Positions 1-64,000 of a stretch of 64,000 nt of DNA are shown piece after piece (position 1 is the first letter of the stretch; each line of letters opens with the position of its first letter). Both the position numbers and the translations under genes were made by a program. A model generated the notes under the pieces. That model worked only from the letters and a program-made list of their open reading frames with translations, was not told where the DNA came from and did no database searches. Origin of the DNA: Candidatus Bathyarchaeota archaeon (GTDB lineage: Archaea; Thermoproteota; Bathyarchaeia; Bathyarchaeales; Bathycorpusculaceae); the NCBI GenBank assembly GCA_963833575.1, contig CAWHXY010000004.1, positions 544,001 to 608,000 on the forward strand, in the 5' to 3' direction.

Positions 1-461
<461 letters not shown>

Positions 462-712
462 CTACGCGCATAGAATATAAAACCATAACGGGAATAATTA
501 ATGAGAATAGTGGTATAAGATAGCAAAAAAAGAATAAAAATTACTTTCTGAAAAGTCCCTTTTTTTCAGGATAGTCTTTGCATTCGTAGATTCGCAGTTG
601 TCTTTGAGGTTCGATGCGGCATCTTTTGCGGGCGTTTTTTCGTCTTATCAGTGGGGCAAGTTGGAAGAAGGGACATTTTGAACAAAGCGTACTCGTTTTC
701 TTCTCAGTTCTC

Positions 713-1912
713 CTATCGTGTCATCATTCTTCTGAATACAGGTAGCGCAATCGCAATCATGACTACGCCGAAGACTATCAGCACGATGAGGTCCGTAGAT
801 ATCTGCGATACGCCTGAGCCGAGCACCATAACTTTCCGTAGAGCATCGCTAGCGTAAGTTAGGGGTAGAGCTTTGCTTATGTCCTGCATGTACCATGGCA
901 TCTGCTGTATGGGGAAGAACACTCCAGACAGGAACATCATTGGGAACATCAGTGTCATCATGAGCATCTGCGCGGTTTCCTGGTCTTTGGTGAATGACGT
1001 TATGACTATGCCTAAGCCGACAAAGCTAAACACACCCAGCAACAGCAACGCAAACACCAACAACAAGCTGCCCTGCACGGCGACCCCAAATATTCCGATA
1101 GCTAACCCTAAGATTATTAGACCTTGAATTAAGCCTCTGGCTGTCTGCGCTACAGTCTTACCTAGTAGGATGGAAAGTCTGTTTACTGGTGCAACCATCA
1201 TGCCATCCATTGTTCCGATTTCCTTCTCCTGCGAGATAGCGACGGGTAAACCTGTCATAACACTCATCATTACGGTCATAGCCATTATGCCTGGTGCGAT
1301 GAAGTCAAAGTAGCTAGGGTGACCTGAAATTACACCTTGAGTTTGTACATTAAAGGGCTGTATCACTGCAAGAGGGTTTGTAACTGTTGAATTCAGTGTC
1401 TGAACGTTGTGCATGGCTATCTGTTGACCCATTACGTTGAATACGCCGCTTAATGCAGCTTGAATTGTCGCAGATATCTGGGGGTTCGATTCATCGGTGA
1501 CTATTAAGAGGGTACTTTGTTGCCCCGTTAGCGTGCTTTGGGAGAAGTTGCTGGGTATTACGATACCGCCTTCAAGGTCTCCACGCTGCACCATATCCTT
1601 GAGGCTCGCCGTGCTTGACACGTTAGTTATTACGAGCATGTGTGTCTGTCCGTTGATTGCTTCCAAACTCTGGATGAAACCCCCATGAGTCGTGTTTGAC
1701 ATAAATGCTCCGTTGAAGCCTGAGTCCTCGTTAACTAAGCCCACTTGCAAACCACTGATTGTACCGTTGGATGGGTAAATGAACCCGACCATAACCATCA
1801 TGAATAATGGCATGACAATTAAGAGAACTAATCCAAGCCTGTTACGGAAAAGTTCAGTCAAGTCTTTTTTAGCAATTCTAAGGCTGTGTTGGAGAATTGT
1901 TTTTACTGTCAT
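713..1912 (-). CDS. ABC-2 type exporter permease
   Basis: N-terminal TM, extracytoplasmic domain, EKEIGTMDGMMVAP and LSGVFFPI/LPLTY ABC-2 motifs. Confidence 0.9.
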   Translation of the reverse strand: MTVKTILQHSLRIAKKDLTELFRNRLGLVLLIVMPLFMMVMVGFIYPSNGTISGLQVGLVNEDSGFNGAFMSNTTHGGFIQSLEAINGQTHMLVITNVSSTASLKDMVQRGDLEGGIVIPSNFSQSTLTGQQSTLLIVTDESNPQISATIQAALSGVFNVMGQQIAMHNVQTLNSTVTNPLAVIQPFNVQTQGVISGHPSYFDFIAPGIMAMTVMMSVMTGLPVAISQEKEIGTMDGMMVAPVNRLSILLGKTVAQTARGLIQGLIILGLAIGIFGVAVQGSLLLVFALLLLGVFSFVGLGIVITSFTKDQETAQMLMMTLMFPMMFLSGVFFPIQQMPWYMQDISKALPLTYASDALRKVMVLGSGVSQISTDLIVLIVFGVVMIAIALPVFRRMMTR

Positions 1913-1914
1913 TT

Positions 1915-2943
1915 TTATCCCCTCACTCTACTTCTTGACGCTCCGCCAAACTGCCTTGGCCCATGTGCCATCGGGATTTTCTGATCCGCACTGTCTCTAA
2001 CTTCGTGCCCAGTTATGTGTAGAAATACGTCCTCAAGCGATGGCTGCAGATTTTCCATGGAGACTATTTTTCCGTTTCTTTTTCTAACAGCGTCTATAAT
2101 GTTGTCGAATGCTTCTTCACCGTGAACGATTAAGTGAAGTCGCGTAGAGTTTTCTTGCGTTACAGCATCTGCGCAATTGAGGGCTTTTATAGCGCTCAAT
2201 ATGTCTGGTAATAGGTTTGCTACTTCGAGTTTAATAATCATGGTATCTCCACCTGAAATTATTTTTTTAAGATTTGTAGAAGTGTCAAGAGCAATGATTT
2301 TTCCGTGGTCCACTATGGCTATGCGATCACATAGCAAATCAGCATCAATCATCATGTGAGTTGTAATGATGACTGAGGTGCCATTATCTTGATTAAGTTT
2401 TTTTACAAAATCTCTGATTTCAACTGATGATTGGGGATCTAAGCCTAATGTGGGTTCATCTAAAAAGAGGACCTGAGGCATATTTAGTAATGCACGTACA
2501 ACGTTCATTCTTTGTCGCATACCCGTTGAAAACGTACCGACTTGTGCGTTCTTCCATTTTGTAAGTTGAACCAGTTCAAGTAATTCATCAATTCTCTTGT
2601 TTAATGTTTCTTTTGGAATGTTGAAGAGGCTACCGAAAAACCAAAGGTTCTCTTTGGCGGTTAAACGATTGTAGATTATCATTTTTTCAGAAACTATACC
2701 GATGAGTTTACGTACATCAGTATCGTTTTTTACCGTATCGTAGCCGCCGATGGTTGCAGTTCCTTTTGTTGGTCTTGATAGTGTTGAGAGCATCCGTAGT
2801 GTTGTGCTTTTGCCTGCTCCGTTTGGTCCCAGAAGGCCGAATATCTCGCCTTTCTTCACATTAAATGAAATGTCATCTACGGCTGTAAACTTTCCAAACA
2901 CTTTAGTAAGGTTCTTCACTTCAATTATGTTACCGTTATCCAT
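1915..2943 (-). CDS. ABC exporter ATP-binding protein (DrrA-like)
   Basis: Walker A GPNGAGKST, signature FSTGM, Walker B FLDEPT, C-terminal SLEDVF; likely start MDNGN at 2943. Confidence 0.93.
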   Translation of the reverse strand: MDNGNIIEVKNLTKVFGKFTAVDDISFNVKKGEIFGLLGPNGAGKSTTLRMLSTLSRPTKGTATIGGYDTVKNDTDVRKLIGIVSEKMIIYNRLTAKENLWFFGSLFNIPKETLNKRIDELLELVQLTKWKNAQVGTFSTGMRQRMNVVRALLNMPQVLFLDEPTLGLDPQSSVEIRDFVKKLNQDNGTSVIITTHMMIDADLLCDRIAIVDHGKIIALDTSTNLKKIISGGDTMIIKLEVANLLPDILSAIKALNCADAVTQENSTRLHLIVHGEEAFDNIIDAVRKRNGKIVSMENLQPSLEDVFLHITGHEVRDSADQKIPMAHGPRQFGGASRSRVRG

Positions 2944-3029
2944 TTGCAGACAACTCTTAATATTATTCAGTGCAATATATTGCGGTAAAATATAAGTATT
3001 ACCCAAATATAATATAGATTCGAAATAAA

Positions 3030-3620
3030 ATGGCCACAGAAAAAGAAGAAAAGACCACAGAGAATTGGATGAAAGAGGCTCAGAAAGGCTACATACGAAT
3101 GGGAGTCCTCATCCTTCTTAACAAGAAACCATTCCATGGCTACGAAATAATGAAAGAAATCAACAAACGAACGAAAGGGTTCTGGCAACCGACCGCCGGA
3201 GGCGTATATCCAATTTTGCGCGACCTAGAAAAGTCAGGTTACATTAAAGGTGAATGGCAAACCCAGAAAAATAGAAAAATAAAAGTTTACAAAATTACTG
3301 AATCAGGAGAACTGATTCTACGACGAGCTATAGTAAAAGAAGCTGAAATCTTCAATAACATCGGAGGTCTTTTCAAGGAATTCGCCAAAGATGTCCTTAA
3401 CATTGAGACAATCACGATTATGCCGAATATGCCATCCCCCTTCAAACCTTTCTTAGAAGAAAACCCCAACAGTGAAGAAAATCTCAAACAACTGGTACAT
3501 CAACGAAAACACGTTTACGAATCAGCAAAAATGATGCAGGAAAAACTAAAACAGTTAGATGATAGAATTAGAGAAATCAAGAAGCAACCACAAAATGACT
3601 CTGCCACTTTATCAAAATAG
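3030..3620 (+). CDS. PadR-family transcriptional regulator
   Basis: HGYEIMKEI...GGVYPILRDLE...YKITESG PadR wHTH; divergent from the ABC operon. Confidence 0.88.
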   Translation: MATEKEEKTTENWMKEAQKGYIRMGVLILLNKKPFHGYEIMKEINKRTKGFWQPTAGGVYPILRDLEKSGYIKGEWQTQKNRKIKVYKITESGELILRRAIVKEAEIFNNIGGLFKEFAKDVLNIETITIMPNMPSPFKPFLEENPNSEENLKQLVHQRKHVYESAKMMQEKLKQLDDRIREIKKQPQNDSATLSK

Positions 3621-3700
3621 CGAACACAAAAACTTTTGGGGAAAAATCTCGACCGATTAGTCTAAAGAATTAAATTCAGGACCGATTATTTCTAGATAGA

Positions 3701-4033
3701 GTGATGTCAATGTTCCGCGTTAGAGTAAGCAAAATTGAGTCAAATCGTGATCTAGATGGCAATCTTGGAAAGAGAATTGAATTGCTTGAAGAACGAGAAG
3801 TTAACCCCTACGTTTTGAGGCCACAATCAGATGAAGCTAAAATGGCTCAAGATATAATGCAAGCACTCCAGCAACAAATGCCTTTCTTGCCACAAAAAGC
3901 GCAGCTTGCCACTCCTAAAATAATACTGTTCCTCACTGAACAGGAATGCGATAGTTTTGGTATAACGTTTGATGTGAATCAGGTTTACGAAGTAATGCTT
4001 GAAAACCAGGCGATTCGCTTTAGGAAAGTTTGA
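3701..4033 (+). CDS. Arcadin-1-like protein
   Basis: Pattern V.V.K...D..G....IE..EE.E...P.I.L.LTE.E...FG..DV..V.E matches my recollection of Pyrobaculum arcadin-1. Confidence 0.65.
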   Translation: MMSMFRVRVSKIESNRDLDGNLGKRIELLEEREVNPYVLRPQSDEAKMAQDIMQALQQQMPFLPQKAQLATPKIILFLTEQECDSFGITFDVNQVYEVMLENQAIRFRKV

Positions 4034-4358
4034 GGATTTCTTTTCTTATTTGCCTTAGCGCCGAATGCTTGGGGTGAAAAGATAAAACAAACATCATGCT
4101 TCTCAACGCTGAACTTATTCCTTCTAAATCTGATATTTTGCCTTCATCGCAGTATAACGGAATAGGTTCGTCGCCATCGGTTTCTTCATAGTAAACATAA
4201 ATTGGTGAACCAGCTCTATCCAATTTTTTCATTTCAAAATCTAAATTCAGCCGTTTAGCTGTTTCCTCTGCAGCATTTCTAACTGATTCCAGGCGTTTCC
4301 TAAAAGGAACACCACTTGAAGCGTAAACCATCAGTTTTCCACAATTTTCCTTAAACAT
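4020..4358 (-). CDS. Hypothetical protein
   Basis: 112-aa ORF with protein-like composition filling the gap, convergent with arcadin-1. Confidence 0.6.
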   Translation of the reverse strand: MFKENCGKLMVYASSGVPFRKRLESVRNAAEETAKRLNLDFEMKKLDRAGSPIYVYYEETDGDEPIPLYCDEGKISDLEGISSALRSMMFVLSFHPKHSALRQIRKEILKLS

Positions 4359-4461
4359 GATATATTACCAATCATTGTGTGTGCAATAATCTCTTTTAAA
4401 ACAAGCCTTGAAACGACTTTCTTAATCAGTGGAGGGGTGATTGAAAGTGAACCAGGCAAAT

Positions 4462-4496
4462 TGTTGCTGTGCAAGGGCAACCACAACGGCTTATAT
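4462..4496 (+). promoter_or_regulatory. Operator TGTTGCTGT-N6-GCAACCACA plus TATA-like CTTATAT
   Basis: Same 24-bp imperfect inverted repeat and same 4-bp distance to the TATA as at 53823-53846 and 54637-54660. Confidence 0.6.
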
Positions 4497-4536
4497 GTTT
4501 AGGAAAAAATCAAACCTTATTGTGAGGTGAAAAAAA

Positions 4537-4962
4537 ATGGCGATTGGCGAAAAACTTTGGGAAGGCAAAGGCAAAAGTGGCGCAGGTTTCATAAAGTCAG
4601 TCGGAATGGATGGAGTTACTTCAGTTTATACCTGGACTGCTCAAATGAAAGGAATGGGGAAAGCGAAAGGCGTTGACCTCAACCTCAATGTCACAGGTAT
4701 GAGCATGGCTCCGCCTAAAGGCGTAGCTTGGTCTAAAGATCAAGGACAGATGATGTCAATGACTGGTGATATGGGCATATTGAAAGGTGTTTCTTTGATG
4801 AAGATGGTGATGGGACAGAATCCTACAAGCGTAGGCTTATGGACCTTCATGACTATGTCCGAGAAACTAGGCTGGCTCAATGACACGATTGCGGTTGTCA
4901 CTTTTGAAGCAACAGACCCAATGTGGACGGAACTAAACATTACAATCTGGGAATGGAAGTAG
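4537..4962 (+). CDS. Hypothetical Met/Gly-rich beta-strand protein
   Basis: Clean ORF with strong SD GAGGTGA; alternating beta pattern, F.T.SEKLGWLN motif. Confidence 0.7.
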   Translation: MAIGEKLWEGKGKSGAGFIKSVGMDGVTSVYTWTAQMKGMGKAKGVDLNLNVTGMSMAPPKGVAWSKDQGQMMSMTGDMGILKGVSLMKMVMGQNPTSVGLWTFMTMSEKLGWLNDTIAVVTFEATDPMWTELNITIWEWK

Positions 4963-4978
4963 AAACCGAGCGATTCTT

Positions 4979-5440
4979 ATGCAAGAGCATAAAGAATGGC
5001 AAATGCCTGAATGGTGGTATCGAGAAAAACGCCCAACCAACGACGGAGCTTATTTTGAAAACATGTGCCGAGTTATTTTCCAAGCAGGCTTAAATTGGAA
5101 AGTAATCGACAACAAATGGTCCTCAATCAAAAAAGCATTATTAAACTTTAAAATAGAAAAAATATCATGTTTTACAGAAGCTGATATTGAAAGACTCATG
5201 AAAGATCCAGGAATCATAAGGAACAAAGGCAAAATAAAAGCCATAATACAAAACGCACAAAACTTCAACGCCATAGAAAAAAGGTACGGTTCTTTCCAAA
5301 AATACCTCGATAGCCTAGATAAATCAAACAACTATGAAAACGCAATTAAAGATTTAGTGAACAAGTTTAAGTGGCTAGGTCCGCCTTCAGCAAGCCTTTT
5401 CCTGTACACCGTTGGAGAAAAAATAAGCGTATGGGATTAA
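4979..5440 (+). CDS. DNA-3-methyladenine glycosylase I family
   Basis: FQAGLNW and GIIRNKGKI TAG-family motifs. Confidence 0.85.
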   Translation: MQEHKEWQMPEWWYREKRPTNDGAYFENMCRVIFQAGLNWKVIDNKWSSIKKALLNFKIEKISCFTEADIERLMKDPGIIRNKGKIKAIIQNAQNFNAIEKRYGSFQKYLDSLDKSNNYENAIKDLVNKFKWLGPPSASLFLYTVGEKISVWD

Positions 5441-5507
5441 AACCAATTTTTTCTTTTTTATAAATTAGATTTTTAAATTTGAACCTCTCAACTTAATTGA
5501 GAAAGCT

Positions 5508-5783
5508 ATGGTCAAAACTAGAGTTCATGTGTTTGTAAGCGGCATAGTTCAAGGTGTGTTTTTTCGGCAAAAAACTAAACAGCAAGCCGAGAGTTTGGGT
5601 GTCATAGGATGGATTCGCAATTTGCCCGATGGCAGGGTGGAAGCCGTTTTTGAAGGGGAAGAAGATGTCGTTAATACTCTTGTGAAATTTTGCAGGAAGG
5701 GGCCAAAGGGAGCATCAGTCACGGGCTTAATTGTGAATCGTGATACCTTCAGAGATGAGTTTGAAAGTTTTGAGATAGTTTGA
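5508..5783 (+). CDS. acyP: Acylphosphatase
   Basis: VSGIVQGVFFR and GWIRNLPDGRVE. Confidence 0.95.
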   Translation: MVKTRVHVFVSGIVQGVFFRQKTKQQAESLGVIGWIRNLPDGRVEAVFEGEEDVVNTLVKFCRKGPKGASVTGLIVNRDTFRDEFESFEIV

Positions 5784-5839
5784 TAAAACATTTTCAGTTT
5801 AAATCTTAGATTTGTCTTTATTCGAGGCGAGGCAGATTT

Positions 5840-6373
5840 ATGAAAATACTTGGTTTAGTTGGAAGCCCTAGAAAAACAAGCAACACGGATATTCTCTTAA
5901 GCGCTATCTTAGACGGTGCACGTGGAAATCGCCATTCCACTGAAAAAGTTTACCTCTATGACTTTGACATTGGATCTTGCGTGGACTGCAAATCCTGCAA
6001 AAGGGGTAATTATAGATGCGGGTTAAGTGACGACATGCAGACGCTCTATCCAAAGCTAGAAGAAGCTGACGTGATAATTTTTGGGACCCCTCTATACTGG
6101 TATGGGCCTACAGCCAAAATGAAACTGTTAATCGACAGGTTGCGTCCATTTGTAGAGTCAAAAAAGCTGAAGGGCAAAAAAGCCATTTTGGTTGTTCCTT
6201 CAGAAGAAGGAGCAGAAGCCTGCAACTTTATTGTAGGCATGTTTAATCTTTCCTTCAAATACTTGGAGATAGATCTGATTGGAAAGTTGCTACCGAAAGC
6301 CTCTGAAAAAGCAGAAGTAAGAGGGCAACCTAAAACGCTAAGCGACGCACTTGCCCTTGGAAAATCCATTTAA
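5840..6373 (+). CDS. Iron-sulfur flavoprotein / NADPH-dependent FMN reductase family
   Basis: GSPRK..NT, CxxCxxC-x5-C..DD, GTPLYW. Confidence 0.88.
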   Translation: MKILGLVGSPRKTSNTDILLSAILDGARGNRHSTEKVYLYDFDIGSCVDCKSCKRGNYRCGLSDDMQTLYPKLEEADVIIFGTPLYWYGPTAKMKLLIDRLRPFVESKKLKGKKAILVVPSEEGAEACNFIVGMFNLSFKYLEIDLIGKLLPKASEKAEVRGQPKTLSDALALGKSI

Positions 6374-6407
6374 GTCACGATTTCATGTTTAGATATCAGT
6401 AAACGCT

Positions 6408-6812
6408 TCAAGCTTTTTTCTTGGGTACTCTAAAATGTGAATCTTTTCCGGCGCTAATGTATTCTCCACCCATCCCTCGAACTGCAGATGCTATTTTGGC
6501 AAAGTTTTCTGAACCTAAAAACTGCTTAGGTTTAATGATTATATAGTCGCCTTTGTCCTCAAAGCTTAATCTGGCTTCTAACTCTTCGGGAAAGGACATA
6601 CGGATGTCATCAAGCGACCTCTGCTTAGAACCAGCTTCACGTAGCGGTGCAGGTGCTGCTGGAACCGTTGGAGGTTGGATAATTTGACCTACTGCAAGCG
6701 ACTTCAGTGACGCTGAGACAGAACGCAGTTCTTCTGAGGTCTTGTTTAACTCCGCAGCAAGTTTGTCAACCTTTTCCAATATTTGATTAAGCTTTTCTTT
6801 GTCAGTGCTCAT
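6408..6812 (-). CDS. Hypothetical protein (N-terminal coiled coil, Pro linker, small C-terminal domain)
   Basis: ORF from MSTDKEKL with SD-like GGAG upstream. Confidence 0.7.
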   Translation of the reverse strand: MSTDKEKLNQILEKVDKLAAELNKTSEELRSVSASLKSLAVGQIIQPPTVPAAPAPLREAGSKQRSLDDIRMSFPEELEARLSFEDKGDYIIIKPKQFLGSENFAKIASAVRGMGGEYISAGKDSHFRVPKKKA

Positions 6813-6891
6813 CCAAACGCTCCTCAAACTCCTAAATAAAACAAGACGCTTATTAATTATTTGCAATAGCTATGCTTGGAAGAAAAAAGGC

Positions 6892-7929
6892 ATGATTGAA
6901 ATCGATGGCAGTGAAAAAAGCGGAAGCGGCACAATACTTCGTCTTTCCATAGCGTTAGCAGCAATCACAAAACAACAACTACATATCTTTAACATTAGGC
7001 AAAACCGCCCGCAGCCAGGCTTAAAACATCAACATTTAGAAGCAGTGCTTACAGCAGCCAGACTATGCAATGCCAAAGTGCAAGGGGCAAGCCTGGGTTC
7101 AAAAGAACTTTGGTTCAAGCCTCAAATAGTAACTGGCGGCAATATTGAAGCTGAAATTCAAACAGCAGGAAATATTCCAATGCTATTATTGGCGACATTG
7201 CCCATTTGTTTGTTCGCCGATAATCCCGTACGTTTACATGTAGCTAAAGGAGGAACAGATACCAGTCATGCACCCACGATCAACTATATGCGGTACGTTC
7301 TTCTACCCGCGTTAAAACAAATGGGAATTGAGGCAACGATAACGGTCCAAAAATACGGCTATTACCCTAAAGGAATGGGTGAAGTGACGATGATTGTCAA
7401 GCCTAATCGTAATCTAAAGCCTGTACAGCTTGAAGATTTTGGCAGGATCAAACGCATAATGGGTGTTTCAGTATGCACTTTTTTGGCTGACAGGCAGGTA
7501 GCAGAGAGGCAAGCTAAAACAGCACAAGATTACCTTTCACAAAAAGGCTATAACGCTACTGTTCAAATTATAAATGATGAGTCGAATCTCTATCAAAAGG
7601 GAAGCTCGATCGTGTTGTGGGCTGAAACGGAAACAGGAGTAATCATTGGCACTGATGCCATAGGTGAACTCCGTAAATTAAGTGAAGATGTGGGAAAAGA
7701 AGCCGCTGAAAAACTTTCCACTGAATTAGCTGCTAAGTCAACAGTTGATGTTTATTTAGCGGATATGCTGATCCCTTATATATCCTTGGCACAGGGCAAA
7801 TCAATATTTTTGACAAGATCAATTTCTGAGCATATTGAATCAAACATTTGGCTGATAGAAAAAATGTTAAATGTCAAATTCACCATTCAGAAAATAAACA
7901 ACCTGTACCGAATTGAAAAAAGTCGCTGA
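6892..7929 (+). CDS. rtcA: RNA 3'-terminal phosphate cyclase
   Basis: MIEIDGS..SG.ILR, IRQNRPQPGLKHQH, YGYYPKGMGEV, DVYLADML, SEH. Confidence 0.95.
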   Translation: MIEIDGSEKSGSGTILRLSIALAAITKQQLHIFNIRQNRPQPGLKHQHLEAVLTAARLCNAKVQGASLGSKELWFKPQIVTGGNIEAEIQTAGNIPMLLLATLPICLFADNPVRLHVAKGGTDTSHAPTINYMRYVLLPALKQMGIEATITVQKYGYYPKGMGEVTMIVKPNRNLKPVQLEDFGRIKRIMGVSVCTFLADRQVAERQAKTAQDYLSQKGYNATVQIINDESNLYQKGSSIVLWAETETGVIIGTDAIGELRKLSEDVGKEAAEKLSTELAAKSTVDVYLADMLIPYISLAQGKSIFLTRSISEHIESNIWLIEKMLNVKFTIQKINNLYRIEKSR

Positions 7930-7933
7930 TTTC

Positions 7934-9004
7934 ATGCCTAAATCAAGCATTTGCGTTAAAGTTCCTAAAAACCAAGGCCAGAAAACACTAGCCTTAGCAA
8001 ATAAACTTCAACTAACCGACAAATTATTAGAAATCCAGCGAAATGAAGACAATCTCTGCATCCCTTTAATTAGACAGCCTCAAGAGAACGAGTTAGTAAC
8101 AATTAGAAACCAGATACCTGAAATGCAAATAGCCACGGCAGTTTTCCTTGAAAAACAGTTACCATCAAAAACTCTCACTCAAGTTCTATCCAACGAATTG
8201 CCGCCGAATTTGCTGGCAACCTTACCTCAAGCACTAGACGTTGTGGGAGACATAGCTATTATAGAGATTCCAACAGACCTTAAACCATATGAAAACCTAA
8301 TCGGTGAAGCCATCCTGAAAACGCATCGAAACATAAAAACTGTGCTTGCAAAGGCTGGCGCAATAAGTGGAACCTACCGAGTCCGCGACTACAATTTTAT
8401 CGCTGGAGAACAAAAAACCAAAACAGTCAACAAGGAATTCGGAGTCACATACCATGTTGATGTAGCGAAAGCCTATTTTTCTCCCAGACTTTCACATGAA
8501 CATCAACGTGTGGCTTCTCTTGTTCAAGCGGGTGAAACTGTAGTGGATTTGTTTGCTGGAGTGGGACCATTCTCTGTTTTGATTGCGAAAAAAAACCCGA
8601 AAGTGAAAGTTTATGCGATTGATATTAATCCTGAAGCCGTTGAGTTACTAAAAGTTAACGCGAGGGTTAACAGGGTTGAAAACCGAGTCGTCCCTATTTT
8701 GGGAAACGCAAGGCAAATTGCCGCAACTACACTTAAAAATTCAGCTGACCGGGTTATAATGAATTTACCTGAAACGGCAATAGAATTTGTGGATGCCGCT
8801 TGCCAAGCGATCAAGCCAAAGGGGGGAATAATACATTTTTACGGTTTCGTTCGCTCACCCGACTCCATAGAAGATCTAAAACTACTCTTTTCTGGAGCCG
8901 CTGAGAAAACTGAAAGAAAATTAGAATCGTATATTTATGCAAAAAGTATCCGTGAAACCGCTCCCTACGAGTCGCAGATTGTTTTAGACGCTAAAATTGC
9001 TTAA
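7934..9004 (+). CDS. trm5: tRNA (guanine-37-N1)-methyltransferase Trm5/Met-10+ family
   Basis: YFSPRLSHE, DLFAGVGPF, DINP, IMNLP. Confidence 0.85.
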   Translation: MPKSSICVKVPKNQGQKTLALANKLQLTDKLLEIQRNEDNLCIPLIRQPQENELVTIRNQIPEMQIATAVFLEKQLPSKTLTQVLSNELPPNLLATLPQALDVVGDIAIIEIPTDLKPYENLIGEAILKTHRNIKTVLAKAGAISGTYRVRDYNFIAGEQKTKTVNKEFGVTYHVDVAKAYFSPRLSHEHQRVASLVQAGETVVDLFAGVGPFSVLIAKKNPKVKVYAIDINPEAVELLKVNARVNRVENRVVPILGNARQIAATTLKNSADRVIMNLPETAIEFVDAACQAIKPKGGIIHFYGFVRSPDSIEDLKLLFSGAAEKTERKLESYIYAKSIRETAPYESQIVLDAKIA

Positions 9005-9435
9005 CTCTCAACAATTAGCGTAATGTTAACTTTTTGTCTTGGATTTTTTAATTTCTCTACTAGCGCTCTTAACAGATCGTTTGATGATTTATCAGCGTAA
9101 ATTGCTAAAGTTCGGTCTGAGATGAAATCGCTTTTTCTAATCACCACATCGTTTTGATTAGTTAAAGTCAACTCAGAGGACCCTAAAGCGATTATTTGAT
9201 CGGTTAAGCCTCCAGCTTCAATAATTATGGTTAGTTTAGCATTTGGCTTTCTCAGAGCGTCCTTGAATTTTTGGTTTAAGTCTGTTCCTGCCTTATCTGC
9301 TGCTACACCGATTATACAATCGCCAGCGTTTGAAAGATATTTTTCCTTGGTAAACATCAAAGTTGAAGGGTGAATAGCTTGAATGTTTTCATGACCAAAA
9401 GCTACTATGTGTTCTTGAATGAGTTTAGCATTCAA
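9001..9435 (-). CDS. DUF371 family protein
   Basis: GHENI.A.H..T, GDCIIGV.ADK, IRKSDF...RTLAI.ADK. Confidence 0.85.
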   Translation of the reverse strand: MNAKLIQEHIVAFGHENIQAIHPSTLMFTKEKYLSNAGDCIIGVAADKAGTDLNQKFKDALRKPNAKLTIIIEAGGLTDQIIALGSSELTLTNQNDVVIRKSDFISDRTLAIYADKSSNDLLRALVEKLKNPRQKVNITLIVES

Positions 9436-10398
9436 TTACTCGTTAACCTCAATTGAATCTACTTTGCCATCGCCATCCAGGTCAAAACCTTGAATCGCAA
9501 CCGCGAAGGTGTCCTCAGTATTGTATTTTTGCAAGGTTTTCTTCCAAAAATTAGTCAGCGCAAGAACGCACGCTTTTGTTCCTACCGCTTTGTTCCCTGC
9601 TAAAATAACAATACACTTGGTTTTATCCCATGGATTAGGGATTTTAGCAACTAATCCTGAAGCATCCGAAGTGTAAACCTGCATAGATCTTTTTGACGAC
9701 AACCCCCCGAGCAGGAAACCTTGCTCTGATGACTGCATTATGAACTTAATTGGTAAATACTCGTTAATTTCCTGCGTGAGAAGATTTGTACCTGGACCTC
9801 CAACAAGGATTAAATTATTTTTTTCTTCTTTCTCTACTTTCACGTCAACATCTAGCTTCACTGCAAATTCGGTAGGCATTTGAGCGAATTGTCCCAAGAA
9901 AAGAGCTAGATGCGCTGCATAGTGACCGTCTCGCGCGCTGGTTTTAAATGGCCCATGAGGTTGAGGGCTACCTACAACTATTTTTCCATCAAAGACGCCA
10001 TTTGATATGAATTCTTTGAAGAAATCTTGAAGTTGTTTGTCAGTGCTTAAGAGACAAACGTTTTGGATTGGTTTGTAGCCAAAGGGGAACTCGATTCCAA
10101 AAGCTGGTGAGACAGTTTTGTAGTACTTCGCTATCGCGCCCTTCTTTTTTTCTTCCCGTTGGACCGTTATGGCTCCTGCTTTGGCCAGTTTTCTTATGTG
10201 GTAGTAGACTTTTTGCTCATGCATACCTAGTTGCCTCGCGAGTTCTAAGGGGTACATTTCTTTCTTGGATAGTAAGGTTAGGATTTTCCAGCTTAGGCTA
10301 CCTAGTATCATTTTTAACTTTTGGGAATCTTCTGTTATGCTGATTTCTTTTACCTCTAGAATGTTTCCTTTGTCGTGCAGAAGCAGTTTTTTGTCCAT
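9436..10398 (-). CDS. ArsR-type HTH fused to S-layer-C-terminal-like (LILVGGP) domain
   Basis: N-terminal wHTH (ELARQLG..EQKVYYHIRKL) and NNLILVGGPGTN motif. Confidence 0.7.
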   Translation of the reverse strand: MDKKLLLHDKGNILEVKEISITEDSQKLKMILGSLSWKILTLLSKKEMYPLELARQLGMHEQKVYYHIRKLAKAGAITVQREEKKKGAIAKYYKTVSPAFGIEFPFGYKPIQNVCLLSTDKQLQDFFKEFISNGVFDGKIVVGSPQPHGPFKTSARDGHYAAHLALFLGQFAQMPTEFAVKLDVDVKVEKEEKNNLILVGGPGTNLLTQEINEYLPIKFIMQSSEQGFLLGGLSSKRSMQVYTSDASGLVAKIPNPWDKTKCIVILAGNKAVGTKACVLALTNFWKKTLQKYNTEDTFAVAIQGFDLDGDGKVDSIEVNE

Positions 10399-10618
10399 TT
10401 GCGGTCAGAAGGAAGTTATATGAAGGTACTATAAAAAATTTATTTATAACGGTTATCAAATTTTTTGTTTTCCGCGTGCAATCTATGCTTACACTTGCGT
10501 GAAAAGACGTATAATCTGCTAAAAAAAAATTTGTAGTGGTCACACTCAAATGCTAAAAATCCTTATTAGCAAAACAAATGTTGATATTTATAACTTTAAG
10601 AAAAAGAGGCACTAATAA

Positions 10619-12448
10619 ATGTGTGGAATATTCGGCTGCGTTTTAAAAGAAGGAAACGCCGCACCTTTAATACATTCATCACTCAAACGGCTAGAATACC
10701 GCGGATACGATTCAGTAGGTATAGCAACACTCTCGGATGGAAAAATTTTTCTAAAAAAGGATTCGGGAAAAATTGACGAAGTCCATAAAATTGTAAACCT
10801 TGATGACTTACCAGGCAGCATAGGTATTGGCCATACACGTTGGGCAACGCATGGTGCACCCCTAAAAGTTAATTCTCACCCTCATTCCGACTGCGCAGGA
10901 GAAATAGTCGTTGTTCACAACGGAATCATCGAAAACTTCATGGAACTCAAAAACGAACTACAAAATCTTGATCACACGTTTGTTTCAAAAACAGACACCG
11001 AAGTGATTCCACATCTTATCGAGCAAACCATCAAAGATAACCCGAAACTCGCATTAGTAGATGCAGTTCAAGCAACCCTCAAACGTCTCGAAGGCTCCTA
11101 TGCACTTGCCATAATCTCCACAAAAGAGCCAGACAAAATCATATGCGCCAGAAATGAGAGCCCCCTGGTTTTAGGCATCAATGGCAAAGGCGTTTTTTGC
11201 GCCTCAGATATTCCAGCATTCTTGCCTGTTACAAACAAAGCAGTCATGATAAATAACGGCGAACTGGTTATTCTGACGACCCAAGGATATGAAATCAGAA
11301 AAATCCAAGATTCCAGCCCTGTCAACCGCGAACCAATAACCATTGACTGGACGGCTGAAATGGCGGTCAAACAAGGGTATCCACACTTCATGATTAAAGA
11401 GATCCACGAGCAACCTGAAACCCTACGCAACACTCTTCGCATGCAGGAACATTACTTAGAATTAATGTCAACATTTCTAGATCGGGCAAACGAGGTTTTT
11501 CTCGTCGCTTGCGGAACAAGCTACCACGCGTGTTTAGCAGCTTCATACATGTTTTCTAAACTTGCATTTTTGCCAACTTATCCAGTATATGCTTCAGAAT
11601 TTATAGAACAACATGGCAAATCAGTAAGCATTGACAGCACCATTTTAGCGGTTAGTCAATCAGGCGAAACAGCCGACACTATCGCAGCCGTTACCTGCGC
11701 CCAACAACGTGCAGCTACCATTCTAAGCTTAACTAACGTGATTGGCTCTAGTTTGACACGTATTTCTCGTGTTTATATTGGCACGCAAGCTGGTCCAGAG
11801 ATTGGAGTTGCAGCAACCAAAACTTTTACGTCTCAGCTTTCCGTGCTAGCGCAACTTGCGCTTCGATTAGCAAAGAAAAGAGGCAAAGTTTCACAGGATG
11901 AAATAGATAGTCTTGAAGCAAATTTGGATAAATTACCTGAAATTGCTGATAAAATAGTTAAGACGCAAGAAGAAAAAGTTAAGCGAATAGCCAAGAAATA
12001 CAAGGATTCGAAAGTGTTCTTTTTCTTAGGCAGAGGAATCAGCACCGCCACTGCTTATGAAGGCAGATTGAAACTAATGGAAATTGCTTATATTCCATCG
12101 ATAGCGTTTCCCGCAGGCGAAAGCAAGCACGGCCCAATTAGTCTGGTCGAAAATGGTTTTCCTGTAGTTTTCGTTTGCCCAAAAGATGATTGCCACAAGA
12201 CGCTAGTTGGTAACATTATGGAGATGAAAGCCAGAGGAGCCAACATAATTGCTATCGTCGAAGAAGGAGATGCAGACATCAAATCGTTAGCTGATGAGTA
12301 CATTGAGGTCCCCAAAGGAATCCCAGGCGTTCTGTCGCCAATTCCATATGCAGTCCCCCTGCAGCTTTTAGCGTATTATATTGCCCTCGAGAAAGGATAC
12401 AATCCAGACATGCCAAGAAACTTGGCAAAATGCGTTACTGTAAAGTAA
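10619..12448 (+). CDS. glmS: Glutamine--fructose-6-phosphate aminotransferase
   Basis: MCGIFG, LEYRGYDS, GHTRWATHG, SQSGETAD, PRNLAK. Confidence 0.98.
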   Translation: MCGIFGCVLKEGNAAPLIHSSLKRLEYRGYDSVGIATLSDGKIFLKKDSGKIDEVHKIVNLDDLPGSIGIGHTRWATHGAPLKVNSHPHSDCAGEIVVVHNGIIENFMELKNELQNLDHTFVSKTDTEVIPHLIEQTIKDNPKLALVDAVQATLKRLEGSYALAIISTKEPDKIICARNESPLVLGINGKGVFCASDIPAFLPVTNKAVMINNGELVILTTQGYEIRKIQDSSPVNREPITIDWTAEMAVKQGYPHFMIKEIHEQPETLRNTLRMQEHYLELMSTFLDRANEVFLVACGTSYHACLAASYMFSKLAFLPTYPVYASEFIEQHGKSVSIDSTILAVSQSGETADTIAAVTCAQQRAATILSLTNVIGSSLTRISRVYIGTQAGPEIGVAATKTFTSQLSVLAQLALRLAKKRGKVSQDEIDSLEANLDKLPEIADKIVKTQEEKVKRIAKKYKDSKVFFFLGRGISTATAYEGRLKLMEIAYIPSIAFPAGESKHGPISLVENGFPVVFVCPKDDCHKTLVGNIMEMKARGANIIAIVEEGDADIKSLADEYIEVPKGIPGVLSPIPYAVPLQLLAYYIALEKGYNPDMPRNLAKCVTVK

Positions 12449-12489
12449 CCTTCTTTTTAATTTTCGTTGTTCTAAACAAATTTACTGCT

Positions 12490-13524
12490 TTACCCGAACC
12501 ACTTTTCCAATGATACCTTAGCCTTCTGTTTTTTAGAGCCTTCCATCATTTTATCTAAAGATTTTCTTACCCTATCTTCAGAGAATTCCTTTTGTCGGCA
12601 CATGAAATCTATCACACTTTCAACATTTGGCTCTTTCCAACATAAGGTGTAGTTGTCTGTGACTTCAGGATGCAGAAAGACAGCTCTTATGCAATTTGGA
12701 TCAACTGGAAAACTCGCATTCTTTACATATGGAAGAGCTTTCTCCAATGTTCCATATTGCTTGATTAGTTTGAGAGCAGTTTTTGGTCCTAGCCCTTTTA
12801 TGCCATTTGGATTAAAGTCTGTGCCAATTAAAATACCAATATCAATGAGTTGTTCGTAACTTAAACCCAATTCGTTTAATGTTTTTGAAAGTTCCATTAC
12901 TTCAGGCAAAACTTCAACGTAAACATTTTTGCTTGGTACCTTCCGTCTACCAGAAATTGTAATGTTTCGCAGCATTTTGGGGGCTCCAAACAAAAGGCTA
13001 TCGTAATCCTGGCTTGCGCAGTAATCTGCATGGCCGCGTTTGGTCATGTGGGCGGCTTGGGCTTCACCTTCGCTTGGCGCTTGAATCCAGGGCAATCCCA
13101 TGAAGCCCAACAGTTTCATGGCATCATCTTTCATGTAGTCCTTCATTGTCATGGAAGCCTGCGCAAACATCCTCATTTTGGCTGTGTCACCTTTTGCAAC
13201 GGCTTTGTCATAATGCACTGATGCCTCCACCTTGACTTGCCTACGCCGTTCGATCTCAGCTGCTTTCAAAGTTGGTGGAATGCCGTCGAAAACGTAGATT
13301 GGCTTTATGCCCATTTCTACAAGGTTGCTAGTGCGATAGAATAAGCCGCTTAGATGACTAGTGATTTTACCCAGACTGTCTTTCAAAGGTGTACCGTCAG
13401 GTTGCCGTATGATCGCAAGGAATTGGTATATTGCATTATAAGCGTCAATAGCTATGATTTTACCGCTCAGATCCTCTAATTTAACTGGAGTTTTAGGAAC
13501 AAGGTCTTTGAAGTCTACGCCCAA
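12490..13524 (-). CDS. fen: Flap endonuclease 1
   Basis: MGV..., DAYNAIYQF, EGEAQAA, SQDYD, GTDFN, C-terminal PIP-like KVSLEKWF. Confidence 0.97.
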   Translation of the reverse strand: MGVDFKDLVPKTPVKLEDLSGKIIAIDAYNAIYQFLAIIRQPDGTPLKDSLGKITSHLSGLFYRTSNLVEMGIKPIYVFDGIPPTLKAAEIERRRQVKVEASVHYDKAVAKGDTAKMRMFAQASMTMKDYMKDDAMKLLGFMGLPWIQAPSEGEAQAAHMTKRGHADYCASQDYDSLLFGAPKMLRNITISGRRKVPSKNVYVEVLPEVMELSKTLNELGLSYEQLIDIGILIGTDFNPNGIKGLGPKTALKLIKQYGTLEKALPYVKNASFPVDPNCIRAVFLHPEVTDNYTLCWKEPNVESVIDFMCRQKEFSEDRVRKSLDKMMEGSKKQKAKVSLEKWFG

Positions 13525-13669
13525 AACTTATCACGAAATAAATAGGAAAGCAACTTTCTTAATAAACTTCATGAAAACTATTCCTATTAAAACTACCGTG
13601 TTATTGTTACGCCCTAAGCATAGCAGATATAAGGAACCCTTACAATTAAAACCGCAAGAGATGTAGATT

Positions 13670-13849
13670 ATGACAGAAAGACTGTCCTTAGTTACATGTA
13701 CAAGCTGCGGCAAACCTATTCCGCCAGGCAGCGAATCAACAAAATTCCTCTGCCCTAACTGTGGAGAAATCCAAATTAAACGGGACGGAAAATGCCGCAA
13801 ATTCGGTCGTCTATACAAGTGCCCAAAATGCGGTTTCACTGGACCATAA
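13670..13849 (+). CDS. Zn-ribbon RNA-binding protein (DUF1610/HVO_2753-like)
   Basis: Manual translation MTERLSLVTCTSCGKPI...FLCPNCGE...CRKFGRLYKCPKCGFTGP; conserved position upstream of EF-1beta; below the ORF-track cutoff. Confidence 0.9.
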   Translation: MTERLSLVTCTSCGKPIPPGSESTKFLCPNCGEIQIKRDGKCRKFGRLYKCPKCGFTGP

Positions 13850-13861
13850 AGGCGATAATAA

Positions 13862-14140
13862 ATGGGAAGCGTTATTGTAACATACAAAGTTTTTCCAGAA
13901 GATATCATGGAAAGTTTTGACGGTCTCAAAAAACAAATTGACAACATTAAACCCGAGTTCGCTTCAATTGAGGGATACGGCGAGGAACCCGTAGCTTTTG
14001 GATTAGTAGCGCTTCTTGTTCAACTGAAATTTCCGGAAGATAAAGGTGGCGTTGTTGACGAGTTTGAAGAAAAACTCGGCAAAATCCCTGGCGTCAGCCA
14101 AGCGCAATGCATGTTTGTTCGCAGAAGCAGCAGAGATTAA
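13862..14140 (+). CDS. ef1b: Translation elongation factor 1-beta
   Basis: KVFPED, EEPVAFGLVAL. Confidence 0.93.
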   Translation: MGSVIVTYKVFPEDIMESFDGLKKQIDNIKPEFASIEGYGEEPVAFGLVALLVQLKFPEDKGGVVDEFEEKLGKIPGVSQAQCMFVRRSSRD

Positions 14141-14287
14141 CCAAGCCTTATTTTATTTCAAGAAGCCTTCAATCTTGTTGCTTACAAGCACCTGAATGTT
14201 TTAGCCGTTACGCTTTAAAGTTTATATAGGAACTAAATGTTCTTTTCAAACATAACCGTTAGCTTCAGATTATTTGGAGGATTCTGA

Positions 14288-16495
14288 ATGAGTGAAATTC
14301 AATTACGCGTTGGAGACGCAAGGCAAAGAGATGTGGGCAGAGGAATCGCCCGCATAGACCAACGAACAATGCAGAAATTAGGCATAAGCGCAGGCGACGT
14401 AATAGAAATAATAAATAAACGCACAACCTCAGCCATCGCTTGGCCAGCTTACAGTGAAGACCAAAACCGCGATATAATCCGCATTGACGGATACACGCGC
14501 AAAAACACCGGCGTTGCCATAAATGAGTACGTTGTTGTTCGACCAGCAAAAGTCAAAACTGCATTAAGCATAACACTTGCACCAGTAGATATGCGATTAA
14601 ATGTTGACGAAGACTTCACCAACTTTGTCAAAAACCGCCTAATGGAACGCACCTTGGTGGAAGGTGACACTACCTTAGTCATGATGCTGGGACATGCCAT
14701 ACCATTCACAGTTTCAAAAACTCGACCTCATGGCATAATAAAAGTAACAGCTGAAACACGCTTAACTATACTAAACGAGCCAGCACCTGAAGGCAAGGGA
14801 TTACCAAGAACAACATACGAAGACATTGGAGGTCTACATGAAGAAATCCAACGGGTACGCGAAATGGTCGAATTGCCACTGCGGCACCCAGAACTATTCC
14901 AACGTTTAGGAATTGAACCTCCAAAAGGAGTACTGCTTCACGGTCCACCAGGATGCGGCAAAACCTTACTAGCCAGAGCAGTCGCCAACGAGTCAGAAGC
15001 CAACTTTTACTCCATTAACGGCCCCGAAATCATGAGCAAATTTTACGGTGAATCCGAAGCTCGCTTACGAGAAATCTTCCAGCAAGCACAACAAAATGCT
15101 CCGAGCATAATTTTCGTGGACGAACTCGATGCAATAGCACCTAAACGAGAAGAAGTCACAGGCGAAGTTGAAAGACGTGTTGTTGCACAACTCCTTGCAT
15201 TGATGGATGGATTAGGTGGAAGAGGAAACGTCATAGTTATCGGCGCAACTAACCGTCCAAGCGCATTAGATCCCGCATTGCGAAGACCAGGAAGATTCGA
15301 CAGGGAAATAGAAATCGGAGTTCCAGACAAGAAAGGGCGTTACGAAGTTCTTCAAATCCACACAAGAGGTATGCCTCTTCACGGAATTGAGAAAAGTGCA
15401 TCAGCAGAAAAGTCTCCAGAAGACGTCGATCTCAAAAAACTTGCCGACATGACACATGGCTATACAGGTGCAGACCTATCAGCGCTAGGAAGAGAAACAG
15501 CAATGAAAGCTCTCCGCAGATACTTGCCACAAATAAACCTTGAAGAAGAACGAATTCCTCCGGCAGTTTTGGAGAAGATGGAAGTTTTAATGAGCGATTT
15601 CCTTGGCGCTTACAAAGAAGTGACACCCACAGCGATGCGCGAAGTCTACATAGAAGTTTCAACCGTGCACTGGGAAGACGCAGGTGGACTTGAAGAGGTA
15701 AAAGAACATCTCAAAGAATCTGTAGAGTGGCCAATTAAGAATCCTGAAATGTTCACTCGACTTGGAATTAGACCGCCAAAAGGCATATTGCTTTATGGTC
15801 CACCAGGATGCGGCAAAACCTTACTAGCCCGAGCAGTCGCGACTGAAAGTGAAGCTAATTTCATATCCATCAAAGGTCCCGAAGTATTCTCTAAATGGGT
15901 TGGAGAGTCAGAAAAAGCTATACGTGAAGTGTTCCGCAAAGCGCGTATGGCAGCTCCTGCAGTCATTTTCCTTGACGAGATTGATTCTCTTACGCCTAGA
16001 CGCGGCATGGGTATGTCTGACAGCGGTGTCTCAGAACGTGTCATAAGCCAACTCCTAACAGAAATGGATGGAATAACCACCTTGCAAGATATTGTGGTTA
16101 TCGCGGCAACAAACCGCCCAGACATGGTGGATTCTGCAGTTTTGCGTCCTGGAAGATTCGATAGGCTAATTTATGTGCCTGAACCAGATGAAAAGAGCCG
16201 CTTGCAAATACTCAAAATCTACACGAAAGGCATGCCAGTTAGCAAAGACATTGATTTAAACCAGTTAACAACATGCACTAAGTACTATTCTGGTGCGGAC
16301 ATTGAATCTTTGTGTAGAGAAGCTGCGATGCACGCGTTAAGAAGGGATGTTAACTCCACAGAAGTGACCATGAAGGACTTCTTAGATGCTTTGAAAGAAA
16401 TGGGTCCATCAATTTCGGCCGATATGGAGAAATGGTACAAGAGTTTCATGCAACAAGTCCGACAAGTACAAAAGCCCCAGACACCAGTTGCATAA
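14288..16495 (+). CDS. cdc48: CDC48/VAT AAA+ ATPase
   Basis: N domain plus two AAA modules (GPPGCGKT twice, RPGRFDR twice). Confidence 0.97.
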
Positions 16496-16508
16496 AGAAG
16501 GAACGCTT

Positions 16509-16739
16509 ATGCCACAGATAAAAATTTGGAAAACACGGCCCGCTTACTTTGTTGCATTGGAAATTCTTACCAAAAAAGGCGACTTGACTGATGATGAATT
16601 GTTTAGTCAGATAAAAAGCGAATTTGAAGATTTAGGGTTTAAAGACTTCAACGACTTACTGCTAAAGCTGGAGGTAAGCGGCAAAGTCCGCACTTCATCC
16701 ATGGCGCGGGGAAAACGCCGAATCGAGTTAGTCCAGTAA
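16509..16739 (+). CDS. Small winged-helix hypothetical protein
   Basis: wHTH-like pattern (LLKLEVSGKVR...GKRRIEL), directly after cdc48. Confidence 0.65.
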   Translation: MPQIKIWKTRPAYFVALEILTKKGDLTDDELFSQIKSEFEDLGFKDFNDLLLKLEVSGKVRTSSMARGKRRIELVQ

Positions 16740-16746
16740 AATAACG

Positions 16747-17997
16747 ATGATTACACATACATTTCAGTCAACGGGCAGTACTCCAGAAGCCGTAATTATC
16801 GGGGGCGGCCCTGTTGGTTCATATGCAGCGCTAAACTTAGCTAAACTAGGCGTTAGAGTCACAGTTTTTGAAGAACATTCCGAAATTGGATTTCCTTCCC
16901 ATTGTGCAGGGCATCTTAGTATTCGAAGTTTACGAAGCATGGGTTTGTATCCCCTTCCAGACGGCATTGTTGAAAACACTTTTGACACTGCTAACTTTTA
17001 TTCGCCAACTGGCACCAAATTTTCACTCCACCTTTCACAGCCAGTAACGACTACGTTGAATCGGGCACTCTTTGACCAGTATTTGGCCAAACAAGGAAAA
17101 GCAGCTGGGGCACAATTCGTTTTAAACGCCCGTGTCCAATCCCTGATAAAAGCTGATGGTTTTGTCAAAGGAATAAATGTCCAAAGAAATTGTCAAAAAG
17201 AAGAGGAAGTTCACTCAAAAATCACTTTAGATGCTGAAGGGATTTCATCTAGACTTTTGAGGAAAGCAGACTTAACTGCACTTAAGCCAAAAGGACTCAT
17301 CTACGCTGTTGAAGCTGAAGTAGAAAACGTAAAAGACATTGAGCGTAACGCAGTTGAAGTTTATTTTGGCAAATCTTACGCACCTGGATTCTATGGGTGG
17401 CTAATTCCAAAGCTTGACGGAACAGCGAAAGTTGGTTTAGCAACAAACTATGGAAACCCCAATGAATTTCTTCGCAGGCTTGTGTCTAAGCATCCAGTTG
17501 CTTCAAAACAGCTTGACGGCGCCAAAATAACCAAAATTAGCTATCACCCGATAACTCTGGGCGGTCCAATCGAAAAAACTTATGCCAACGGGTTTCTCGC
17601 AGTGGGCGACTGCGCTTCTCAAGTTAAACCGACTACAGGCGGCGGAGTAATTTTCGGGTTAACATGCGCCAAAATAGCAGCACAAACCGCCAATGAAGCA
17701 CTGCAGAAAGGCGACGTTTCCTCTGATTTCCTGCGGATTTACCAAAAACGATGCTCCGACCTGTTACGTTTCGATTTCTCTGTTATGCGTAGACTTAGAC
17801 GTTTTCTTGATTCTTTGTCTGACCAAAAAGTGGATGAAATGTTACGGGTATGTGGAAAACTGGGAGTCGATAAAGCGTTGAGCAATGTAAACGAAATTGA
17901 TTTTCAGGGAAAACTAATGCTTCAAGTTCTAGGGAAACCAGCGATAATGGCAGCTATGGCTTACTTTGCAATGCTTTACTTGTCTGCAAACCCTTAA
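16747..17997 (+). CDS. Geranylgeranyl reductase family flavoprotein
   Basis: GGGPVG, APGFYGWLIP, VGDCA.QVKPTTGGG. Confidence 0.88.
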   Translation: MITHTFQSTGSTPEAVIIGGGPVGSYAALNLAKLGVRVTVFEEHSEIGFPSHCAGHLSIRSLRSMGLYPLPDGIVENTFDTANFYSPTGTKFSLHLSQPVTTTLNRALFDQYLAKQGKAAGAQFVLNARVQSLIKADGFVKGINVQRNCQKEEEVHSKITLDAEGISSRLLRKADLTALKPKGLIYAVEAEVENVKDIERNAVEVYFGKSYAPGFYGWLIPKLDGTAKVGLATNYGNPNEFLRRLVSKHPVASKQLDGAKITKISYHPITLGGPIEKTYANGFLAVGDCASQVKPTTGGGVIFGLTCAKIAAQTANEALQKGDVSSDFLRIYQKRCSDLLRFDFSVMRRLRRFLDSLSDQKVDEMLRVCGKLGVDKALSNVNEIDFQGKLMLQVLGKPAIMAAMAYFAMLYLSANP

Positions 17998-18034
17998 AAT
18001 CTTCGACTGCCAAGATAGAGACGGGATAAAGATA

Positions 18035-18397
18035 ATGGGCGAATTCGAATACAAACAAGTCCTCGTTTTCCGTACCGATTTGCAGATGAGTAAAGGAAAA
18101 ATTGCAGCCCAAGCCGGACACGCCGCAGTTTCAGCTGCTCAAGCCGCTTTCAACCAGCACAAAAAATGGTGGGAAGCATGGATGTATGAAGGACAAAAAA
18201 AGGTCGCCGTTAAAGTCGCTGACGAGAAAGAGCTTGGTGAATTGGAAGAAGCCGCTGATCAGTTAGGTTTGCCTCATGCGTTAATTGTTGATAGAGGGTT
18301 AACACAAGTGCCTGAAGGTACAGTGACTTGTTTGGGTATTGGACCTGCTCCTGCAGAAAAGATTGACCGCTTAACTGGTAAACTGAAATTATTGTAG
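18035..18397 (+). CDS. pth2: Peptidyl-tRNA hydrolase Pth2
   Basis: RTDLQMSKGKIAAQAGHA, DRGLTQ, GIGP. Confidence 0.95.
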   Translation: MGEFEYKQVLVFRTDLQMSKGKIAAQAGHAAVSAAQAAFNQHKKWWEAWMYEGQKKVAVKVADEKELGELEEAADQLGLPHALIVDRGLTQVPEGTVTCLGIGPAPAEKIDRLTGKLKLL

Positions 18398-18406
18398 GGC
18401 GATTGC

Positions 18407-19780
18407 GTGCCTGTTTCACCACTTGACAAGCAACTCGGCATAGAAGTTTACGCCACCAAAAGTTTAGGTATTGTGGGCACCATCCGTGAAGCTGTTGAGG
18501 ATTTTATCGTTGAAGAAGTGCTCGTCGATGGATCAAAAGCAAGCGTAAATGGCGGTGTTCCAGGCAAAGTGTTAGGTTCTTCTTTTCAAAGGCAGAGGTT
18601 TCTACTATGCATATTAATTAAACGCAACTGGGACACATTCATAGCCATAAAAAACGTTGCAAAACAACTCGGCATAGAACAAAGATGTATACAGATTGCA
18701 GGCATTAAAGACGCTAAAGCCGTAACAGCTCAACACTTAACCATTGAGGATTGCTTGATGGAGGATGCTTCGAAAGTCAACGTTAAAGACATCCAACTGC
18801 AACCTGTCGGCTACCTTCGTGAAGCGCTTTCACTGTACTACCTGCTTGGCAACAACTTCACAATAAACATTAAATCTTTAATGCTTGAGGAATCCACTGT
18901 TAAAACAAGAATCTCTAAAATTGCTGATGAACTTGAAGCCTTAGGAGGCATTCCGAACTTTTTTGGTCACCAGCGCTTCGGCACCACACGTCCAATAACG
19001 CACCTGGTTGGCAAAGCCCTTGTTAGGGGTGACTTTCGAGAGGCAACGATGCTTTTTTTGGCTAAACCAAGCGTTCATGAGCATCCAATGTCGAGGCAAG
19101 CACGCCAAGAATTGCAATCAACGGGAGATTTCAAGCGGGCACAGGAGAATTTTCCTAAGCAGCTCCGTTTTGAACGGTTAATGTTGAACCATTTAGTTGA
19201 TAATCCCGATGATTTTGTTGGTGCTTTTCAAAGGTTGCCGGTTAAGCTTCAGGAACTTTTTGTTCAAGCTCATCAGTCCTTCCTGTTTAACCGATTTCTA
19301 AGCGAGCGGGTAAAGCACGGTCTCTTTTTGAATAAAGTGGAGATCGGGGATTATGTGGTTGGCGTTGAGCGTTCAGGATTACCTGTAACCAAAATGTCCA
19401 AAATGGTGGTTGCCGAAAACATAACTGAAATTAATGAGAAAATAATATCGGGAAAAATGCGGGTTGCCTTGCCTATAGTTGGGGTAAAACAGAAGTTTTC
19501 TGAAGGGGTTATGGGGCAAATTGAAAAAGAGGTCCTTGCAGAAGAAGGAATCAACTTGGAGAACTTGAAGGTTAATGAGTTGTCAAGGGTTGGTGGCAGA
19601 GGCGGGTTACGAACAGCAATTACCCTAATCAAAGACTTTAAGATTCAAACCATTTCAAAAAACGAAAACGGCATAGGCTTTCAAACAAAGTTGAGTTTTA
19701 TGTTGCTCAGAGGTTCTTACGCAACCGTGCTTCTAAGAGAAATAATGAAGCCGATGGACCCTATAACGGCTGGCTTCTGA
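18407..19780 (+). CDS. truD: tRNA pseudouridine(13) synthase TruD
   Basis: EDFIVEE, AGIKDAKAVT, PNFFGHQRFG, GSYATVLLRE. Confidence 0.95.
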   Translation: MPVSPLDKQLGIEVYATKSLGIVGTIREAVEDFIVEEVLVDGSKASVNGGVPGKVLGSSFQRQRFLLCILIKRNWDTFIAIKNVAKQLGIEQRCIQIAGIKDAKAVTAQHLTIEDCLMEDASKVNVKDIQLQPVGYLREALSLYYLLGNNFTINIKSLMLEESTVKTRISKIADELEALGGIPNFFGHQRFGTTRPITHLVGKALVRGDFREATMLFLAKPSVHEHPMSRQARQELQSTGDFKRAQENFPKQLRFERLMLNHLVDNPDDFVGAFQRLPVKLQELFVQAHQSFLFNRFLSERVKHGLFLNKVEIGDYVVGVERSGLPVTKMSKMVVAENITEINEKIISGKMRVALPIVGVKQKFSEGVMGQIEKEVLAEEGINLENLKVNELSRVGGRGGLRTAITLIKDFKIQTISKNENGIGFQTKLSFMLLRGSYATVLLREIMKPMDPITAGF

Positions 19781-19793
19781 ACCCAGTTTCTTT

Positions 19794-20276
19794 TCAGGTA
19801 TTCTTTGTTGCGTCTATGGAAAATTTTTTCTTTAGACTTTGAGCGAATTCTTCTGCCTGCTTTATGTCTTCTTCGTTAGGTCTCCCCTTGTTCAGTCCTC
19901 CAAATATTTTCAAAGCCCCGAAAGTATCGAATGCAGCACAATTGAATTCACTAACTATATCAAAACCTTTACTCTGAAGTTTTTCTCGAAGTTTTTTGTG
20001 GAATTTGCTCATGTTTCCCGATTGACCACTTGTGGAGAATATGAATGCTTTCTTGTTAGAAACTTGAGGAAGTTTATCGGCAAAGTCTATGAGAACCTTA
20101 TGAAGTTTTCCAAAGTAAACACCAGAGCCGAACCCTACTAAATCATAATTTGAAAGACTAGTTGGGTCGACTTGATCGGGAGTTTTTATTTCTGCGCCAA
20201 TATTACTTGAGATGGCTTGGGCTATTTTTTCAGTGTTTTTGTGATGATATGAAAATAAAATAATAATTGCGTTCAT
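19794..20276 (-). CDS. Flavodoxin family protein
   Basis: SYHHKNTEKIA, GFGSGVY, NKGRP. Confidence 0.85.
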   Translation of the reverse strand: MNAIIILFSYHHKNTEKIAQAISSNIGAEIKTPDQVDPTSLSNYDLVGFGSGVYFGKLHKVLIDFADKLPQVSNKKAFIFSTSGQSGNMSKFHKKLREKLQSKGFDIVSEFNCAAFDTFGALKIFGGLNKGRPNEEDIKQAEEFAQSLKKKFSIDATKNT

Positions 20277-20388
20277 TTTTCAAGCAACCTTGTTTGCTTA
20301 TTGTCAGCTACCCTTATTTAGAGTCTATGGTCAGTGATAAGGTTGATAAGGAAGCGGTAAATTCCTTTAAATTGGGAAGTACATTTTT

Positions 20389-20946
20389 ATGGAAAATGAA
20401 CGCCAATGCGTTATACCAATTCATAAACCAAGCTACAGAGAATTAAGCTTCTTTTTTGCATCCGGAATCCTTGTCAGCATCCCATTTACACTTTTCTTTT
20501 CACAGCTTTACCCATTTTTCCCTGCCGCGTTAACGGTGATAGTCTTTGCGCCAATTATAGAAGAGTTAGCAAAAGTTTTCCCATTATTTTACAGGCATGG
20601 AGAAACCGAAAGATCATACGTAACATTAGGAATTTTGATCGGGCTTGGTTTTGGCATCTCCGAGCTGGTATTGTATGTTTTCTTTATGGGCGTGCCACTG
20701 ATTGATAGAATTCCAGGCGTTATTTTTCATGCTTCAAGCGCAGCCATAACGGCGTATGGTATATCGAAGAAAAACCCTTTGCCTTATTATGTGACAGCGG
20801 TGTTACTTCATTTGACCAATAACCTTTTTGCTTTTGAGTCTGTGGTGCCTTTTGGTTTGTTTGCTGAATTGATAGTTTTAATTGTTGCTTATCTTTTGGC
20901 TTGGCGCTTCTACCATCTGAGTTCAAAAGAAAAAATTGTTGTTTAA
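20389..20946 (+). CDS. PrsW-family intramembrane metalloprotease
   Basis: APIIEELAK, GFGISE, H...LLHLTNN; hydrophobic. Confidence 0.8.
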   Translation: MENERQCVIPIHKPSYRELSFFFASGILVSIPFTLFFSQLYPFFPAALTVIVFAPIIEELAKVFPLFYRHGETERSYVTLGILIGLGFGISELVLYVFFMGVPLIDRIPGVIFHASSAAITAYGISKKNPLPYYVTAVLLHLTNNLFAFESVVPFGLFAELIVLIVAYLLAWRFYHLSSKEKIVV

Positions 20947-21470
20947 CATCCTCTATCTGTTTTAGCTAAATCTCTAAGTCTGTTAACGCCATCAATTTCT
21001 TTGATGAAACCAGCAACGCTTTTTGGAACAAGTTCAGTCCAACTTTCGTCTTTAAGCATTTTTTCCCTGACAATAGTTGACATGTACTGTTGCCTATCGA
21101 AGAATGGAATATTTTTAACTGGATATCCTTTTTCCATGAAAAGCCTTTGAGTCAACGGTTCATTAGAAAAAACAACATTAAACTTCGGTGTATAACCTTC
21201 AAGAGCGCTGACCCAAAGCATATGCAAATGCACATCTGGAACAGGAACAATCCAAAGCTTTGAATAATCCACCTTGGCTTCTTCCAAAGCTTTACGAATC
21301 ATAACTAATCTTTCGCCCGCGGTGAACGGATTATTGCCGTTATGGCTATACTGCGCGCTGCCAATAACTATAACAAGTTCATCAACTTGTTTTAGTACTG
21401 TCTTGATAGCGCCAAGATGACCTAAATGAAAAGGTTGAAACCTACCAACGTATAGACCTCGATTAAACAA
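20943..21470 (-). CDS. nadM: Nicotinamide-nucleotide adenylyltransferase
   Basis: GRFQPFHLGH, GSAQ, NPFTAGER. Confidence 0.93.
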   Translation of the reverse strand: MFNRGLYVGRFQPFHLGHLGAIKTVLKQVDELVIVIGSAQYSHNGNNPFTAGERLVMIRKALEEAKVDYSKLWIVPVPDVHLHMLWVSALEGYTPKFNVVFSNEPLTQRLFMEKGYPVKNIPFFDRQQYMSTIVREKMLKDESWTELVPKSVAGFIKEIDGVNRLRDLAKTDRGC

Positions 21471-21519
21471 CGGAATTCCTCGCCTTTGAGGTTAAGCTCG
21501 CACGCTTTTATGATTTGCG

Positions 21520-22116
21520 TTAACTAAAAAATGCAGCTGAATTTCTTAGTGAATATTCAACTGGAAAAACCTGAAGCTGGCGACCGTTGACTTCAATATC
21601 TTTGGATGTTAAAAATCCCCTCTTCTCTTTGACTAAGAGTTCAAATTTAACTTTTAAGCCTCCACCATAACCACCTAGTGTAAAATCAGATTTTACAACT
21701 CTGTGGCATGGAATGATCGGCGCAAAAGGGTTAGATGCCATAACGTTTCCAACAGCCCTGGGACCTCCACCCACCGCCTTAGCAATTGCGCCATAAGAAG
21801 CTACATATCCGATAGGAATCTGAGCTGTTGCTTTAAGCGTTTCCTGAGTATAAGAGGGCAAACGAGTTAAGGCTAAAGAAAAATTTGCGTTAACATTTTG
21901 CCCATCGTAAATAGCTTTCAGAGAAGAAAGAATAGTTTTAGCGAAGGCTGAAGGCTTATGGAAAACCTCAAAAGGAACATTGAACGGTAAATTTTCTAAA
22001 ATGTTGCCTAATGTTAACTGTTGACTTACACCAAACGATGTTGTGATGATTTGCTGTTGAGAGCAGGCAACGCTGAACCAAACGTCGTCAAAGTTTTGAG
22101 AATAAATTTCTATCAT
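21520..22116 (-). CDS. ogt: Methylated-DNA--protein-cysteine methyltransferase
   Basis: RAVGNVM..NP, IPCHRV, GGYGGG. Confidence 0.92.
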   Translation of the reverse strand: MIEIYSQNFDDVWFSVACSQQQIITTSFGVSQQLTLGNILENLPFNVPFEVFHKPSAFAKTILSSLKAIYDGQNVNANFSLALTRLPSYTQETLKATAQIPIGYVASYGAIAKAVGGGPRAVGNVMASNPFAPIIPCHRVVKSDFTLGGYGGGLKVKFELLVKEKRGFLTSKDIEVNGRQLQVFPVEYSLRNSAAFFS

Positions 22117-22418
22117 CCGCTTCGACCTTGGGCCTATTTGCCAGTGTAAACAGCAAAGGGTTTGTTAAAAGTTTCTGCGAAATAAACTTGATTTGCCTGA
22201 GCATTCCAAGCATGTAGCAATCAATTTAATATTATCTGACGATTAAGTATTGACCAAAAAGCTCTTAGCCGTAACAGATATGTAGCCGACTGGTTTTCCG
22301 CATTTTTGCCATTTTATTGGTTCAGAATCAGTCATAAACGAGTCACTCGCCTATTCTATAATGGTTATAAGCAACCTTAATAATTTGTTTTGTGTATAAC
22401 AACGAAAAGGCGAAATTT

Positions 22419-23105
22419 ATGGAAGGATATGGACCACAATTACCACAAATACCCCAAATTCCACAAATGCCAATGCCGCAAGATCAACAGCAACAAGCGC
22501 AACAAAGCGGCTATGCATGGATGCCGGGCGCAACTACAGTTGGTGTTGTCTTTGCTGACGGAGTAGTTTTAGCATCTGAAAAAAGAGTAACTTACGGTTA
22601 TTTCGTTATGAGCAAAGGAGGCAAAAAAGTATTCAAAGTAACTGACCAAATAGGCGTTGCTTGTGCAGGACTTGTTGGAGACATGCAAATCCTTGCTAAG
22701 GAAATGGAAGCTCAAGCAAACCTGTACAGCATGGACACGGGAAGAAAAATCAGCGTTCGTTCAGCATCAAAACTTTTGGCAACTGTCCTCTTCAATCGTA
22801 GATATTCACCATTAATTACTCAAACAATTGTCGGTGGTTTAGACGAAGAAGGCCCCTCACTTTATGTTCTTGATGTTTTAGGCTCGCTTATACCTGATAA
22901 ATACGCGGTTGTGGGGACAGGAACAGAACTAGCCATTGGTGTTTTGGAAGAAGGCTACAAAGAAACCATGAATACAGAAGAAGCTAAAGATCTCGTGACG
23001 CGCTCGATAAAATCAGCTATAAGCAGAGACTCAATGAGCGGCGACGGTATAGACTTCCTTATAATAACTAAAGATGGCATAGCTGAAGATTCCATAAAGT
23101 TTTAA
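22419..23105 (+). CDS. psmB: Proteasome beta subunit (Thr1 replaced by Ala)
   Basis: G-ATTVG, ASEKR, AGLVGD, RDSMSGD; P/Q-rich propeptide. Confidence 0.9.
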   Translation: MEGYGPQLPQIPQIPQMPMPQDQQQQAQQSGYAWMPGATTVGVVFADGVVLASEKRVTYGYFVMSKGGKKVFKVTDQIGVACAGLVGDMQILAKEMEAQANLYSMDTGRKISVRSASKLLATVLFNRRYSPLITQTIVGGLDEEGPSLYVLDVLGSLIPDKYAVVGTGTELAIGVLEEGYKETMNTEEAKDLVTRSIKSAISRDSMSGDGIDFLIITKDGIAEDSIKF

Positions 23106-23179
23106 ACAATTCCCCAACTCTTTAATTTTCGTAATTAAGCAGTAAAGTAGAGCATAATTCGTTCATAAGAGGCAGCATT

Positions 23180-23803
23180 ATGTCGTTTGAACTAACAGAT
23201 GAAGAAGGAAAATTTTTAATTCACCTCGCAAGAACAACGGTAAAAATATATCTAGAAAATGGAGAAAAAATTGGGTCGCCAAAAGAGACCCCGAAAAAGT
23301 TTTTTGAGCATTGTGGAGTCTTCGTAACCATAAGCAACCTAAGACGGGGCAAAAAGGAACTTCGCGGCTGCATCGGTTACCCTTACCCTACAAGTCCACT
23401 TGTGGAAGCAGTGATTGATTCTGCCATTAACGCCGCAACACAAGATCCACGATTTGAACCTTTATCTTTGGATGAGTTAGGCAAGGTCGTGTTTGAAATA
23501 AGTGTACTAACGCCGCCGGAGGCTGTGGAAGTTGCGAATCCAAAGGAATATCTAAGTGAAATTAAGGTTGGCGAAGATGGTTTAATTGTTGAAAAAGGCT
23601 ACCACAAGGGTTTGCTTTTGCCTCAAGTACCTGTTGAGTGGGGATGGTGTGAAGAAGAATTTTTGTGCCAATGCTGCGTCAAGGCAGGAGTCCCGATGGA
23701 TAGTTGGTTAACAAAAGGTGTTAAAATTTACAAATTTAAAGCGATAGTTTTTGAAGAAGAAACCCCGATGGGTGAAGTTAAACGTGTCCAGCTTCACAAA
23801 TGA
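23180..23803 (+). CDS. AMMECR1/TIGR00296 family protein
   Basis: GVFVT, LRGCIG, DPRF, GLLLPQVP. Confidence 0.92.
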   Translation: MSFELTDEEGKFLIHLARTTVKIYLENGEKIGSPKETPKKFFEHCGVFVTISNLRRGKKELRGCIGYPYPTSPLVEAVIDSAINAATQDPRFEPLSLDELGKVVFEISVLTPPEAVEVANPKEYLSEIKVGEDGLIVEKGYHKGLLLPQVPVEWGWCEEEFLCQCCVKAGVPMDSWLTKGVKIYKFKAIVFEEETPMGEVKRVQLHK

Positions 23804-23812
23804 CAATCGGCA

Positions 23813-24952
23813 TTAATCTAGTAAGGTTTCGATGATTGTAACTGCTCGGTCTAAGCCATTAAATTTGCTTGAGAACTCGCTTAGCGTCAACACATTTCTA
23901 TCGAAGGTTTCTTGATCTGAGTCCATTTTTGCTATGGCTTTTTCCAATTCTTTCTTGTTCTTAACGGTTATTGAACATTTTAGATCTTGAAGTTTAGCTG
24001 CGTTGCCTTCTTGTTCGGGCTGCGTTGGAATGCAAATGGTTGGTTTAGAATGTTTGATGGTTTCAAAGCATGTTGCATGGCCACCGCTGAAGATTACGAA
24101 TTTTGCATTTTTCATCGCTTCTTGCCGCTCTTCAGCCGTTAGCCAAGTGTGAAGTTCGCAGTTTCCAATTTTGGCGGTTACTTTTTTTCCAGGTGTTCCT
24201 AGACTAATTACGCATTTAGTTTTGAGTTTTTCAAGGACAGGAATGAGAGTTTTTATTAGTTTTGCTCTTGTGCCTGGTGGTCCGCTGATGGGAGCAAAAA
24301 TATGTTGATGTGGACCTTTAAGGGGTGTTGTGTCAACGAAGCTTCCTGTGTACTCTACTTTCGCATTTAATCCTAAGTGATCTAAGTCTCCAATGCTGTA
24401 TTCTGAGATTGTGTAAGGTGGCGGATTGTCAGGAATGATTATTTTTGAACACTGTTTGACATATCTCTCAACCACTCGTTCGCCTGGGCTGAGGAAAGCG
24501 GAGAACCCATAGCTTGGTCTAATCATATTAGCAATGTAAACTGAAGGAATTCTCCATCTTTGAGCAAGCCGAAGCGCGTTTATATCGCCGTCAGCAATGA
24601 GAAGATCAGGCGCAATATCATGAATATTTTCTCGAAGATCATAATATCGATGTATGGTTTCCCATGCATTGGAATTTTTTATTTCAAGCCTATTTCTCTC
24701 CATATTAAATAATGGGAGAGGAAAAAAAAGATTAACTAGAGAGGCAGAAGTAATGATGCCATGTGCGTTTTCATACCAAGAAATTGGAGTGCACTTTGAA
24801 ACGTTCTTAAACTCATTCTTTAGCATGTCGTGTGCTTTGCCGCCAGAGAAAAAGAACATTTCATGACCATGTTTCTCCAGCTTTTTCCCTAAGGGAATGA
24901 TACGGGAAACATGACCTAAGCCAAGCTCTGAACAGCTTATGAGTAGACGCAT
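23813..24952 (-). CDS. Glycosyltransferase (GT28/MJ1255-like)
   Basis: GLGHVSR N-terminus; GGHAT..E, EQEGNA C-terminal GT-B motifs. Confidence 0.8.
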   Translation of the reverse strand: MRLLISCSELGLGHVSRIIPLGKKLEKHGHEMFFFSGGKAHDMLKNEFKNVSKCTPISWYENAHGIITSASLVNLFFPLPLFNMERNRLEIKNSNAWETIHRYYDLRENIHDIAPDLLIADGDINALRLAQRWRIPSVYIANMIRPSYGFSAFLSPGERVVERYVKQCSKIIIPDNPPPYTISEYSIGDLDHLGLNAKVEYTGSFVDTTPLKGPHQHIFAPISGPPGTRAKLIKTLIPVLEKLKTKCVISLGTPGKKVTAKIGNCELHTWLTAEERQEAMKNAKFVIFSGGHATCFETIKHSKPTICIPTQPEQEGNAAKLQDLKCSITVKNKKELEKAIAKMDSDQETFDRNVLTLSEFSSKFNGLDRAVTIIETLLD

Positions 24953-25044
24953 ATACTACAGATAAGCGGCGATTTATTTTAATTATCCCCATGTCTGCTT
25001 GAAAAAAGCAAGCATTTTAAGGCGTAAACGCAACAATAAAAGGT

Positions 25045-25899
25045 ATGTTTATTCCCCGCAGAATCCTGGAAGAAAAGTTAAAACAAATACTTGCTGAAGA
25101 CATAGGGCAAGGCGACGTAACGGCCCAAGCAATTATTCCTCCAAATTTAATTGTAAAAGCAATAGTCTTAGCTAAAGAAGAAGGCGTGGCTGCTGGAATA
25201 GAAGAGGCAACTATTCTGGCTGAATATTTAGGATTAAAAGTTAAAACGAAAGTTGCTGATGGCGAAAAAATCAAGAATAAACAGGTTTTAATAGAGATTT
25301 CAGGTGATGCTCAAACCATCCTTTCCAGCGAGAGAACACTGCTTAATCTTCTTTCAAGAATGAGCGGTATCGCAACCACTACACGAAGATTAACAGAGAA
25401 GCTTGAAAAGACTAGTTCAAAAGCAAGAATTGCTGCCACGCGAAAATCAGCGCCAGGGCTACTTTATTTTGACAAAAAAGCCGTAATAATTGGGAACGGA
25501 GACCCTCATAGACTTCATTTAGATGATATGATTTTGATTAAAGATAATCATTTAGCTATTTTGGGAAATGTTGAAGCTGCAGTTAAGAAAGCAAAAGTGA
25601 ACGCTTCTTTTGCCAAAAAAATCGAAGTTGAAGTAACAATAGCGGAGGATGCGGTAAAAGCGGCGAAGGCAGGTGCTGATATTGTTATGCTGGATAATTT
25701 CTCTCCTAAACAAGCAAAAGAAGCTAGCCAAATGTTGTTGAAGGCGGGGTTTGACAAGGTGATGCTGGAAGTGAGCGGTGGAATTAAAGAAGAAACGTTG
25801 CTGGAGTATGCGGCGGCGCATGTTGATATAATTAGTATGGGCGAGCTTACTCATAGCGTTAAAGCTTTAGACATTAGCTTAGAAATAGTTAAAGATTGA
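25045..25899 (+). CDS. nadC: Nicotinate-nucleotide pyrophosphorylase (carboxylating)
   Basis: ERTLLN..SGIAT, ATRK, HR..L.D.ILIKDNH, EVEV, MLDN, SGGI. Confidence 0.96.
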   Translation: MFIPRRILEEKLKQILAEDIGQGDVTAQAIIPPNLIVKAIVLAKEEGVAAGIEEATILAEYLGLKVKTKVADGEKIKNKQVLIEISGDAQTILSSERTLLNLLSRMSGIATTTRRLTEKLEKTSSKARIAATRKSAPGLLYFDKKAVIIGNGDPHRLHLDDMILIKDNHLAILGNVEAAVKKAKVNASFAKKIEVEVTIAEDAVKAAKAGADIVMLDNFSPKQAKEASQMLLKAGFDKVMLEVSGGIKEETLLEYAAAHVDIISMGELTHSVKALDISLEIVKD

Positions 25900-25919
25900 A
25901 AGGAAAAAGTGATGCTGCT

Positions 25920-26492
25920 CTAGATACCGGCGTTTATCAGCAGAACTTCTACTATTGCGCCTACGATAAGTATGCCAGCGCAAATCCCGATGAAAATTAA
26001 TGCATTTCTAAGTTCATGTCTGATTATGGGCCATTTATATTTAAGTATTCTACGTACTAGCCAAATGCTCTCTGCAATGGCAATTGAGTAGGCAGTGAAT
26101 TCTAGCCAAAACACAGGTGTTAACACTAAACTTAACAAGCCTATCCATACTGGGTAGCCTTGGACGGAAGCTATAGCGCCTAGCGCAACGCCAGTGTTGA
26201 AAAGTATAGTTAGACCTAAAACAACTCCAAGAACAGGAACGAACATTAGCAAACAGATTCCAAAATTGTTTAAGAAAATGTATTCTGTTAGAGTATTATC
26301 GGATTTATGTTGGTTAAGAGTTGAGTTTAGATTGCTACTTATCGTCTGAGCATCTTGATGATTGAGAGGAATGAAACTTCCAACAACAGTAAGTACAAAC
26401 GCAATAACGAAAATAAATATGATCGAGTAGATTCTCTTGCGTTTTGAAGAAGCGTTTCTCCAGAAAGCAGGATACTCAAGTTTCAATGGCAT
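25920..26492 (-). CDS. SpoIIM-family membrane protein
   Basis: IFLNN, P...LE, several TM helices, GAIVE. Confidence 0.8.
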   Translation of the reverse strand: MPLKLEYPAFWRNASSKRKRIYSIIFIFVIAFVLTVVGSFIPLNHQDAQTISSNLNSTLNQHKSDNTLTEYIFLNNFGICLLMFVPVLGVVLGLTILFNTGVALGAIASVQGYPVWIGLLSLVLTPVFWLEFTAYSIAIAESIWLVRRILKYKWPIIRHELRNALIFIGICAGILIVGAIVEVLLINAGI

Positions 26493-26502
26493 ACCTTCAG
26501 TT

Positions 26503-27195
26503 TTAGTTTATTATCTTAATTCTTATGGCACGAAAACCTCGTGCACAAGGATTTAAGGTTTCTGCCAATTTAACCTTTGTCAATACCTTTTCAGCGTCAA
26601 CCGCGTAATTACGTACATCATGCTCAGCGGCTATAAGTGAATTAAGATAAATGCGGTCTTGATGAACTATTGGTTGACACATATAGGGCAAACCTAACAA
26701 GATAGGCTCTTTTTCAGCCAGCACTTTCTTGCATGCAAATAAAATTGCTTCCGCCCCAGCTGTTAATTCCGCAATTCGCACGGGAACACTTTCCTTCCCA
26801 ATAGCCAACATGTCGATATCATGTAAACGTTTAACTTCTCCAGCGATCTTTCTAAGTCTGGGCAGAATCTTGAGAATGTTTTGCCTTCCAGTTCTAGATG
26901 CTCGCAGGTTTGTAAGCTCAACTGGCGACAAGTCCTCAATCGAGACGCCGCCAAGCGTCATATCGAGATGGATAACATCAGCTTTCATTTTATCAAGCAA
27001 GGTCCTACAAAGCTCCGCTTCATGCACGATCACATCAAACCCAGTTTCAACTTCCTTAAAAATTGGTTCAGCCAACCGGTAAGATGGCTCACGAAATGGC
27101 GGCTCAACGAGCACGGAAGCGGAGGCAACAAGGTACAGTGGCTTAGACTGCTGGTCCAATATTGCTGCTGCAGAATCCGCTGATATAACTCTCAA
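26503..27195 (-). CDS. DUF4152-like hypothetical protein
   Basis: ADS.AA, HLDMTLGG, AIGKESVPVRIAEL motifs. Confidence 0.65.
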   Translation of the reverse strand: MRVISADSAAAILDQQSKPLYLVASASVLVEPPFREPSYRLAEPIFKEVETGFDVIVHEAELCRTLLDKMKADVIHLDMTLGGVSIEDLSPVELTNLRASRTGRQNILKILPRLRKIAGEVKRLHDIDMLAIGKESVPVRIAELTAGAEAILFACKKVLAEKEPILLGLPYMCQPIVHQDRIYLNSLIAAEHDVRNYAVDAEKVLTKVKLAETLNPCARGFRAIRIKIIN

Positions 27196-27233
27196 GTCTC
27201 CACACCATTAACAATAGTGGCTAAAACAAGAAA

Positions 27234-27875
27234 TTAGCTTTCCCCTTCGCATTTAAGCTTGGATTTCAGACCCAAAGCCAAAAGATACATCTCTGAACTT
27301 TTTTGTCGGCTAGCCGGAGGCTTCACTATCTTAACAGTATCAAAAAGTTCCTTAACCTTCAGGATGTACTCGTTGAACATTTCGCCTTCGAAGAGTTTAA
27401 CAAAAAAGTTTCCACCGGGATGAAGTATGCGTTGGGCTATTTCTAATGCCTGGGTGGCCAATTCGATTTGACATGCGTGGTCAACTTCCCAAACACCCGT
27501 TATGTTTGGTGCAGCATCAGAAATTACTGCATCTGCTTCTCGAGGAAGAAAAGAACGTATTTGTTCAACTGTGTCTGGTTCGGTGAAGTCTGCAATTATG
27601 GTTCGGACATATTCCTGGGTGAAGGGGTCAATTGGTTTCAGATCAATTCCCAAAATGAAGCCGTTTTTTCCAGTCATTTTTCTTGCAGCTTGAATCCAGC
27701 CGCCTGGCGCTGCACCTAAATCAACTAGTACGCTGTTTCTTTTAATGAATCCGTATTTCTCGTTAGCTTGAACTAGTTTGTATGTGGCTCTAGAACGGTA
27801 GTTTTCTTCTTTAGCTTTCTTGTAGTAGTATTCACGTTTTCTATCTCGGATCCAAGCTTTCGGCAGCGGAATCAT
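27234..27875 (-). CDS. rlmE: 23S rRNA Um2552 methyltransferase RlmE/RrmJ
   Basis: YRSRATYKL, DLGAAPGGW, SDAAPN, KPPASR..SSEMY. Confidence 0.93.
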   Translation of the reverse strand: MIPLPKAWIRDRKREYYYKKAKEENYRSRATYKLVQANEKYGFIKRNSVLVDLGAAPGGWIQAARKMTGKNGFILGIDLKPIDPFTQEYVRTIIADFTEPDTVEQIRSFLPREADAVISDAAPNITGVWEVDHACQIELATQALEIAQRILHPGGNFFVKLFEGEMFNEYILKVKELFDTVKIVKPPASRQKSSEMYLLALGLKSKLKCEGES

Positions 27876-28299
27876 CCTCCTCTATGCTCGCCTCGCTTGG
27901 CGCCTTTGGTTCGTTTGGATCCTCGGGAGTTACGGGAGCAGCAGTTGCTTCTTTTCCTAAACCAAGTATCCAATCAGTAAGTTTGGGGCAGGTTTTAGGA
28001 GAAAGCGCGGTTGTTGGATCACATCTTGCATTGTCTGGGCACAATAAGCATGGGCAATCTACGATAGTTTCTATTGATGCTGGAAGCCTTTTTGGGTAAA
28101 GCCTATAGGTCCATCTGCCTTCTTGAAGTTCTTTTTCCCGTCGAATTAACCCTTTTTCTTCTAGTTTGATGGAGACGCGTGAGCCTTCTCGACTGCTTGC
28201 GCCTAGTTCACGCCATAAATCTGATTGAAGCACGCCTTGATAGCCCGTGTTTACCACATAATGGAGTGCTTTCTGTTCAAGATCATTACGTTTAGGCAT
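27841..28299 (-). CDS. Transcription factor E beta subunit (archaeal RPC34 homologue)
   Basis: wHTH (GVLQSDLWRELG...KLEEKGLI) plus CPCLLC-x5-C-x10-C..L.DW Fe-S motif. Confidence 0.8.
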   Translation of the reverse strand: MPKRNDLEQKALHYVVNTGYQGVLQSDLWRELGASSREGSRVSIKLEEKGLIRREKELQEGRWTYRLYPKRLPASIETIVDCPCLLCPDNARCDPTTALSPKTCPKLTDWILGLGKEATAAPVTPEDPNEPKAPSEASIEEDDSAAESLDPR

Positions 28300-28381
28300 C
28301 GTATCAATTCCAAATAATGCAATTAGAATATAAGCGTTGAATCCAGATAAAAATATGTATCCCTTAAAAATGTGGAATCAC

Positions 28382-29416
28382 ATGAAAAAACCGCCAAAAC
28401 AAAATCAGAAAGAAGAAAGCTATTGTTTAGGGATAGAATCTTCTGCAGATGACTTCGGCATCGGAATTTCTAGCTTTAAAGGAGAAATACTTGCAAACAA
28501 ATATGACAGCTACATTCCTGTGGAAGGTGGAATTCACCCCAGAGAAGCAGCAAGGCATCATTCGGAAGTGGCTGATAAAGTGCTACATGACGCGTTGACC
28601 TTTGCTGGTTTGAAACCGGATGATTTGTCAGTTATTGCATTTTCTCAAGGTCCAGGCTTGGGTCCAAGCCTGCGAACTGGCGCTACAGTTGCCCGAGCCT
28701 TGGCTTCTTACCTTGATATTCCGCTCGTAGGCGTTAACCATTCTGTAGCTCATATTGAGATTGGAAAACTCAAAACAGGCGTTGCCGATCCAGTGACGCT
28801 TTATGTCTCCGGAGGCAACACTATGGTTACTGCTTTTGAGGCTGGCCGCTACAGAGTTTTTGGCGAAACCTTAGACATTGCCCTTGGAAATTGTCTCGAT
28901 GTTTTCGCAAGAGAAGCAGGGCTTAAACATCAAAAAGGGGTGCCGCTTGGTGCTGCCGTGGAACGTTTAGCGGCTAGAGGCAAAAACTTAGTTTCTTTGC
29001 CCTACGTTGTGAAAGGCATGGATCTTTCGCTTAGCGGCTTATTGACGTCAGCTACTGCTCAGCTGCACTGTGATAATTGTTGCTTGGAGGATTTGTGTTT
29101 TAGTCTCCAGGAGTATGCTTTTTCTATGGTTGCTGAAGTTACTGAGCGAGCTTTAGCTCATACCGAAAAAAGACAAGTTTTGCTGACTGGAGGAGTAGCG
29201 GCAAATAAACGACTTCAATCTATGCTCGCCATTATTGCTGAGGAGCATGATGCACAGTTTAATGTGGTTCCGATTGAATTTGCGACCGATAATGGCGCTA
29301 TGATCGCGTGGACTGGTGTTTTAGCTTACCAACATGGGTTAGTTACACCTTTAGATGAAAGTTTTGTAAAACTTCGCTGGCGTGTGGATAAGGTAGATGT
29401 GCCATGGATACAGTGA
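28382..29416 (+). CDS. kae1: KEOPS N6-threonylcarbamoyltransferase Kae1
   Basis: GIESS, GGIHPREA, VNHSVAHIE, VSGGNT, TDNGAMIA. Confidence 0.96.
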   Translation: MKKPPKQNQKEESYCLGIESSADDFGIGISSFKGEILANKYDSYIPVEGGIHPREAARHHSEVADKVLHDALTFAGLKPDDLSVIAFSQGPGLGPSLRTGATVARALASYLDIPLVGVNHSVAHIEIGKLKTGVADPVTLYVSGGNTMVTAFEAGRYRVFGETLDIALGNCLDVFAREAGLKHQKGVPLGAAVERLAARGKNLVSLPYVVKGMDLSLSGLLTSATAQLHCDNCCLEDLCFSLQEYAFSMVAEVTERALAHTEKRQVLLTGGVAANKRLQSMLAIIAEEHDAQFNVVPIEFATDNGAMIAWTGVLAYQHGLVTPLDESFVKLRWRVDKVDVPWIQ

Positions 29417-30063
29417 CTGAAAAAACACTGTTTAAGAAGGGTGCAGAAGCAAGCCTTTATGCTGCCAACTGGAATGGCCAAAAAGTGATAATTAAAATCC
29501 GAATCCCCAAAAAGTACCGTCCAGAAGCGATGGATAAGCAAATTCGAAGTTACCGCACCGTTCATGAACCACAATTGATGCACGAAGCGAAAGTCGCCGA
29601 GGTACCAACGCCACTGATTTACATGGTTAATGTTCCTGAGGCTTCGATTACAATGGAGTTTGTAGAAGGGCAACAGATTAAGCATTTATTAAACAAAGCA
29701 TCGTCGGATAAGCGCAAGGAAATTTGCATTGCAATTGGCGAATTAATCGGTAAGCTCCACAGACACGGCTTAATCCACGGCGACTTAACAACTTCAAACA
29801 TGATTCTTAGCCCTGAAGGCAAAATCTTCTTCGTGGACTTCGGATTAGGAGAAAAAAACATGGAAGTGGAGGCACAGGGAGTGGATTTGCATTTGATGAA
29901 GCGAGCGTTACAGAGTACGCATTACTTGTTTTGGGAAGAATGCTTTAAGGCCGTGATGTGCGGTTACTCCTCAGTTTTGGGCGCTGAGACTGCTGAGAAG
30001 GTTTATGAGAAAATAAAAGAAATAGAGAGGCGTGGTCGATACGTCGAAGAAAGAAAACAATAA
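29404..30063 (+). CDS. bud32: KEOPS kinase Bud32
   Basis: KGAEA, HGDLTTSN, DFGL, VDL, RGRY. Confidence 0.95.
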   Translation: MDTVTEKTLFKKGAEASLYAANWNGQKVIIKIRIPKKYRPEAMDKQIRSYRTVHEPQLMHEAKVAEVPTPLIYMVNVPEASITMEFVEGQQIKHLLNKASSDKRKEICIAIGELIGKLHRHGLIHGDLTTSNMILSPEGKIFFVDFGLGEKNMEVEAQGVDLHLMKRALQSTHYLFWEECFKAVMCGYSSVLGAETAEKVYEKIKEIERRGRYVEERKQ

Positions 30064-30667
30064 AAAAGCATGCAACATCGATAGCAAGGTTGTCTTTTTC
30101 GCCACAGGCAACATCAACAAGTTCAATGAAGCCAGAAGCATCCTAAGTCCCTATGGCATCTCAATTGGATTATTACGCATGAAAGGCGACGAGATACAAA
30201 GCGACGCCCTCGTAGAAATCGCAAAATCCAGCGTCGTTAACGCATACAAGCGAACGCACTTGCCTATTTTTGTTGAAGATGCAGGTTTATTCATTGAAAC
30301 CCTAAACGGTTTTCCTGGTCCATATGCAGCTTACGTTTACAAGACAATTCTCAATACTGGCATACTAAAGTTGATGGAAAAGACATATAATAGGCAAGCT
30401 GAATTCCAGTCAGTCATAGCTTATTGCGATCAAACCCTCAGTGAACCGCAAGTTTTCGACGGCGAATCCAAAGGCGAAATAACCCTGTCCGAACGCAAAC
30501 CTAAGGGCAAAGCCCATTTCGGCTTTGACCCGATTTTTCAGCCAGATGGAAGCGAAAAATCTTTTGCAGAAATGACAACTGAAGAGAAAAACGGTTTTTC
30601 GCACCGAGCAATGGCAATACGGAAATTTGCTAAATGGTTCAAGAATAATATAAGAAACGAAATCTAA
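30032..30667 (+). CDS. rdgB: Non-canonical purine NTP pyrophosphatase (RdgB/HAM1)
   Basis: ATGN..K, EDAGL, FPGPY, FGFDPIF, SHR. Confidence 0.94.
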   Translation: MVDTSKKENNKKACNIDSKVVFFATGNINKFNEARSILSPYGISIGLLRMKGDEIQSDALVEIAKSSVVNAYKRTHLPIFVEDAGLFIETLNGFPGPYAAYVYKTILNTGILKLMEKTYNRQAEFQSVIAYCDQTLSEPQVFDGESKGEITLSERKPKGKAHFGFDPIFQPDGSEKSFAEMTTEEKNGFSHRAMAIRKFAKWFKNNIRNEI

Positions 30668-30742
30668 AATTTAATTTTTTATCTTAGGCATTACTTTTAA
30701 ATATTCGTGAACTATGGTTTAGGTGCAGTTTAAGGTGTAAAG

Positions 30743-31183
30743 ATGCCAAAGCAAGAAAAAGGAAAGTCCCATTCGATTCGTCCAGTAAGTAGGCGTCCTC
30801 CAAGCTGGTGCAAATATCAGCCTGAAGAAGTAGAATCATTCATAATAAAATTGGCCAAAGAAGGCCATTCAATGAGTAGCATAGGCACCATCCTTAGGGA
30901 TCAATATGCAATTCCCCTTGTGAAGCCGATTGTTGGTAAAAGCATAAGCGATGTTTTGGAAGCAGCAAACCTTGCCCCAACAATGCCAGAAGACCTATCG
31001 AACCTCATGAAAAAAGCTCAGAGCCTTGCAGTTCATATGGATAAAAACAAGAAAGACCTCCATAACAAACGCAATATGCAAATCATCGAAGCAAGAATTC
31101 ACAAGCTCTCCAGATACTATAAGCGTGAAGGCGTCTTAGCAAAGAACTGGAAGTACGAAGCAAAAATCGCTTCAGTAACCTAA
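30743..31183 (+). CDS. rps15: 30S ribosomal protein S15 (uS15)
   Basis: IG.ILRDQYAIP, PEDL, KKDLHNKR, EARIHKL.RYYK. Confidence 0.95.
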   Translation: MPKQEKGKSHSIRPVSRRPPSWCKYQPEEVESFIIKLAKEGHSMSSIGTILRDQYAIPLVKPIVGKSISDVLEAANLAPTMPEDLSNLMKKAQSLAVHMDKNKKDLHNKRNMQIIEARIHKLSRYYKREGVLAKNWKYEAKIASVT

Positions 31184-31281
31184 ACCTTTCTTATCTTTTG
31201 TTTTATGTTTTCATTTTGTAAGTCGATACGCCAGCTTTAAATCTAATCAACTCTCTTTAGCCAAAAGAGTGGGAACTTTAC

Positions 31282-32748
31282 ATGGCAGTAGAACAAGTAT
31301 CTATTGAACGTTTTTTAGCTTCAGCGACAGAAGCATCAAAAGTAATTTTGGAAACAGTCCAGAAAGATGGATTTATTCATTGTTTTTCGCATTTGGATGC
31401 AGATGGAATTGCTGCCGCAGGAGTGATAACTAAAGCACTCTTTCGTCTTGACGCAAAGTTTAGGATTAGAATCACTCAGCAGCTTGACGAAAAAATCATC
31501 AGCGAAATTGTCACTGATAAACCGCAACTGGTAATTTTGACGGATTTTGGAAGCGGTTATCTTGACCTTTTAAACGAAAAGATCCCGAATTCAAAAGTTC
31601 TAATTCTTGACCATCATCAAATAAACGGCACGGTAAGCAATGCAAATTTTGTTCAAGTAAACCCTCATATGTTTGGTATTGACGGAGCAAGCGATGTTAG
31701 CGGTTCAGGTGTTGCTTACTTTGTTGCTAAAGCTGTAAACAGGGCAAATGTTGATTTGGCTCCCGTGGCAATAGTTGGCGCTCTTGGGGACATGCAGGAT
31801 AAGTATGAACAAAGAAGCCTATGCGGTTTAAACGAAATAATTGTTAACGATGCAGTAGCTGCGGGTTTGATTAAAGTTGAAAAAGACCTAACATTTTTCG
31901 GTAGAGAAACCCGCCCAATCCATAGAACATTGGCGACTACAACTAACCCGTTTATTCCGGGCTTGAGCGGAGAAGAAGACAAAGCCTTAGCGTTCCTTGA
32001 TAGCTTAAATATACCAATAAAACAGGGTGAAAAATGGCGAGCACTCCGAGATTTAAACGAAGATGAAAAAAGGCGGTTGTGCTCTGCATTGGCTGATCAC
32101 TTGTTGTCTAAGGGGCTACATCTGGAAGTTGAGAACCTCATTGGATACATTTACGTTTTGACAAAAGAAGAACCAAACACGGCATTACGAGATGCTAGGG
32201 AATTCGCCGTCGTATTGAACTCAACAGGACGTATGGACAGACCAAGTCTTGGAATAGCCATCTGTATGGGTGACCGCAAATCTGCCCTTGAGGAAGCGAA
32301 TAAGATACTAGAAGAGTACCGCAAAAACATCAACAAGTACCTTGGCTGGGTCACAGAGAAGCCCGAACGAATGAGAGAACTCCAAAACATCTATGTCATA
32401 TACGGCGAAAACTTCATAAACGAAAAAATCGTCGGCACCGTCTCCTCGATAGTTGTCGCAGGACTTGCTAACAACGAAAAACCACTTTTAGCATTCGCAA
32501 ATGTCGAAAAAGAAAAAGCAGCCAAATTCTCGGCAAGAACAACTGCAGCAGCAATAAGCAAAGGCGTCAACCTTGGCGAAGTCATGAGGTTAGCTTCAGA
32601 AGCTAATGGCGGCAAAGGAGGAGGACACAACATCGCAGCAGGTGCACAAGTTCCATTAGACAAGATTGAGGACTTCGTCAAAGACGCAGATGAACTTGTC
32701 GGCAAACAATTGAGGAGAGAGAAAATTGGAAACGGCGATCACACTTGA
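31282..32748 (+). CDS. RecJ-like DHH phosphoesterase
   Basis: HLDADG, DFG, DHH, GALGD, GGGHNIAAG; conserved rps15 neighbour. Confidence 0.9.
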   Translation: MAVEQVSIERFLASATEASKVILETVQKDGFIHCFSHLDADGIAAAGVITKALFRLDAKFRIRITQQLDEKIISEIVTDKPQLVILTDFGSGYLDLLNEKIPNSKVLILDHHQINGTVSNANFVQVNPHMFGIDGASDVSGSGVAYFVAKAVNRANVDLAPVAIVGALGDMQDKYEQRSLCGLNEIIVNDAVAAGLIKVEKDLTFFGRETRPIHRTLATTTNPFIPGLSGEEDKALAFLDSLNIPIKQGEKWRALRDLNEDEKRRLCSALADHLLSKGLHLEVENLIGYIYVLTKEEPNTALRDAREFAVVLNSTGRMDRPSLGIAICMGDRKSALEEANKILEEYRKNINKYLGWVTEKPERMRELQNIYVIYGENFINEKIVGTVSSIVVAGLANNEKPLLAFANVEKEKAAKFSARTTAAAISKGVNLGEVMRLASEANGGKGGGHNIAAGAQVPLDKIEDFVKDADELVGKQLRREKIGNGDHT

Positions 32749-32974
32749 ATACCGCGATGAAAAAACAGCCGAGGCAATTTTCAACGCCATTTCGCCAGAC
32801 AACTTCAAAACTCCAGTTGGCCTAAAAGTAATAACCACAAGAGAAGACAGGAAAGTTACAACACAAATCCAATGCGAAGTAAAACTTGCAACTTTTACCG
32901 CCACGATAGATGACCTACTTTTCAGCGCCTCAACTGCAGAGAAAACGCTTCAAACATTAGGTAAACTTAAATGA
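32726..32974 (+). CDS. pcc1: KEOPS subunit Pcc1
   Basis: A.AI.PDN...T..ATIDDLL pattern and conserved synteny. Confidence 0.82.
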   Translation: METAITLEYRDEKTAEAIFNAISPDNFKTPVGLKVITTREDRKVTTQIQCEVKLATFTATIDDLLFSASTAEKTLQTLGKLK

Positions 32975-33272
32975 ACATTTCTGTTTAGTCGGCCATGAAC
33001 CGAAAGAGGTTTGGTTAACCTTTAGGTTGCCTCAATTATTTTATTTTGAGAAAGACACACTTAGTGACATCGAGTGGCTGCTTTTCAGTATAGGTCTACG
33101 CCATATCTATAAGTTAGGACCAACTGCAGTGTCTGACACATCAAGAGGCAACAGAATACGTACAGAAAGAAGAAGCCAGCAATTATTTCTGTTTTCAAGC
33201 TTAAGCTCTAAATACACCGCTGTTAACTGTAAAGTAAATAAACAAGGGAAGATAACATAAAAGAAACTTGAC

Positions 33273-35096
33273 TTGGTGAATTCAGTGAAACGAGTGCACG
33301 CAATCTTCATGATAACGGTTTTCTTTTTACTAGTTTTTCTGCCGATTGTTTTTTCTTCAGCAACCGTTTCTGCCCAAAGCACCGGTTACACAATTGACAA
33401 AGTTGATCATTCGATTGAAATGATGTATTCTGGGCAAGTTGTTGTTCGAGATACAATTTATGTTTCTGGTCAAGTAACGAACGGTTTCATGATTGGATTG
33501 CCAGCAAAATATAGCGCTGACGTCCTCAAAACTGTCGCCTATGACACAAACAATGTTTACCAAGTCAATTCAGGTGTCCAATTAGGTGATCGAAGCGGAT
33601 TTTACGGGGTAGAAGTGAACTTTAACGGAAATTCCCCTAGTGTTTTTACGGTCGCATTTGTTCTATCTAACGATGTTGTTAGTTACGATTCAAACGCCGG
33701 TGCTTGTACGCTTGATTTTCCAGCTTACCCAAGCCTAGTCCAATCTGTTGCCAGCTGCAACGTAACTATTACTCTTCCAAGCGTTCCTACAACCATAGTT
33801 GTAACAAAAAACGACGGAGAAGTAGATTCAAACAATTATATTACACAAAACGTGGCAGCTTATACTTATTCTGTAGGTTCAGCAGTCGCAAAGATATCTG
33901 CGGGTACACTCCAATTAACTAACATAGATAATTTAAACCGTCAAATAACTCTCGACCCCACAGGAAAAGTCTCCGCGTCAGACAGTTATCACCTAACAAA
34001 TAACGCGACGACAACAATGACTTCCTTTATTTTGAATTTACCAATTACGGCTTCAAATATAGTTGTTAAAGATGAATTTGGAAAAATCTTAACCACAAGC
34101 ACAAGCACCTCTGCCACACGTGAACTTTTGTTGGCTAATGCTACTTTAAATACATTTATAGCAACTGGTCAATCTGCAAGTATTACAGCTAGCTATAACT
34201 TGCCAAGCGCAACCATTCAAGGATCACAATACATCCTAAATAACTTCAAGCTTTTCCCAGATTTCTATTATTATGTTGAACACGCAAGTTTAACATTTAA
34301 TCCACCTGAAGGAGCAACCATTGTAACTCCTAAACTGTCATCTCTTGACCCCTCATCAACAGTTACAAGGAGCACATTCCAAGACAGTCTTACAATAACA
34401 AAGGATTCCGTTAGCTACGTAGACTACTGTCTCCCAGGAAGCAACTCGGTGCAATTTTCATATGATTATAATCCAATTTGGGTTTCTTTCAGACCTACTT
34501 TTTGGGGTTCCCTGCTAGGAGTTATTCTATGTGTAGGCGTTGTATTCTATAGAAAAAGCAAACCAGGCGAAAAAGAACAATTAACAACTAGAACAGAAAG
34601 ATTAACCCAAAAAACGACTACAGGTACTGCTTCTCAGCAAATGGAGGAAGCTCCGCCAATAACTGGGCAACGCGTTACTTCTGAAAACCTTCGAGAGTTT
34701 TCTGAAGCTTATGAAGAGAAGAAACAATTAAACGCAGAATTGAAGTCCATGGATGCCAGAGCACAAAAAGGAAAGATTCCAAGGCGCCAATATAAAGTTC
34801 AACGAAAAGCTGTAGAGATCCGATTGGAAACATTGACAAGGAACATAAACAAACTTAAAGACGCTTTGAGAAGCTCAAGCAGTGCTTATGCAGATTTAGT
34901 TAAGCAACTTGACTCCGCCGAAGAAGATTTGTCCGATGCAGAGGAAAACATCAAAAAACTTGAATTAGGCCAAAGCAAGGGCGAAATTTCCTTGGAAACC
35001 TACAAGAAAAACATCGGAGAATACCAGAAACGCAAAGATAAAGCTGAATCGACTTTGAATGGAATTCTGCTAAGATTACGTGAAAAATCACGTTAA
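33273..35096 (+). CDS. Membrane-anchored protein with ribophorin-I-like architecture
   Basis: Signal peptide, two Ser/Thr-rich beta domains, single TM (~aa 410-425), C-terminal coiled coil. Confidence 0.55.
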   Translation: MVNSVKRVHAIFMITVFFLLVFLPIVFSSATVSAQSTGYTIDKVDHSIEMMYSGQVVVRDTIYVSGQVTNGFMIGLPAKYSADVLKTVAYDTNNVYQVNSGVQLGDRSGFYGVEVNFNGNSPSVFTVAFVLSNDVVSYDSNAGACTLDFPAYPSLVQSVASCNVTITLPSVPTTIVVTKNDGEVDSNNYITQNVAAYTYSVGSAVAKISAGTLQLTNIDNLNRQITLDPTGKVSASDSYHLTNNATTTMTSFILNLPITASNIVVKDEFGKILTTSTSTSATRELLLANATLNTFIATGQSASITASYNLPSATIQGSQYILNNFKLFPDFYYYVEHASLTFNPPEGATIVTPKLSSLDPSSTVTRSTFQDSLTITKDSVSYVDYCLPGSNSVQFSYDYNPIWVSFRPTFWGSLLGVILCVGVVFYRKSKPGEKEQLTTRTERLTQKTTTGTASQQMEEAPPITGQRVTSENLREFSEAYEEKKQLNAELKSMDARAQKGKIPRRQYKVQRKAVEIRLETLTRNINKLKDALRSSSSAYADLVKQLDSAEEDLSDAEENIKKLELGQSKGEISLETYKKNIGEYQKRKDKAESTLNGILLRLREKSR

Positions 35097-35157
35097 AAAA
35101 CCTAAACCCTTTTATTTTACTCAATAGCTTTTCAATAAAAATCAGAGGTAAACAAAA

Positions 35158-35337
35158 ATGGTAAAAATAGTTGTTGACCCCAAATGCACCGGATGCGAAA
35201 CTTGCGTAAACACTTGCCCTGTAGGCGTCTACGAAATCAAAGACGGCAAATCTCAACCGACCAAAGTCAGCGAATGTTTGGTCTGCAGAGCTTGTGAAGC
35301 ACAATGTCCTGAGGGTGCAATTCAGGTAATCGAATAA
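35158..35337 (+). CDS. 2[4Fe-4S] ferredoxin
   Basis: Manual translation MVKIVVDPKCTGCETCVNTCP...ECLVCRACEAQCPEGAI; SD GAGGT. Confidence 0.93.
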   Translation: MVKIVVDPKCTGCETCVNTCPVGVYEIKDGKSQPTKVSECLVCRACEAQCPEGAIQVIE

Positions 35338-35827
35338 AATAAAATTAATTCGGATCGTGTATCTCTCTCAACTGTTGTTTGAGAGATTAATCCCTTCTTT
35401 ATTAAAAAACTAAACAAAAACTGTTAATGTTTTGGTTTTATCTAAAAAAGATTCTAATCTTCTATATTTCTTAGGAAATGCATAACTTTTGCGATTTGCT
35501 GTAATGTGGAACGGTCAGTTTTTTGTTCTTCATCAATATTTTTGATTGGAATTGATTTGGGCATATGCAGAGTATTGGTTACATTTGTTATAACAATTAT
35601 GTTGACAGTTACTTCGAACTTCGAAGTAGATCAAAAACTGATACTGAACATTTTGACATTTTCATGTATTTTTTAGGCTTTGTCCGATCGCAATAAAACG
35701 GCATTATTTTCTTTTATCCACCTATTTTTTTTAAGGGTTCGCGGGATAATCAAACAAAGACATTTTGGGCCATTTTTCAGAGCCATTGTAAAGTAAAGAA
35801 TATATCCTGTCGATTAAATTCTAATTT

Positions 35828-36103
35828 ATGGCAGATAAAATTCGTTGTGCACACATACTAGTCAAAACAGAAACGGAAGCAAAAAACATCAAAGTGCGAC
35901 TTGATAAAGGTGAAAAATTCGGTGCCATCGCCAAAAACGTTTCGCTATGCCCATCCGCTAAAAATAGTGGAGACCTGGGTGCGTTTACAAGAGGTAAGAT
36001 GGTTAAAGAGTTCGAGAAAGCTGCTTTCGCACTCGAGAAGGGTCAGATTTCTGAACCTGTTAAGACAAAGTTTGGGTACCACATAATCAAACGATTAGAA
36101 TAA
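35828..36103 (+). CDS. Parvulin-type peptidyl-prolyl isomerase
   Basis: AHILV, SLCPS, GDLG.F, MVKEFE, TKFGYHII. Confidence 0.93.
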   Translation: MADKIRCAHILVKTETEAKNIKVRLDKGEKFGAIAKNVSLCPSAKNSGDLGAFTRGKMVKEFEKAAFALEKGQISEPVKTKFGYHIIKRLE

Positions 36104-36201
36104 ATCAAGTAAATCAGTTCAAAGGCAAATGCTCTAGGAGCAACTGCCCTTTAGCATAGATTTGTTTATAAAGCAACTTTAAAGATAAAGTGCCAACAAA
36201 A

Positions 36202-36590
36202 ATGAATAAACCAGAAGTATCATTAAACAAAAAAGTGCTATGGTTTATTTGCGGAACTTTTCTTATGGCATTTTTACTCGTTACGTTTTTCATGGGAAAC
36301 GTTCGCTCGTTCGATATTCAAATCAACCTTTGGATTCCATCGATTCAATCAACCCACTCACAATTATAAACGAGGGAATTGCAGCGGCGTTTGATACGAT
36401 AAGTCTAGTGCTATTTTCTTTAGTTATTGCTGGTTATCTTTTTTTAAGAATTATGGAGCTGAAAGTTTATTGCTTCTTGGCGCTATGGGTGGAATTGCGT
36501 TGTTGGTGTCGGTTGTAAAAGAGATAGTTAAATCGCCCAGACCTTTGAACGGTTTGGTTGCTGCTGCTGGTTTTCTTATCCAAACGGTAT
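36202..36590 (+). pseudogene. Frameshifted, truncated PAP2-family phosphatase
   Basis: Joining frames gives TM segments then VKEIVKSPRP...GFSYP.G (PAP2 KxxxxxxRP and PSGH remnants); at least 3 frameshifts. Confidence 0.65.
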
Positions 36591-36686
36591 GCGGCTGGTG
36601 CAATGGCGATAAGTAGTCTCACAGTGGTCAGCAATTCGGCACTGCTAAAGTTGGCGAAGTTTAAATCAAAGAAAGTTAACGAATAA
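36591..36686 (+). pseudogene. C-terminal remnant of Cu-translocating P1B ATPase (copA)
   Basis: AAGAMAISSLTVVSNSALLK...* is the last-TM MxxSS motif; immediately upstream of a YHS gene. Confidence 0.7.
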
Positions 36687-36713
36687 GATGACAGTTGTGG
36701 AGGTGAATGTTTT

Positions 36714-36902
36714 ATGGCTAAAGATCCAGTTTGCGGCATGATGGTTGACGAGAAAAAAGCAAAATTCAAATCGGATTACAACGCCAAAACCTATTATTTC
36801 TGCGCAGCTGCATGCAAAACAACATTCGACAAAAATCCCACCAAATTTAGTGGCGCTTCAGGAAGCCCCGGCGCTCATAGCTGCGGTTGCGGAGGACACT
36901 AA
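36714..36902 (+). CDS. YHS/TRASH metal-binding protein
   Basis: DPVCGM, YYFCAAAC..F..NP; SD GGAGGTG. Confidence 0.9.
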   Translation: MAKDPVCGMMVDEKKAKFKSDYNAKTYYFCAAACKTTFDKNPTKFSGASGSPGAHSCGCGGH

Positions 36903-36972
36903 ATCCTCCACTAAAGCCGATAAACACCGTTTTCTTTTTTGGTTTTTCGACTCACAATTTAACCACTACTTT

Positions 36973-37617
36973 CTAAAAAGCACCTAACAACACATGTTCA
37001 GCAAACAAGTCTTCATTGAAAGCTCCGACAAACTCTACTTTCTCATTAATCACTATTTTCGGTACTCCAATGACATTGTACTTCACGGCTAAGTCTGGAA
37101 ACTCGCCTGTTTCAATTACGTCCGCTTTCACCAAATCGCTTTCTATGGCTAATTTGTGGGCGACCGCCGCAGCTGCAGGACAATGTGGGCAGGTCAAGGT
37201 GACAAAGACTTTGATTTGCACTGGAGATTTAACTTCTTTTAATATCGCCTTGGTTTTGTCTGAGAGGTCGGTTTGTCCTTTTGAAACGTTAATGATTGCT
37301 TCAATTAACGTTTGAAGTTCATACCCATAAGGTATACCGTAAATTCTTACGCCATAATCTTTTTTGCCAATTATAGCTAGAGCGGGAATCTTGTCGATAC
37401 CATATTCTTTTGCTTTATCCCCTTCAGCGACAAAATCATGGATTTCTACACTTATCTTGTCATTTAGGGGCGCTAAGTCTTGGACTAGTTGTCGTGTGTC
37501 CGAGCAATATCTACATTCAATTTCTTGAGTAAACATAACAATTTTAACAGGGTCGACTAATTTTTCATTAAAATCTTTCTTAAGCAACTCTTTTTTGTCA
37601 TCAGGAATTAAACCCAT
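36973..37617 (-). CDS. Protein disulfide oxidoreductase (PDO, glutaredoxin-like)
   Basis: CRYC and CPHC sites, GIP.GYE, VIGVP. Confidence 0.9.
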   Translation of the reverse strand: MGLIPDDKKELLKKDFNEKLVDPVKIVMFTQEIECRYCSDTRQLVQDLAPLNDKISVEIHDFVAEGDKAKEYGIDKIPALAIIGKKDYGVRIYGIPYGYELQTLIEAIINVSKGQTDLSDKTKAILKEVKSPVQIKVFVTLTCPHCPAAAAVAHKLAIESDLVKADVIETGEFPDLAVKYNVIGVPKIVINEKVEFVGAFNEDLFAEHVLLGAF

Positions 37618-37908
37618 AAAATCAAACATCCTTACCATTCTAATTTTGATAAATCCACTAAATAAACAGATAATTGAAACATATATTGATTTTTCATTTT
37701 CCGAAAATGCCAGTTTGTTTGGGCGCTCTTTGCAGTAAATGTGCCAAAACGAATAGTAGATTCTTTCACTGTCCAACAATTTTCAAAGTAGAATTTCATT
37801 GTTGAAAAAAGGTCTTGTCTCGTCTCAAAATTCCGCAAAACACAATCAATATAAACACTTGCAAACATTGAAAATTTGATTTTTGCAATGTAATATTGGA
37901 GCGAAAAC

Positions 37909-38328
37909 TTGACGACAAAAATTTATGCAAATGCCAAGTTAATTGAAGGTTTGCAAATTCTCCTTGATGATAATGAGTCTCATAGCTATGTGGTTGACCT
38001 TGCACCTGACCTTGGAACAGGGCTTGGATCGTCATCCCTTGAACTTTGTGTAATGACCCACGCAGGTTGTTATGCTACAATCTTCCTTTTAACAGCCAAA
38101 AAAATGCGCTTAGTAATCAAGGGTTTGAAAGTCAAATTAGAAGCAGTAAAATCAGATGAAACAGGTACCATAAGCGAAGAAACCTTTGACATCAGCATTA
38201 AGACAAACGCACCGCAAGATAGAATTGATCGCGCTCATAAGTTAACGCTTGAAACTTGCCCTGTCGGAATACTTTTTGAGAAGGCAGGTGTAAAAACAAC
38301 TTATAAAGTAACAACAAGTAAGGAGTGA
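37909..38328 (+). CDS. OsmC-family protein
   Basis: G.G.SSLEL...AGC and CPV. Confidence 0.8.
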   Translation: MTTKIYANAKLIEGLQILLDDNESHSYVVDLAPDLGTGLGSSSLELCVMTHAGCYATIFLLTAKKMRLVIKGLKVKLEAVKSDETGTISEETFDISIKTNAPQDRIDRAHKLTLETCPVGILFEKAGVKTTYKVTTSKE

Positions 38329-38335
38329 AAAAATT

Positions 38336-39523
38336 ATGGTTAATGTTGTTTTGAAAGAAGGCGTAAATTGGGTTGGAGCAGTCGATTGGAACATACGTGA
38401 TTTTCACGGCTACAACACTAACAGAGGAAGCACATACAATGCTTATTTGATTAGAGACGAAAAAACTGCACTTATTGACACTGTCAAAAGTCAGTTTTGC
38501 GATGATTTAATAGCACACGTAGAGGAACTAACCACCTTTGACAAGATTGATTACATAATCGTTAACCATGTGGAAATGGACCATTCAAGCAGTTTACCAG
38601 CGATTGCAAAGCTCGCAAAAAACGCCAAGATACTTGCTTCGACCAGAGGAAAAGATGAGTTGATCAAACATTACGGCCACAACTTTGATATGGTTGAAAC
38701 GGTGAAAACTGGAGATGAGCTAAAGCTTGGAAAAAAGACGCTGCGGTTTTTGGAGGCGCCAATGCTTCATTGGCCCGACAGCATGTTCACATACGATGTT
38801 GAGGATAAAATTTTGTTGCCTAACGACGCTTTTGGTCAGCATCTTTCCAGTTCTGGACATTTTGACGATGAGGTTGACGAGCATGTCCTGATGGAAGAAG
38901 CGGCCATGTACTATGCAAACATCCTCATGCCGTTTGCACCCTTGATAACGCGCAAAATTCAGGAGATAGTTGGCATGAAACTTGAAATTGACATGATTGC
39001 ACCAAGCCACGGCATAATCTGGCGAAAGGACCCAATGAAAATCGTAAACGCCTACCTTAAATGGAGTGCAATGGAAAGCAAAAACAAAATTGTAATAGTT
39101 TTTGATACAATGTGGCATAGCACAGATACAATGGCAAGAGCCATAGCGGATGGCGTAATCAGCCAAGGCGTCGAAGTTAAGCTCTACAAACTTCGCGCTT
39201 ACAGCATTTCAGAAGCCATGACCGAAATCCTTGATTCAAAAGCAGTTCTTGTTGGTTCACCTACACTTAACAATGGAATGTTCCCAACACTGGGTCAATT
39301 CCTAACGTACGCTACAGGTTTGAAACCGAAAGGCAAACTCTGGAGCTTCTTTGGCTCTTACGGCTGGGGAGGTGGCGCAGTAAAAGGCATGGTTGAAATG
39401 GCAAAAAAAGCTGGGTTTGATGTTTTCGAGCCAGGCGTTGAAGTCAAATTCGTTCCAGACAAAGAGGATTTGAAAAAATGTTTTGATTTTGGGCAGCAAA
39501 TAGCCCAAAAAATCAAAGCCTAA
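38336..39523 (+). CDS. fprA: Flavodiiron protein FprA
   Basis: GSTYNAYL, HVEMDHS, HWPDSM, DAFGQH, APSHG, FGSYGWGG. Confidence 0.95.
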   Translation: MVNVVLKEGVNWVGAVDWNIRDFHGYNTNRGSTYNAYLIRDEKTALIDTVKSQFCDDLIAHVEELTTFDKIDYIIVNHVEMDHSSSLPAIAKLAKNAKILASTRGKDELIKHYGHNFDMVETVKTGDELKLGKKTLRFLEAPMLHWPDSMFTYDVEDKILLPNDAFGQHLSSSGHFDDEVDEHVLMEEAAMYYANILMPFAPLITRKIQEIVGMKLEIDMIAPSHGIIWRKDPMKIVNAYLKWSAMESKNKIVIVFDTMWHSTDTMARAIADGVISQGVEVKLYKLRAYSISEAMTEILDSKAVLVGSPTLNNGMFPTLGQFLTYATGLKPKGKLWSFFGSYGWGGGAVKGMVEMAKKAGFDVFEPGVEVKFVPDKEDLKKCFDFGQQIAQKIKA

Positions 39524-39531
39524 CTTCTTTT

Positions 39532-40035
39532 TTATTGTATTTTCATGAATTTTTCTTTTGGCGTTGCACAGATTGGGCAGATGTCAGGTGTTGAGCCTTC
39601 AAAGGTGTTTCCGCAGACTGGGCACACATAATACTCCGCCTTTGCTGGCAGAGTCTTGTTTTTCAATGAATCAAGCGCTTTCTGGTACAGTGCCGCGTGA
39701 ATTTGCTCAACTTTATTTGCGTAGTCAAAGCTGACTTGTGCGGGTTTGTTTCCGTCTTTTTTGGCATCACCAATAAAGTCTGGATACATTTTCTTGAACT
39801 CGTATGTTTCGCCAGATACCGCCGTTCCAAGGTTATCAGTGGTTGATTTTACCTGGCCCATCACCCGAAGGTGATTTAGGGCATGGACTGTTTCTGCTTG
39901 AGCAGCCGCTTTAAAAAGCATGGCAATTTGTGGGAAACCTTCTTCTTCTGCCTTCTTAGCGAAAGCCAAGTACATTCTGTTAGCTTGGGATTCGCCTGCG
40001 AACGCAGCTTTTAAGTTTTCATCAGTTTTAGTCAT
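39532..40035 (-). CDS. rbr: Rubrerythrin
   Basis: AFAGESQA, E..HA, E..H, CPVCG and CPIC. Confidence 0.95.
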   Translation of the reverse strand: MTKTDENLKAAFAGESQANRMYLAFAKKAEEEGFPQIAMLFKAAAQAETVHALNHLRVMGQVKSTTDNLGTAVSGETYEFKKMYPDFIGDAKKDGNKPAQVSFDYANKVEQIHAALYQKALDSLKNKTLPAKAEYYVCPVCGNTFEGSTPDICPICATPKEKFMKIQ

Positions 40036-40208
40036 TAAAAATCACTAGACAAGTGTAATTGAAAAGCAGGTAATAAGCTATACTAACGGGTACAAACAGA
40101 TGCAAAGTACGTTGAGGCTGAATTTGATATGGACCAACCTGAATTTTCTTTTAGGTAAAGTATATTAGTTGTTTTTTCCTTTGGTTTGTTTGATTTTTGG
40201 TGAATTTT

Positions 40209-40823
40209 ATGGAAAAAGTAAAATCGTTTACTCTACCTAAATTGCCGTATGACTATAATGCTCTTGCGCCATACATTTCGGAGCAGCAACTGAAACTTCA
40301 TCATGATAAGCACCATCAAGCTTATGTAAATGGTGCAAACGCGATTTTTGAAAAACTTGACAAAGCACGTAGCGAAAACACGGAAGTCGACATGAAAGCT
40401 ATGCTCAAAGAATTATCTTTCAATGTTGGTGGACACATACTGCACACTACATTCTGGGAAAACATGGCGCCCGCAGGCAAAGGCGGTGGTGGTCAACCAG
40501 GAGGAGCTGTGGCGGACATGATTAACATGGGATTTGGAAGTTTTGAACGGTTCAAAAAAGAATTCACATTGGCTGCAGCAAGCACTGAAGGTTCAGGATG
40601 GGCTGCCCTAGCTGTTCATCCATGCATTGGAAGACCTTTGATAATGCAAATCGAAAAGCACAACGTGAATGTTTACCCGTCATTTAATATTTTAATGGTT
40701 TTGGATGTTTGGGAACACGCCTACTACCTTGACTACAAGAATGAGCGGCCAAAATTCATTGAAGCTTTTTGGAACGTCGTTAACTGGGATAGAGTAAATA
40801 AAAACTTAAGCCTTGTAAAATAA
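40209..40823 (+). CDS. sod: Fe/Mn superoxide dismutase
   Basis: [25 protein letters not shown]. Confidence 0.97.
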
Positions 40824-40886
40824 ACACTATAAACAACCAATTTCTTTGGTTTAGTTTTTAGTGCCTCCAGCTCTTTTTTTACTGGT

Positions 40887-41546
40887 TTACTGACCTTTTT
40901 CTATTTTTTTAAGCAAGTCGCTTTGCCTTTTGGCGTACAGTGTCGATTTACCCTTTTGAAGATAGATAGATACCGCGGCTATGCTTTTTGTTGGGTCATT
41001 TCTCATCAAGATAGAATACAGATGTACCAGTTTAATTCCAATTGGATCTTTAGAGATTTGTCCATTGGTTAATTTTAATGCAAGTGGAATAGCATCATTT
41101 ATTGAACCTCCGGCAGCAACTATTCTAATTTCATCAAATTTTGCGAGCCGCAAGAGGCTAATCGTAAGAAGACGTTCCATAGTAGCTGCCCTACTTACGC
41201 TAATTGTTTGCTCCGCAACATCTTCCATTTCACTTTCTTCTTGTCCAGCTAATTTTGTGTAGTCCAATATTGGTTTTTGAGCCAGATGCGCTGAAATTGC
41301 ATATGCCCTGCCAAGAACCGGCACTTCAAGGCTTCCGATAAATATGTCATCAACATAGACTTTGGCGATTTCCGTTGCCATGTTCATGGCTGAACAAACT
41401 GAAAACATCGCGTCGTTTATTCCCACTATGTTGATTTCGCCCGTTTCCACTATGTTAGAAATAATTTTTTCAACAATATCAGTAATTGTTAATGAAACAT
41501 CCGAAGGTTGAATTACTATGACTTTGCATTTGGATTCTTGACTCAT
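40887..41546 (-). CDS. Tandem Alba-like domain protein
   Basis: Two repeats of the Alba pattern (EI.IV.G..I..A...A; I.I.S...S.I.I.L). Confidence 0.55.
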   Translation of the reverse strand: MSQESKCKVIVIQPSDVSLTITDIVEKIISNIVETGEINIVGINDAMFSVCSAMNMATEIAKVYVDDIFIGSLEVPVLGRAYAISAHLAQKPILDYTKLAGQEESEMEDVAEQTISVSRAATMERLLTISLLRLAKFDEIRIVAAGGSINDAIPLALKLTNGQISKDPIGIKLVHLYSILMRNDPTKSIAAVSIYLQKGKSTLYAKRQSDLLKKIEKGQ

Positions 41547-41620
41547 AGCAATGCCTTAGAAGTTATTGGAGCGTCTGCTAATATATCACTTGCCAAACTA
41601 AAACAAAAAAATCAAACCGC

Positions 41621-41947
41621 TTAGTGCGGCGTTATTTTTATCGCTGCCGCGGGACACTGCATTTCGCATGCAAGACATTGGATGCAGTCTTGTTCACGTG
41701 CCGGATCAGATTTGCGTTCAGACAGAGGGTGCCCAGGAGAGTCAGCCCAATCATATAGAGAAACTGGGCAAACATCTATGCATACTCCGTCTCCAACACA
41801 TGAATCCCAGTCTACTGCGCTCGTTGTTCCGTGGATTCCTAGTTTTTGTGGGGCTTCAACTGGTCCCCAAATTTTATGTCCATTATGTTCGCCGACAACT
41901 TGGCGTTTTGTTTGAAAATCAGGGTCAATTGGCAAAAAATTCACCAC
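41621..41947 (-). CDS. zfx: Zinc-containing 7Fe ferredoxin
   Basis: PIDP, EHNGH, GIHG Zn extension; CVGDGVC..VCP and CIQCLAC..QCP. Confidence 0.9.
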   Translation of the reverse strand: MVNFLPIDPDFQTKRQVVGEHNGHKIWGPVEAPQKLGIHGTTSAVDWDSCVGDGVCIDVCPVSLYDWADSPGHPLSERKSDPAREQDCIQCLACEMQCPAAAIKITPH

Positions 41948-42192
41948 TAAAAATCAACGAAGCGCATAATATTAGGTTTTCTGCTAAAAAGACATCGGGT
42001 TTATTACTTATTAGTTTCAGGTGGGTACTGGCAACCACACTAAGATACATTACTTTTACTTACCCCTCCACTATGGCATAGTGTCTCTTGAAGTGACGCT
42101 TTAAAAGCTTAGACAACATCTTTCCCGTCCCTTAACATAGGGAGAACTGAGAGAATGAACAAAAAATCCATTTTCATAGGAGATGCTGTCTA

Positions 42193-42459
42193 ATGGGTAA
42201 AACAGTTGTGTCATACCGCATCGCATTAGAAGATGAAATGCGTAAATGGAATGGTTTTGCAAAAGCATTAAGAATTGAAGATAGGGAAGCCTTCGAAGCT
42301 TTAATGGATGCTTGCCGTAGCTACGCTTCAGCTGGAAGTAATGCTACGCAACCCATCATCTTTGAACCAATGGTTATTTCCATCCTACTGTCACAGCAAA
42401 AAATGATTATGCGTTTAAAGAAGACTTTAGATGCAGCCCAACACCCCAAGACTAATTAA
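42193..42459 (+). CDS. Small helical protein of PolB2-associated family (arCOG07300-like)
   Basis: MGKTV.SYR.ALE.E..W..F.KALR.EDR.AF pattern recalled from PolB2 operons. Confidence 0.65.
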   Translation: MGKTVVSYRIALEDEMRKWNGFAKALRIEDREAFEALMDACRSYASAGSNATQPIIFEPMVISILLSQQKMIMRLKKTLDAAQHPKTN

Positions 42460-42490
42460 AGGCTGGTTATTGGACGTTTACCCCCGCTAA
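42431..42490 (+). pseudogene. 19-codon stub resembling the PolB2 N-terminus
   Basis: MQPNTPRLIKGWLLDVYPR*, overlapping the upstream gene end as in an operon. Confidence 0.5.
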
Positions 42491-42597
42491 TGTTCATAAC
42501 AAGATTCAGATGAATTTTAGAATAAATATAATCATTATAGTCAAAGGCTAATACGAAAAACATTTTTGGACAAATACCTTAGTCTAAGGTGATTTAA

Positions 42598-43377
42598 ATG
42601 GTTCAATATCATCTACCAATCGGAATGCGATACGCAACTTTACAGGAAAGAAAGAAATTCTACACAGAAGAATTTGATCCTCAGAAAGCAGCCGAGTGGT
42701 TTAGAAGCGGGTTAAACAGGATCAAGTTTGCCGTAATTATAGGCAGACATACAAGAATTTACCCAGAAAAATACAAAGCAGACGCATCAACGACCATAAT
42801 AATTGACGAATACAAAAACTTGGAAGACATTAGGCAGCAGATAATTGAGTTTTTGCCTGAAGCGGTATATTATGACAGAAGTGTCTATAACGAAAAGGAT
42901 CAAAAAATTGGTCAAGAGCTCGCGCTTGATCTTGACCCAGAAAACATTACCTGCCCGGTCCACGGGACTTTAGCAGATAAGATGAAGCGCAATCAAGGCT
43001 TGAGCTTCTGTGAGTTAGAACTGGGAATGGTTAAACAGGAAGCAATTGGTCTCTACAAGTTTCTTGAAAATCGTTATTCCGAGATCAGGGTTGTTTATTC
43101 GGGCAGAGGTTTTCACATGCATGTTTTAGACCAACAAACCTATCAAATGAGCAAACAAGAAAGACTAGCACTTGCTCAGCAAGTAAAAGGCGCCGGGTTT
43201 CATATTGATGAATGGGTAACATCAGGAGAAATGCGTTTGATTAGGCTTCCATGGAGCCTAAACGGTTTAGTATCAAGAATTGCTTTACCACTAAAAAATG
43301 ATGAACTGGAAGGCTTCGACCCTGTCCACGACGAGCGGTGCCTACCAGAATTTCTAAAGAAAAAAGCTATTTCTTGA
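42598..43377 (+). CDS. Archaeo-eukaryotic primase (PriS-like) catalytic protein
   Basis: ELALDLD (motif I), YSGRGFHMH (motif II), RLIRLPWSLN; C..H and C Zn ligands. Confidence 0.85.
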   Translation: MVQYHLPIGMRYATLQERKKFYTEEFDPQKAAEWFRSGLNRIKFAVIIGRHTRIYPEKYKADASTTIIIDEYKNLEDIRQQIIEFLPEAVYYDRSVYNEKDQKIGQELALDLDPENITCPVHGTLADKMKRNQGLSFCELELGMVKQEAIGLYKFLENRYSEIRVVYSGRGFHMHVLDQQTYQMSKQERLALAQQVKGAGFHIDEWVTSGEMRLIRLPWSLNGLVSRIALPLKNDELEGFDPVHDERCLPEFLKKKAIS

Positions 43378-43465
43378 CTTCTTTAGCTTTTTTCTCTTTT
43401 TTAGCGTAGTAAGCTTTCTTTTTCTTTTCTTCTTCAGCTTTTGTAGGTTTGACTGGTTTTGCCAT
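43367..43465 (-). CDS. 32-aa Lys-rich microprotein
   Basis: MAKPVKPTKAEEEKKKKAYYAKKEKKAKEVKK* with SD GGAG 6 nt upstream. Confidence 0.55.
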   Translation of the reverse strand: MAKPVKPTKAEEEKKKKAYYAKKEKKAKEVKK

Positions 43466-43579
43466 AAAAATCTCCAAATATGTTATCTCTTACTCGCATA
43501 AAAAATTTTCCAAGTCAAAAAGAAGTTGAAAAGTTTATTTGCTCTTTAATATTTCATTTATTAAAGTTGAGGTTTATTT

Positions 43580-44953
43580 GTGGAGCGCTTTGATATAATC
43601 GTTGTTGGTTCAGGCTCTGGAATGCTTATTGCTTCAGCTGCGGTTGAGCAGGGACTCAAAGTTGCGTTGGTTGAGCATGGCAAAATGGGCGGCACCTGCA
43701 TAAATGTAGGTTGCGTCCCATCCAAAATGCTCATTCACCCAGCAGACGTGATCGCTACAGTTAAAGAAGCAGGCAAAATAGGAGTCAATGCTACGGTGGA
43801 TTCGGTTGATTTCAGCAACATCATAACTAGGATGCGTGAATTAGTTGATGAGGATTCAGGTCATCAAGCGTTAGCGGTTGAAGCTACGCCAACAATAACT
43901 TGGTATAAAGAAACAGGAGAGTTCATCTCCGATTATACCATGCAGGTAGGCGCACATATTATAACTGCAGAAAAAATCTTTATAGTTTCAGGCGTACGCA
44001 CTGCAGTAACCCAAATTAAGGGCATAGACAAAATCAACTACTTAACAAGCGACACAGTTCTCGGGCTACAAACGCCGCCTAAAAGCATACTTATCATTGG
44101 CGGAGGCTATATAGGCATGGAGTACGGGCACTTCTTCTCAAGCATCGGAACAAAAACCACCATACTACAAAGGCCAGATCGTCTATTGCCTGAAGAGGAA
44201 CCAGAAATTTCTGAATTACTTAGGATCGAGATGGGGAAGCGAACGGAAATACACACAGGCTTTGAAGCGGTTGAGGCAAAACAAGAAGGACAAGCCAAAA
44301 CTCTTGTCGCTAGAAACCGCCAAGACGGCAGCCTACATGAGTTCTCAGCAGAATCAGTAATGGTGGCAACAGGCAGAGTATCCAACGCTGATATTTTAAA
44401 ACCTGAGAAAACAGGTGTGGCACTTGACGAGCACAATTTTGTAAAAGTTAATGAATATCTGGAAACCACCAAGAAAAACATTTGGGCATTCGGCGACGCT
44501 ATCGGCATCCAAATGTTCAAGCATGTTGCCAATTACGAAGCAGGCATCGCATGGCACAACTCACTTCATGATCACAAAGCTAAAATAAATTTTTCAGCTG
44601 CTCCTCATGCAGTTTTTACTCATCCGCAAATTGCCAGCGTAGGCTTAACAGAGGCGGAAGCCAAAAATCAAAAACACAAAGTTTTGGTTGGTATGGCACT
44701 TTACAAGGATACCGCTATGGGTGCAGCTATGGGGAATGTTGAGGGTTTTGTAAAAGTTCTGGTCGAAAATGAAACAGGAAAAATTCTTGGAGCGCACATA
44801 ATAGGTCCCGAAGCCTCAATTCTTATTCAAGAAATCATTAATGCCATGGTTTCAGAAAATGGAACCTTTGCACCCATTGCACAAGGCATGCATATTCACC
44901 CCGCACTATCAGAAGTAATACAAAACGCCTTCGGCAGCCTCAGACCAATATAA
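43580..44953 (+). CDS. Class I pyridine nucleotide-disulfide oxidoreductase (dihydrolipoyl dehydrogenase/mycothione reductase-like)
   Basis: GSGSG, GGTCINVGCVPSK, GGGYIG.E, HPALSE. Confidence 0.9.
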   Translation: MERFDIIVVGSGSGMLIASAAVEQGLKVALVEHGKMGGTCINVGCVPSKMLIHPADVIATVKEAGKIGVNATVDSVDFSNIITRMRELVDEDSGHQALAVEATPTITWYKETGEFISDYTMQVGAHIITAEKIFIVSGVRTAVTQIKGIDKINYLTSDTVLGLQTPPKSILIIGGGYIGMEYGHFFSSIGTKTTILQRPDRLLPEEEPEISELLRIEMGKRTEIHTGFEAVEAKQEGQAKTLVARNRQDGSLHEFSAESVMVATGRVSNADILKPEKTGVALDEHNFVKVNEYLETTKKNIWAFGDAIGIQMFKHVANYEAGIAWHNSLHDHKAKINFSAAPHAVFTHPQIASVGLTEAEAKNQKHKVLVGMALYKDTAMGAAMGNVEGFVKVLVENETGKILGAHIIGPEASILIQEIINAMVSENGTFAPIAQGMHIHPALSEVIQNAFGSLRPI

Positions 44954-45062
44954 TTATGGACCCTTTATCGCGGAGAACTAGATGACACAATTTTATGCCC
45001 TTATCGCCAACTAAAAAGTTATATTATCCCGAAACCAAATCTTTCTAGCAGAGTGTTTTATT

Positions 45063-45347
45063 ATGAATATTCTCAAAGTTTCTGGCAAAATTAACAAACA
45101 TAAAGTTTTCGTGTATGCATTAAGCACTTGCGTTTGGTGCAAATTGACTAAACAGTTTCTAAAAGACAACGATATTCAATATGAATTTGTGGATGTTGAT
45201 TTAGCTGACGAAAAAGATAAAGAAAAAATTCACGAAACAATCCAAAACATGGGCGGTATGCTTAGCTACCCAACGATAATTGTTGATGATAAAGTTGTAA
45301 TTAACGGTTTTCGCAAAGACAAGCTTACGGAGGTACTTGAAATTTGA
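45063..45347 (+). CDS. Glutaredoxin family protein
   Basis: LSTCVWC, SYPTI, GF. Confidence 0.9.
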   Translation: MNILKVSGKINKHKVFVYALSTCVWCKLTKQFLKDNDIQYEFVDVDLADEKDKEKIHETIQNMGGMLSYPTIIVDDKVVINGFRKDKLTEVLEI

Positions 45348-45922
45348 TCACACTAGATCAGGTCCGCCGAAGGGCTGAGGCTGACGCTAAAACTTACGGA
45401 TACTACTTAACGCCCCAACCTGAACTTCTGCAAGGTTTTCTTGAGGGATTAAAAACAAATGAAGATCGATATGGTTATCCGTTGTGCCCTTGCAGACTTA
45501 CCTCAGGGGTATACGATTACGATAGAGACATCATTTGCCCCTGCGACTACCGAGACCCAGACGTTGCTCAATACGGCTCATGTTATTGCAGACTTTACGT
45601 TAACAAGGAAGTTTACGAAAGGAAAAACTTGCCTGATGTACCTGAGCGAAGACCAATAGAAAAACAACAAAGAGCTTATGGATCTCAATCAACAACCGCC
45701 AAACAGGCGATGCCTCAAGAAGTACCACAGACATCATCCACAACCCCATCGGCTACTTTGCAAGCGACAAAGCCACAATCAACTGTCAAAAAGAAATTAT
45801 GGTATTGCAAACAATGCGGTTATGTTGTTTATCGAGAGGATCCGCCCTACGTTTGCCCAATATGCAAAGCTAAAAAAGAAATGTTTGCTGAAATCGAAAG
45901 CACTGTTGAATTTAAAGGATAA
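45344..45922 (+). CDS. Ferredoxin:thioredoxin-reductase-like catalytic domain fused to rubredoxin-like domain (FDR type)
   Basis: CPCR, CPC, CYC; C-terminal CKQCG and CPIC. Confidence 0.9.
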   Translation: MITLDQVRRRAEADAKTYGYYLTPQPELLQGFLEGLKTNEDRYGYPLCPCRLTSGVYDYDRDIICPCDYRDPDVAQYGSCYCRLYVNKEVYERKNLPDVPERRPIEKQQRAYGSQSTTAKQAMPQEVPQTSSTTPSATLQATKPQSTVKKKLWYCKQCGYVVYREDPPYVCPICKAKKEMFAEIESTVEFKG

Positions 45923-45924
45923 AT

Positions 45925-46068
45925 TTATTTCTGAATTTCAATCTCGATTTTTTTCCAGTCTTCTTTTATTCCCTTAAGAGAAGCTACAGCACCGGTTATG
46001 CTTCCGCTCATGAATTTTTCTACAAACTCGTTTAGAGGTATTTCTTTCCCATCAATTTTCAGTTTCAT
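45925..46068 (-). CDS. Small hypothetical protein (MobB C-terminal-like)
   Basis: LKIDGKEIPLNEFV...G.V.SLKG...IEIEI. Confidence 0.6.
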   Translation of the reverse strand: MKLKIDGKEIPLNEFVEKFMSGSITGAVASLKGIKEDWKKIEIEIQK

Positions 46069-46132
46069 ACTCAAACTTGTCACCTGAGAATAGTGGTTAC
46101 TTGAGCGGTAGGTAAAAGTTTTGTGCAATCTG

Positions 46133-46699
46133 TTATGTTCTTGTGAGGCTGGGTTTAACTGTGACTCTGAGCTTTGTTAAGTTCTCTTTTATCTCTGCCT
46201 TGACACCCATGGCTGTAAAGTATTCTTCAAGGAATATCCTTATGAAATCTTTCGAAATTTCAGAGACCAAAACCAATGTGTAGTCGTTTGGGGCGTTCTT
46301 TGTTAAACGGTAAAAGTTGCATATCTCTAGTCGAACCAACATTTCTTCTACTGAATGCACTTTTGTTTTTAGCTGTTCCCAATGGGCTCGAGCTACTTCT
46401 TTGTGTTCACTCCAAAACTTTTCCCGCTCTGGCGATGAAGCAATTAACCGCAGAAACATCAGCCAATGATCAACATCGATGATCACGTGTTCACCATTAA
46501 GCAACATATCACCGTAGGCAAGAATTTTTTTCTTGGTTATTGGGTCTTCAAGAGCCTTGTTTTCGTTGTAGAATTTTAAGGCACGACGCATAACTTCGCT
46601 TTGTGATACTTGTCCTTCAGTGCTTATTTTTTCCAGTAAGTCAGCTGTTGTTTTATCAAATGCCACAGTTATTCTAGTAGGATTTACCATTGTGCTCAC
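46133..46699 (-). CDS. Ribbon-helix-helix (CopG) regulator with C-terminal domain
   Basis: RITVAFD...SQSEVMRRAL. Confidence 0.8.
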   Translation of the reverse strand: MSTMVNPTRITVAFDKTTADLLEKISTEGQVSQSEVMRRALKFYNENKALEDPITKKKILAYGDMLLNGEHVIIDVDHWLMFLRLIASSPEREKFWSEHKEVARAHWEQLKTKVHSVEEMLVRLEICNFYRLTKNAPNDYTLVLVSEISKDFIRIFLEEYFTAMGVKAEIKENLTKLRVTVKPSLTRT

Positions 46700-46717
46700 T
46701 TACACGAATATAACGTA

Positions 46718-46735
46718 TTTCCAAATTATTGGAAA
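46718..46735. promoter_or_regulatory. Palindrome TTTCCAA-ATTA-TTGGAAA, candidate RHH operator
   Basis: Perfect 7-bp arms between the RHH start and its TATA. Confidence 0.4.
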
Positions 46736-46895
46736 ATATATAAACATTACGCAATAGTACTTAGATAAATATTAGCAAGTTTGAAGTAATTGATTGAATT
46801 ATTAAACAATTGTTAAGGCAGCCATTAATAGAAAGCAAACTTTTATTCCTTGCACAATTAATTCATTAATAGAGGATTCCAAGGAGAATACTAAA

Positions 46896-47555
46896 ATGAA
46901 GAGACCAGAAATTTACCTTGAACCAAAACAAAGAGGAACAAAAGTAATCGAGCTACTTGAAAAAGAGTACCCCAATGCCAAGACCGCATTAAACTACTCC
47001 AACCCGCTAGAAATACTTGTAGCCACCATGCTTTCCGCCCAAGCAACAGATGCAGTAGTCAACATAGTAACCCAAAAACTCTTCAAAAAATACCACAAAC
47101 CAGAAGATTACGCCAACGCTGACATAAAAGAATTAGAACAAGACATACATTCGACAGGTTTCTATCATAACAAAGCCAAAAACCTACAAAAATGCAGCCA
47201 ACTCCTCGTAGAAAAATTCCACTCCCAAGTGCCAAGAACAATGGATGAATTGCTGGAGCTCCCTGGAGTGGCGCGAAAAACTGCTAACATCGTGTTATAC
47301 AACGCGTATGGAACCATTGCGGGCATAGCAGTGGACACTCATGTACGCAGGCTCTCACAGCGCCTCGGGTTTTCTGAGCACGACGACCCATCAAAAATAG
47401 AGCAAGATCTAATGCAAATTACTCCAAAAGAGAAATGGATGAAACTAACTGACCTCCTAATTTTCCACGGCAGGCAAATCTGCATTGCAAGAAAACCTAA
47501 ATGCGAAGACTGCGCTTTAAACAAGTATTGTCCTTGCGATTTTGCTTTTGGCTAA
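46896..47555 (+). CDS. nth: Endonuclease III
   Basis: LSAQATD, LPGVARKTA, VDTHV, C-x6-C-x2-C-x5-C. Confidence 0.96.
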   Translation: MKRPEIYLEPKQRGTKVIELLEKEYPNAKTALNYSNPLEILVATMLSAQATDAVVNIVTQKLFKKYHKPEDYANADIKELEQDIHSTGFYHNKAKNLQKCSQLLVEKFHSQVPRTMDELLELPGVARKTANIVLYNAYGTIAGIAVDTHVRRLSQRLGFSEHDDPSKIEQDLMQITPKEKWMKLTDLLIFHGRQICIARKPKCEDCALNKYCPCDFAFG

Positions 47556-47613
47556 AAGCGCCACCCATTTATACAGGTTTGCGGTTTTTTCTATAAACAA
47601 GGATTGTTTTTTT

Positions 47614-48093
47614 ATGTCAATCAAAATTAAAGTCGGAGACAAAGCACAAGACTTCACTCTACCAGATGCAGATATGAAACCTAGGAGCTTAAACGAGTTT
47701 ATAGGTCAAAAAGTTGTTTTAGCCTTTTTTGTTGGCGCATTCACCTCAACATGTACAAAAGAGATGTGTGAATTTCGAGATTCTATGTCTCGGCTCATCG
47801 ATTTAGACACTCAAGTCATAGGAGTAAGTATAAATGACCCGTTTTCCAACAAAGGTTTTACAGAAAAAAACAGGTTACCCTTCCCTATACTAAGCGATTA
47901 CAAACGTGAAGTTATCAAAGCCTATGGACTGGAGTTACCTGATTTTGCCGGGCTTGACGGTTACACGGTTGCTAAGCGTTCAATTTTCATACTTGACAAA
48001 AATAGAATAGTACGTTATGTTTGGGTTTCAGAAAATCCATCATTAGAACCTAACTATCAAGAAATACAAACCGTTTTACAACAAATTTCTTGA
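47614..48093 (+). CDS. Peroxiredoxin (BCP/PrxQ-like)
   Basis: AFTSTCTKEMC, LSD, KRSIF. Confidence 0.88.
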   Translation: MSIKIKVGDKAQDFTLPDADMKPRSLNEFIGQKVVLAFFVGAFTSTCTKEMCEFRDSMSRLIDLDTQVIGVSINDPFSNKGFTEKNRLPFPILSDYKREVIKAYGLELPDFAGLDGYTVAKRSIFILDKNRIVRYVWVSENPSLEPNYQEIQTVLQQIS

Positions 48094-48239
48094 GCACACT
48101 TCTACTCCAATACCATGAATCAGGCGTTGAATTAGTCAAATTCAGCTTGAAGAGACCTAAATAACTGGATTTGGAAGCGCACAAGAGTTATTAGTTTCAG
48201 TAAAAGTTATTGAGTGTTATCGTAACGGTGACTGTTTGA

Positions 48240-49109
48240 GTGTCCTTTGAAATCCAAGAGTTACCGGATGTTATCCGTGTTATTGTTCTTTTAAATCTAA
48301 GTAAAGGCGTTAAAATCAAAAAATCAACCCTTAAAAATCGTGTTGATCGCGTATGTGTCAGTTATGCCTGCATTGATATGTCTGAGTTGGATCGAGCACT
48401 CAAAGAAATGTCTATTGAAGGGCTGCTTGTCGAAAATGATGACACTGTGCAGTTGACATCCCAAGGTCAAAAGCTAGGTAAGGAGTGGGAAAGCCTTCTC
48501 TTAAAGAAGGAACCCATTATGGAAGTTGTAGCGGGCTTAGTTGATGGCTCAATTACTAGTTTAGTTGTTATTCTCTCAGCTTTCATAGCAAAATTAACCT
48601 CCAACACAACGTTCTGGGTGAATGAAAAAACAGTTATTTTTGCGGCTCTCTTAACATTGAGCGTGGTTGCCATAACTAACTTTTCAAGTTTCCTTCTTGG
48701 CGGAATCACTGAAGATTTAGCTGACATTATGACTTTGCAGAACTTGATGAATTACAGCTTGAGCGACATACCGGATAAGAAGGAGCGAGACAAGTACCTT
48801 CTGCTAGTTCAGAAGCTTTTTACACTGCTTGGAAAACAGATACATAGATCCAACCTTTATGGGGCAATAATTTCAGGGACTACAACTTTTCTTGCTGGAA
48901 TCATTCCAATAGCAACTTACTTATCTCTTCCATCTTACTACAACATTGTTGTTTCGCTTCTTGAGGTGGGAGTTATTTCAGGAGTGTTTTTGGCGCGGTA
49001 TCGATCAAAAAAGACGCGGGTAAACTGGAAAATAACACTTGCCGAAACCATAGCAATCGTCATAATTGCCACCGTTGTATCTTTGTTACTAGGTGCAGTA
49101 CCCGGTTAA
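48240..49109 (+). CDS. Winged-helix domain fused to VIT1/CCC1-like membrane domain
   Basis: N-terminal wHTH-like; V.GLVDG, N..S....E, GIIP transmembrane motifs. Confidence 0.6.
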   Translation: MSFEIQELPDVIRVIVLLNLSKGVKIKKSTLKNRVDRVCVSYACIDMSELDRALKEMSIEGLLVENDDTVQLTSQGQKLGKEWESLLLKKEPIMEVVAGLVDGSITSLVVILSAFIAKLTSNTTFWVNEKTVIFAALLTLSVVAITNFSSFLLGGITEDLADIMTLQNLMNYSLSDIPDKKERDKYLLLVQKLFTLLGKQIHRSNLYGAIISGTTTFLAGIIPIATYLSLPSYYNIVVSLLEVGVISGVFLARYRSKKTRVNWKITLAETIAIVIIATVVSLLLGAVPG

Positions 49110-49531
49110 GCTAAGTAACGAAGCTCAACCATCAAACATTTGTCCATGACAACAATCAAACCAGAACTTTTAGCTGTTTCAGCAGCCTGCTCATTGATTA
49201 TTCCAAGTTGCATCCAAACGACAAACGGCTTGCCATACATCTGTTTGAGCTTGACAGCCTCCTCCACTATCTGAGGTACATCTTTCGCAGGTCTAAAAAT
49301 ATCAATGATTTCAATGGTTTTCTGGATTTCAGGAGGAATATCAAGGAGGCTTTTGTAGCTTTTCTCGCCGAGAACTTGTTCAGCAAAAGGATTTACAGGT
49401 ATGATGAGGTAGCCATTTTGTTGAAGGTATGCACTGACTCTATAACTATCCGTCTCTGGTTCTTTAGATAACCCGACAACCGCGATAACTTTGTATTTGT
49501 TTAAGATTTCTTTAGTTTGATTTTCGTCCAT
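49106..49531 (-). CDS. CoA-binding protein (YccU-like)
   Basis: IAVVGLS, IPVNP, DIFR, WMQLGI, VMDKC. Confidence 0.92.
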   Translation of the reverse strand: MDENQTKEILNKYKVIAVVGLSKEPETDSYRVSAYLQQNGYLIIPVNPFAEQVLGEKSYKSLLDIPPEIQKTIEIIDIFRPAKDVPQIVEEAVKLKQMYGKPFVVWMQLGIINEQAAETAKSSGLIVVMDKCLMVELRYLA

Positions 49532-49586
49532 CTTTGTTTTGTTCCTTATTATTCTAGGTATCGCTTCTAACAAAAATCACACAAGT

Positions 49587-49623
49587 AGAAGAAGAAGTGC
49601 GCATTTTCCCTTTTTCTTCTTCT
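49587..49623. repeat. Solo GAA/TTC hairpin related to the 56.3-kb array
   Basis: AGAAGAAGAA-GTGCGCA...-TTCTTCTTCT. Confidence 0.5.
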
Positions 49624-49662
49624 TTCAGTTTTTTTCCGAATTAAATCCTTTTGTTGCAAGAA

Positions 49663-50601
49663 TCATGGTGCTTCGCTTAGTTTTAAGTCAAAGAAATGTT
49701 CTCGACGATTGCGTATTGCAAGGAGTCTAACAACGTCGTTGATTTTTCTCTTTTGTATGTCCTTAACTAAGTCTTCAATTCCAAGAGTTTCCACATTGCC
49801 TATTTTTAAAATGGTGTCTCCTTCAGCGATGCCAGCTTCTTCTGCAGGGCTTCCCGGAGCAACTTTTGTTACCAATACCCCGTGGTCCATTAGCAACCCG
49901 TAGTACCGAGCGATCTGGAGACTTAAGCTTAAGCCCACTATTCCAATCCAAGGAGTTCTTGACTCTTTTCCGGATGTAACATCGTTGGTGCAGCTTTTGG
50001 CTGAGTTGATTGGAATGGCAAAACCAATCCCCTGCGCGTACGGAATAATGGCGGTGTTTATCGCTATTACCTTCCCGGTGACATCCACCAATGGGCCGCC
50101 ACTATTTCCAGGATTAATGGAAGCATCGGTTTGAACTAGATTCTCTATTAAGCCTCTTTCGGAGTCTATGGTCCTGTTGATGGCGCTAATTACACCTGAT
50201 GTTACGCTTGGGCCGCCTGTCAATCCGAAGGGGTTCCCAATAGCGTAGACTCTTTGTCCAACTCTTATCTTATCTGAATCGCCTAATTCTGCCGCTTGTA
50301 GATTTTTTTTGTTTGCATTAACTTTTACTACCGCTAAATCGTGGATTGCGCATGACCCAACGATTGTTCCTTCAAGAACTTCATCGTTGCCTAAGGTAAC
50401 ATTAATTTTATGTGCGCCTCCAACGACATGATTATTTGTTAGAATCAGTCCTTTCGAATCAATTATTGTACCTGACCCGATGCCTCCAACCGGCACTGCT
50501 TGGTAGAAAATATTGTGGACAATCTTTAGTGCGCTTATGTTAACCGTGCTTTTGCTTACTTTTGCAATCGTATCCAAAATAGCGTCTTCATCATATGACA
50601 A
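49663..50601 (-). CDS. HtrA/DegP-like serine protease with PDZ
   Basis: GSG, TNNHVV, DLAV, QTDASINPGNSGGP, C-terminal PDZ. Confidence 0.95.
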   Translation of the reverse strand: MSYDEDAILDTIAKVSKSTVNISALKIVHNIFYQAVPVGGIGSGTIIDSKGLILTNNHVVGGAHKINVTLGNDEVLEGTIVGSCAIHDLAVVKVNANKKNLQAAELGDSDKIRVGQRVYAIGNPFGLTGGPSVTSGVISAINRTIDSERGLIENLVQTDASINPGNSGGPLVDVTGKVIAINTAIIPYAQGIGFAIPINSAKSCTNDVTSGKESRTPWIGIVGLSLSLQIARYYGLLMDHGVLVTKVAPGSPAEEAGIAEGDTILKIGNVETLGIEDLVKDIQKRKINDVVRLLAIRNRREHFFDLKLSEAP

Positions 50602-50658
50602 ATCGTTTTCCTCAAAATCAGTAAAGACTTGTTTTTAATAAGTTTAGTTGCAACTAGT

Positions 50659-51045
50659 TTAGCGGCAGAATAGGCAATTTTCCGCCCATGATTGGGTCAT
50701 TTCTTTTTGACAAAATGGACACATCAAACCTTTTTCTCTGATAGCTACACAGATTTGGCAGAAGAGGTTGAGGATTTTTGTTTTGTTGTCAGGCTCTTTT
50801 ATGAGTGAAGTTACCATTTGGCTTATTAGCGCTAAAATCTCAGTTGAGCCTTCTATTGCGAGGAGACTTCCTCTTTCTCTTCCCACATATCTACTGACTG
50901 CGGATTGTGATAGTCCAAGTAGTTCTGCGGTTTGTTGTTCGTTAAGTCCATGTTTTTCGATGATTTGTCTTGCCATGATTGCCTTTACTGCTGGCAGAAC
51001 AGTTTTTACGCCCACTTCGCACGGTAGCAACAAGTTATGCACCAA
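50659..51045 (-). CDS. HTH transcriptional regulator with Cys-rich C-terminus
   Basis: PCE, AELLGLSQSAVSRY..RG, CQIC..CPFC..CLFC. Confidence 0.8.
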   Translation of the reverse strand: MVHNLLLPCEVGVKTVLPAVKAIMARQIIEKHGLNEQQTAELLGLSQSAVSRYVGRERGSLLAIEGSTEILALISQMVTSLIKEPDNKTKILNLFCQICVAIREKGLMCPFCQKEMTQSWAENCLFCR

Positions 51046-51087
51046 TTAGTGATAAATTTGGGAGAAACTTATTTAAATATGCCGATT

Positions 51088-51123
51088 GTCATAACTTATG
51101 ACGCGCGTCATGATGGGTCATCA
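51088..51123. promoter_or_regulatory. Overlapping palindromes GTCATAACTTATGAC / ATGACGCGCGTCAT / TGATGGGTCATCA
   Basis: Located between two divergent regulators. Confidence 0.5.
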
Positions 51124-51177
51124 AACACAAAAAACCGATCGGAACAAACCATCATAATCATCGACCCGCCCTGACAC

Positions 51178-52146
51178 ATGTCAGGAAGAATAAGAAAAAT
51201 GGGCAATGTCCTAATACCAACACGAAAAACAGAAAACAAACGCGATTTAATTGGAATGCTTAAGACACTTGACTCTGAATGCATAAACTGTGCTCCAATA
51301 TCACCGCTACAATGCATAAACCGATGCCAAGTATACAAGCTAAAAAACGAACTTAGAAAACTTCGAGAAACCATGGATAATCCAAACTATATAAAAGAAC
51401 TTTTCAATGTTCTCAAAAACGAGACAAGGTTTCACATTTTGCAGGCAATCGTAAATGGTAGATATTCAGTAAGCCAATTACAACAAGAACTAAAAAAAAC
51501 AGGACATAGTCACAGTCAAGATACTATAAGTGAAGAATACTTGAGTCCCTTAATGTCAGTAGGGCTCGCCACTGAAATAAGAGAGGAGTATTACGCAACC
51601 TCTTTTGGCGGCCGCTTAACTGAATTATTAGGAGTATTTCCCGAATTTGTAGAAATGCTACCTGCCCACTCCGAATGTTATGAAGAAATGCTCTTACAAT
51701 CCTTGCTTGATGGACCAAAAACATTTGAAGAAATTGAAACTCTCATCTCCCCAAAAATTGCTTCACGAATTCTCAAACGTTTACGCTCAGTCAGCTTAAT
51801 AGAAACCCCAACGGAAAGAGACTACATATTTTTCTTTAAGTCAAAACGAGACATTAACAAAGAATCTTTGACAACAACAGAACGAAAAATCTATGAAGCA
51901 ATAGCAGACGAAGGAATCCCCGCTGGAAAACTCTCCAAAGAAACGGGACTTTCTATGAGAAGAACATACAAATACCTGAGAGGTTTGAAAGGGAAAAAAT
52001 TAGTTTTTATAAGAAAAACGCCGAAAGCTTACGGCTTAACTTGCAAAGGCGAAATGTTAGCTTCCATGCTAAAGGGACTTCAGCAAATAGTGGAAGAAAC
52101 GTGGAGTTCTTCAGAACAAGTCATGAACGAAAACGCTAACTCTTAA
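51178..52146 (+). CDS. Multi-wHTH protein with N-terminal four-Cys cluster
   Basis: CINC-x7-CINRC followed by three wHTH-like segments. Confidence 0.7.
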   Translation: MSGRIRKMGNVLIPTRKTENKRDLIGMLKTLDSECINCAPISPLQCINRCQVYKLKNELRKLRETMDNPNYIKELFNVLKNETRFHILQAIVNGRYSVSQLQQELKKTGHSHSQDTISEEYLSPLMSVGLATEIREEYYATSFGGRLTELLGVFPEFVEMLPAHSECYEEMLLQSLLDGPKTFEEIETLISPKIASRILKRLRSVSLIETPTERDYIFFFKSKRDINKESLTTTERKIYEAIADEGIPAGKLSKETGLSMRRTYKYLRGLKGKKLVFIRKTPKAYGLTCKGEMLASMLKGLQQIVEETWSSSEQVMNENANS

Positions 52147-52173
52147 CCTACGTTAATCTTGTCCTTTTTTTGT

Positions 52174-52671
52174 TTATCCTCCACCAGGAGCTCCGTGGAA
52201 GGGTGCATTTTCCCAAAGAAGTTTCCACCAATCATCTTCAGTTATCGTTTCCCCTTTAACAATTATTTCCAAAACCATTTTTAGCATTTCATGATGCCTT
52301 TTTTCATCAGCCAAAATTGAATTTAATAGAAACACAACTTTTTTGTCGTCAATGGTGGGAATAATTGCTTCAAGTTTAATTATTAATTTAGATTCTATTT
52401 CAATGTGCTTTTCAATAAGAACTCTTTGTTCATCAAGATGCTCCTGAGACAACGCGGTAGACGAAGTAGTCAACAAGGTAATTGCTGACATGTAAAGCTC
52501 AGCATGCTTTATGGAATCCAACGAAACGCCTTTCAGAACCCCCTTGACCGCCGGATTCTTCATTTTACGTAATGGCTCTGCAAGAGAAGCAACTATCTCT
52601 TTTTCAACTGTCACTTGGTTTTTCAAAAACTCAAGGAGATCTTTGTCTGTTTTTGCCATAATTTCTCCCAT
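52174..52671 (-). CDS. Ferritin-like diiron protein
   Basis: E...DSIKH and E...DEKRHH helix-bundle ligands. Confidence 0.8.
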   Translation of the reverse strand: MGEIMAKTDKDLLEFLKNQVTVEKEIVASLAEPLRKMKNPAVKGVLKGVSLDSIKHAELYMSAITLLTTSSTALSQEHLDEQRVLIEKHIEIESKLIIKLEAIIPTIDDKKVVFLLNSILADEKRHHEMLKMVLEIIVKGETITEDDWWKLLWENAPFHGAPGGG

Positions 52672-52808
52672 CCGCTTAATGTTAAATCTTATTCATCAAG
52701 CTTTCGGAAATTTTTTTTCACAATAATGCCAAGATCAAGATTATTTCAATATTTTGCTCGAGCCTTAATTAAGAAAGAAAACATTAAGGAAAAACCGATC
52801 ATGGATTT

Positions 52809-53069
52809 TTACTTGATTTGCTTTTTTCGTCGCACACTAATGCCACCTTTGGGTTTAGCGCTTCTACTTCCTTTACTTTCTCCACCTTTTCGCCCTATTT
52901 CCTTAAAGAATTCAGTTCCTCGTTCTTTAGCCACTTTTTCGCCACCTTTTCTGCCGATTTCCCTAAAAAATTCTGGACCACGCTCTCGAGCTACTTTTTG
53001 CCCACCTTTTCTGCCAGCTTCTTCACGGGTTAACTTTCTTCTTTGTTCACTTTCAACTGTCAAAATCAT
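52809..53069 (-). CDS. KGG/Em (GsiB/LEA_5-like) stress hydrophilin
   Basis: EAGRKGG, repeated G.EFF.EIGRKGG; SD GGAGGTGA. Confidence 0.88.
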   Translation of the reverse strand: MILTVESEQRRKLTREEAGRKGGQKVARERGPEFFREIGRKGGEKVAKERGTEFFKEIGRKGGESKGSRSAKPKGGISVRRKKQIK

Positions 53070-53227
53070 TCACCTCCAGTTTTCAATCAAGAAAAGTTAT
53101 TTTCTTAGCTTTTTAAGGACAGCTACGAATAAGCGATTTTAGCAAAAAGGTCACAAACTAAAGAAACAAGACAAGTCAGCTATCTCTTTCTGCGCCGAAA
53201 CAAAAAGAAACAAGAAAAACTCATCAG

Positions 53228-53494
53228 TTATTCTAATTTGCCTATCTCTTTGGTAATGTCAATCGGCGAAGTGTAAGTCTTATTTGGCAGCTTGTTTAAC
53301 AAGCCAATAACGTCATCAGGAGCGTCTTTGTTCTCAGCAGTATCTATTAATTTCTGCCTTTCTGCAGGAAAATGCATGCCAGCAAGATACTTTTCCACGA
53401 TCGCTGGACTTACATGCCCAGATTTTCCGCTTCTATTTGTATATTTACGTCTTGTTCCTCTAAGTCTAGTTACTTCAGTATCCTGTTTACTCGT
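53228..53494 (-). CDS. DUF2795-like protein (apparent ACG start)
   Basis: SPAIVEKYLAGMHFPA.R..LI..A....A...V..LL..LP.K.Y.SP.DI; SD GGAGGTGA 6 nt before ACG. Confidence 0.75.
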   Translation of the reverse strand, partial: TSKQDTEVTRLRGTRRKYTNRSGKSGHVSPAIVEKYLAGMHFPAERQKLIDTAENKDAPDDVIGLLNKLPNKTYTSPIDITKEIGKLE

Positions 53495-53565
53495 TACCTT
53501 TCACCTCCACAAAATATTAGGCTGTTAACTTAAACAAGAAAAATCTCTCATTTTCCCTAATCCTG

Positions 53566-53751
53566 CTATTCTTCTTCGAACTCTTTTCCTTCTTGAATGA
53601 GCTTACGAACTCTTCGCCCGCCTTTGCTTCCTATTTCACTGTAAAATTCTGGACCATGAGTCATAGCTGTTTTCTCTCCACCCATTCGACCAGCCTCAGC
53701 AACAGTCATCTTGCCTTTCCTATGAGTCTCACCCACCAAAATCACCTCCAA
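53566..53751 (-). CDS. KGG/Em stress hydrophilin
   Basis: KMTVAEAGRMGG...HGPEFYSEIGSKGG..VRKLIQEGK. Confidence 0.88.
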   Translation of the reverse strand: MEVILVGETHRKGKMTVAEAGRMGGEKTAMTHGPEFYSEIGSKGGRRVRKLIQEGKEFEEE

Positions 53752-53822
53752 AAAAATTCGTTATAACTATCTAACCTAACAATTTTCCTAACTTCTAGCC
53801 TGAAACATGACTCTTAAACATA

Positions 53823-53846
53823 TGTGGCTGTCTTTGCACAATAACA
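53823..53846 (-). promoter_or_regulatory. Operator TGTTATTGT-N6-ACAGCCACA upstream of TATA TTTAAG
   Basis: Shared with 54637-54660 and 4462-4485. Confidence 0.65.
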
Positions 53847-53971
53847 GAGGGCAGAGAACCTTTTGTTCAAAGAAAAATCTAAGTCAAACTAACAGCAAGA
53901 ATAGCAAAAGCCTAGAACATGGAAAATCATGAAATCCTTTTCAAATATCAAAATCAAGATTACAGCATTAC

Positions 53972-54160
53972 TTACCGTTCTTCGTATTCTTTTCCTTCTT
54001 GAATAAGCTTATGGGCCCTCTGTCCGCCCTTTGGTCCGCCGATTTTTCCACCTTTGCGACCAATTTCACTGTAAAATTCTTCTCCATGCATCTCAGCAGT
54101 TCTTAAGCCGCCCTTTCTTCCAGCTTCTGCAACAGTCATCTGACCTTTTTTCTCTGACAA
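53972..54160 (-). CDS. KGG/Em stress hydrophilin
   Basis: MTVAEAGRKGG...EFYSEIGRKGG...KGG..KLIQEGK. Confidence 0.88.
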   Translation of the reverse strand: MSEKKGQMTVAEAGRKGGLRTAEMHGEEFYSEIGRKGGKIGGPKGGQRAHKLIQEGKEYEER

Positions 54161-54246
54161 AGTATTTCACCTCCATTAAAAAAAAGAACTCTAAAGTTAA
54201 ATTAACATAAATTTTGAATCGAGCAAAATAGGGCAGAAAGAAGATT

Positions 54247-54564
54247 TTATTCTGCTTCGCGCTCTTTACCTTCTTGAATCAGTTTTCGGACTCTTTGTCC
54301 ACCTCGGTGACCTGCTTCTTCAAGGCTTGTTTTCCCTGCAGCTGCAGTAGTGCCTTCATGTTGCTTAGCTCTCTCAGAACCACCTTTGCTTCCAATCTCA
54401 CTGTAAAATTCAGGTCCACGTTCTTGAGAAACCTTTTCGCCGCCTTTGCGACCTATTTCTTCGTAAAATTCGCGACCGTGTGTTGCCGCGGTTTTTTCGC
54501 CGCCTTTCCTTCCTGCCTCAGCAACAGTCATCTTGCCTTTTCTATTTTCATCACGCATACTCAA
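54247..54564 (-). CDS. KGG/Em stress hydrophilin
   Basis: Four KGG-type repeats, C-terminal VRKLIQEGK. Confidence 0.88.
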   Translation of the reverse strand: MSMRDENRKGKMTVAEAGRKGGEKTAATHGREFYEEIGRKGGEKVSQERGPEFYSEIGSKGGSERAKQHEGTTAAAGKTSLEEAGHRGGQRVRKLIQEGKEREAE

Positions 54565-54636
54565 AACTCATTCACCTCCCATTGTAGTGCGGAAAACTAA
54601 ACATGATTAGAAGCCAAATAACCCCTCATAAACTTA

Positions 54637-54660
54637 TGTGGTTGTAGCCTAACAGTAACA
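54637..54660 (-). promoter_or_regulatory. Operator TGTTACTGT-N6-ACAACCACA upstream of TATA TTTATG
   Basis: Shared with 53823-53846 and 4462-4485. Confidence 0.65.
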
Positions 54661-54800
54661 TGGTAACTAAACATCTAAAAGGAGTCTCGAAATGAAACAG
54701 ATAAACAAACAGGTAATACATCGGAAAATAAAGATTAATCAACAGTATAAGTTAACTTAAATATCCGGAATTTGTCAACATAAATCGTTAGGTAACTTGA

Positions 54801-56279
54801 ATGAAAGTGCTTCTTGTTAATCCGCCTCAAACATTTTATCCAGGCTCAGAACAGCCGGCAGGAAATATTCCTTTGGGCTTGATGTACATTGGGGCGGTTC
54901 TTGAAGGAGCAGGTTACAAATCTGAAATATTGGATGCGTTCATGGCTGATTGTTTGTTCCAAAAAAAAGGCGAAACCATCAACGTTGGAATGCCGTTTGA
55001 TCAAATACTACAAGAAATTCGCATTCGCAAACCCGACATTGTCGGCATAGCAGGACCATTTTCGAGTCAAATAGAAAATTCAGTTAAAATAAGCGAGTTA
55101 GCCAAACAAGTTAACCCAAGTATTTTAACAGTTGTAGGCGGTCCCCACGTCACTACGGTACCGAAAGAGTTTCTTGAAGAAGCAAAAAATGTTGACGTCG
55201 CTGTAATGGGAGAAGGAGAATACGCCATGCTTGACATAGCCAAGTTTTTTGAAGGCAAAAAAGAGCTGCATGAAATTCTTGGAGTCGCCTACCGTCAAAA
55301 TGGAAAAGTGATGATAAATTCTCCCAGACCCTTCATCAGAAACTTAGATGAACTTCCATACCCTGCCTACGACTTAATCGATATGGAGAAGTATTTAACT
55401 AACAAAAAAATAGGGTACCGCAGCTTCAGAAACAGAGCAATATCGATGGTAACAAGCAGAGGATGCCCCTTTAACTGCTGTTTTTGTTCCGTTCATCTAC
55501 ATATGGGCAAGGAGTTTAGAGCCCACTCTGCAAGGTACGTTTTAAAACACATCGATTATGTTGTGGAAAAATTCAATGTCCAGAACATTTTTTTTGAGGA
55601 CGACAATCTTACCTTTGACTTAAGCAGGTTTGAAGCAATCTGTGACGGATTAATTGAGAAGAAAATTAAGATTGGTTGGGAAACACCAAACGGCGTTAGA
55701 GCAGACCGCTTAAACTTAAAGTTGCTTCAAAAAATGAAAAAATCAGGCGCCCAAAGCGTATTTTTCGGTGTAGAATCAGGCGACCAGCAAATCTTGAACA
55801 ATGTAATTTACAAGAGCCTAGACTTGGACCGAGTTGTGGAGGTCGCAAAAATTTGCAAGGACATTAAATTAAAAACCGGCGCATTTTACATTATCGGTTT
55901 TCCAGGCGAAACCAAAGAGAACATGCAGAAAACCGTTGATTTTGCTTTAAAGCTTAAACGGGATTTTGATGTTGGAATGCATCTGTTCATCGCTACTCCG
56001 TCATACGGGACGAGATTGTATGACGAATGTAAAGCTAAGGGTTACATTCGAGAAGATTTGAGTTGGAATTCTTTTGCTGAAGCACGTCAACCCAAAGGTA
56101 TGCCTCTGATTTCGACTGAAGACTTTTCCCCTCAAGAAGTCAAAGAGATAGCTGCTAAAGCGCTTGAGGAGTACAAAAAACTATCTTTATTGAACCATAT
56201 TAAAAATCCGAAAAAAGCGTTAAAGACAGCATTTGATCAACCACAACTAATTTTGAAATACATCAAAAACTTGTTATAG
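54801..56279 (+). CDS. B12-binding radical SAM protein
   Basis: PLGLMYI, VGGPH, TSRGCPFNCCFC, FEDD, GVESG, IGFPGET. Confidence 0.93.
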   Translation: MKVLLVNPPQTFYPGSEQPAGNIPLGLMYIGAVLEGAGYKSEILDAFMADCLFQKKGETINVGMPFDQILQEIRIRKPDIVGIAGPFSSQIENSVKISELAKQVNPSILTVVGGPHVTTVPKEFLEEAKNVDVAVMGEGEYAMLDIAKFFEGKKELHEILGVAYRQNGKVMINSPRPFIRNLDELPYPAYDLIDMEKYLTNKKIGYRSFRNRAISMVTSRGCPFNCCFCSVHLHMGKEFRAHSARYVLKHIDYVVEKFNVQNIFFEDDNLTFDLSRFEAICDGLIEKKIKIGWETPNGVRADRLNLKLLQKMKKSGAQSVFFGVESGDQQILNNVIYKSLDLDRVVEVAKICKDIKLKTGAFYIIGFPGETKENMQKTVDFALKLKRDFDVGMHLFIATPSYGTRLYDECKAKGYIREDLSWNSFAEARQPKGMPLISTEDFSPQEVKEIAAKALEEYKKLSLLNHIKNPKKALKTAFDQPQLILKYIKNLL

Positions 56280-56328
56280 GCAAGGAGTGCGGCAAAATTT
56301 TGGAGTATTCAGGCAACTCCAAACATTG

Positions 56329-56474
56329 GAAGAAGAAGAAAACTTGCGGTGTGCACACTTCTTCTTCTTTGCAAGCTTAGAAGAAGGAGGACAATCGCAG
56401 GGAGCACCGTCCTCCTTCTTCTTTCAAGAGAAGAACAACAACAGTTGCCCGTAGCACCGGGTTGTTGTTCGTCT
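56329..56474. repeat. Three tandem ~50-nt hairpin units with covarying stems
   Basis: GAAGAAGAAG/CTTCTTCTTC, AGAAGAAGGAGGAC/GTCCTCCTTCTTCT, AGAAGAACAACAAC/GTTGTTGTTCGTCT; loops share GC-N5-GCAC. Confidence 0.8.
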
Positions 56475-56552
56475 TTAGATAAAAGCCCAATCGAAAAATT
56501 TAGGATAACTTGCATTTTTTGCCATACCAATTAGTTTGAAGCGGAACTGCTG

Positions 56553-56580
56553 GGATTCGCCTAAAAGTTTAATCGAATCT
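56553..56580. repeat. 11-6-11 inverted-repeat site 1 (att/dif-like)
   Basis: GGATTCGCCTA-AAAGTT-TAATCGAATCT, preceded by degenerate GCGGAACTGCTG. Confidence 0.55.
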
Positions 56581-56782
56581 TTTCTCAGAATAGCAATCAA
56601 TACGGCGGCGATCATATCTTAATTACGATGCGAATATTTATAGTCGAAGTTTACCTATCTTAGTCTGCGGAATGGAGCCGCATTGTGTAACTGGAAAGAA
56701 GGGAGACTACCAAACTCGAAGATCCCGAGAAATGGGTCTTTGCTTCTGAGCCATTCTGTATTTGTGTGCAGGTTGAAGAATT

Positions 56783-57682
56783 ATGACTGAAGGATTAAAC
56801 ACTATTATGAACAGGCCATTTGAAGTAGATAACTCAGAATACCCGTTCAAAGACAACTGGCTATCTTATCGTGATGGGTATATTCATTATCTTGATGAGG
56901 GAAAAGGACCTACTCTTCTGCTTCTTCACGGAAATCCCACGTGGTCATATATTTACAGAAATATCATCAAGGAATTGCGAGGAGAATGTCGCTTAATCGC
57001 TTTGGATTATCCGGGATTCGGGATGTCAAAAGCACCTTCCCAATATGGGTTTACACCCCAAGAATAGTCAGAGGTGGTCCTCGAATTGATCCGTCGCTTG
57101 GAATTAAAGAGCATCGTCCTTGTGGTTCAAGATTGGGGTGGACCTATCGGTATGAACTATGCAGTTCAGAACAGATCAAACCTTCGCGGACTTGTGGTAA
57201 TGAACACTTGGGCATGGCCCGCATCCTTTCTTCAAAGACTATTCTCCCTTGTTATGGGAGGATGGCCCATAGGGTACTGGCTTCAAACACACAGAAATTA
57301 CTTTGCAAAAGCAATGTTACCCGATGGGATTTTCCACAAAGAAAAGGTTACGCCTAGTTTGAGAAAAGCCTATACTGACCCATTTCCGACGGTGAACTCA
57401 AGGAAACCCACCTATATTTTCCCGGGGCAGATCCGAAAAGCGCATGCGTGGCTGGGAAAGATTGAGTCAAAACTCCCGATTCTGGGGGACCTGCCAGCAC
57501 AAATTCTCTGGGGAAATAAGAACGACCCCGGTTTCGGACCTAAAGAACTGGAAAAGTGGCAAGGATTTCTAAAGATGCATGAAACTGAGACCATTGATGA
57601 TGCTTCACACTCTGTTCAAGAGGATCGACCTGATCGGGTTGTCGCGGCTATCCGAAGAGTTCTTGAGAGAACGCACGGCTAG
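56783..57682 (+). pseudogene. Haloalkane-dehalogenase-like alpha/beta hydrolase interrupted by in-frame TAG (57065-57067)
   Basis: LHGNPTWS, DYPGFGMS, VQDWGG, NTW, H..QED; both halves in the same frame. Confidence 0.85.
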
Positions 57683-57902
57683 GTCTTATTAAAGTAGTTT
57701 GAAATGTCTCATAGCTAAGGGCACTTCTTACCGAGGTCCAGCGCACTCAATCTTCTCCAGAATCTCCCACAATTGCCGACTCCTTGACACAATATTTAGC
57801 AAACGCTAAAACTCTTTTTAATGAAAGAAATGCGAAGCAATAAAGTGAACTCTTCTAGAATGACTAATGCGCGCACTTCGTCTCGTTCAAGCTTGTATTA
57901 TG

Positions 57903-57930
57903 GGATTCGTTTAATAAAATAGGCAAATCC
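57903..57930. repeat. 11-6-11 inverted-repeat site 2
   Basis: GGATTCGTTTA-ATAAAA-TAGGCAAATCC. Confidence 0.55.
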
Positions 57931-57957
57931 TAAATTTTCCTTGGAAAAAAGTTAAGA

Positions 57958-57996
57958 CGGGCCCGCTGGGACTCGCTTAATTATTTAAGCGAATCC
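57958..57996. repeat. 11-6-11 inverted-repeat site 3 fused to tRNA 3'-end-like sequence
   Basis: GGACTCGCTTA-ATTATT-TAAGCGAATCC; minus strand reads ...GAGTCCCAGCGGGCCCG (T-stem plus acceptor 3' strand). Confidence 0.65.
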
Positions 57997-58320
57997 TAAG
58001 TAATAAGAACAAAACTTTCTTCGTAACAAGTGAACTGTGGGGATTTGAGCCTCTGCCAGAGTGGAGATATCAACCTAAGACCCAAAATTTTGTTGGCTTT
58101 ATGTCAAACTTCTGAAATACAAATTAAAATGAATGACTACCTTGCGCGCGCCACCTTTACTGCTAGCCAGCAAGCACGTGAGACACGGAAAGAAGGAATA
58201 GATTTCGAGTGGCAATTGTTGAGCGATCATAAGTTAATTGACGTTTTACTTAACTTTTCAGAAAGAAAAATGGGGTGATTGCTGTTTTCTCTATTCAGCC
58301 TTGTTCACATAGCCATGTTG

Positions 58321-58950
58321 TTAAGTGAACCAGTACGTGTAAGTTTCCTCATTAACGGAATACAAAGGTGCTCCGGTGATCGGATTACTTACGGTTACTC
58401 CCACAGACGACTCCGTTATCATATATATTCCTCTAAGCGTCCCGCTCGTACCGAACTGCGTTGCAACAGCCGAAGTTTGTAATCCGAAGAGCATGTCTCC
58501 ATGATGTACCGTTATTCCATAGGCTGTAATGTCAGGTCCATTATAGGTGAACAAGCCAAGTCCATTAAATTTAACGAATACGATGCCATGAGTAACTCCT
58601 GCTCCTGGATAGGTCCATACACTCGGCGAAACATCGGATCCAGTGAGTGTCTCTAAATTAAGTGTAATATAGTTTGTTTCTGTGTTTGTGGTTACTCCCC
58701 CTCCCCATGGTGCTCCAAATTCCGTCCATTTTCCAGTTGCTCCCGTTTGATGCATAACATTATTACTGTCCACATAGGAGGTCCCAGGACTGGTACCAAC
58801 GCCAATTCCATACCAAGTGAAAGAGCCATGTTTTGGCGTTTGTGTACATGCCATAGCTGGTGCAGATGCAACAAACACCATAAGCAAAGCAATAGAGAAA
58901 ACTAAAATCATAGTTCTTTTTATTTTCATCTTTTTCACCTCCACTGACAT
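58321..58950 (-). CDS. Secreted beta-rich hypothetical protein
   Basis: KKMKIKR-hydrophobic-APAMA signal peptide; Thr/Gly-rich; SD GGAGGTGA. Confidence 0.75.
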   Translation of the reverse strand: MSVEVKKMKIKRTMILVFSIALLMVFVASAPAMACTQTPKHGSFTWYGIGVGTSPGTSYVDSNNVMHQTGATGKWTEFGAPWGGGVTTNTETNYITLNLETLTGSDVSPSVWTYPGAGVTHGIVFVKFNGLGLFTYNGPDITAYGITVHHGDMLFGLQTSAVATQFGTSGTLRGIYMITESSVGVTVSNPITGAPLYSVNEETYTYWFT

Positions 58951-59138
58951 CTTTGTCTTGTTCTGTGTCTAGAAAAATAATTAATCATTTTTCTAGTAGT
59001 AAATCACTTCATAATTCGTTAAAAACCAAAAATATTAGATTATTACGACAACCACTGTCGAATGAACACATTTACGTCATTAAACAGTCTATTGCGTTAA
59101 ATAATAGTTGGTTTTACTGAATAGAGTGCAAAATAATC

Positions 59139-59507
59139 TTATTGATTTTTCTTGTTCATTATTCTGTTATCAATAATGCGTTTTATTGTTTCTTTTTCGT
59201 AGGCAACTCTTAGTTTTAAGATTTTGCCGCCCCGACCCCTTTCACCTGGAAAGAATCGAGCTTCAACTAGACCCCGACTCTCCAATTCAATCAACGCCTT
59301 TCCCCTGCGTCCTCCATAGCCATACATACTGGACCTTGACAACCTTCCTTCATTAATAATATTCATTAAAGATCTCCAACCAGCTTTTTCCTGTGCAATT
59401 CTACGTTGCATATAATCTTCGACAAAAGCTCTTACAAGACAGTCAAAGGCTTTCTGGGCAACTTCAGATTTGAACTCAAATCTATCGAATATGACCGAGG
59501 TGACCAT
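59139..59507 (-). CDS. Duplicated C-terminal wHTH segment of the STAND gene (carries the original stop)
   Basis: Nucleotide-identical to the 3' end of 59611-62847. Confidence 0.5.
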   Translation of the reverse strand: MVTSVIFDRFEFKSEVAQKAFDCLVRAFVEDYMQRRIAQEKAGWRSLMNIINEGRLSRSSMYGYGGRRGKALIELESRGLVEARFFPGERGRGGKILKLRVAYEKETIKRIIDNRIMNKKNQ

Positions 59508-60111
59508 TTCTCCATTAATAGCGGAAGATACAGGTTCAACATGTATCTTTACAGGTATAATGGTGCTCGTTTTGGTCTTTCCTAACTCATCTAAATAAAC
59601 TACTTTCGGGTTAGAGTTGAAAACCCCTATTTTTCTTGTTCATTATTCTGTTATCAATAATGCGTTTTATTGTTTCTTTTTCGTAGGCAACTCTTAGTTT
59701 TAAGATTTTGCCGCCCCGACCCCTTTCACCTGGAAAGAATCGAGCTTCAACTAGACCCCGACTCTCCAATTCAATCAACGCCTTTCCCCTGCGTCCTCCA
59801 TAGCCATACATACTGGACCTTGACAACCTTCCTTCATTAATAATATTCATTAAAGATCTCCAACCAGCTTTTTCCTGTGCAATTCTACGTTGCATATAAT
59901 CTTCGACAAAAGCTCTTACAAGACAGTCAAAGGCTTTCTGGGCAACTTCAGATTTGAACTCAAATCTATCGAATATGACCGAGGTGACCATTTCTCCATT
60001 AATAGCGGAAGATACAGGTTCAACATGTATCTTTACAGGTATAATGGTGCTCGTTTTGGTCTTTCCTAACTCATCTAAATAAACTACTTTCGGGTTAGAG
60101 TTGAAAACCCC
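59145..60111. repeat. Exact 483-bp tandem duplication (59145-59627 = 59629-60111)
   Basis: Base-by-base comparison found no differences; single T between the copies. Confidence 0.9.
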
Positions 60112-62847
60112 AGCTTTCAATGCCTGCAAAGTAAGCTTCACAGTCACAACTTGAAAAGCGCCAATTTCCTTGTTTTTCGTCTCAATGCAAAAATTCTTGA
60201 AATCGAAATTGGGCGACAGAGCGGTAACTTTGAATCCGTCCGAAGGAATTATGCCCTCAACTTTGATGAACACGCCTGGCTTCCGTGAGGCGTTCACCAA
60301 ATCGAGACGCATCTCCAACTCTTCGCCAACCATAACTTCTTTACGAACCATCAAATGCGTTTGTAAATTAACATGGGCAAACCTTTGTTCAATTTCTTGA
60401 ACAGCATTCTGCAATTCTTCACTCTGAACCCTAGCCTCCTCAAATCGACCTTCCTTCTCAAGAGCCCAAACATAAAATGTTTTTCCATAAATTTCAGCTC
60501 CGATTGGAGTGGGTATGGTTGGCATCACAACCTCATCAAATAGTCGTTCTTTGAAACATCGGTTTGCGTCTTTCCACTCGCTTTTTCCTGTGAAAAAGAC
60601 TGCTTTGGACAGTGCTCCCTCTACAAACACGTTCTTTTGCACTTCAGCAGGCAGTTTCACGAATTTGTCAAAGTATTCTTCTGCGTGCTTCAAGTCTCCA
60701 AGTCGGGAATATATCCTAGAAAGGTTAGTATATACAATCCCTGGGGCTATGAGATTATCTGTTTTCTTTGATGCCTCCAAAGCTTTCAGACAGTAAGACA
60801 GCGCCTTTTCCCAATCGCCCATAAGCTCATATGGTCGAGCCGAAAAAGCATTTGCATAGACCAACCTGTTATACTCACCCATTTTCAATTTCTCATCAAT
60901 TTCTATAACTTTCGCAAACATCCCTAACGCTTCTTGATTAAGTCCCAAATTGCAGAAGTTTTCGCCTGCTGGCCAGTAGGCCTCCATTTGGAAACGAAAA
61001 TCACCCAGTTCCTCAAAAAGTACAATCGCGCGCAACGACTCAGCTATTCCTTCATAGGAATTGCCAAGCAGAGAATGGTACATTCCCACTCCAACCAAAG
61101 CCAATGCGAAGTCCCAATAAGAATGCTCTTCCTCAAAAATACGCAAAGCATTTGCCATGTCTTCAAGCGCAAGCTTAACATTCCCCTGCCCGAAAAAGCT
61201 GACTCTTCCTCGGTTAATTAGAACTCTTGCGTTTTCTAACCGATCGCATTCAAAATATGGTTCAGCTTTGTTGATCAGTTCCATTAATTGAGGAATATCC
61301 ATGCATTGAAAAGCAGATTCCATTGCCTTTCTTAAAGCGCGCAGCTTTGTGATGCCCGTTTCATTCTTGCCCAATTCCTCGAATGTTCTAATTGCTTCTT
61401 TGAACATGCTATTGGCGTAGTAAGCGTCTCCCAATCCCTCCCAAGCCTTTCTTCTATTTTCAGCGTTTTTAGTATTTCCGGCGAGGCTACCCAAAATATA
61501 AGTGAAGTGTTTGATGGCTTCCTCGTTGCTCCACCTCAGTAGTGCATCTCGTCCAGCGAGAAAGGAGTATTTCACCGCTTTTTCCTTATTTCCCGCTTGA
61601 GCGTAATGAAACGCCAAGTCATCAATTGAGAAACCATTCGCTTCATAGATGCCAGCTTCAATTTTCTCTGCAATCCTCGAATGGTACTCTTTTCTTAGGA
61701 GTGGAGGGATTTCCTCGTAAAGCATTTCTCGAGACTTTTCGTGACTAAACCTGCAGCAGTTTTCATCACAATGTATAATCAATGTGGTTTTTGCAGTCTC
61801 ATTTAGTGCTCTTAGAACGCTTGCATAGTCTTGTAACACTGCGGCAGCGATTAACTTGGGATCAAATTTTTCTCCCACTACAGAAGCTGCATCTAAGACT
61901 ATTCTTTGATCGGATTTCAAGGATTCTAATCTTAGCAGCATCACGTCCTTAATTTTTTTTGGAATTTCAAAGTTATCAACGCGGAGACTCCACTTACCGT
62001 TAGTTTTGATGAGTCTTCCTTGTTGATGCATCATTCTTAGAGATTCCACGACAAAAAGAGGATTGCCCATGGTATCGGTTGCTAACTTTTCCCCAAAATC
62101 TGAGAGCACTAATCCGCCTAACATGTTCTCAGCGATTCTTCGAACATCATCTTGGCTGAGGCTGGAAAGTTTAACTTCTCGGTAGAGATCCTCCCGCCCC
62201 ATTAGAAGTAGTTCTTTGGATAGTGGATTAGGATGACCTTCAATATTTACGTTGAGTCCCTCGCTTCTGAAAGTTGCTATGATGAGAATTCTCTCAGAAA
62301 CCGCTTGGCGGGCAAGATAATGAAGCAACGAAAGAGAAGCTGAATCAGCCCAGTGAAGGTCCTCCATAACTAAAATCAAGGGTTTTTTCGTTGATAAGAA
62401 CAGCAGTTCTTTAGCGATTGCCACAAACACCTGATCCTTCCATACTAGAGGAGATGTGTTTCCAAGTGTCTCGTTTGCTTCAGATTGATTTTTGATAAGC
62501 CATGATTTCATGCTTAATTGCTGATTAGCAATCGTTCCTCCATAGTGTTCATTGCTTGATATGTAAGAGTCAAAGGCTTCCATGAAGGGGAAGTAGGGAA
62601 CTGCGACGTTGCTTAGGCACCAGCCAGATAAGACAGTGACTTGCTTCTTCTTGACGATGTTTAAAAATTCTGTGGTAAGTCTGGTTTTTCCTGCGCCCGC
62701 CTCTCCAGAAATAAAAACGGTTACTCCTTTCCCTGACGAAGCCTGGGCTAAGCATCGTTTCAACTCTTCAAGCTCTTTTTCTCTTCCCACTAGAATTGGT
62801 TCAGCTAAGATTCCAGAAGTCAATTCTTGATTTTGCGCCCATTTCAA
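59611..62847 (-). CDS. STAND (AAA_16-type) ATPase - TPR - Ig-like - wHTH protein
   Basis: LVGRE.E, GEAGAGKT, EDLHWAD, GNPLF, TPR-like helices, beta-sandwich, C-terminal wHTH-like ELESRGLVE. Confidence 0.85.
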   Translation of the reverse strand: MKWAQNQELTSGILAEPILVGREKELEELKRCLAQASSGKGVTVFISGEAGAGKTRLTTEFLNIVKKKQVTVLSGWCLSNVAVPYFPFMEAFDSYISSNEHYGGTIANQQLSMKSWLIKNQSEANETLGNTSPLVWKDQVFVAIAKELLFLSTKKPLILVMEDLHWADSASLSLLHYLARQAVSERILIIATFRSEGLNVNIEGHPNPLSKELLLMGREDLYREVKLSSLSQDDVRRIAENMLGGLVLSDFGEKLATDTMGNPLFVVESLRMMHQQGRLIKTNGKWSLRVDNFEIPKKIKDVMLLRLESLKSDQRIVLDAASVVGEKFDPKLIAAAVLQDYASVLRALNETAKTTLIIHCDENCCRFSHEKSREMLYEEIPPLLRKEYHSRIAEKIEAGIYEANGFSIDDLAFHYAQAGNKEKAVKYSFLAGRDALLRWSNEEAIKHFTYILGSLAGNTKNAENRRKAWEGLGDAYYANSMFKEAIRTFEELGKNETGITKLRALRKAMESAFQCMDIPQLMELINKAEPYFECDRLENARVLINRGRVSFFGQGNVKLALEDMANALRIFEEEHSYWDFALALVGVGMYHSLLGNSYEGIAESLRAIVLFEELGDFRFQMEAYWPAGENFCNLGLNQEALGMFAKVIEIDEKLKMGEYNRLVYANAFSARPYELMGDWEKALSYCLKALEASKKTDNLIAPGIVYTNLSRIYSRLGDLKHAEEYFDKFVKLPAEVQKNVFVEGALSKAVFFTGKSEWKDANRCFKERLFDEVVMPTIPTPIGAEIYGKTFYVWALEKEGRFEEARVQSEELQNAVQEIEQRFAHVNLQTHLMVRKEVMVGEELEMRLDLVNASRKPGVFIKVEGIIPSDGFKVTALSPNFDFKNFCIETKNKEIGAFQVVTVKLTLQALKAGVFNSNPKVVYLDELGKTKTSTIIPVKIHVEPVSSAINGEMVTSVIFDRFEFKSEVAQKAFDCLVRAFVEDYMQRRIAQEKAGWRSLMNIINEGRLSRSSMYGYGGRRGKALIELESRGLVEARFFPGERGRGGKILKLRVAYEKETIKRIIDNRIMNKKNRGFQL

Positions 62848-63086
62848 ACTCTATTTTTAAGATAGTTGTAATGATATAAAAGTACTATTTCAAATTTAGG
62901 AATAAGTTAAAAAATAATTACGTCAATTCACAACACATTCATTTAAAGTCAAGTAATTTGTTTGCAAAATTCTCCTTGACAGAATCAATTATGACTTATT
63001 TGTTAACCTTCTTTATTTTTTGAGAATTAATAAAGCTCGCGCTATAACTAAAATCTAAATATTAGGAATATAAATAAGGGAAAAAC

Positions 63087-64000
63087 ATGAGTACACCACA
63101 ATCTGCTGTCAAGAAAAGGCTTAAAAGCCAATTGTTTGTGCCTGCCTTGCTTTTAGGTATGTTCTTAACATTCACATTTACAGTTTTCTTTAGTAATGCT
63201 ATGGTAAACGTAGCCTCGTCGCTAAAAGTTACTGTGGGAACAGCTAGCCAGATTTTGACCATCAGTTCTTTTGTGGGTCTTGTTGTAGGTTTTGTCATGG
63301 GCGTTTTGACAGTCCGATTCAAGCAGAAGTCATTGTTCCTGCTTGGAGTGGCACTTTTCAGCGTCGGAGCTATAGGTTGGTTTTTCGCCCCAGATTTTGC
63401 CTCTGCACTTTTCTTTAGCCTCTTTCTTGGAATTGGCACAGCAATGACTGGCACAGTTGTTTTCGCGTTAATTGGAGATTTTTTGCCTTTGGAAAAGAAG
63501 GGAATGTCAGTTGGTTTAGCTATGGCTGGTGTATTTATTGCGGACTTGGTTGTGCCTCAAGTAACGAGCGTAATTACGAATGCTGCAGGGTGGCGCGCTG
63601 TACTTTTATGGTTTATCTTTCCATTGTCCGTAGTTAGTTTGCTCTTTGGTTTTTTCATTCTTCCGTCAAAACCGCGGCAGGAACAAACTGCAAATAAGCC
63701 TCAATATTTGAAAACTTTCAAACAAATCTTGCTAAACAAATCTGCACTTGCATGTGTACTTGCAACGGCGCTTATGTGGGTCTCATTCCTAACGCCTGTT
63801 TATGCAGTATCATTTTACAGATTGTTTTTTAAGGAGACTTTGAGCATGGGCGCGATCTTTTATTCGATCGCTTCAGTAATGGGGATTATGGGTGTCATAT
63901 TTGGGGGGCGATTGATTAATCGAATCGGAAGGAAGCCCCTCACCGTCGTGACAGGTGTGATTCAGGGTGTATTCGCAGTTTTGATCGCCTTTATGCCTAA
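63087..64000 (+). CDS. MFS transporter, N-terminal part (runs off window)
   Basis: Manual translation MSTPQSAVKKRLKSQLFVPALLLGMFL..., multiple TMs, GWRAV, GRLINRIGRK motif A. Confidence 0.88.
   Translation, partial: MSTPQSAVKKRLKSQLFVPALLLGMFLTFTFTVFFSNAMVNVASSLKVTVGTASQILTISSFVGLVVGFVMGVLTVRFKQKSLFLLGVALFSVGAIGWFFAPDFASALFFSLFLGIGTAMTGTVVFALIGDFLPLEKKGMSVGLAMAGVFIADLVVPQVTSVITNAAGWRAVLLWFIFPLSVVSLLFGFFILPSKPRQEQTANKPQYLKTFKQILLNKSALACVLATALMWVSFLTPVYAVSFYRLFFKETLSMGAIFYSIASVMGIMGVIFGGRLINRIGRKPLTVVTGVIQGVFAVLIAFMP

Follow-up and report, generated by a model that had tools for sequence, protein, structure and literature searches.

A hairpin array in a bathyarchaeal genome and its probable descent from an internal fragment of a head-tailed virus gene

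Palindromic sequences that lie outside genes, within genes or in both places are known from several systems. Rickettsia palindromic elements (RPE) are found between genes and also in frame within genes, the translated copies adding segments to the protein, and they insert into many unrelated genes. In phage P22, chromosomal look-alikes of the packaging site (pseudo-pac sites) start the packaging of host DNA. Non-coding chloroplast DNA undergoes minute inversions of hairpin loops, so that either loop orientation is met among close relatives, with the stems unchanged. REP-like elements have been reported to be widespread in bacteria and archaea (PMC12306157).

Here we analyse an array of hairpins in a stretch of 64,000 nucleotides (the window) from the genome of a Candidatus Bathyarchaeota archaeon. 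This genome (G000) comprises 2.75 Mb in 8 contigs, has a GC content of 41% and encodes TFB and pelota; mcrA was not found in it. No description of the hairpin or of the repeat family to which it belongs was found in the literature searched, in which REP-like elements of archaea are treated in general and which lists surveys of the viruses of Bathyarchaeia and other archaea. The features of the window used below are as follows, in positions counted from its first letter.

49583-49627, minus strand: a second, solitary A-type hairpin of the family, flanked by genes for a CoA-binding protein and an HtrA-like protease
54801-56279, plus strand: B12-binding radical SAM gene, with its stop about 10 nt before the start of the element (~56290)
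56290-56325, minus strand: element tail, containing an 8-bp hairpin; aligned with the tails of other copies
56299-56306/56316-56323: arms of the small hairpin, 8/8 bp; inverted-repeat search
56329-56369, no strand assigned: unit A, GAA/TTC stem of 10-11 bp; repeat search and genome scan
56330-56340/56359-56369: arms of unit A, 11/11 bp; inverted-repeat search
56379-56422, no strand assigned: unit B, GGAGGAC stem, 14/14 bp; repeat search, and 71.5 bits with the covariance model CM R1
56379-56392/56409-56422: arms of unit B, 14/14 bp; inverted-repeat search
56430-56475, no strand assigned: unit C, CAA/TTG stem of 10-13 bp; repeat search and scan
56430-56439/56461-56470: arms of unit C in the shorter form, 10 nt, 90%; inverted-repeat search
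56431-56443/56463-56475: arms of unit C in the longer form, 13 nt, 85%; inverted-repeat search
56477-56525, minus strand: probable left extension; aligned (MAFFT) with the left extensions of the copies at C4:150221, 492323 and 744369
56543-57682, plus strand: upstream region and two-frame alpha/beta hydrolase gene; ORFs and comparison with relatives

The array occupies positions 56299-56476 and consists of three hairpins of about 50 nt and a small fourth one. An initial annotation, made from the letters of the window, had proposed hairpin units with a GC-N5-GCAC loop, and this holds: inverted repeats are present, each unit contains one such motif (C4:600345, 600396 and 600446, that is, 56345, 56396 and 56446 of the window), and the 201 nt from 56280 to 56480 are predicted to fold with -74 kcal/mol on the plus strand (z -5.36) and -76.4 on the minus strand (z -6.90), values that 0 of 200 dinucleotide shuffles reached on either strand. 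Its stem counts were nearly right. The 14/14 pairs of unit B and the additional hairpin ahead of the three units (8/8 bp at 56299-56323) were recovered; unit A, previously given 10/10, now has 11/11; and the 13/14 credited to unit C was slightly generous, a separate scan giving that unit a perfect 10-bp stem. We also observed a direct-repeat family (D1) of three 31-nt copies spaced by 51 and 50 nt. Tandem Repeats Finder reported nothing between 55000 and 58000, and the array is therefore not a microsatellite. It is not CRISPR-like either, as had been noted before: the arms differ between the units, and a repeat-spacer pattern is absent. A search of Rfam gave 11 matches, all of them below threshold (E 0.3-6) and to generic hairpins, the best being SSRC34_1 with 27.2 bits against a gathering score of 64.

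Homologous units exist elsewhere. A scan of the whole genome located hairpins of types A, B and C at about 18 loci across G000, usually in the order C (CAA/TTG), B (GGAGGAC), A (GAA/TTC), followed by a tail of about 45 nt; the units are about 45-50 nt in size with loops of 16-19 nt, and four of the copies have a left extension of about 45-55 nt in common. Using CM R1, which models the B unit and whose matches were counted on both strands, we found matches in 39 of 120 genomes of the genus, with seven or more in 13 genomes and none in 81. The C-B-A layout recurs in G044, G114, G123 and G081 with loop variants typical of each species. A degenerate 21-mer derived from the B loop was also compared with a contig database and gave, among the matches listed, only chance matches in unrelated bacteria. 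In five loci of two genomes (L222, L223 and L224 of G114, L255 and L256 of G081), the A hairpin has a 3' arm that has grown to long (CTT)n runs of variable length, which looks like microsatellite-like slippage.

The hairpins are the best preserved part of the element. Thirteen copies from G000 were compared, to the exclusion of three that have flipped loops; pairwise identity averages about 80% for the hairpins, 66% for the B loop, 48% for the tail and 37% for unrelated flanks. Covariation, on which the structural argument of the initial annotation had been built, is informative between the unit types and across the viral gene family described below, whereas among the 16 B units of G000 alone it does not exceed that of shuffle controls because these copies are too alike.

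Several copies can be followed through related genomes. The copy upstream of pelota occurs in G000 and G044 but neither in G013 nor in G021; at C6:224669 a copy is found in G000 and G009, whereas G123 and G114 lack it; and the one upstream of an ABC ATPase gene is common to G000, G009 and G123. Several chromosomal copies are, from these distributions, old. The family thus shows the presence/absence polymorphism at orthologous sites that is expected of MITEs, and it consists of dispersed extragenic palindromes in composite clusters, as do REP/BIME elements. Neither target-site duplications nor terminal inverted repeats were seen in the alignments of the copies or at filled and empty sites, where the flanks are strongly diverged, and no enzyme was seen in association with the elements.

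What the initial annotation missed is the origin of the units in the coding DNA of a virus gene. The source gene encodes a protein of about 150 residues with an N-terminal HTH, a hypervariable linker and a conserved helical C-terminal domain. The N-terminus weakly resembles Myb/GcrA HTH domains (Pfam gave weak HTH matches only). PHROGs returned 'transcriptional regulator, D5-like' for two of four source proteins and nothing for the other two, and neither PHROGs nor Pfam gave a match to a family of small terminase subunits. The C-terminal part of the protein is encoded in 69 of the 120 genomes of the genus, often in several copies, the gene was found in 55 IMG/VR contigs, and at least 250 database proteins contain that C-terminal part, all of them without a name. 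At 12 of 15 genome loci a further ORF begins at the end of the source gene or overlaps it, 11 of these ORFs being 334-509 residues long and one 138 (L277); on viral contigs the next ORF has 468-525 residues in 10 of 10 cases. All seven following ORFs tested contain PF03237, the large terminase domain, and the source gene accordingly lies directly upstream of terL in virus genomes. From gene position and domain layout, we regard it as a putative small terminase gene (terS).

The genome of the window itself contains one decayed provirus (C4:798200-799751; L344, L341), the terL of which is split by a stop or frameshift and the terS-like gene of which has an internal deletion that leaves the first seven and the last ~27 codons. 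A provirus border at the hairpin was sought in G000 and not found; the resident terS was internally deleted instead. Contig C17 of G044 breaks off 15 nt into the C-terminal part of the gene and about 20-25 nt beyond the hairpin, apparently because the assembly was interrupted at a repeat. The ends of IMG/VR contigs do not fall at the hairpin. Eight independent viral contigs (L290, L295-L297, L301, L303, L306 and L323) end about 2.87 kb downstream of the terS-like gene, and these shared ends may represent a genome or provirus boundary or a recurrent assembly break.

The linker of the source protein is encoded by a hairpin. In 16 of 17 genome-encoded genes (the exception is L280), a hairpin of 10-15 bp is present in the 84 nt before the motif L-P-x-E-L; other segments of those 17 genes give means of 5-7 bp, and only 0-3 of 100 codon shuffles reached the observed value. 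Among 51 distinct genes from viral contigs, the best hairpin of the whole gene (8-15 bp) falls at nucleotides 134-215 in all except one (L302), just before a P-x-E motif and with many different stems. By lineage, the stems are GAA/TTC, CAA/TTG, GTA/TAC, GAT/ATC and GTT/AAC, as well as mixed forms, and the linkers therefore read E..S, Q..C, V..T or D..S. Nothing at the protein level would explain why Gln runs should be paired with Cys runs; it is therefore the nucleic-acid fold that is kept. The occurrence of at least five stem alphabets at the same position of one gene family upholds the earlier view that structure is under selection and that the array is not a microsatellite. As judged from sequence, these comparisons show the hairpin to be native to the gene and under strong structural selection. 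No triple hairpin was seen in any of the viral genes compared.

Homology between the chromosomal elements and this gene is supported by the hairpins and by what surrounds them. At L215 of G044, a B hairpin and tail lie inside a pair of small ORFs just upstream of a large terminase gene (PF03237), and with a one-base difference found in the second copy (L207) the hairpin is in frame, as ...LLKEEVGQSDTAPRPTSSLELP... In the window, unit B on the plus strand reads LEEGGQSQGAPSS, within an ORF at 56287-56454, and resembles the linkers of P0037 and P0081; unit C on the plus strand reads REEQQQLPVAPGCCSSL, within an ORF at 56349-56534, and resembles those of P0049 and P0029; unit A has the same stem and loop type as the linker of the gene at L268. 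The three units match different linkers and therefore correspond to three linker subtypes. The previous statement that no reading frame is credible is thus right for a continuous ORF and wrong for the units taken singly, which read as linker peptides of viral proteins. The junctions between units repeat a few bases that flank the gene hairpin, as expected from tandem duplication of a segment of about 55 nt.

On the minus strand, the tail of the window copy resembles DNA encoding ...LELPEELPS..., which is located just 3' of the hairpin in the viral gene, and the probable left extension resembles DNA for the end of the HTH domain. When the left flanks of eight genes were compared with all of G000 by blastn, the only matches were the left extensions of the copies at C4:150221 and C4:492323 (E 9e-5). 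A profile of the right flanks of 19 genes gave 41 matches in G000 at E<10, five of which, with ranks 1, 2, 4, 9 and 26, are element tails in the correct place and on the correct strand. We stress that the window's own tail is not among the matches at E<10, and that the flanks of the window copy match the gene by eye and in the family alignment only.

The orientation of the loops varies among copies. In the window copy, the spacers, the tail and probably the left extension follow the canonical order on the minus strand, and all three loops are reverse-complemented with respect to canonical copies. Partial flips are found at C8:141364 (B only) and C7:272359 (A and B), and the C and/or A loops are flipped at L212 and L214 of G044 and at L261 of G013. 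Orthologous copies also differ, in the C loop between C4:492323 of G000 and C7:37132 of G044 and in the A loop between C6:224669 of G000 and C315 of G009. The stems are the same on both strands, and the loop flips are therefore minute inversions.

The surroundings of the array point to a rearrangement. Of 61 genomes searched, 59 retain the radical SAM gene, at whose stop codon synteny breaks off. The array lies about 300 nt upstream of the alpha/beta hydrolase gene, and the sequence from about 56550 onwards is located elsewhere in G044, G068 and G063, where the hairpin element is absent from the 650 nt upstream of that stretch. In G009 a B-A-tail copy lies between the radical SAM gene and a tRNA gene, and in G021 the radical SAM gene adjoins the tRNA with nothing between; the 3' end of the radical SAM gene thus carries an element in G000 and G009 but not in G021. 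A tRNA scan of the window was negative, and the window thus lacks the tRNA by which the radical SAM gene is followed in G009 and G021. The window element evidently fills the junction of a rearrangement, at a break of synteny, and the array is a relic at that junction and not a new RNA system.

Other features of this region were recorded. The minus-strand tRNA-like gene directly after the radical SAM gene in G009 (L022) and G021 (L029) apparently has an intron. The alpha/beta hydrolase gene consists of two ORFs, at 56783-57067 and 57074-57682, which are in different frames and match consecutive parts of Abhydrolase_1; a frameshift, a pseudogene or an error of sequencing could account for this. 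Two small minus-strand ORFs (62 and 105 aa) at 53972-54564, just upstream of the radical SAM gene, encode KGG-repeat-like stress proteins. A minus-strand ORF of 1078 aa at 59611-62847 combines an AAA_16/STAND-type ATPase with TPR repeats, matches BrxC/BrxD weakly and may encode a defence or signalling NTPase.

From these observations, we consider it likely that the array is a non-coding copy of a dispersed family descended from an internal fragment of a gene of head-tailed archaeal viruses. The linker of that gene is encoded by a DNA or RNA hairpin of 10-15 bp, of which the fold and not the peptide is kept by selection. A fragment comprising the HTH-coding end, the hairpin and about 50 nt after it would have been copied into intergenic DNA of the host in one clade of the genus; the hairpin unit would then have been tandemly triplicated to give C, B and A, each the counterpart of one linker subtype, and the element would have multiplied to occupy some 10-20 loci in each genome. 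Copies would have persisted, some at orthologous sites across species, with the hairpins far better preserved than the flanks, and the loops would have flipped frequently through minute inversions between the arms. Copying, triplication and multiplication are steps that we infer from the present-day copies. That an internal gene fragment makes an odd multiplying unit counts against the explanation. A function of the chromosomal copies (as pseudo-pac site, decoy or insulator) could underlie the preservation of the hairpins and the persistence of copies at orthologous sites, or the hairpins may be preserved only by arm-to-arm correction of palindromes.

As to the hairpin within the gene, our guess is that it is a cis site of the virus, most likely a pac-like one, because pac sites often lie within terS (bioRxiv 10.1101/851345). 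This leads to a reading in which the arrays on the chromosome function as pseudo-pac sites: the small terminase of infecting or induced viruses would bind the hairpins and packaging of host DNA would start there, so that the arrays would serve as decoys against the virus or would drive the transduction of neighbouring genes, with the three subtypes serving three virus lineages. The location of the hairpin inside a putative terS gene agrees with this, as do the pac sites within terS of many viruses (bioRxiv 10.1101/851345), the correspondence of the three units to as many linker subtypes, the retention of hairpins while flanks decay, the failure to find an associated transposase and the occurrence of elements in any intergenic context and in either orientation. 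However, G000 has a single decayed provirus with an internally deleted terS, and IMG/VR contigs do not end at the hairpin, and we think it unlikely that the arrays work in this way. The proposal in its widest form, that the linker hairpin is the packaging site of a large family of archaeal head-tailed viruses, bound up so closely with the small-terminase gene that the fold of the DNA determines the protein sequence (E..S, Q..C and V..T linkers), and that the three-hairpin arrays are multi-specific pseudo-pac sites, is one we offer only as an improbable conjecture. Were it true, viruses of any of three lineages would package the chromosome next to the arrays, which would spread in this way by transduction and homologous replacement, with no need of a transposase, while also acting as terminase decoys.

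Alternatively, the array could encode a small RNA or act in cis at the RNA level, for instance as a processed hairpin RNA, as a sponge for proteins, or as a stabiliser or terminator in an untranslated region; the initial annotation had named a processed small-RNA array and a multivalent protein-binding RNA among its possibilities. Structure is strongly predicted on both strands, and 8 of 9 copies of G000 between co-directional genes point the same way as these genes. Elements occur in tandem, divergent and convergent intergenic regions, and at 60 loci elsewhere (from G044, G114, G120, G123, G081, G013 and G092) no orientation rule is seen: 15 are co-directional, 20 are anti-directional, 10 are divergent and 11 convergent, and 4 are without a called neighbour. 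A bias towards a downstream gene (14 of 17 loci, in G000 only) was rejected as a rule, since it was not reproduced at those 60 loci, and GC skew and gene-strand bias along the contigs gave no replichore signal to explain element orientation. Counted over 62 B units, G-U pairs amount to 66 on the loop-sense strand against 107 on the opposite one, and total folding energies are alike; there is therefore no sign of RNA-level selection on one strand. The chromosomal copies are without a strand-specific signal. Reverse-complementation of the loops, seen both among copies and among orthologues, would abolish any sequence-specific loop of an RNA, and the best Rfam match (27 bits) falls far short of its gathering score. 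The conserved left extension of about 45 nt, present in some copies and containing an A/T-rich box, is explained as decayed coding DNA. Four RNA-library runs were examined as contigs, and family members are contained in short contigs from the RNA libraries of three studies, at a depth of 4-15; these are other copies than that of the window, the contigs are compatible with DNA carry-over or read-through, and at their length the parts of the stretch that they leave uncovered carry no meaning. They are a weak hint that transcription of family members is possible. In sum, an RNA function for the array seems to us quite doubtful. The suggestion of REP-like sites fared differently, in that dispersed intergenic palindromic repeats are indeed what we find, and these are extragenic and clustered in composite arrays, as sites of the REP/BIME or IS200/IS605 type would be; their mobilisation as single-stranded DNA hairpins by a Y1 (HUH) transposase or RAYT is, however, very hard to credit. 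Copies number tens, not hundreds. The co-occurrence of genes, proposed as a check, speaks against it: PF01797 is found in 4 of 11 element-rich genomes (G000, G120, G123 and G013) and has no match in the other seven (G044, G114, G081, G009, G092, G001 and G132), the figure for the genus overall being 42 of 120. The sole Y1 (IS200-type) locus of G000 (C7:653945-654303; L148) consists of two frames with a TGA between them and is flanked by GC-rich hairpins unrelated to the family.

Descent from a virus gene, which remains our preferred explanation, would matter in several respects. A hairpin kept at one spot of a gene with at least five stem alphabets is a clear case of structure overriding the protein code, and it offers a concrete candidate for a packaging signal of uncultured archaeal viruses. 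A dispersed REP-like family in an archaeal genus could originate from the middle of a virus gene, which would link the repeat content of the host to its virome and raises the prospect of a route of spread that is free of transposases. The frequent flips between orthologous copies provide a natural system for the study of minute inversions at short inverted repeats.

The family shares with REP/BIME elements the form of short extragenic palindromes that are dispersed, often in composite arrays, and better kept in structure than in sequence. It differs from them in having tens of copies per genome, no association with RAYT and no conserved 5' tetranucleotide tag, as well as in its units of ~45-50 nt with a loop of 16-19 nt and in an origin that is traceable to the coding DNA of a virus gene. 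With MITEs it has in common that it is non-autonomous, about 150-250 nt long, intergenic, patchy in relatives and present or absent at orthologous sites; no terminal inverted repeats or target-site duplication were seen in it, between strongly diverged flanks, and its source, unlike theirs, is the middle of a gene, not the ends of a transposon. RPE resemble it as palindromic repeats that are both intergenic and in frame in coding genes, but the coding form of the present hairpins invariably occupies one linker position in a single gene family, to which it looks native. As with pac sites inside small-terminase genes, a cis-acting nucleic-acid signal, here a candidate, lies in the gene just upstream of terL; here, however, a long perfect hairpin dictates the linker peptide, and the chromosomal copies, in contrast to pseudo-pac sites, are true homologues with flanking gene DNA and not chance look-alikes. 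The loop flips, finally, have their counterpart in the minute inversions of chloroplasts, from which they differ in the type of genome and in that up to three neighbouring loops are flipped (in the window and at C7:272359).

Follow-up and report, generated by a model that had tools for sequence, protein, structure and literature searches.

Tandem integrase-less gene cassettes with palindromic ends at a tRNA-Arg gene of a Bathyarchaeia genome

The insertion at tRNA-Arg(CCG) and its palindromic sites

The stretch of DNA analysed here (64,000 nucleotides, hereafter the window) belongs to G000, a 2.75-Mb peat/soil Bathyarchaeia genome that is 94% complete. From position 56540 to 64000 and on to about 64390, it is taken up by an insertion of 8.1 kb at the 3' end of tRNA-Arg(CCG), a minus-strand gene that lies 391 bp past the window end (C4:608391-608490, window-equivalent 64391-64490). 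Distally, the insertion is bordered by a radical-SAM gene (Table 1), which is syntenic with tRNA-Arg(CCG) in relatives. The closest relative, G009, whose radical-SAM protein is 92% identical to that of G000, carries an empty site, in which the radical-SAM gene and the tRNA are 195 bp apart, versus 8.1 kb in G000, and homology between the two genomes picks up again exactly at the tRNA. Among 22 syntenic loci of genus relatives, the tRNA was found at 16, and the gap between it and the radical-SAM gene measures about 10-200 bp in four of these, 0.6-1.1 kb in four, 4.4-8.1 kb in seven and 21.3 kb in one. Gene content between the host flank and the tRNA thus differs strongly among relatives, ranging from an empty site to 21 kb; a comparison across strains of the content between the sites had been proposed in the first-pass annotation of this DNA.

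The insert therefore follows immediately on the 3' end of an intact tRNA gene and is missing in a relative, and the 3' part of the tRNA is directly repeated at the far boundary (57958-57970, and in degenerate form 56541-56554), as in a tRNA-gene island; an integrase of its own, which such an island carries beside its att site, was not found there. Furthermore, tRNA-Arg(CCG) of G000 ends in CGAGCCC, whereas site 3 (see below) and the empty-site tRNA of G009 have CGGGCCC, a difference that fits a new tRNA end having come from the incoming element.

Table 1 Coordinates of the features in and around the insertion (window positions)
Feature	Position	Strand	Remarks
B12-binding radical-SAM gene, host flank	54801..56279	+	Pfam PF02310 and PF04055
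Degenerate tRNA-Arg 3' core CCCAGCAGTTCCGC	56541..56554	-	5 mismatches to 18-nt core; outermost attR-like end of array
Site 1, palB of hydrolase cassette, decayed	56553..56580	-	3 mismatches
Haloalkane-dehalogenase-like alpha/beta hydrolase, E2 cargo	56783..57682	+	Pfam PF00561, 89.9 bits
Site 2, palA of hydrolase cassette	57903..57930	-	3 mismatches; identical in G099
27-nt spacer core-to-palA (TCTTAAC..TTTTCCAAGGAAAA..)	57931..57957	-	Between site-3 core and site 2
tRNA-Arg 3' core CCCAGCGGGCCCG, E1/E2 cassette junction, inferred crossover region	57958..57970	-	13/13 to tRNA-Arg(GCG)
Site 3, palB of cassette E1, fused to core, nearly perfect	57969..57996	-	1 mismatch
Cassette E1	57997..64000, on to ~64390 where tRNA-Arg(CCG) starts		6.4 kb
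E1 ORF, 209 aa, secreted-looking	58321-58950	-	
E1 ORF, 122-aa duplicate fragment	59139-59507	-	
E1 ORF, 1078-aa AAA_16/TPR ATPase	59611-62847	-	
E1 ORF, MFS transporter	63087->64000	+	

Three sites with an 11-6-11 geometry had been noticed in the insertion, and we confirmed all of them: the pattern GGATTCGCTTA-N6-TAAGCGAATCC matches the window at sites 1 to 3 (Table 1) and had no match in 100 dinucleotide-preserving shuffles of it. Each site is a 28-bp 11-6-11 palindrome, for which the chance expectation is 0. The shared orientation first ascribed to the sites is set only by their flanks, by which sites 1 and 3, fused to a tRNA core, are of one type (palB), and site 2, 27 nt downstream of the site-3 core, is of another (palA). 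On the minus strand, site 3 continues as CCCAGCGGGCCCG, whose 13 bases all match the terminus of tRNA-Arg(GCG) at its 3' side (C4:713483-713560) and of which 12 match that of tRNA-Arg(CCG), and site 1 continues as the degenerate core copy; the reported run of two sites into tRNA 3'-end sequence, as well as the existence of a matching tRNA, is thereby borne out. The suggested scan of the genome for the consensus yielded one extra copy (C4:104985-105012), 2 nt past the 3' end of tRNA-Arg(TCT), which brings the copies in G000 to four. Neither a distal att site for this palA behind tRNA-Arg(TCT) nor an att site behind tRNA-Arg(GCG) was found in the genome, and behind tRNA-Arg(CCG) there is spacer-like sequence with only a half-decayed palA. 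ARAGORN and Rfam detected no RNA gene in the window, and no Rfam family matched the palindrome sites. A split or intron-containing tRNA at site 3 was rejected because both searches were negative there and the full tRNA lies outside the window.

Sites 3 and 2 form the junction of two cassettes, E1 and E2, and site 1 is the decayed outer end of the second. The 1.4-kb cassette E2 holds, as had been described, one hydrolase ORF alone between sites 1 and 2, scoring 220 bits against NCBIfam NF002873, under the cut-off of 466. This ORF is broken by an in-frame TAG at 57065-57067, which we do not read as pyrrolysine because homologues in relatives have uninterrupted frames of about 300 aa and metagenome contigs show CAA where G000 has TAG. 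Cassette E1, which is missing from G009, contains no integrase. Indeed, a PF00589 search found no tyrosine recombinase in the whole window, in agreement with the first-pass annotation; the five PF00589 matches of G000 all lie elsewhere.

Cassette arrays across the genus and movement of the hydrolase cassette

The palindrome is carried by 57 of 120 genomes of the genus, with 0 to 23 copies per genome, and was absent from all 16 genomes examined from other genera of the order. Its unique contexts comprise 149 in which palB is fused to the core, a consensus module with which site 3 agrees, and 40 in which palA lies behind the core. Over these 189 contexts the geometry is 11-6-11 or 12-4-12, and the left arm is 93-99% conserved per position. 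The genus-wide layout starts with a tRNA-Arg gene or its copied 3' core, followed by a spacer of 2-27 nt, palA, cargo, and palB fused to CCCAGCGGGCCCG. The window follows this layout: site 1 has counterparts of the same position and sequence class in G099, G128, G044, G068 and G081, the 27-nt distance of site 2 from a core matches other arrays, and the spacer class at 57931..57957 recurs behind tRNA-Arg(GCG) in G016 and in 13 metagenome junctions. Loci that span 1.5 kb or more contain 99 unique palB sites, and at 14 of these a palA follows within 70 nt, as site 2 follows site 3 in the window; metagenome contigs added 13 junctions. Arrays headed by tRNA-Arg genes with the anticodons TCT, CCG, GCG and TCG were observed.

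Complete palA..palB cassettes (n=14) measure 0.85-4.9 kb and carry 14 different cargos. The cargo types seen include dehalogenase-like hydrolases, transporters, STAND ATPases, DarT-Macro and restriction systems. None of the cassettes in the genus loci scanned encloses an integrase. Among the scanned loci, the exception is the short contig L082, in which 1.3 kb separate a palB from a 389-aa integrase; a 476-aa integrase beside the palB of L019 belongs to an adjoining tRNA-Pro-type element. Likewise, 61 of 80 metagenome loci, drawn from 119 matching stretches, supplied 101 ORFs closest to a palB, which encode diverse cargo with no PF00589 match at E<=1e-3 and three matches to DDE transposases.

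The hydrolase cassette moves as a unit between tRNA-Arg genes. It was found in 10 of the 120 genomes, and its copies are 87-94% identical from palB through palA. In G128 it is joined straight to an intact tRNA-Arg(CCG) and in G044 to tRNA-Arg(GCG); the arrays of G000, G099 and G081 have it in second position. In all six genomes aligned at the distal end, the flanks are unrelated and homology stops at the core. Hence one unit with the same ends is present at different attachment genes and beside different neighbours, as is to be found for a mobilisable cassette. Many metagenome contigs also lose homology to G000 at 57957/57958, and breaks fall at the outer edge of site 3 as well, not in its centre.

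A model of integration and its alternatives

Taken together, we consider it likely that the sites are the boundary modules of two tandem, integrase-less cassettes at tRNA-Arg(CCG), and that a trans-acting, tRNA-Arg-specific tyrosine recombinase inserted these one after another at the core. In its free form, a cassette would be circular, and its minimal attP of about 95 bp would be made up of palB, core, spacer and palA. Crossover by the recombinase would take place between the 13-18 bp core and the tRNA-Arg 3' end identical to it (attB). With each incoming cassette, the tRNA would be regenerated and older cassettes shifted outward. Read in the direction of the tRNA, the array consists of tRNA-Arg(CCG), spacer, decayed palA, E1, and palB (site 3) with a core copy, followed by the 27-nt spacer, palA (site 2), E2, palB (site 1) with a decayed core, and host DNA. 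The 28-bp palindromes may serve as element-borne arms, most likely bound by a dimeric protein, either the recombinase or an accessory factor. Two observations are not predicted by a simple model of circle integration: four genomes have an E1-like gene set that is not accompanied by an att site, and E1-like cargo lies between palA and palB but reversed relative to G000 in G098 and G019.

It is rather unlikely that the locus instead represents ordinary integrase-bearing elements or proviruses that decayed at tRNA-Arg and were shuffled through junction repeats of about 40-95 bp, with palindromes kept by recent common descent or as terminators or operators. Tandem arrays in which att copies have degenerated and integrases have been lost are frequent at tRNA genes and are described for Prochlorococcus islands (10.1101/2020.12.28.424599). 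In G000, decay has affected two of the three sites (1 and 2), the outer core and the palA that follows tRNA-Arg(CCG). PalA followed by TTTTGAA resembles a stem-loop with a T-run, and the att-free E1-like genes would also agree with decay. Moreover, integrase-bearing elements occupy the same arrays as the cassettes, and a large element in G046 has the same ends. However, random decay would hardly leave both ends intact around 14 different cargos, or no integrase remnant among the 101 neighbouring ORFs. The 1.4-kb cassette has the same precise ends at two tRNA-Arg genes and, in other genomes, behind differing neighbours, and the palindrome arms are conserved far more than neighbouring cargo.

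We regard as improbable that the palindromes are themselves 11-6-11 recombination sites, exchanged palindrome to palindrome in a Xer- or integron-like manner as in pdif or IMEX, with the tRNA fragment as a passenger. The geometry and the strongly conserved left arm would suit such a system, as would the reversed E1-like cargo, which is expected from exchange between palindromic sites. In addition, 'solo' forms consisting of a tRNA core, spacer, one palindrome and a second core (2 of 99 palB sites, e.g. L097) look like palA x palB deletion products, and the spacer before site 2 of G000 is closer to another cassette's than to that of the G099 hydrolase cassette, which hints at exchange near palA. 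Against this, in the genomes compared, whole palindromes move with the hydrolase cargo up to the core, and the metagenome breaks described above avoid the palindrome centres. Tyrosine recombinases require matching overlap regions, yet the centres of palA (varied) and palB (mostly ATAA or TAGT) are unequal and also differ among copies. A passenger tRNA fragment leaves the palB-core fusion in 149 unique contexts unexplained. The arms vary independently: at palB position 24, 64% of copies have C, yet the pairing partner is T in 98%, and at palA position 21, A (50%) and G (47%) both stand opposite a partner that is C in 100% of copies; the absence of compensatory changes argues against a folded, attC-like substrate. 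Finally, G000 encodes no XerA above the NCBIfam cut-off (best NF040815 score 69 bits versus 220), and its four copies, or up to 23 elsewhere, differ from the single dif site of Xer systems. The 11-6-11 palindromes thus probably do not serve as crossover sites in the manner of Xer/dif, pdif or integrons. The first-pass proposal of cassette accretion by a trans-acting recombinase therefore stands with respect to discrete, serial cassettes that lack a recombinase, but its placement of the crossover in palindromes acting as Xer/dif-type cores does not, since homology ends at the 13-18 bp core, the centres differ and XerA is missing above the cut-off.

Very improbable is a MITE-like element of palindrome and spacer that targets tRNA-Arg 3' ends with target duplication and traps DNA between two insertions: the solo units between two cores (L097) and the wide copy range per genome would fit, but palB has no spacer motif in front, so the same unit does not stand at both ends of a cassette. 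Transposase genes are not a regular neighbour (the DDE matches are 3 of 101), and site-specific recombination explains better than transposition why a 13-18 bp 'duplication' should be identical to a tRNA end.

With respect to the trans-acting recombinase of the preferred model, the candidates are the Arg-specific members of a divergent 425-463 aa family of putative tyrosine recombinases in relatives. A tRNA, or a fragment of a tRNA 3' end, precedes genes of this family by 70-100 nt, and the Arg-specific members have their core in common with the cassettes and are located in the same arrays, directly after a degenerate palB and core in G012 and behind cassettes in G016 and G099. Palindromes are present in 22 of 24 genomes with the family versus 35 of 96 without it, counts that ignore shared ancestry. 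The family has no Pfam match, and its profile gave no significant match to PDB sequences (E 0.3 to XerA). Foldseek with a family model, whose mean pLDDT is 67 and falls below 50 in the catalytic region, returned XerA (E 1.6e-6), Cre and IntI at the top (TM-scores 0.22-0.40); all top matches are tyrosine recombinases, and 41 matches reach E<=1e-3. Residues R147, K192, R269, H296 and Y304 are invariant and, by eye, fit the R..K..HxxR..H/W..Y pattern. Elements of the G001/G012 type with Arg-specific recombinases have their own ends without palindromes, and that these recombinases act on the cassette sites is our conjecture. At the same locus, G046 holds one 21.3-kb element with two recombinase genes, ending in palB-core on one side and in the tRNA with half a palindrome on the other.

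Other recombinases were considered and rejected. The 476-aa integrase family, found beside a palB in G016, targets other tRNAs, e.g. Pro, and a palindrome follows it at 1 of 30 loci. The presence of a 450-500 aa family upstream of tRNA-Arg(TCG), which integrates elements of 16-18 kb into the 5' ~20 nt of that tRNA gene, does not track palindromes (15 of 31 genomes with the family, 42 of 89 without). The 389-aa (L082) and 419-aa (G046) recombinases have no homologues in the genomes and loci compared. A scan of IMG/VR revealed no attP on a virus, its single match being a stretch like a relative's chromosomal region.

The array in G000 looks like a fossil, because decay is visible at sites 1 and 2 and in the outer core, half of the palA behind the tRNA is gone and a stop codon interrupts the hydrolase gene. 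Since G000 has no intact Arg-specific recombinase, present-day activity is unlikely. Presence and absence of cassettes was seen between species. No excised circle or empty-site read was seen among 80 metagenome contigs, none of which has terminal repeats (0/80), and the assembled contigs of public runs; in the latter (at most 0.23 of sampled words), no circle or deletion joint was deemed reliable. One public-run contig joins 56279 to 57958 with ambiguous letters between, a joint to which we attach no weight.

Relation to known systems and implications

Integrase-less CIME elements accrete with ICEs in Streptococcus, and 'gene capture' at tRNA genes occurs in Sulfolobus. Tycheposon arrays of Prochlorococcus are described as tandem accretion of integrative elements at tRNA genes (10.1101/2020.12.28.424599). 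As in such tandem tRNA accretion systems, the Bathyarchaeia cassettes target the tRNA 3' part, each boundary holds a partial tRNA copy, and the cargo is accessory (transporters, defence genes, enzymes); regeneration of the tRNA, outward displacement of older elements by newer ones and the use of an outside recombinase by integrase-less members would be further common traits. Different from them, the unit found in this Bathyarchaeia lineage is tiny (0.85-4.9 kb) and often a single gene, nothing in it is conserved except the two 28-bp palindromes flanking the tRNA-derived core, identity with the tRNA does not begin until the final 2 nt of the T loop, and all four tRNA-Arg isoacceptor genes seen head arrays.

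With integrons, the cassettes have in common that they are small, mostly single-gene units of unrelated functions without their own recombinase, with imperfect inverted repeats at each boundary and serial capture at one chromosomal site. However, neither an IntI-type integrase nor attI was found beside the array, whose head and attachment point is a tRNA gene. In attC, R''-L''/L'-R' boxes are combined with extrahelical bases; here the boundary consists of two short, near-perfect palindromes around a tRNA fragment, with no sign of a folded strand maintained by pairing, and exchange maps between the two palindromes rather than at one repeat edge. Xer/dif, IMEX and pdif systems resemble the cassettes in the 11-6-11 geometry, in recombinase-less elements flanked by sites and in tandem arrays. 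They differ in that the sites studied here occur in several copies per genome with differing centres, are always tied to tRNA-Arg ends and are accompanied by homology breaks outside the palindromes; no XerA/XerCD-type recombinase above the cut-off was detected in the 94% complete G000, and exchange in a 6-bp centre common to partner sites was not observed. The 11-6-11 geometry by itself is therefore a poor guide to Xer-type function.

A full-text literature search retrieved no description of this cassette system, and little is documented on gene exchange in uncultured Bathyarchaeia. Because the cassette ends are precise and recognisable, accessory genes can be delimited in metagenome-assembled genomes, and the palB-core fusion provides a sequence tag to trace gene flow in peat and soil archaea. 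The minimal site of about 95 bp is a possible tool for site-specific integration in archaea. More tentatively, peat and soil Bathyarchaeia may possess a tRNA-anchored, integron-like gene-capture system of cassettes with one to a few genes and nothing but a ~95-bp attP each, a dedicated trans-acting tyrosine recombinase and a dimeric protein that reads the palindromes, arisen independently of bacterial integrons. If true, the gene-capture recombinase could stack, reshuffle and perhaps invert cassettes at any of four tRNA-Arg genes.

Palindromic sites and their tRNA-Arg flanks

Searching the window with the pattern GGATTCGCTTA-N6-TAAGCGAATCC (up to 3 mismatches) returned three matches, sites 1, 2 and 3, against none in 100 shuffled sequences, confirming the three 11-6-11 sites described in the first-pass annotation. 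The whole genome (2.75 Mb) contains one further copy, 2 nt behind tRNA-Arg(TCT). On the minus strand, site 3 runs into CCCAGCGGGCCCG and site 1 into a decayed CCCAGCAGTTCCGC. The flank of site 3 matches the 3' end of tRNA-Arg(GCG) at 13/13 bases and that of tRNA-Arg(CCG) at 12/13, bearing out its proposed resemblance to a tRNA 3' end. A minus-strand tRNA-Arg(CCG) gene lies 391 bp past the window end; within the window, no tRNA gene, no match in an Rfam scan and, as already noted in that annotation, no tyrosine recombinase was found. The single alpha/beta-hydrolase gene reported between sites 1 and 2 is indeed the only ORF there, and carries an in-frame TAG.

Features of the array in the direction of the tRNA, followed by other loci (window coordinates unless a contig is named; the window spans C4:544001-608000)
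Feature	Position	Remark
tRNA-Arg(CCG)	C4:608391-608490	beyond window; array head; ARAGORN on the genome
Spacer-like sequence and half-decayed palA		behind tRNA-Arg(CCG)
Cassette E1	57997 to ~64390	tRNA-proximal
Site 3 (palB)	57969-57996	
Core	57958-57970	
Spacer		27 nt, between core and site 2
Site 2 (palA)	57903-57930	
Cassette E2		hydrolase ORF 56783-57682, TAG 57065-57067
Site 1 (palB)	56553-56580	
Decayed core	56541-56554	host DNA next
Further palindrome	C4:104985-105012	
Tandem stem-loops	56320-56480 (+)	
122-aa ORF	59139-59507 (-)	
1078-aa AAA_16/TPR ATPase	59611-62847 (-)	
Third-family 5' fragment	C7:167353-167976	adjoining tRNA-Val
Element in relative G046	G046:C3:295456-316716	L350/L351

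Two types of site occur around the core, a 13-18 bp tRNA-Arg 3' sequence. palB, GGATTCGCTTAA-N4-TTAAGCG[C/A][A/G]TCC, is fused to CAGCGGGCCCG(CCA) (149 unique contexts), with tRNA identity starting at the final two T-loop bases. palA, GGATTCGCTTAA-N4-TTAA[A/G]CGAATCC, often with TTTTGAA next (40 unique contexts), lies 2-27 nt, occasionally ~50 nt, behind an intact tRNA-Arg or core. The palindrome was found in 57 of the 120 genus genomes, with up to 23 copies per genome, and in 0/16 genomes of other genera of the order. Across all species-representative genomes the exact palindrome-core fusion matched 53 loci, mostly in records titled Candidatus Bathyarchaeota or Bathyarchaeia archaeon, with a few Nitrososphaerales, Thaumarchaeota and uncultured archaeon records, and 119 metagenome stretches matched as well. 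When only loci of at least 1.5 kb are considered, palA follows within 70 nt at 14 of the 99 unique palB sites, the same arrangement as window sites 3 and 2, and metagenome contigs supplied 13 more palB-core-palA junctions. Complete palA..palB units (n = 14) span 0.85-4.9 kb. We conclude with high confidence that tandem cassettes are present at tRNA-Arg and that the three sites are their boundary modules.

Cassettes at different tRNA-Arg genes

In the relative G009, the radical-SAM gene (protein 92% identical to that of the studied genome) is followed by 195 bp and then tRNA-Arg(CCG). Alignment of the two genomes stops at the radical-SAM gene end and resumes from the tRNA, with 8.1 kb between them in the studied genome. 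Because neither palA nor palB is present in this empty site, both are part of the inserted DNA. Among 22 syntenic loci of genus relatives, the tRNA was located in 16, where the gap between radical-SAM gene and tRNA was ~10-200 bp (n = 4), 0.6-1.1 kb (n = 4), 4.4-8.1 kb (n = 7) or 21.3 kb (n = 1). Gene content therefore varies beside a matching tRNA-Arg(CCG), rather than being constant with no tRNA to match. The tRNA 3' end reads CGAGCCC in the studied genome and CGGGCCC in both site 3 and the G009 tRNA, a sequence difference consistent with the incoming element having replaced the end of the tRNA.

Behind the radical-SAM gene, three tandem stem-loops have purine-rich 5' arms (GAAGAAGAAGA, GAAGAAGGAGGA and GAAGAACAACAAC), matching 3' arms and loops of 17-18 nt. 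This region folds at -71.9 kcal/mol (shuffles, -47.3 +/- 4.1; z = -6.0) and has no Rfam match. Comparable hairpins occur in the G009 empty site, and a 96-nt "goes back" joint in one metagenome contig suggests that the unit number varies.

The E2 hydrolase is present in 10/120 genomes, and the stretch spanning site 1 to site 2/3 is conserved at 87-94% identity in other genomes. Alignment at both ends showed that in G128 this cassette directly adjoins an intact tRNA-Arg(CCG), and in G044 tRNA-Arg(GCG); in the studied genome, G099 and G081 the palB-core of another cassette comes first. On its distal side, palB was common to all six genomes aligned, with full divergence past the core, and in contigs of four public metagenome runs similarity was lost at 57957/57958 and 57996/57997. 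In G019 an E1-like gene set is located at tRNA-Arg(TCT), and in G098 such a set is flanked by palA and palB. Cassettes of this kind move as units, and the serial accretion suggested by the first-pass annotation is supported.

The E1-like set (MFS transporter, STAND ATPase and 209-aa protein) is inverted between palA and palB in L092 (G098:C29) and L379 (G019:C53), and occurs without a nearby att site in four other genomes (L374-L377). The 122-aa ORF in the window repeats almost exactly the last ~120 residues of the adjoining 1078-aa ATPase, a winged-helix-like tail, as a local tandem duplication of the gene 3' end.

Cassette cargo includes SnoaL/RibD_C pairs, ABC and MFS transporters, methyltransferases, AAA_16 STAND ATPases, some transposases, DarT-Macro, an Eco57I-type restriction enzyme, acyltransferases and a GH130 enzyme. 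Pfam scans of ORFs near palindromes in the genus loci found no integrase inside palA..palB cassettes, the sole palB-adjoining integrase (L019) being part of a neighbouring tRNA-Pro-type element. Of 80 metagenome loci fetched, 61 yielded one or more ORFs on the side of the cassette, and none of the 101 ORFs nearest palB matched PF00589 at E<=1e-3. Among the other loci scanned, the short contig L082 is an exception, with a 389-aa integrase 1.3 kb from palB.

Probable exchange point and candidate recombinases

Homology breakpoints were located at the core. The core is nearly invariant, as is required of an overlap region, in contrast to the palindrome centres, which differ among copies (palB mostly ATAA or TAGT, palA in many forms). 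Solo units (2/99 palB sites), the reversal of E1-like cargo in two genomes and the similarity of a spacer in the studied genome to another cassette's spacer point to exchange at or near the palindromes, as a rival or additional process. Position 24 of palB is C in 64% of copies and its partner T in 98%; position 21 of palA is A or G about equally and its partner always C. The palindrome arms are without co-variation, which argues for putative protein half-sites and against a hairpin kept by pairing. No XerA exceeded the NCBIfam cut-off in the studied genome (best 69 bits vs 220; genome ~94% complete). With breaks at the core, variable centres and no such XerA, the Xer/dif or integron mechanism proposed earlier is unsupported. 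Our preferred reading, held with moderate confidence, is that the cassettes are mobilised in trans by a core-specific recombinase.

As candidates for this recombinase, a 476-aa integrase family that targets other tRNAs was set aside, as was a 450-500 aa family whose elements (16-18 kb) insert within the 5' ~20 nt of tRNA-Arg(TCG). In the latter (L081, L112-L141, L198, L201), the gene is followed by 60-120 nt and an intact tRNA, mostly Arg(TCG). Two long loci repeat 16-20 nt of the tRNA 5' end at a point 16-18 kb upstream, beside tRNA-Ile, so the integration site of these elements is the 5' end of the tRNA gene.

A third family of putative tyrosine recombinases (425-463 aa) has no Pfam match, shares 21-27% identity with the 476-aa integrases and had no significant match when PDB sequences were searched with a profile. 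The predicted model of one member resembles XerA, Cre and IntI (top Foldseek matches, together with lambda Int; pLDDT 67, catalytic part weak), so the family probably consists of divergent tyrosine integrases. In every case the gene is found 70-100 nt behind a tRNA or a fragment of a tRNA 3' end; separate subfamilies occur at tRNA-Arg, tRNA-Pro and several further tRNA genes (L199, L238, L321-L349, L351). The Arg-specific members have the core in common with the cassettes. In G001 they adjoin tRNA-Arg(CCG) directly, in G012 a degenerate palB-core precedes the gene, and in G016 and G099 they follow cassettes. Palindromes occur in 22/24 genomes with this family and 35/96 without it, as raw counts that ignore kinship; the studied genome has only a 5' fragment of such a gene.

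At the same tRNA-Arg(CCG) locus, G046 carries one element of 21.3 kb, which ends distally in palB-core and has half a palindrome behind the tRNA. It encodes a TBP paralogue, a type I restriction-modification system, an AAA_21/AAA_15 ATPase with an HNH neighbour, a ParA-like ATPase and two recombinases, namely a 419-aa canonical one and a third-family member. This element may be an autonomous relative of the cassettes.

State of the array and relation to known systems

Compared with the search pattern, sites 1 and 2 show 3 mismatches apiece, and both have poor arm symmetry; the outer core has 5 mismatches, and palA behind the tRNA is half lost. In the haloalkane-dehalogenase-like hydrolase gene, a nonsense mutation, rather than a recoded codon, most likely accounts for the TAG: metagenome contigs show CAA there, and relatives have open frames of ~300 aa. 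In the studied genome the array is most plausibly a fossil left by earlier integrations.

Tandem accretion at tRNA genes has the same mode of working as the cassette array; CIME/ICE accretion and Sulfolobus gene capture are known parallels, and attC structure, IMEX and pdif are known comparison systems. Different from tandem tRNA accretion, the cassette array has small units, its sole conserved part is a pair of palindromes flanking a short tRNA core, and it uses all four of the tRNA-Arg genes seen. Tycheposon islands are described as containing partial tRNAs and degenerate remnants, with integration recurring at a single site (10.1101/2020.12.28.424599), and passages of a paper on Bathyarchaeia viruses mention integrases but not such sites (PMC10848311). 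A search of the main texts of openly accessible literature found no published description of the cassette system.
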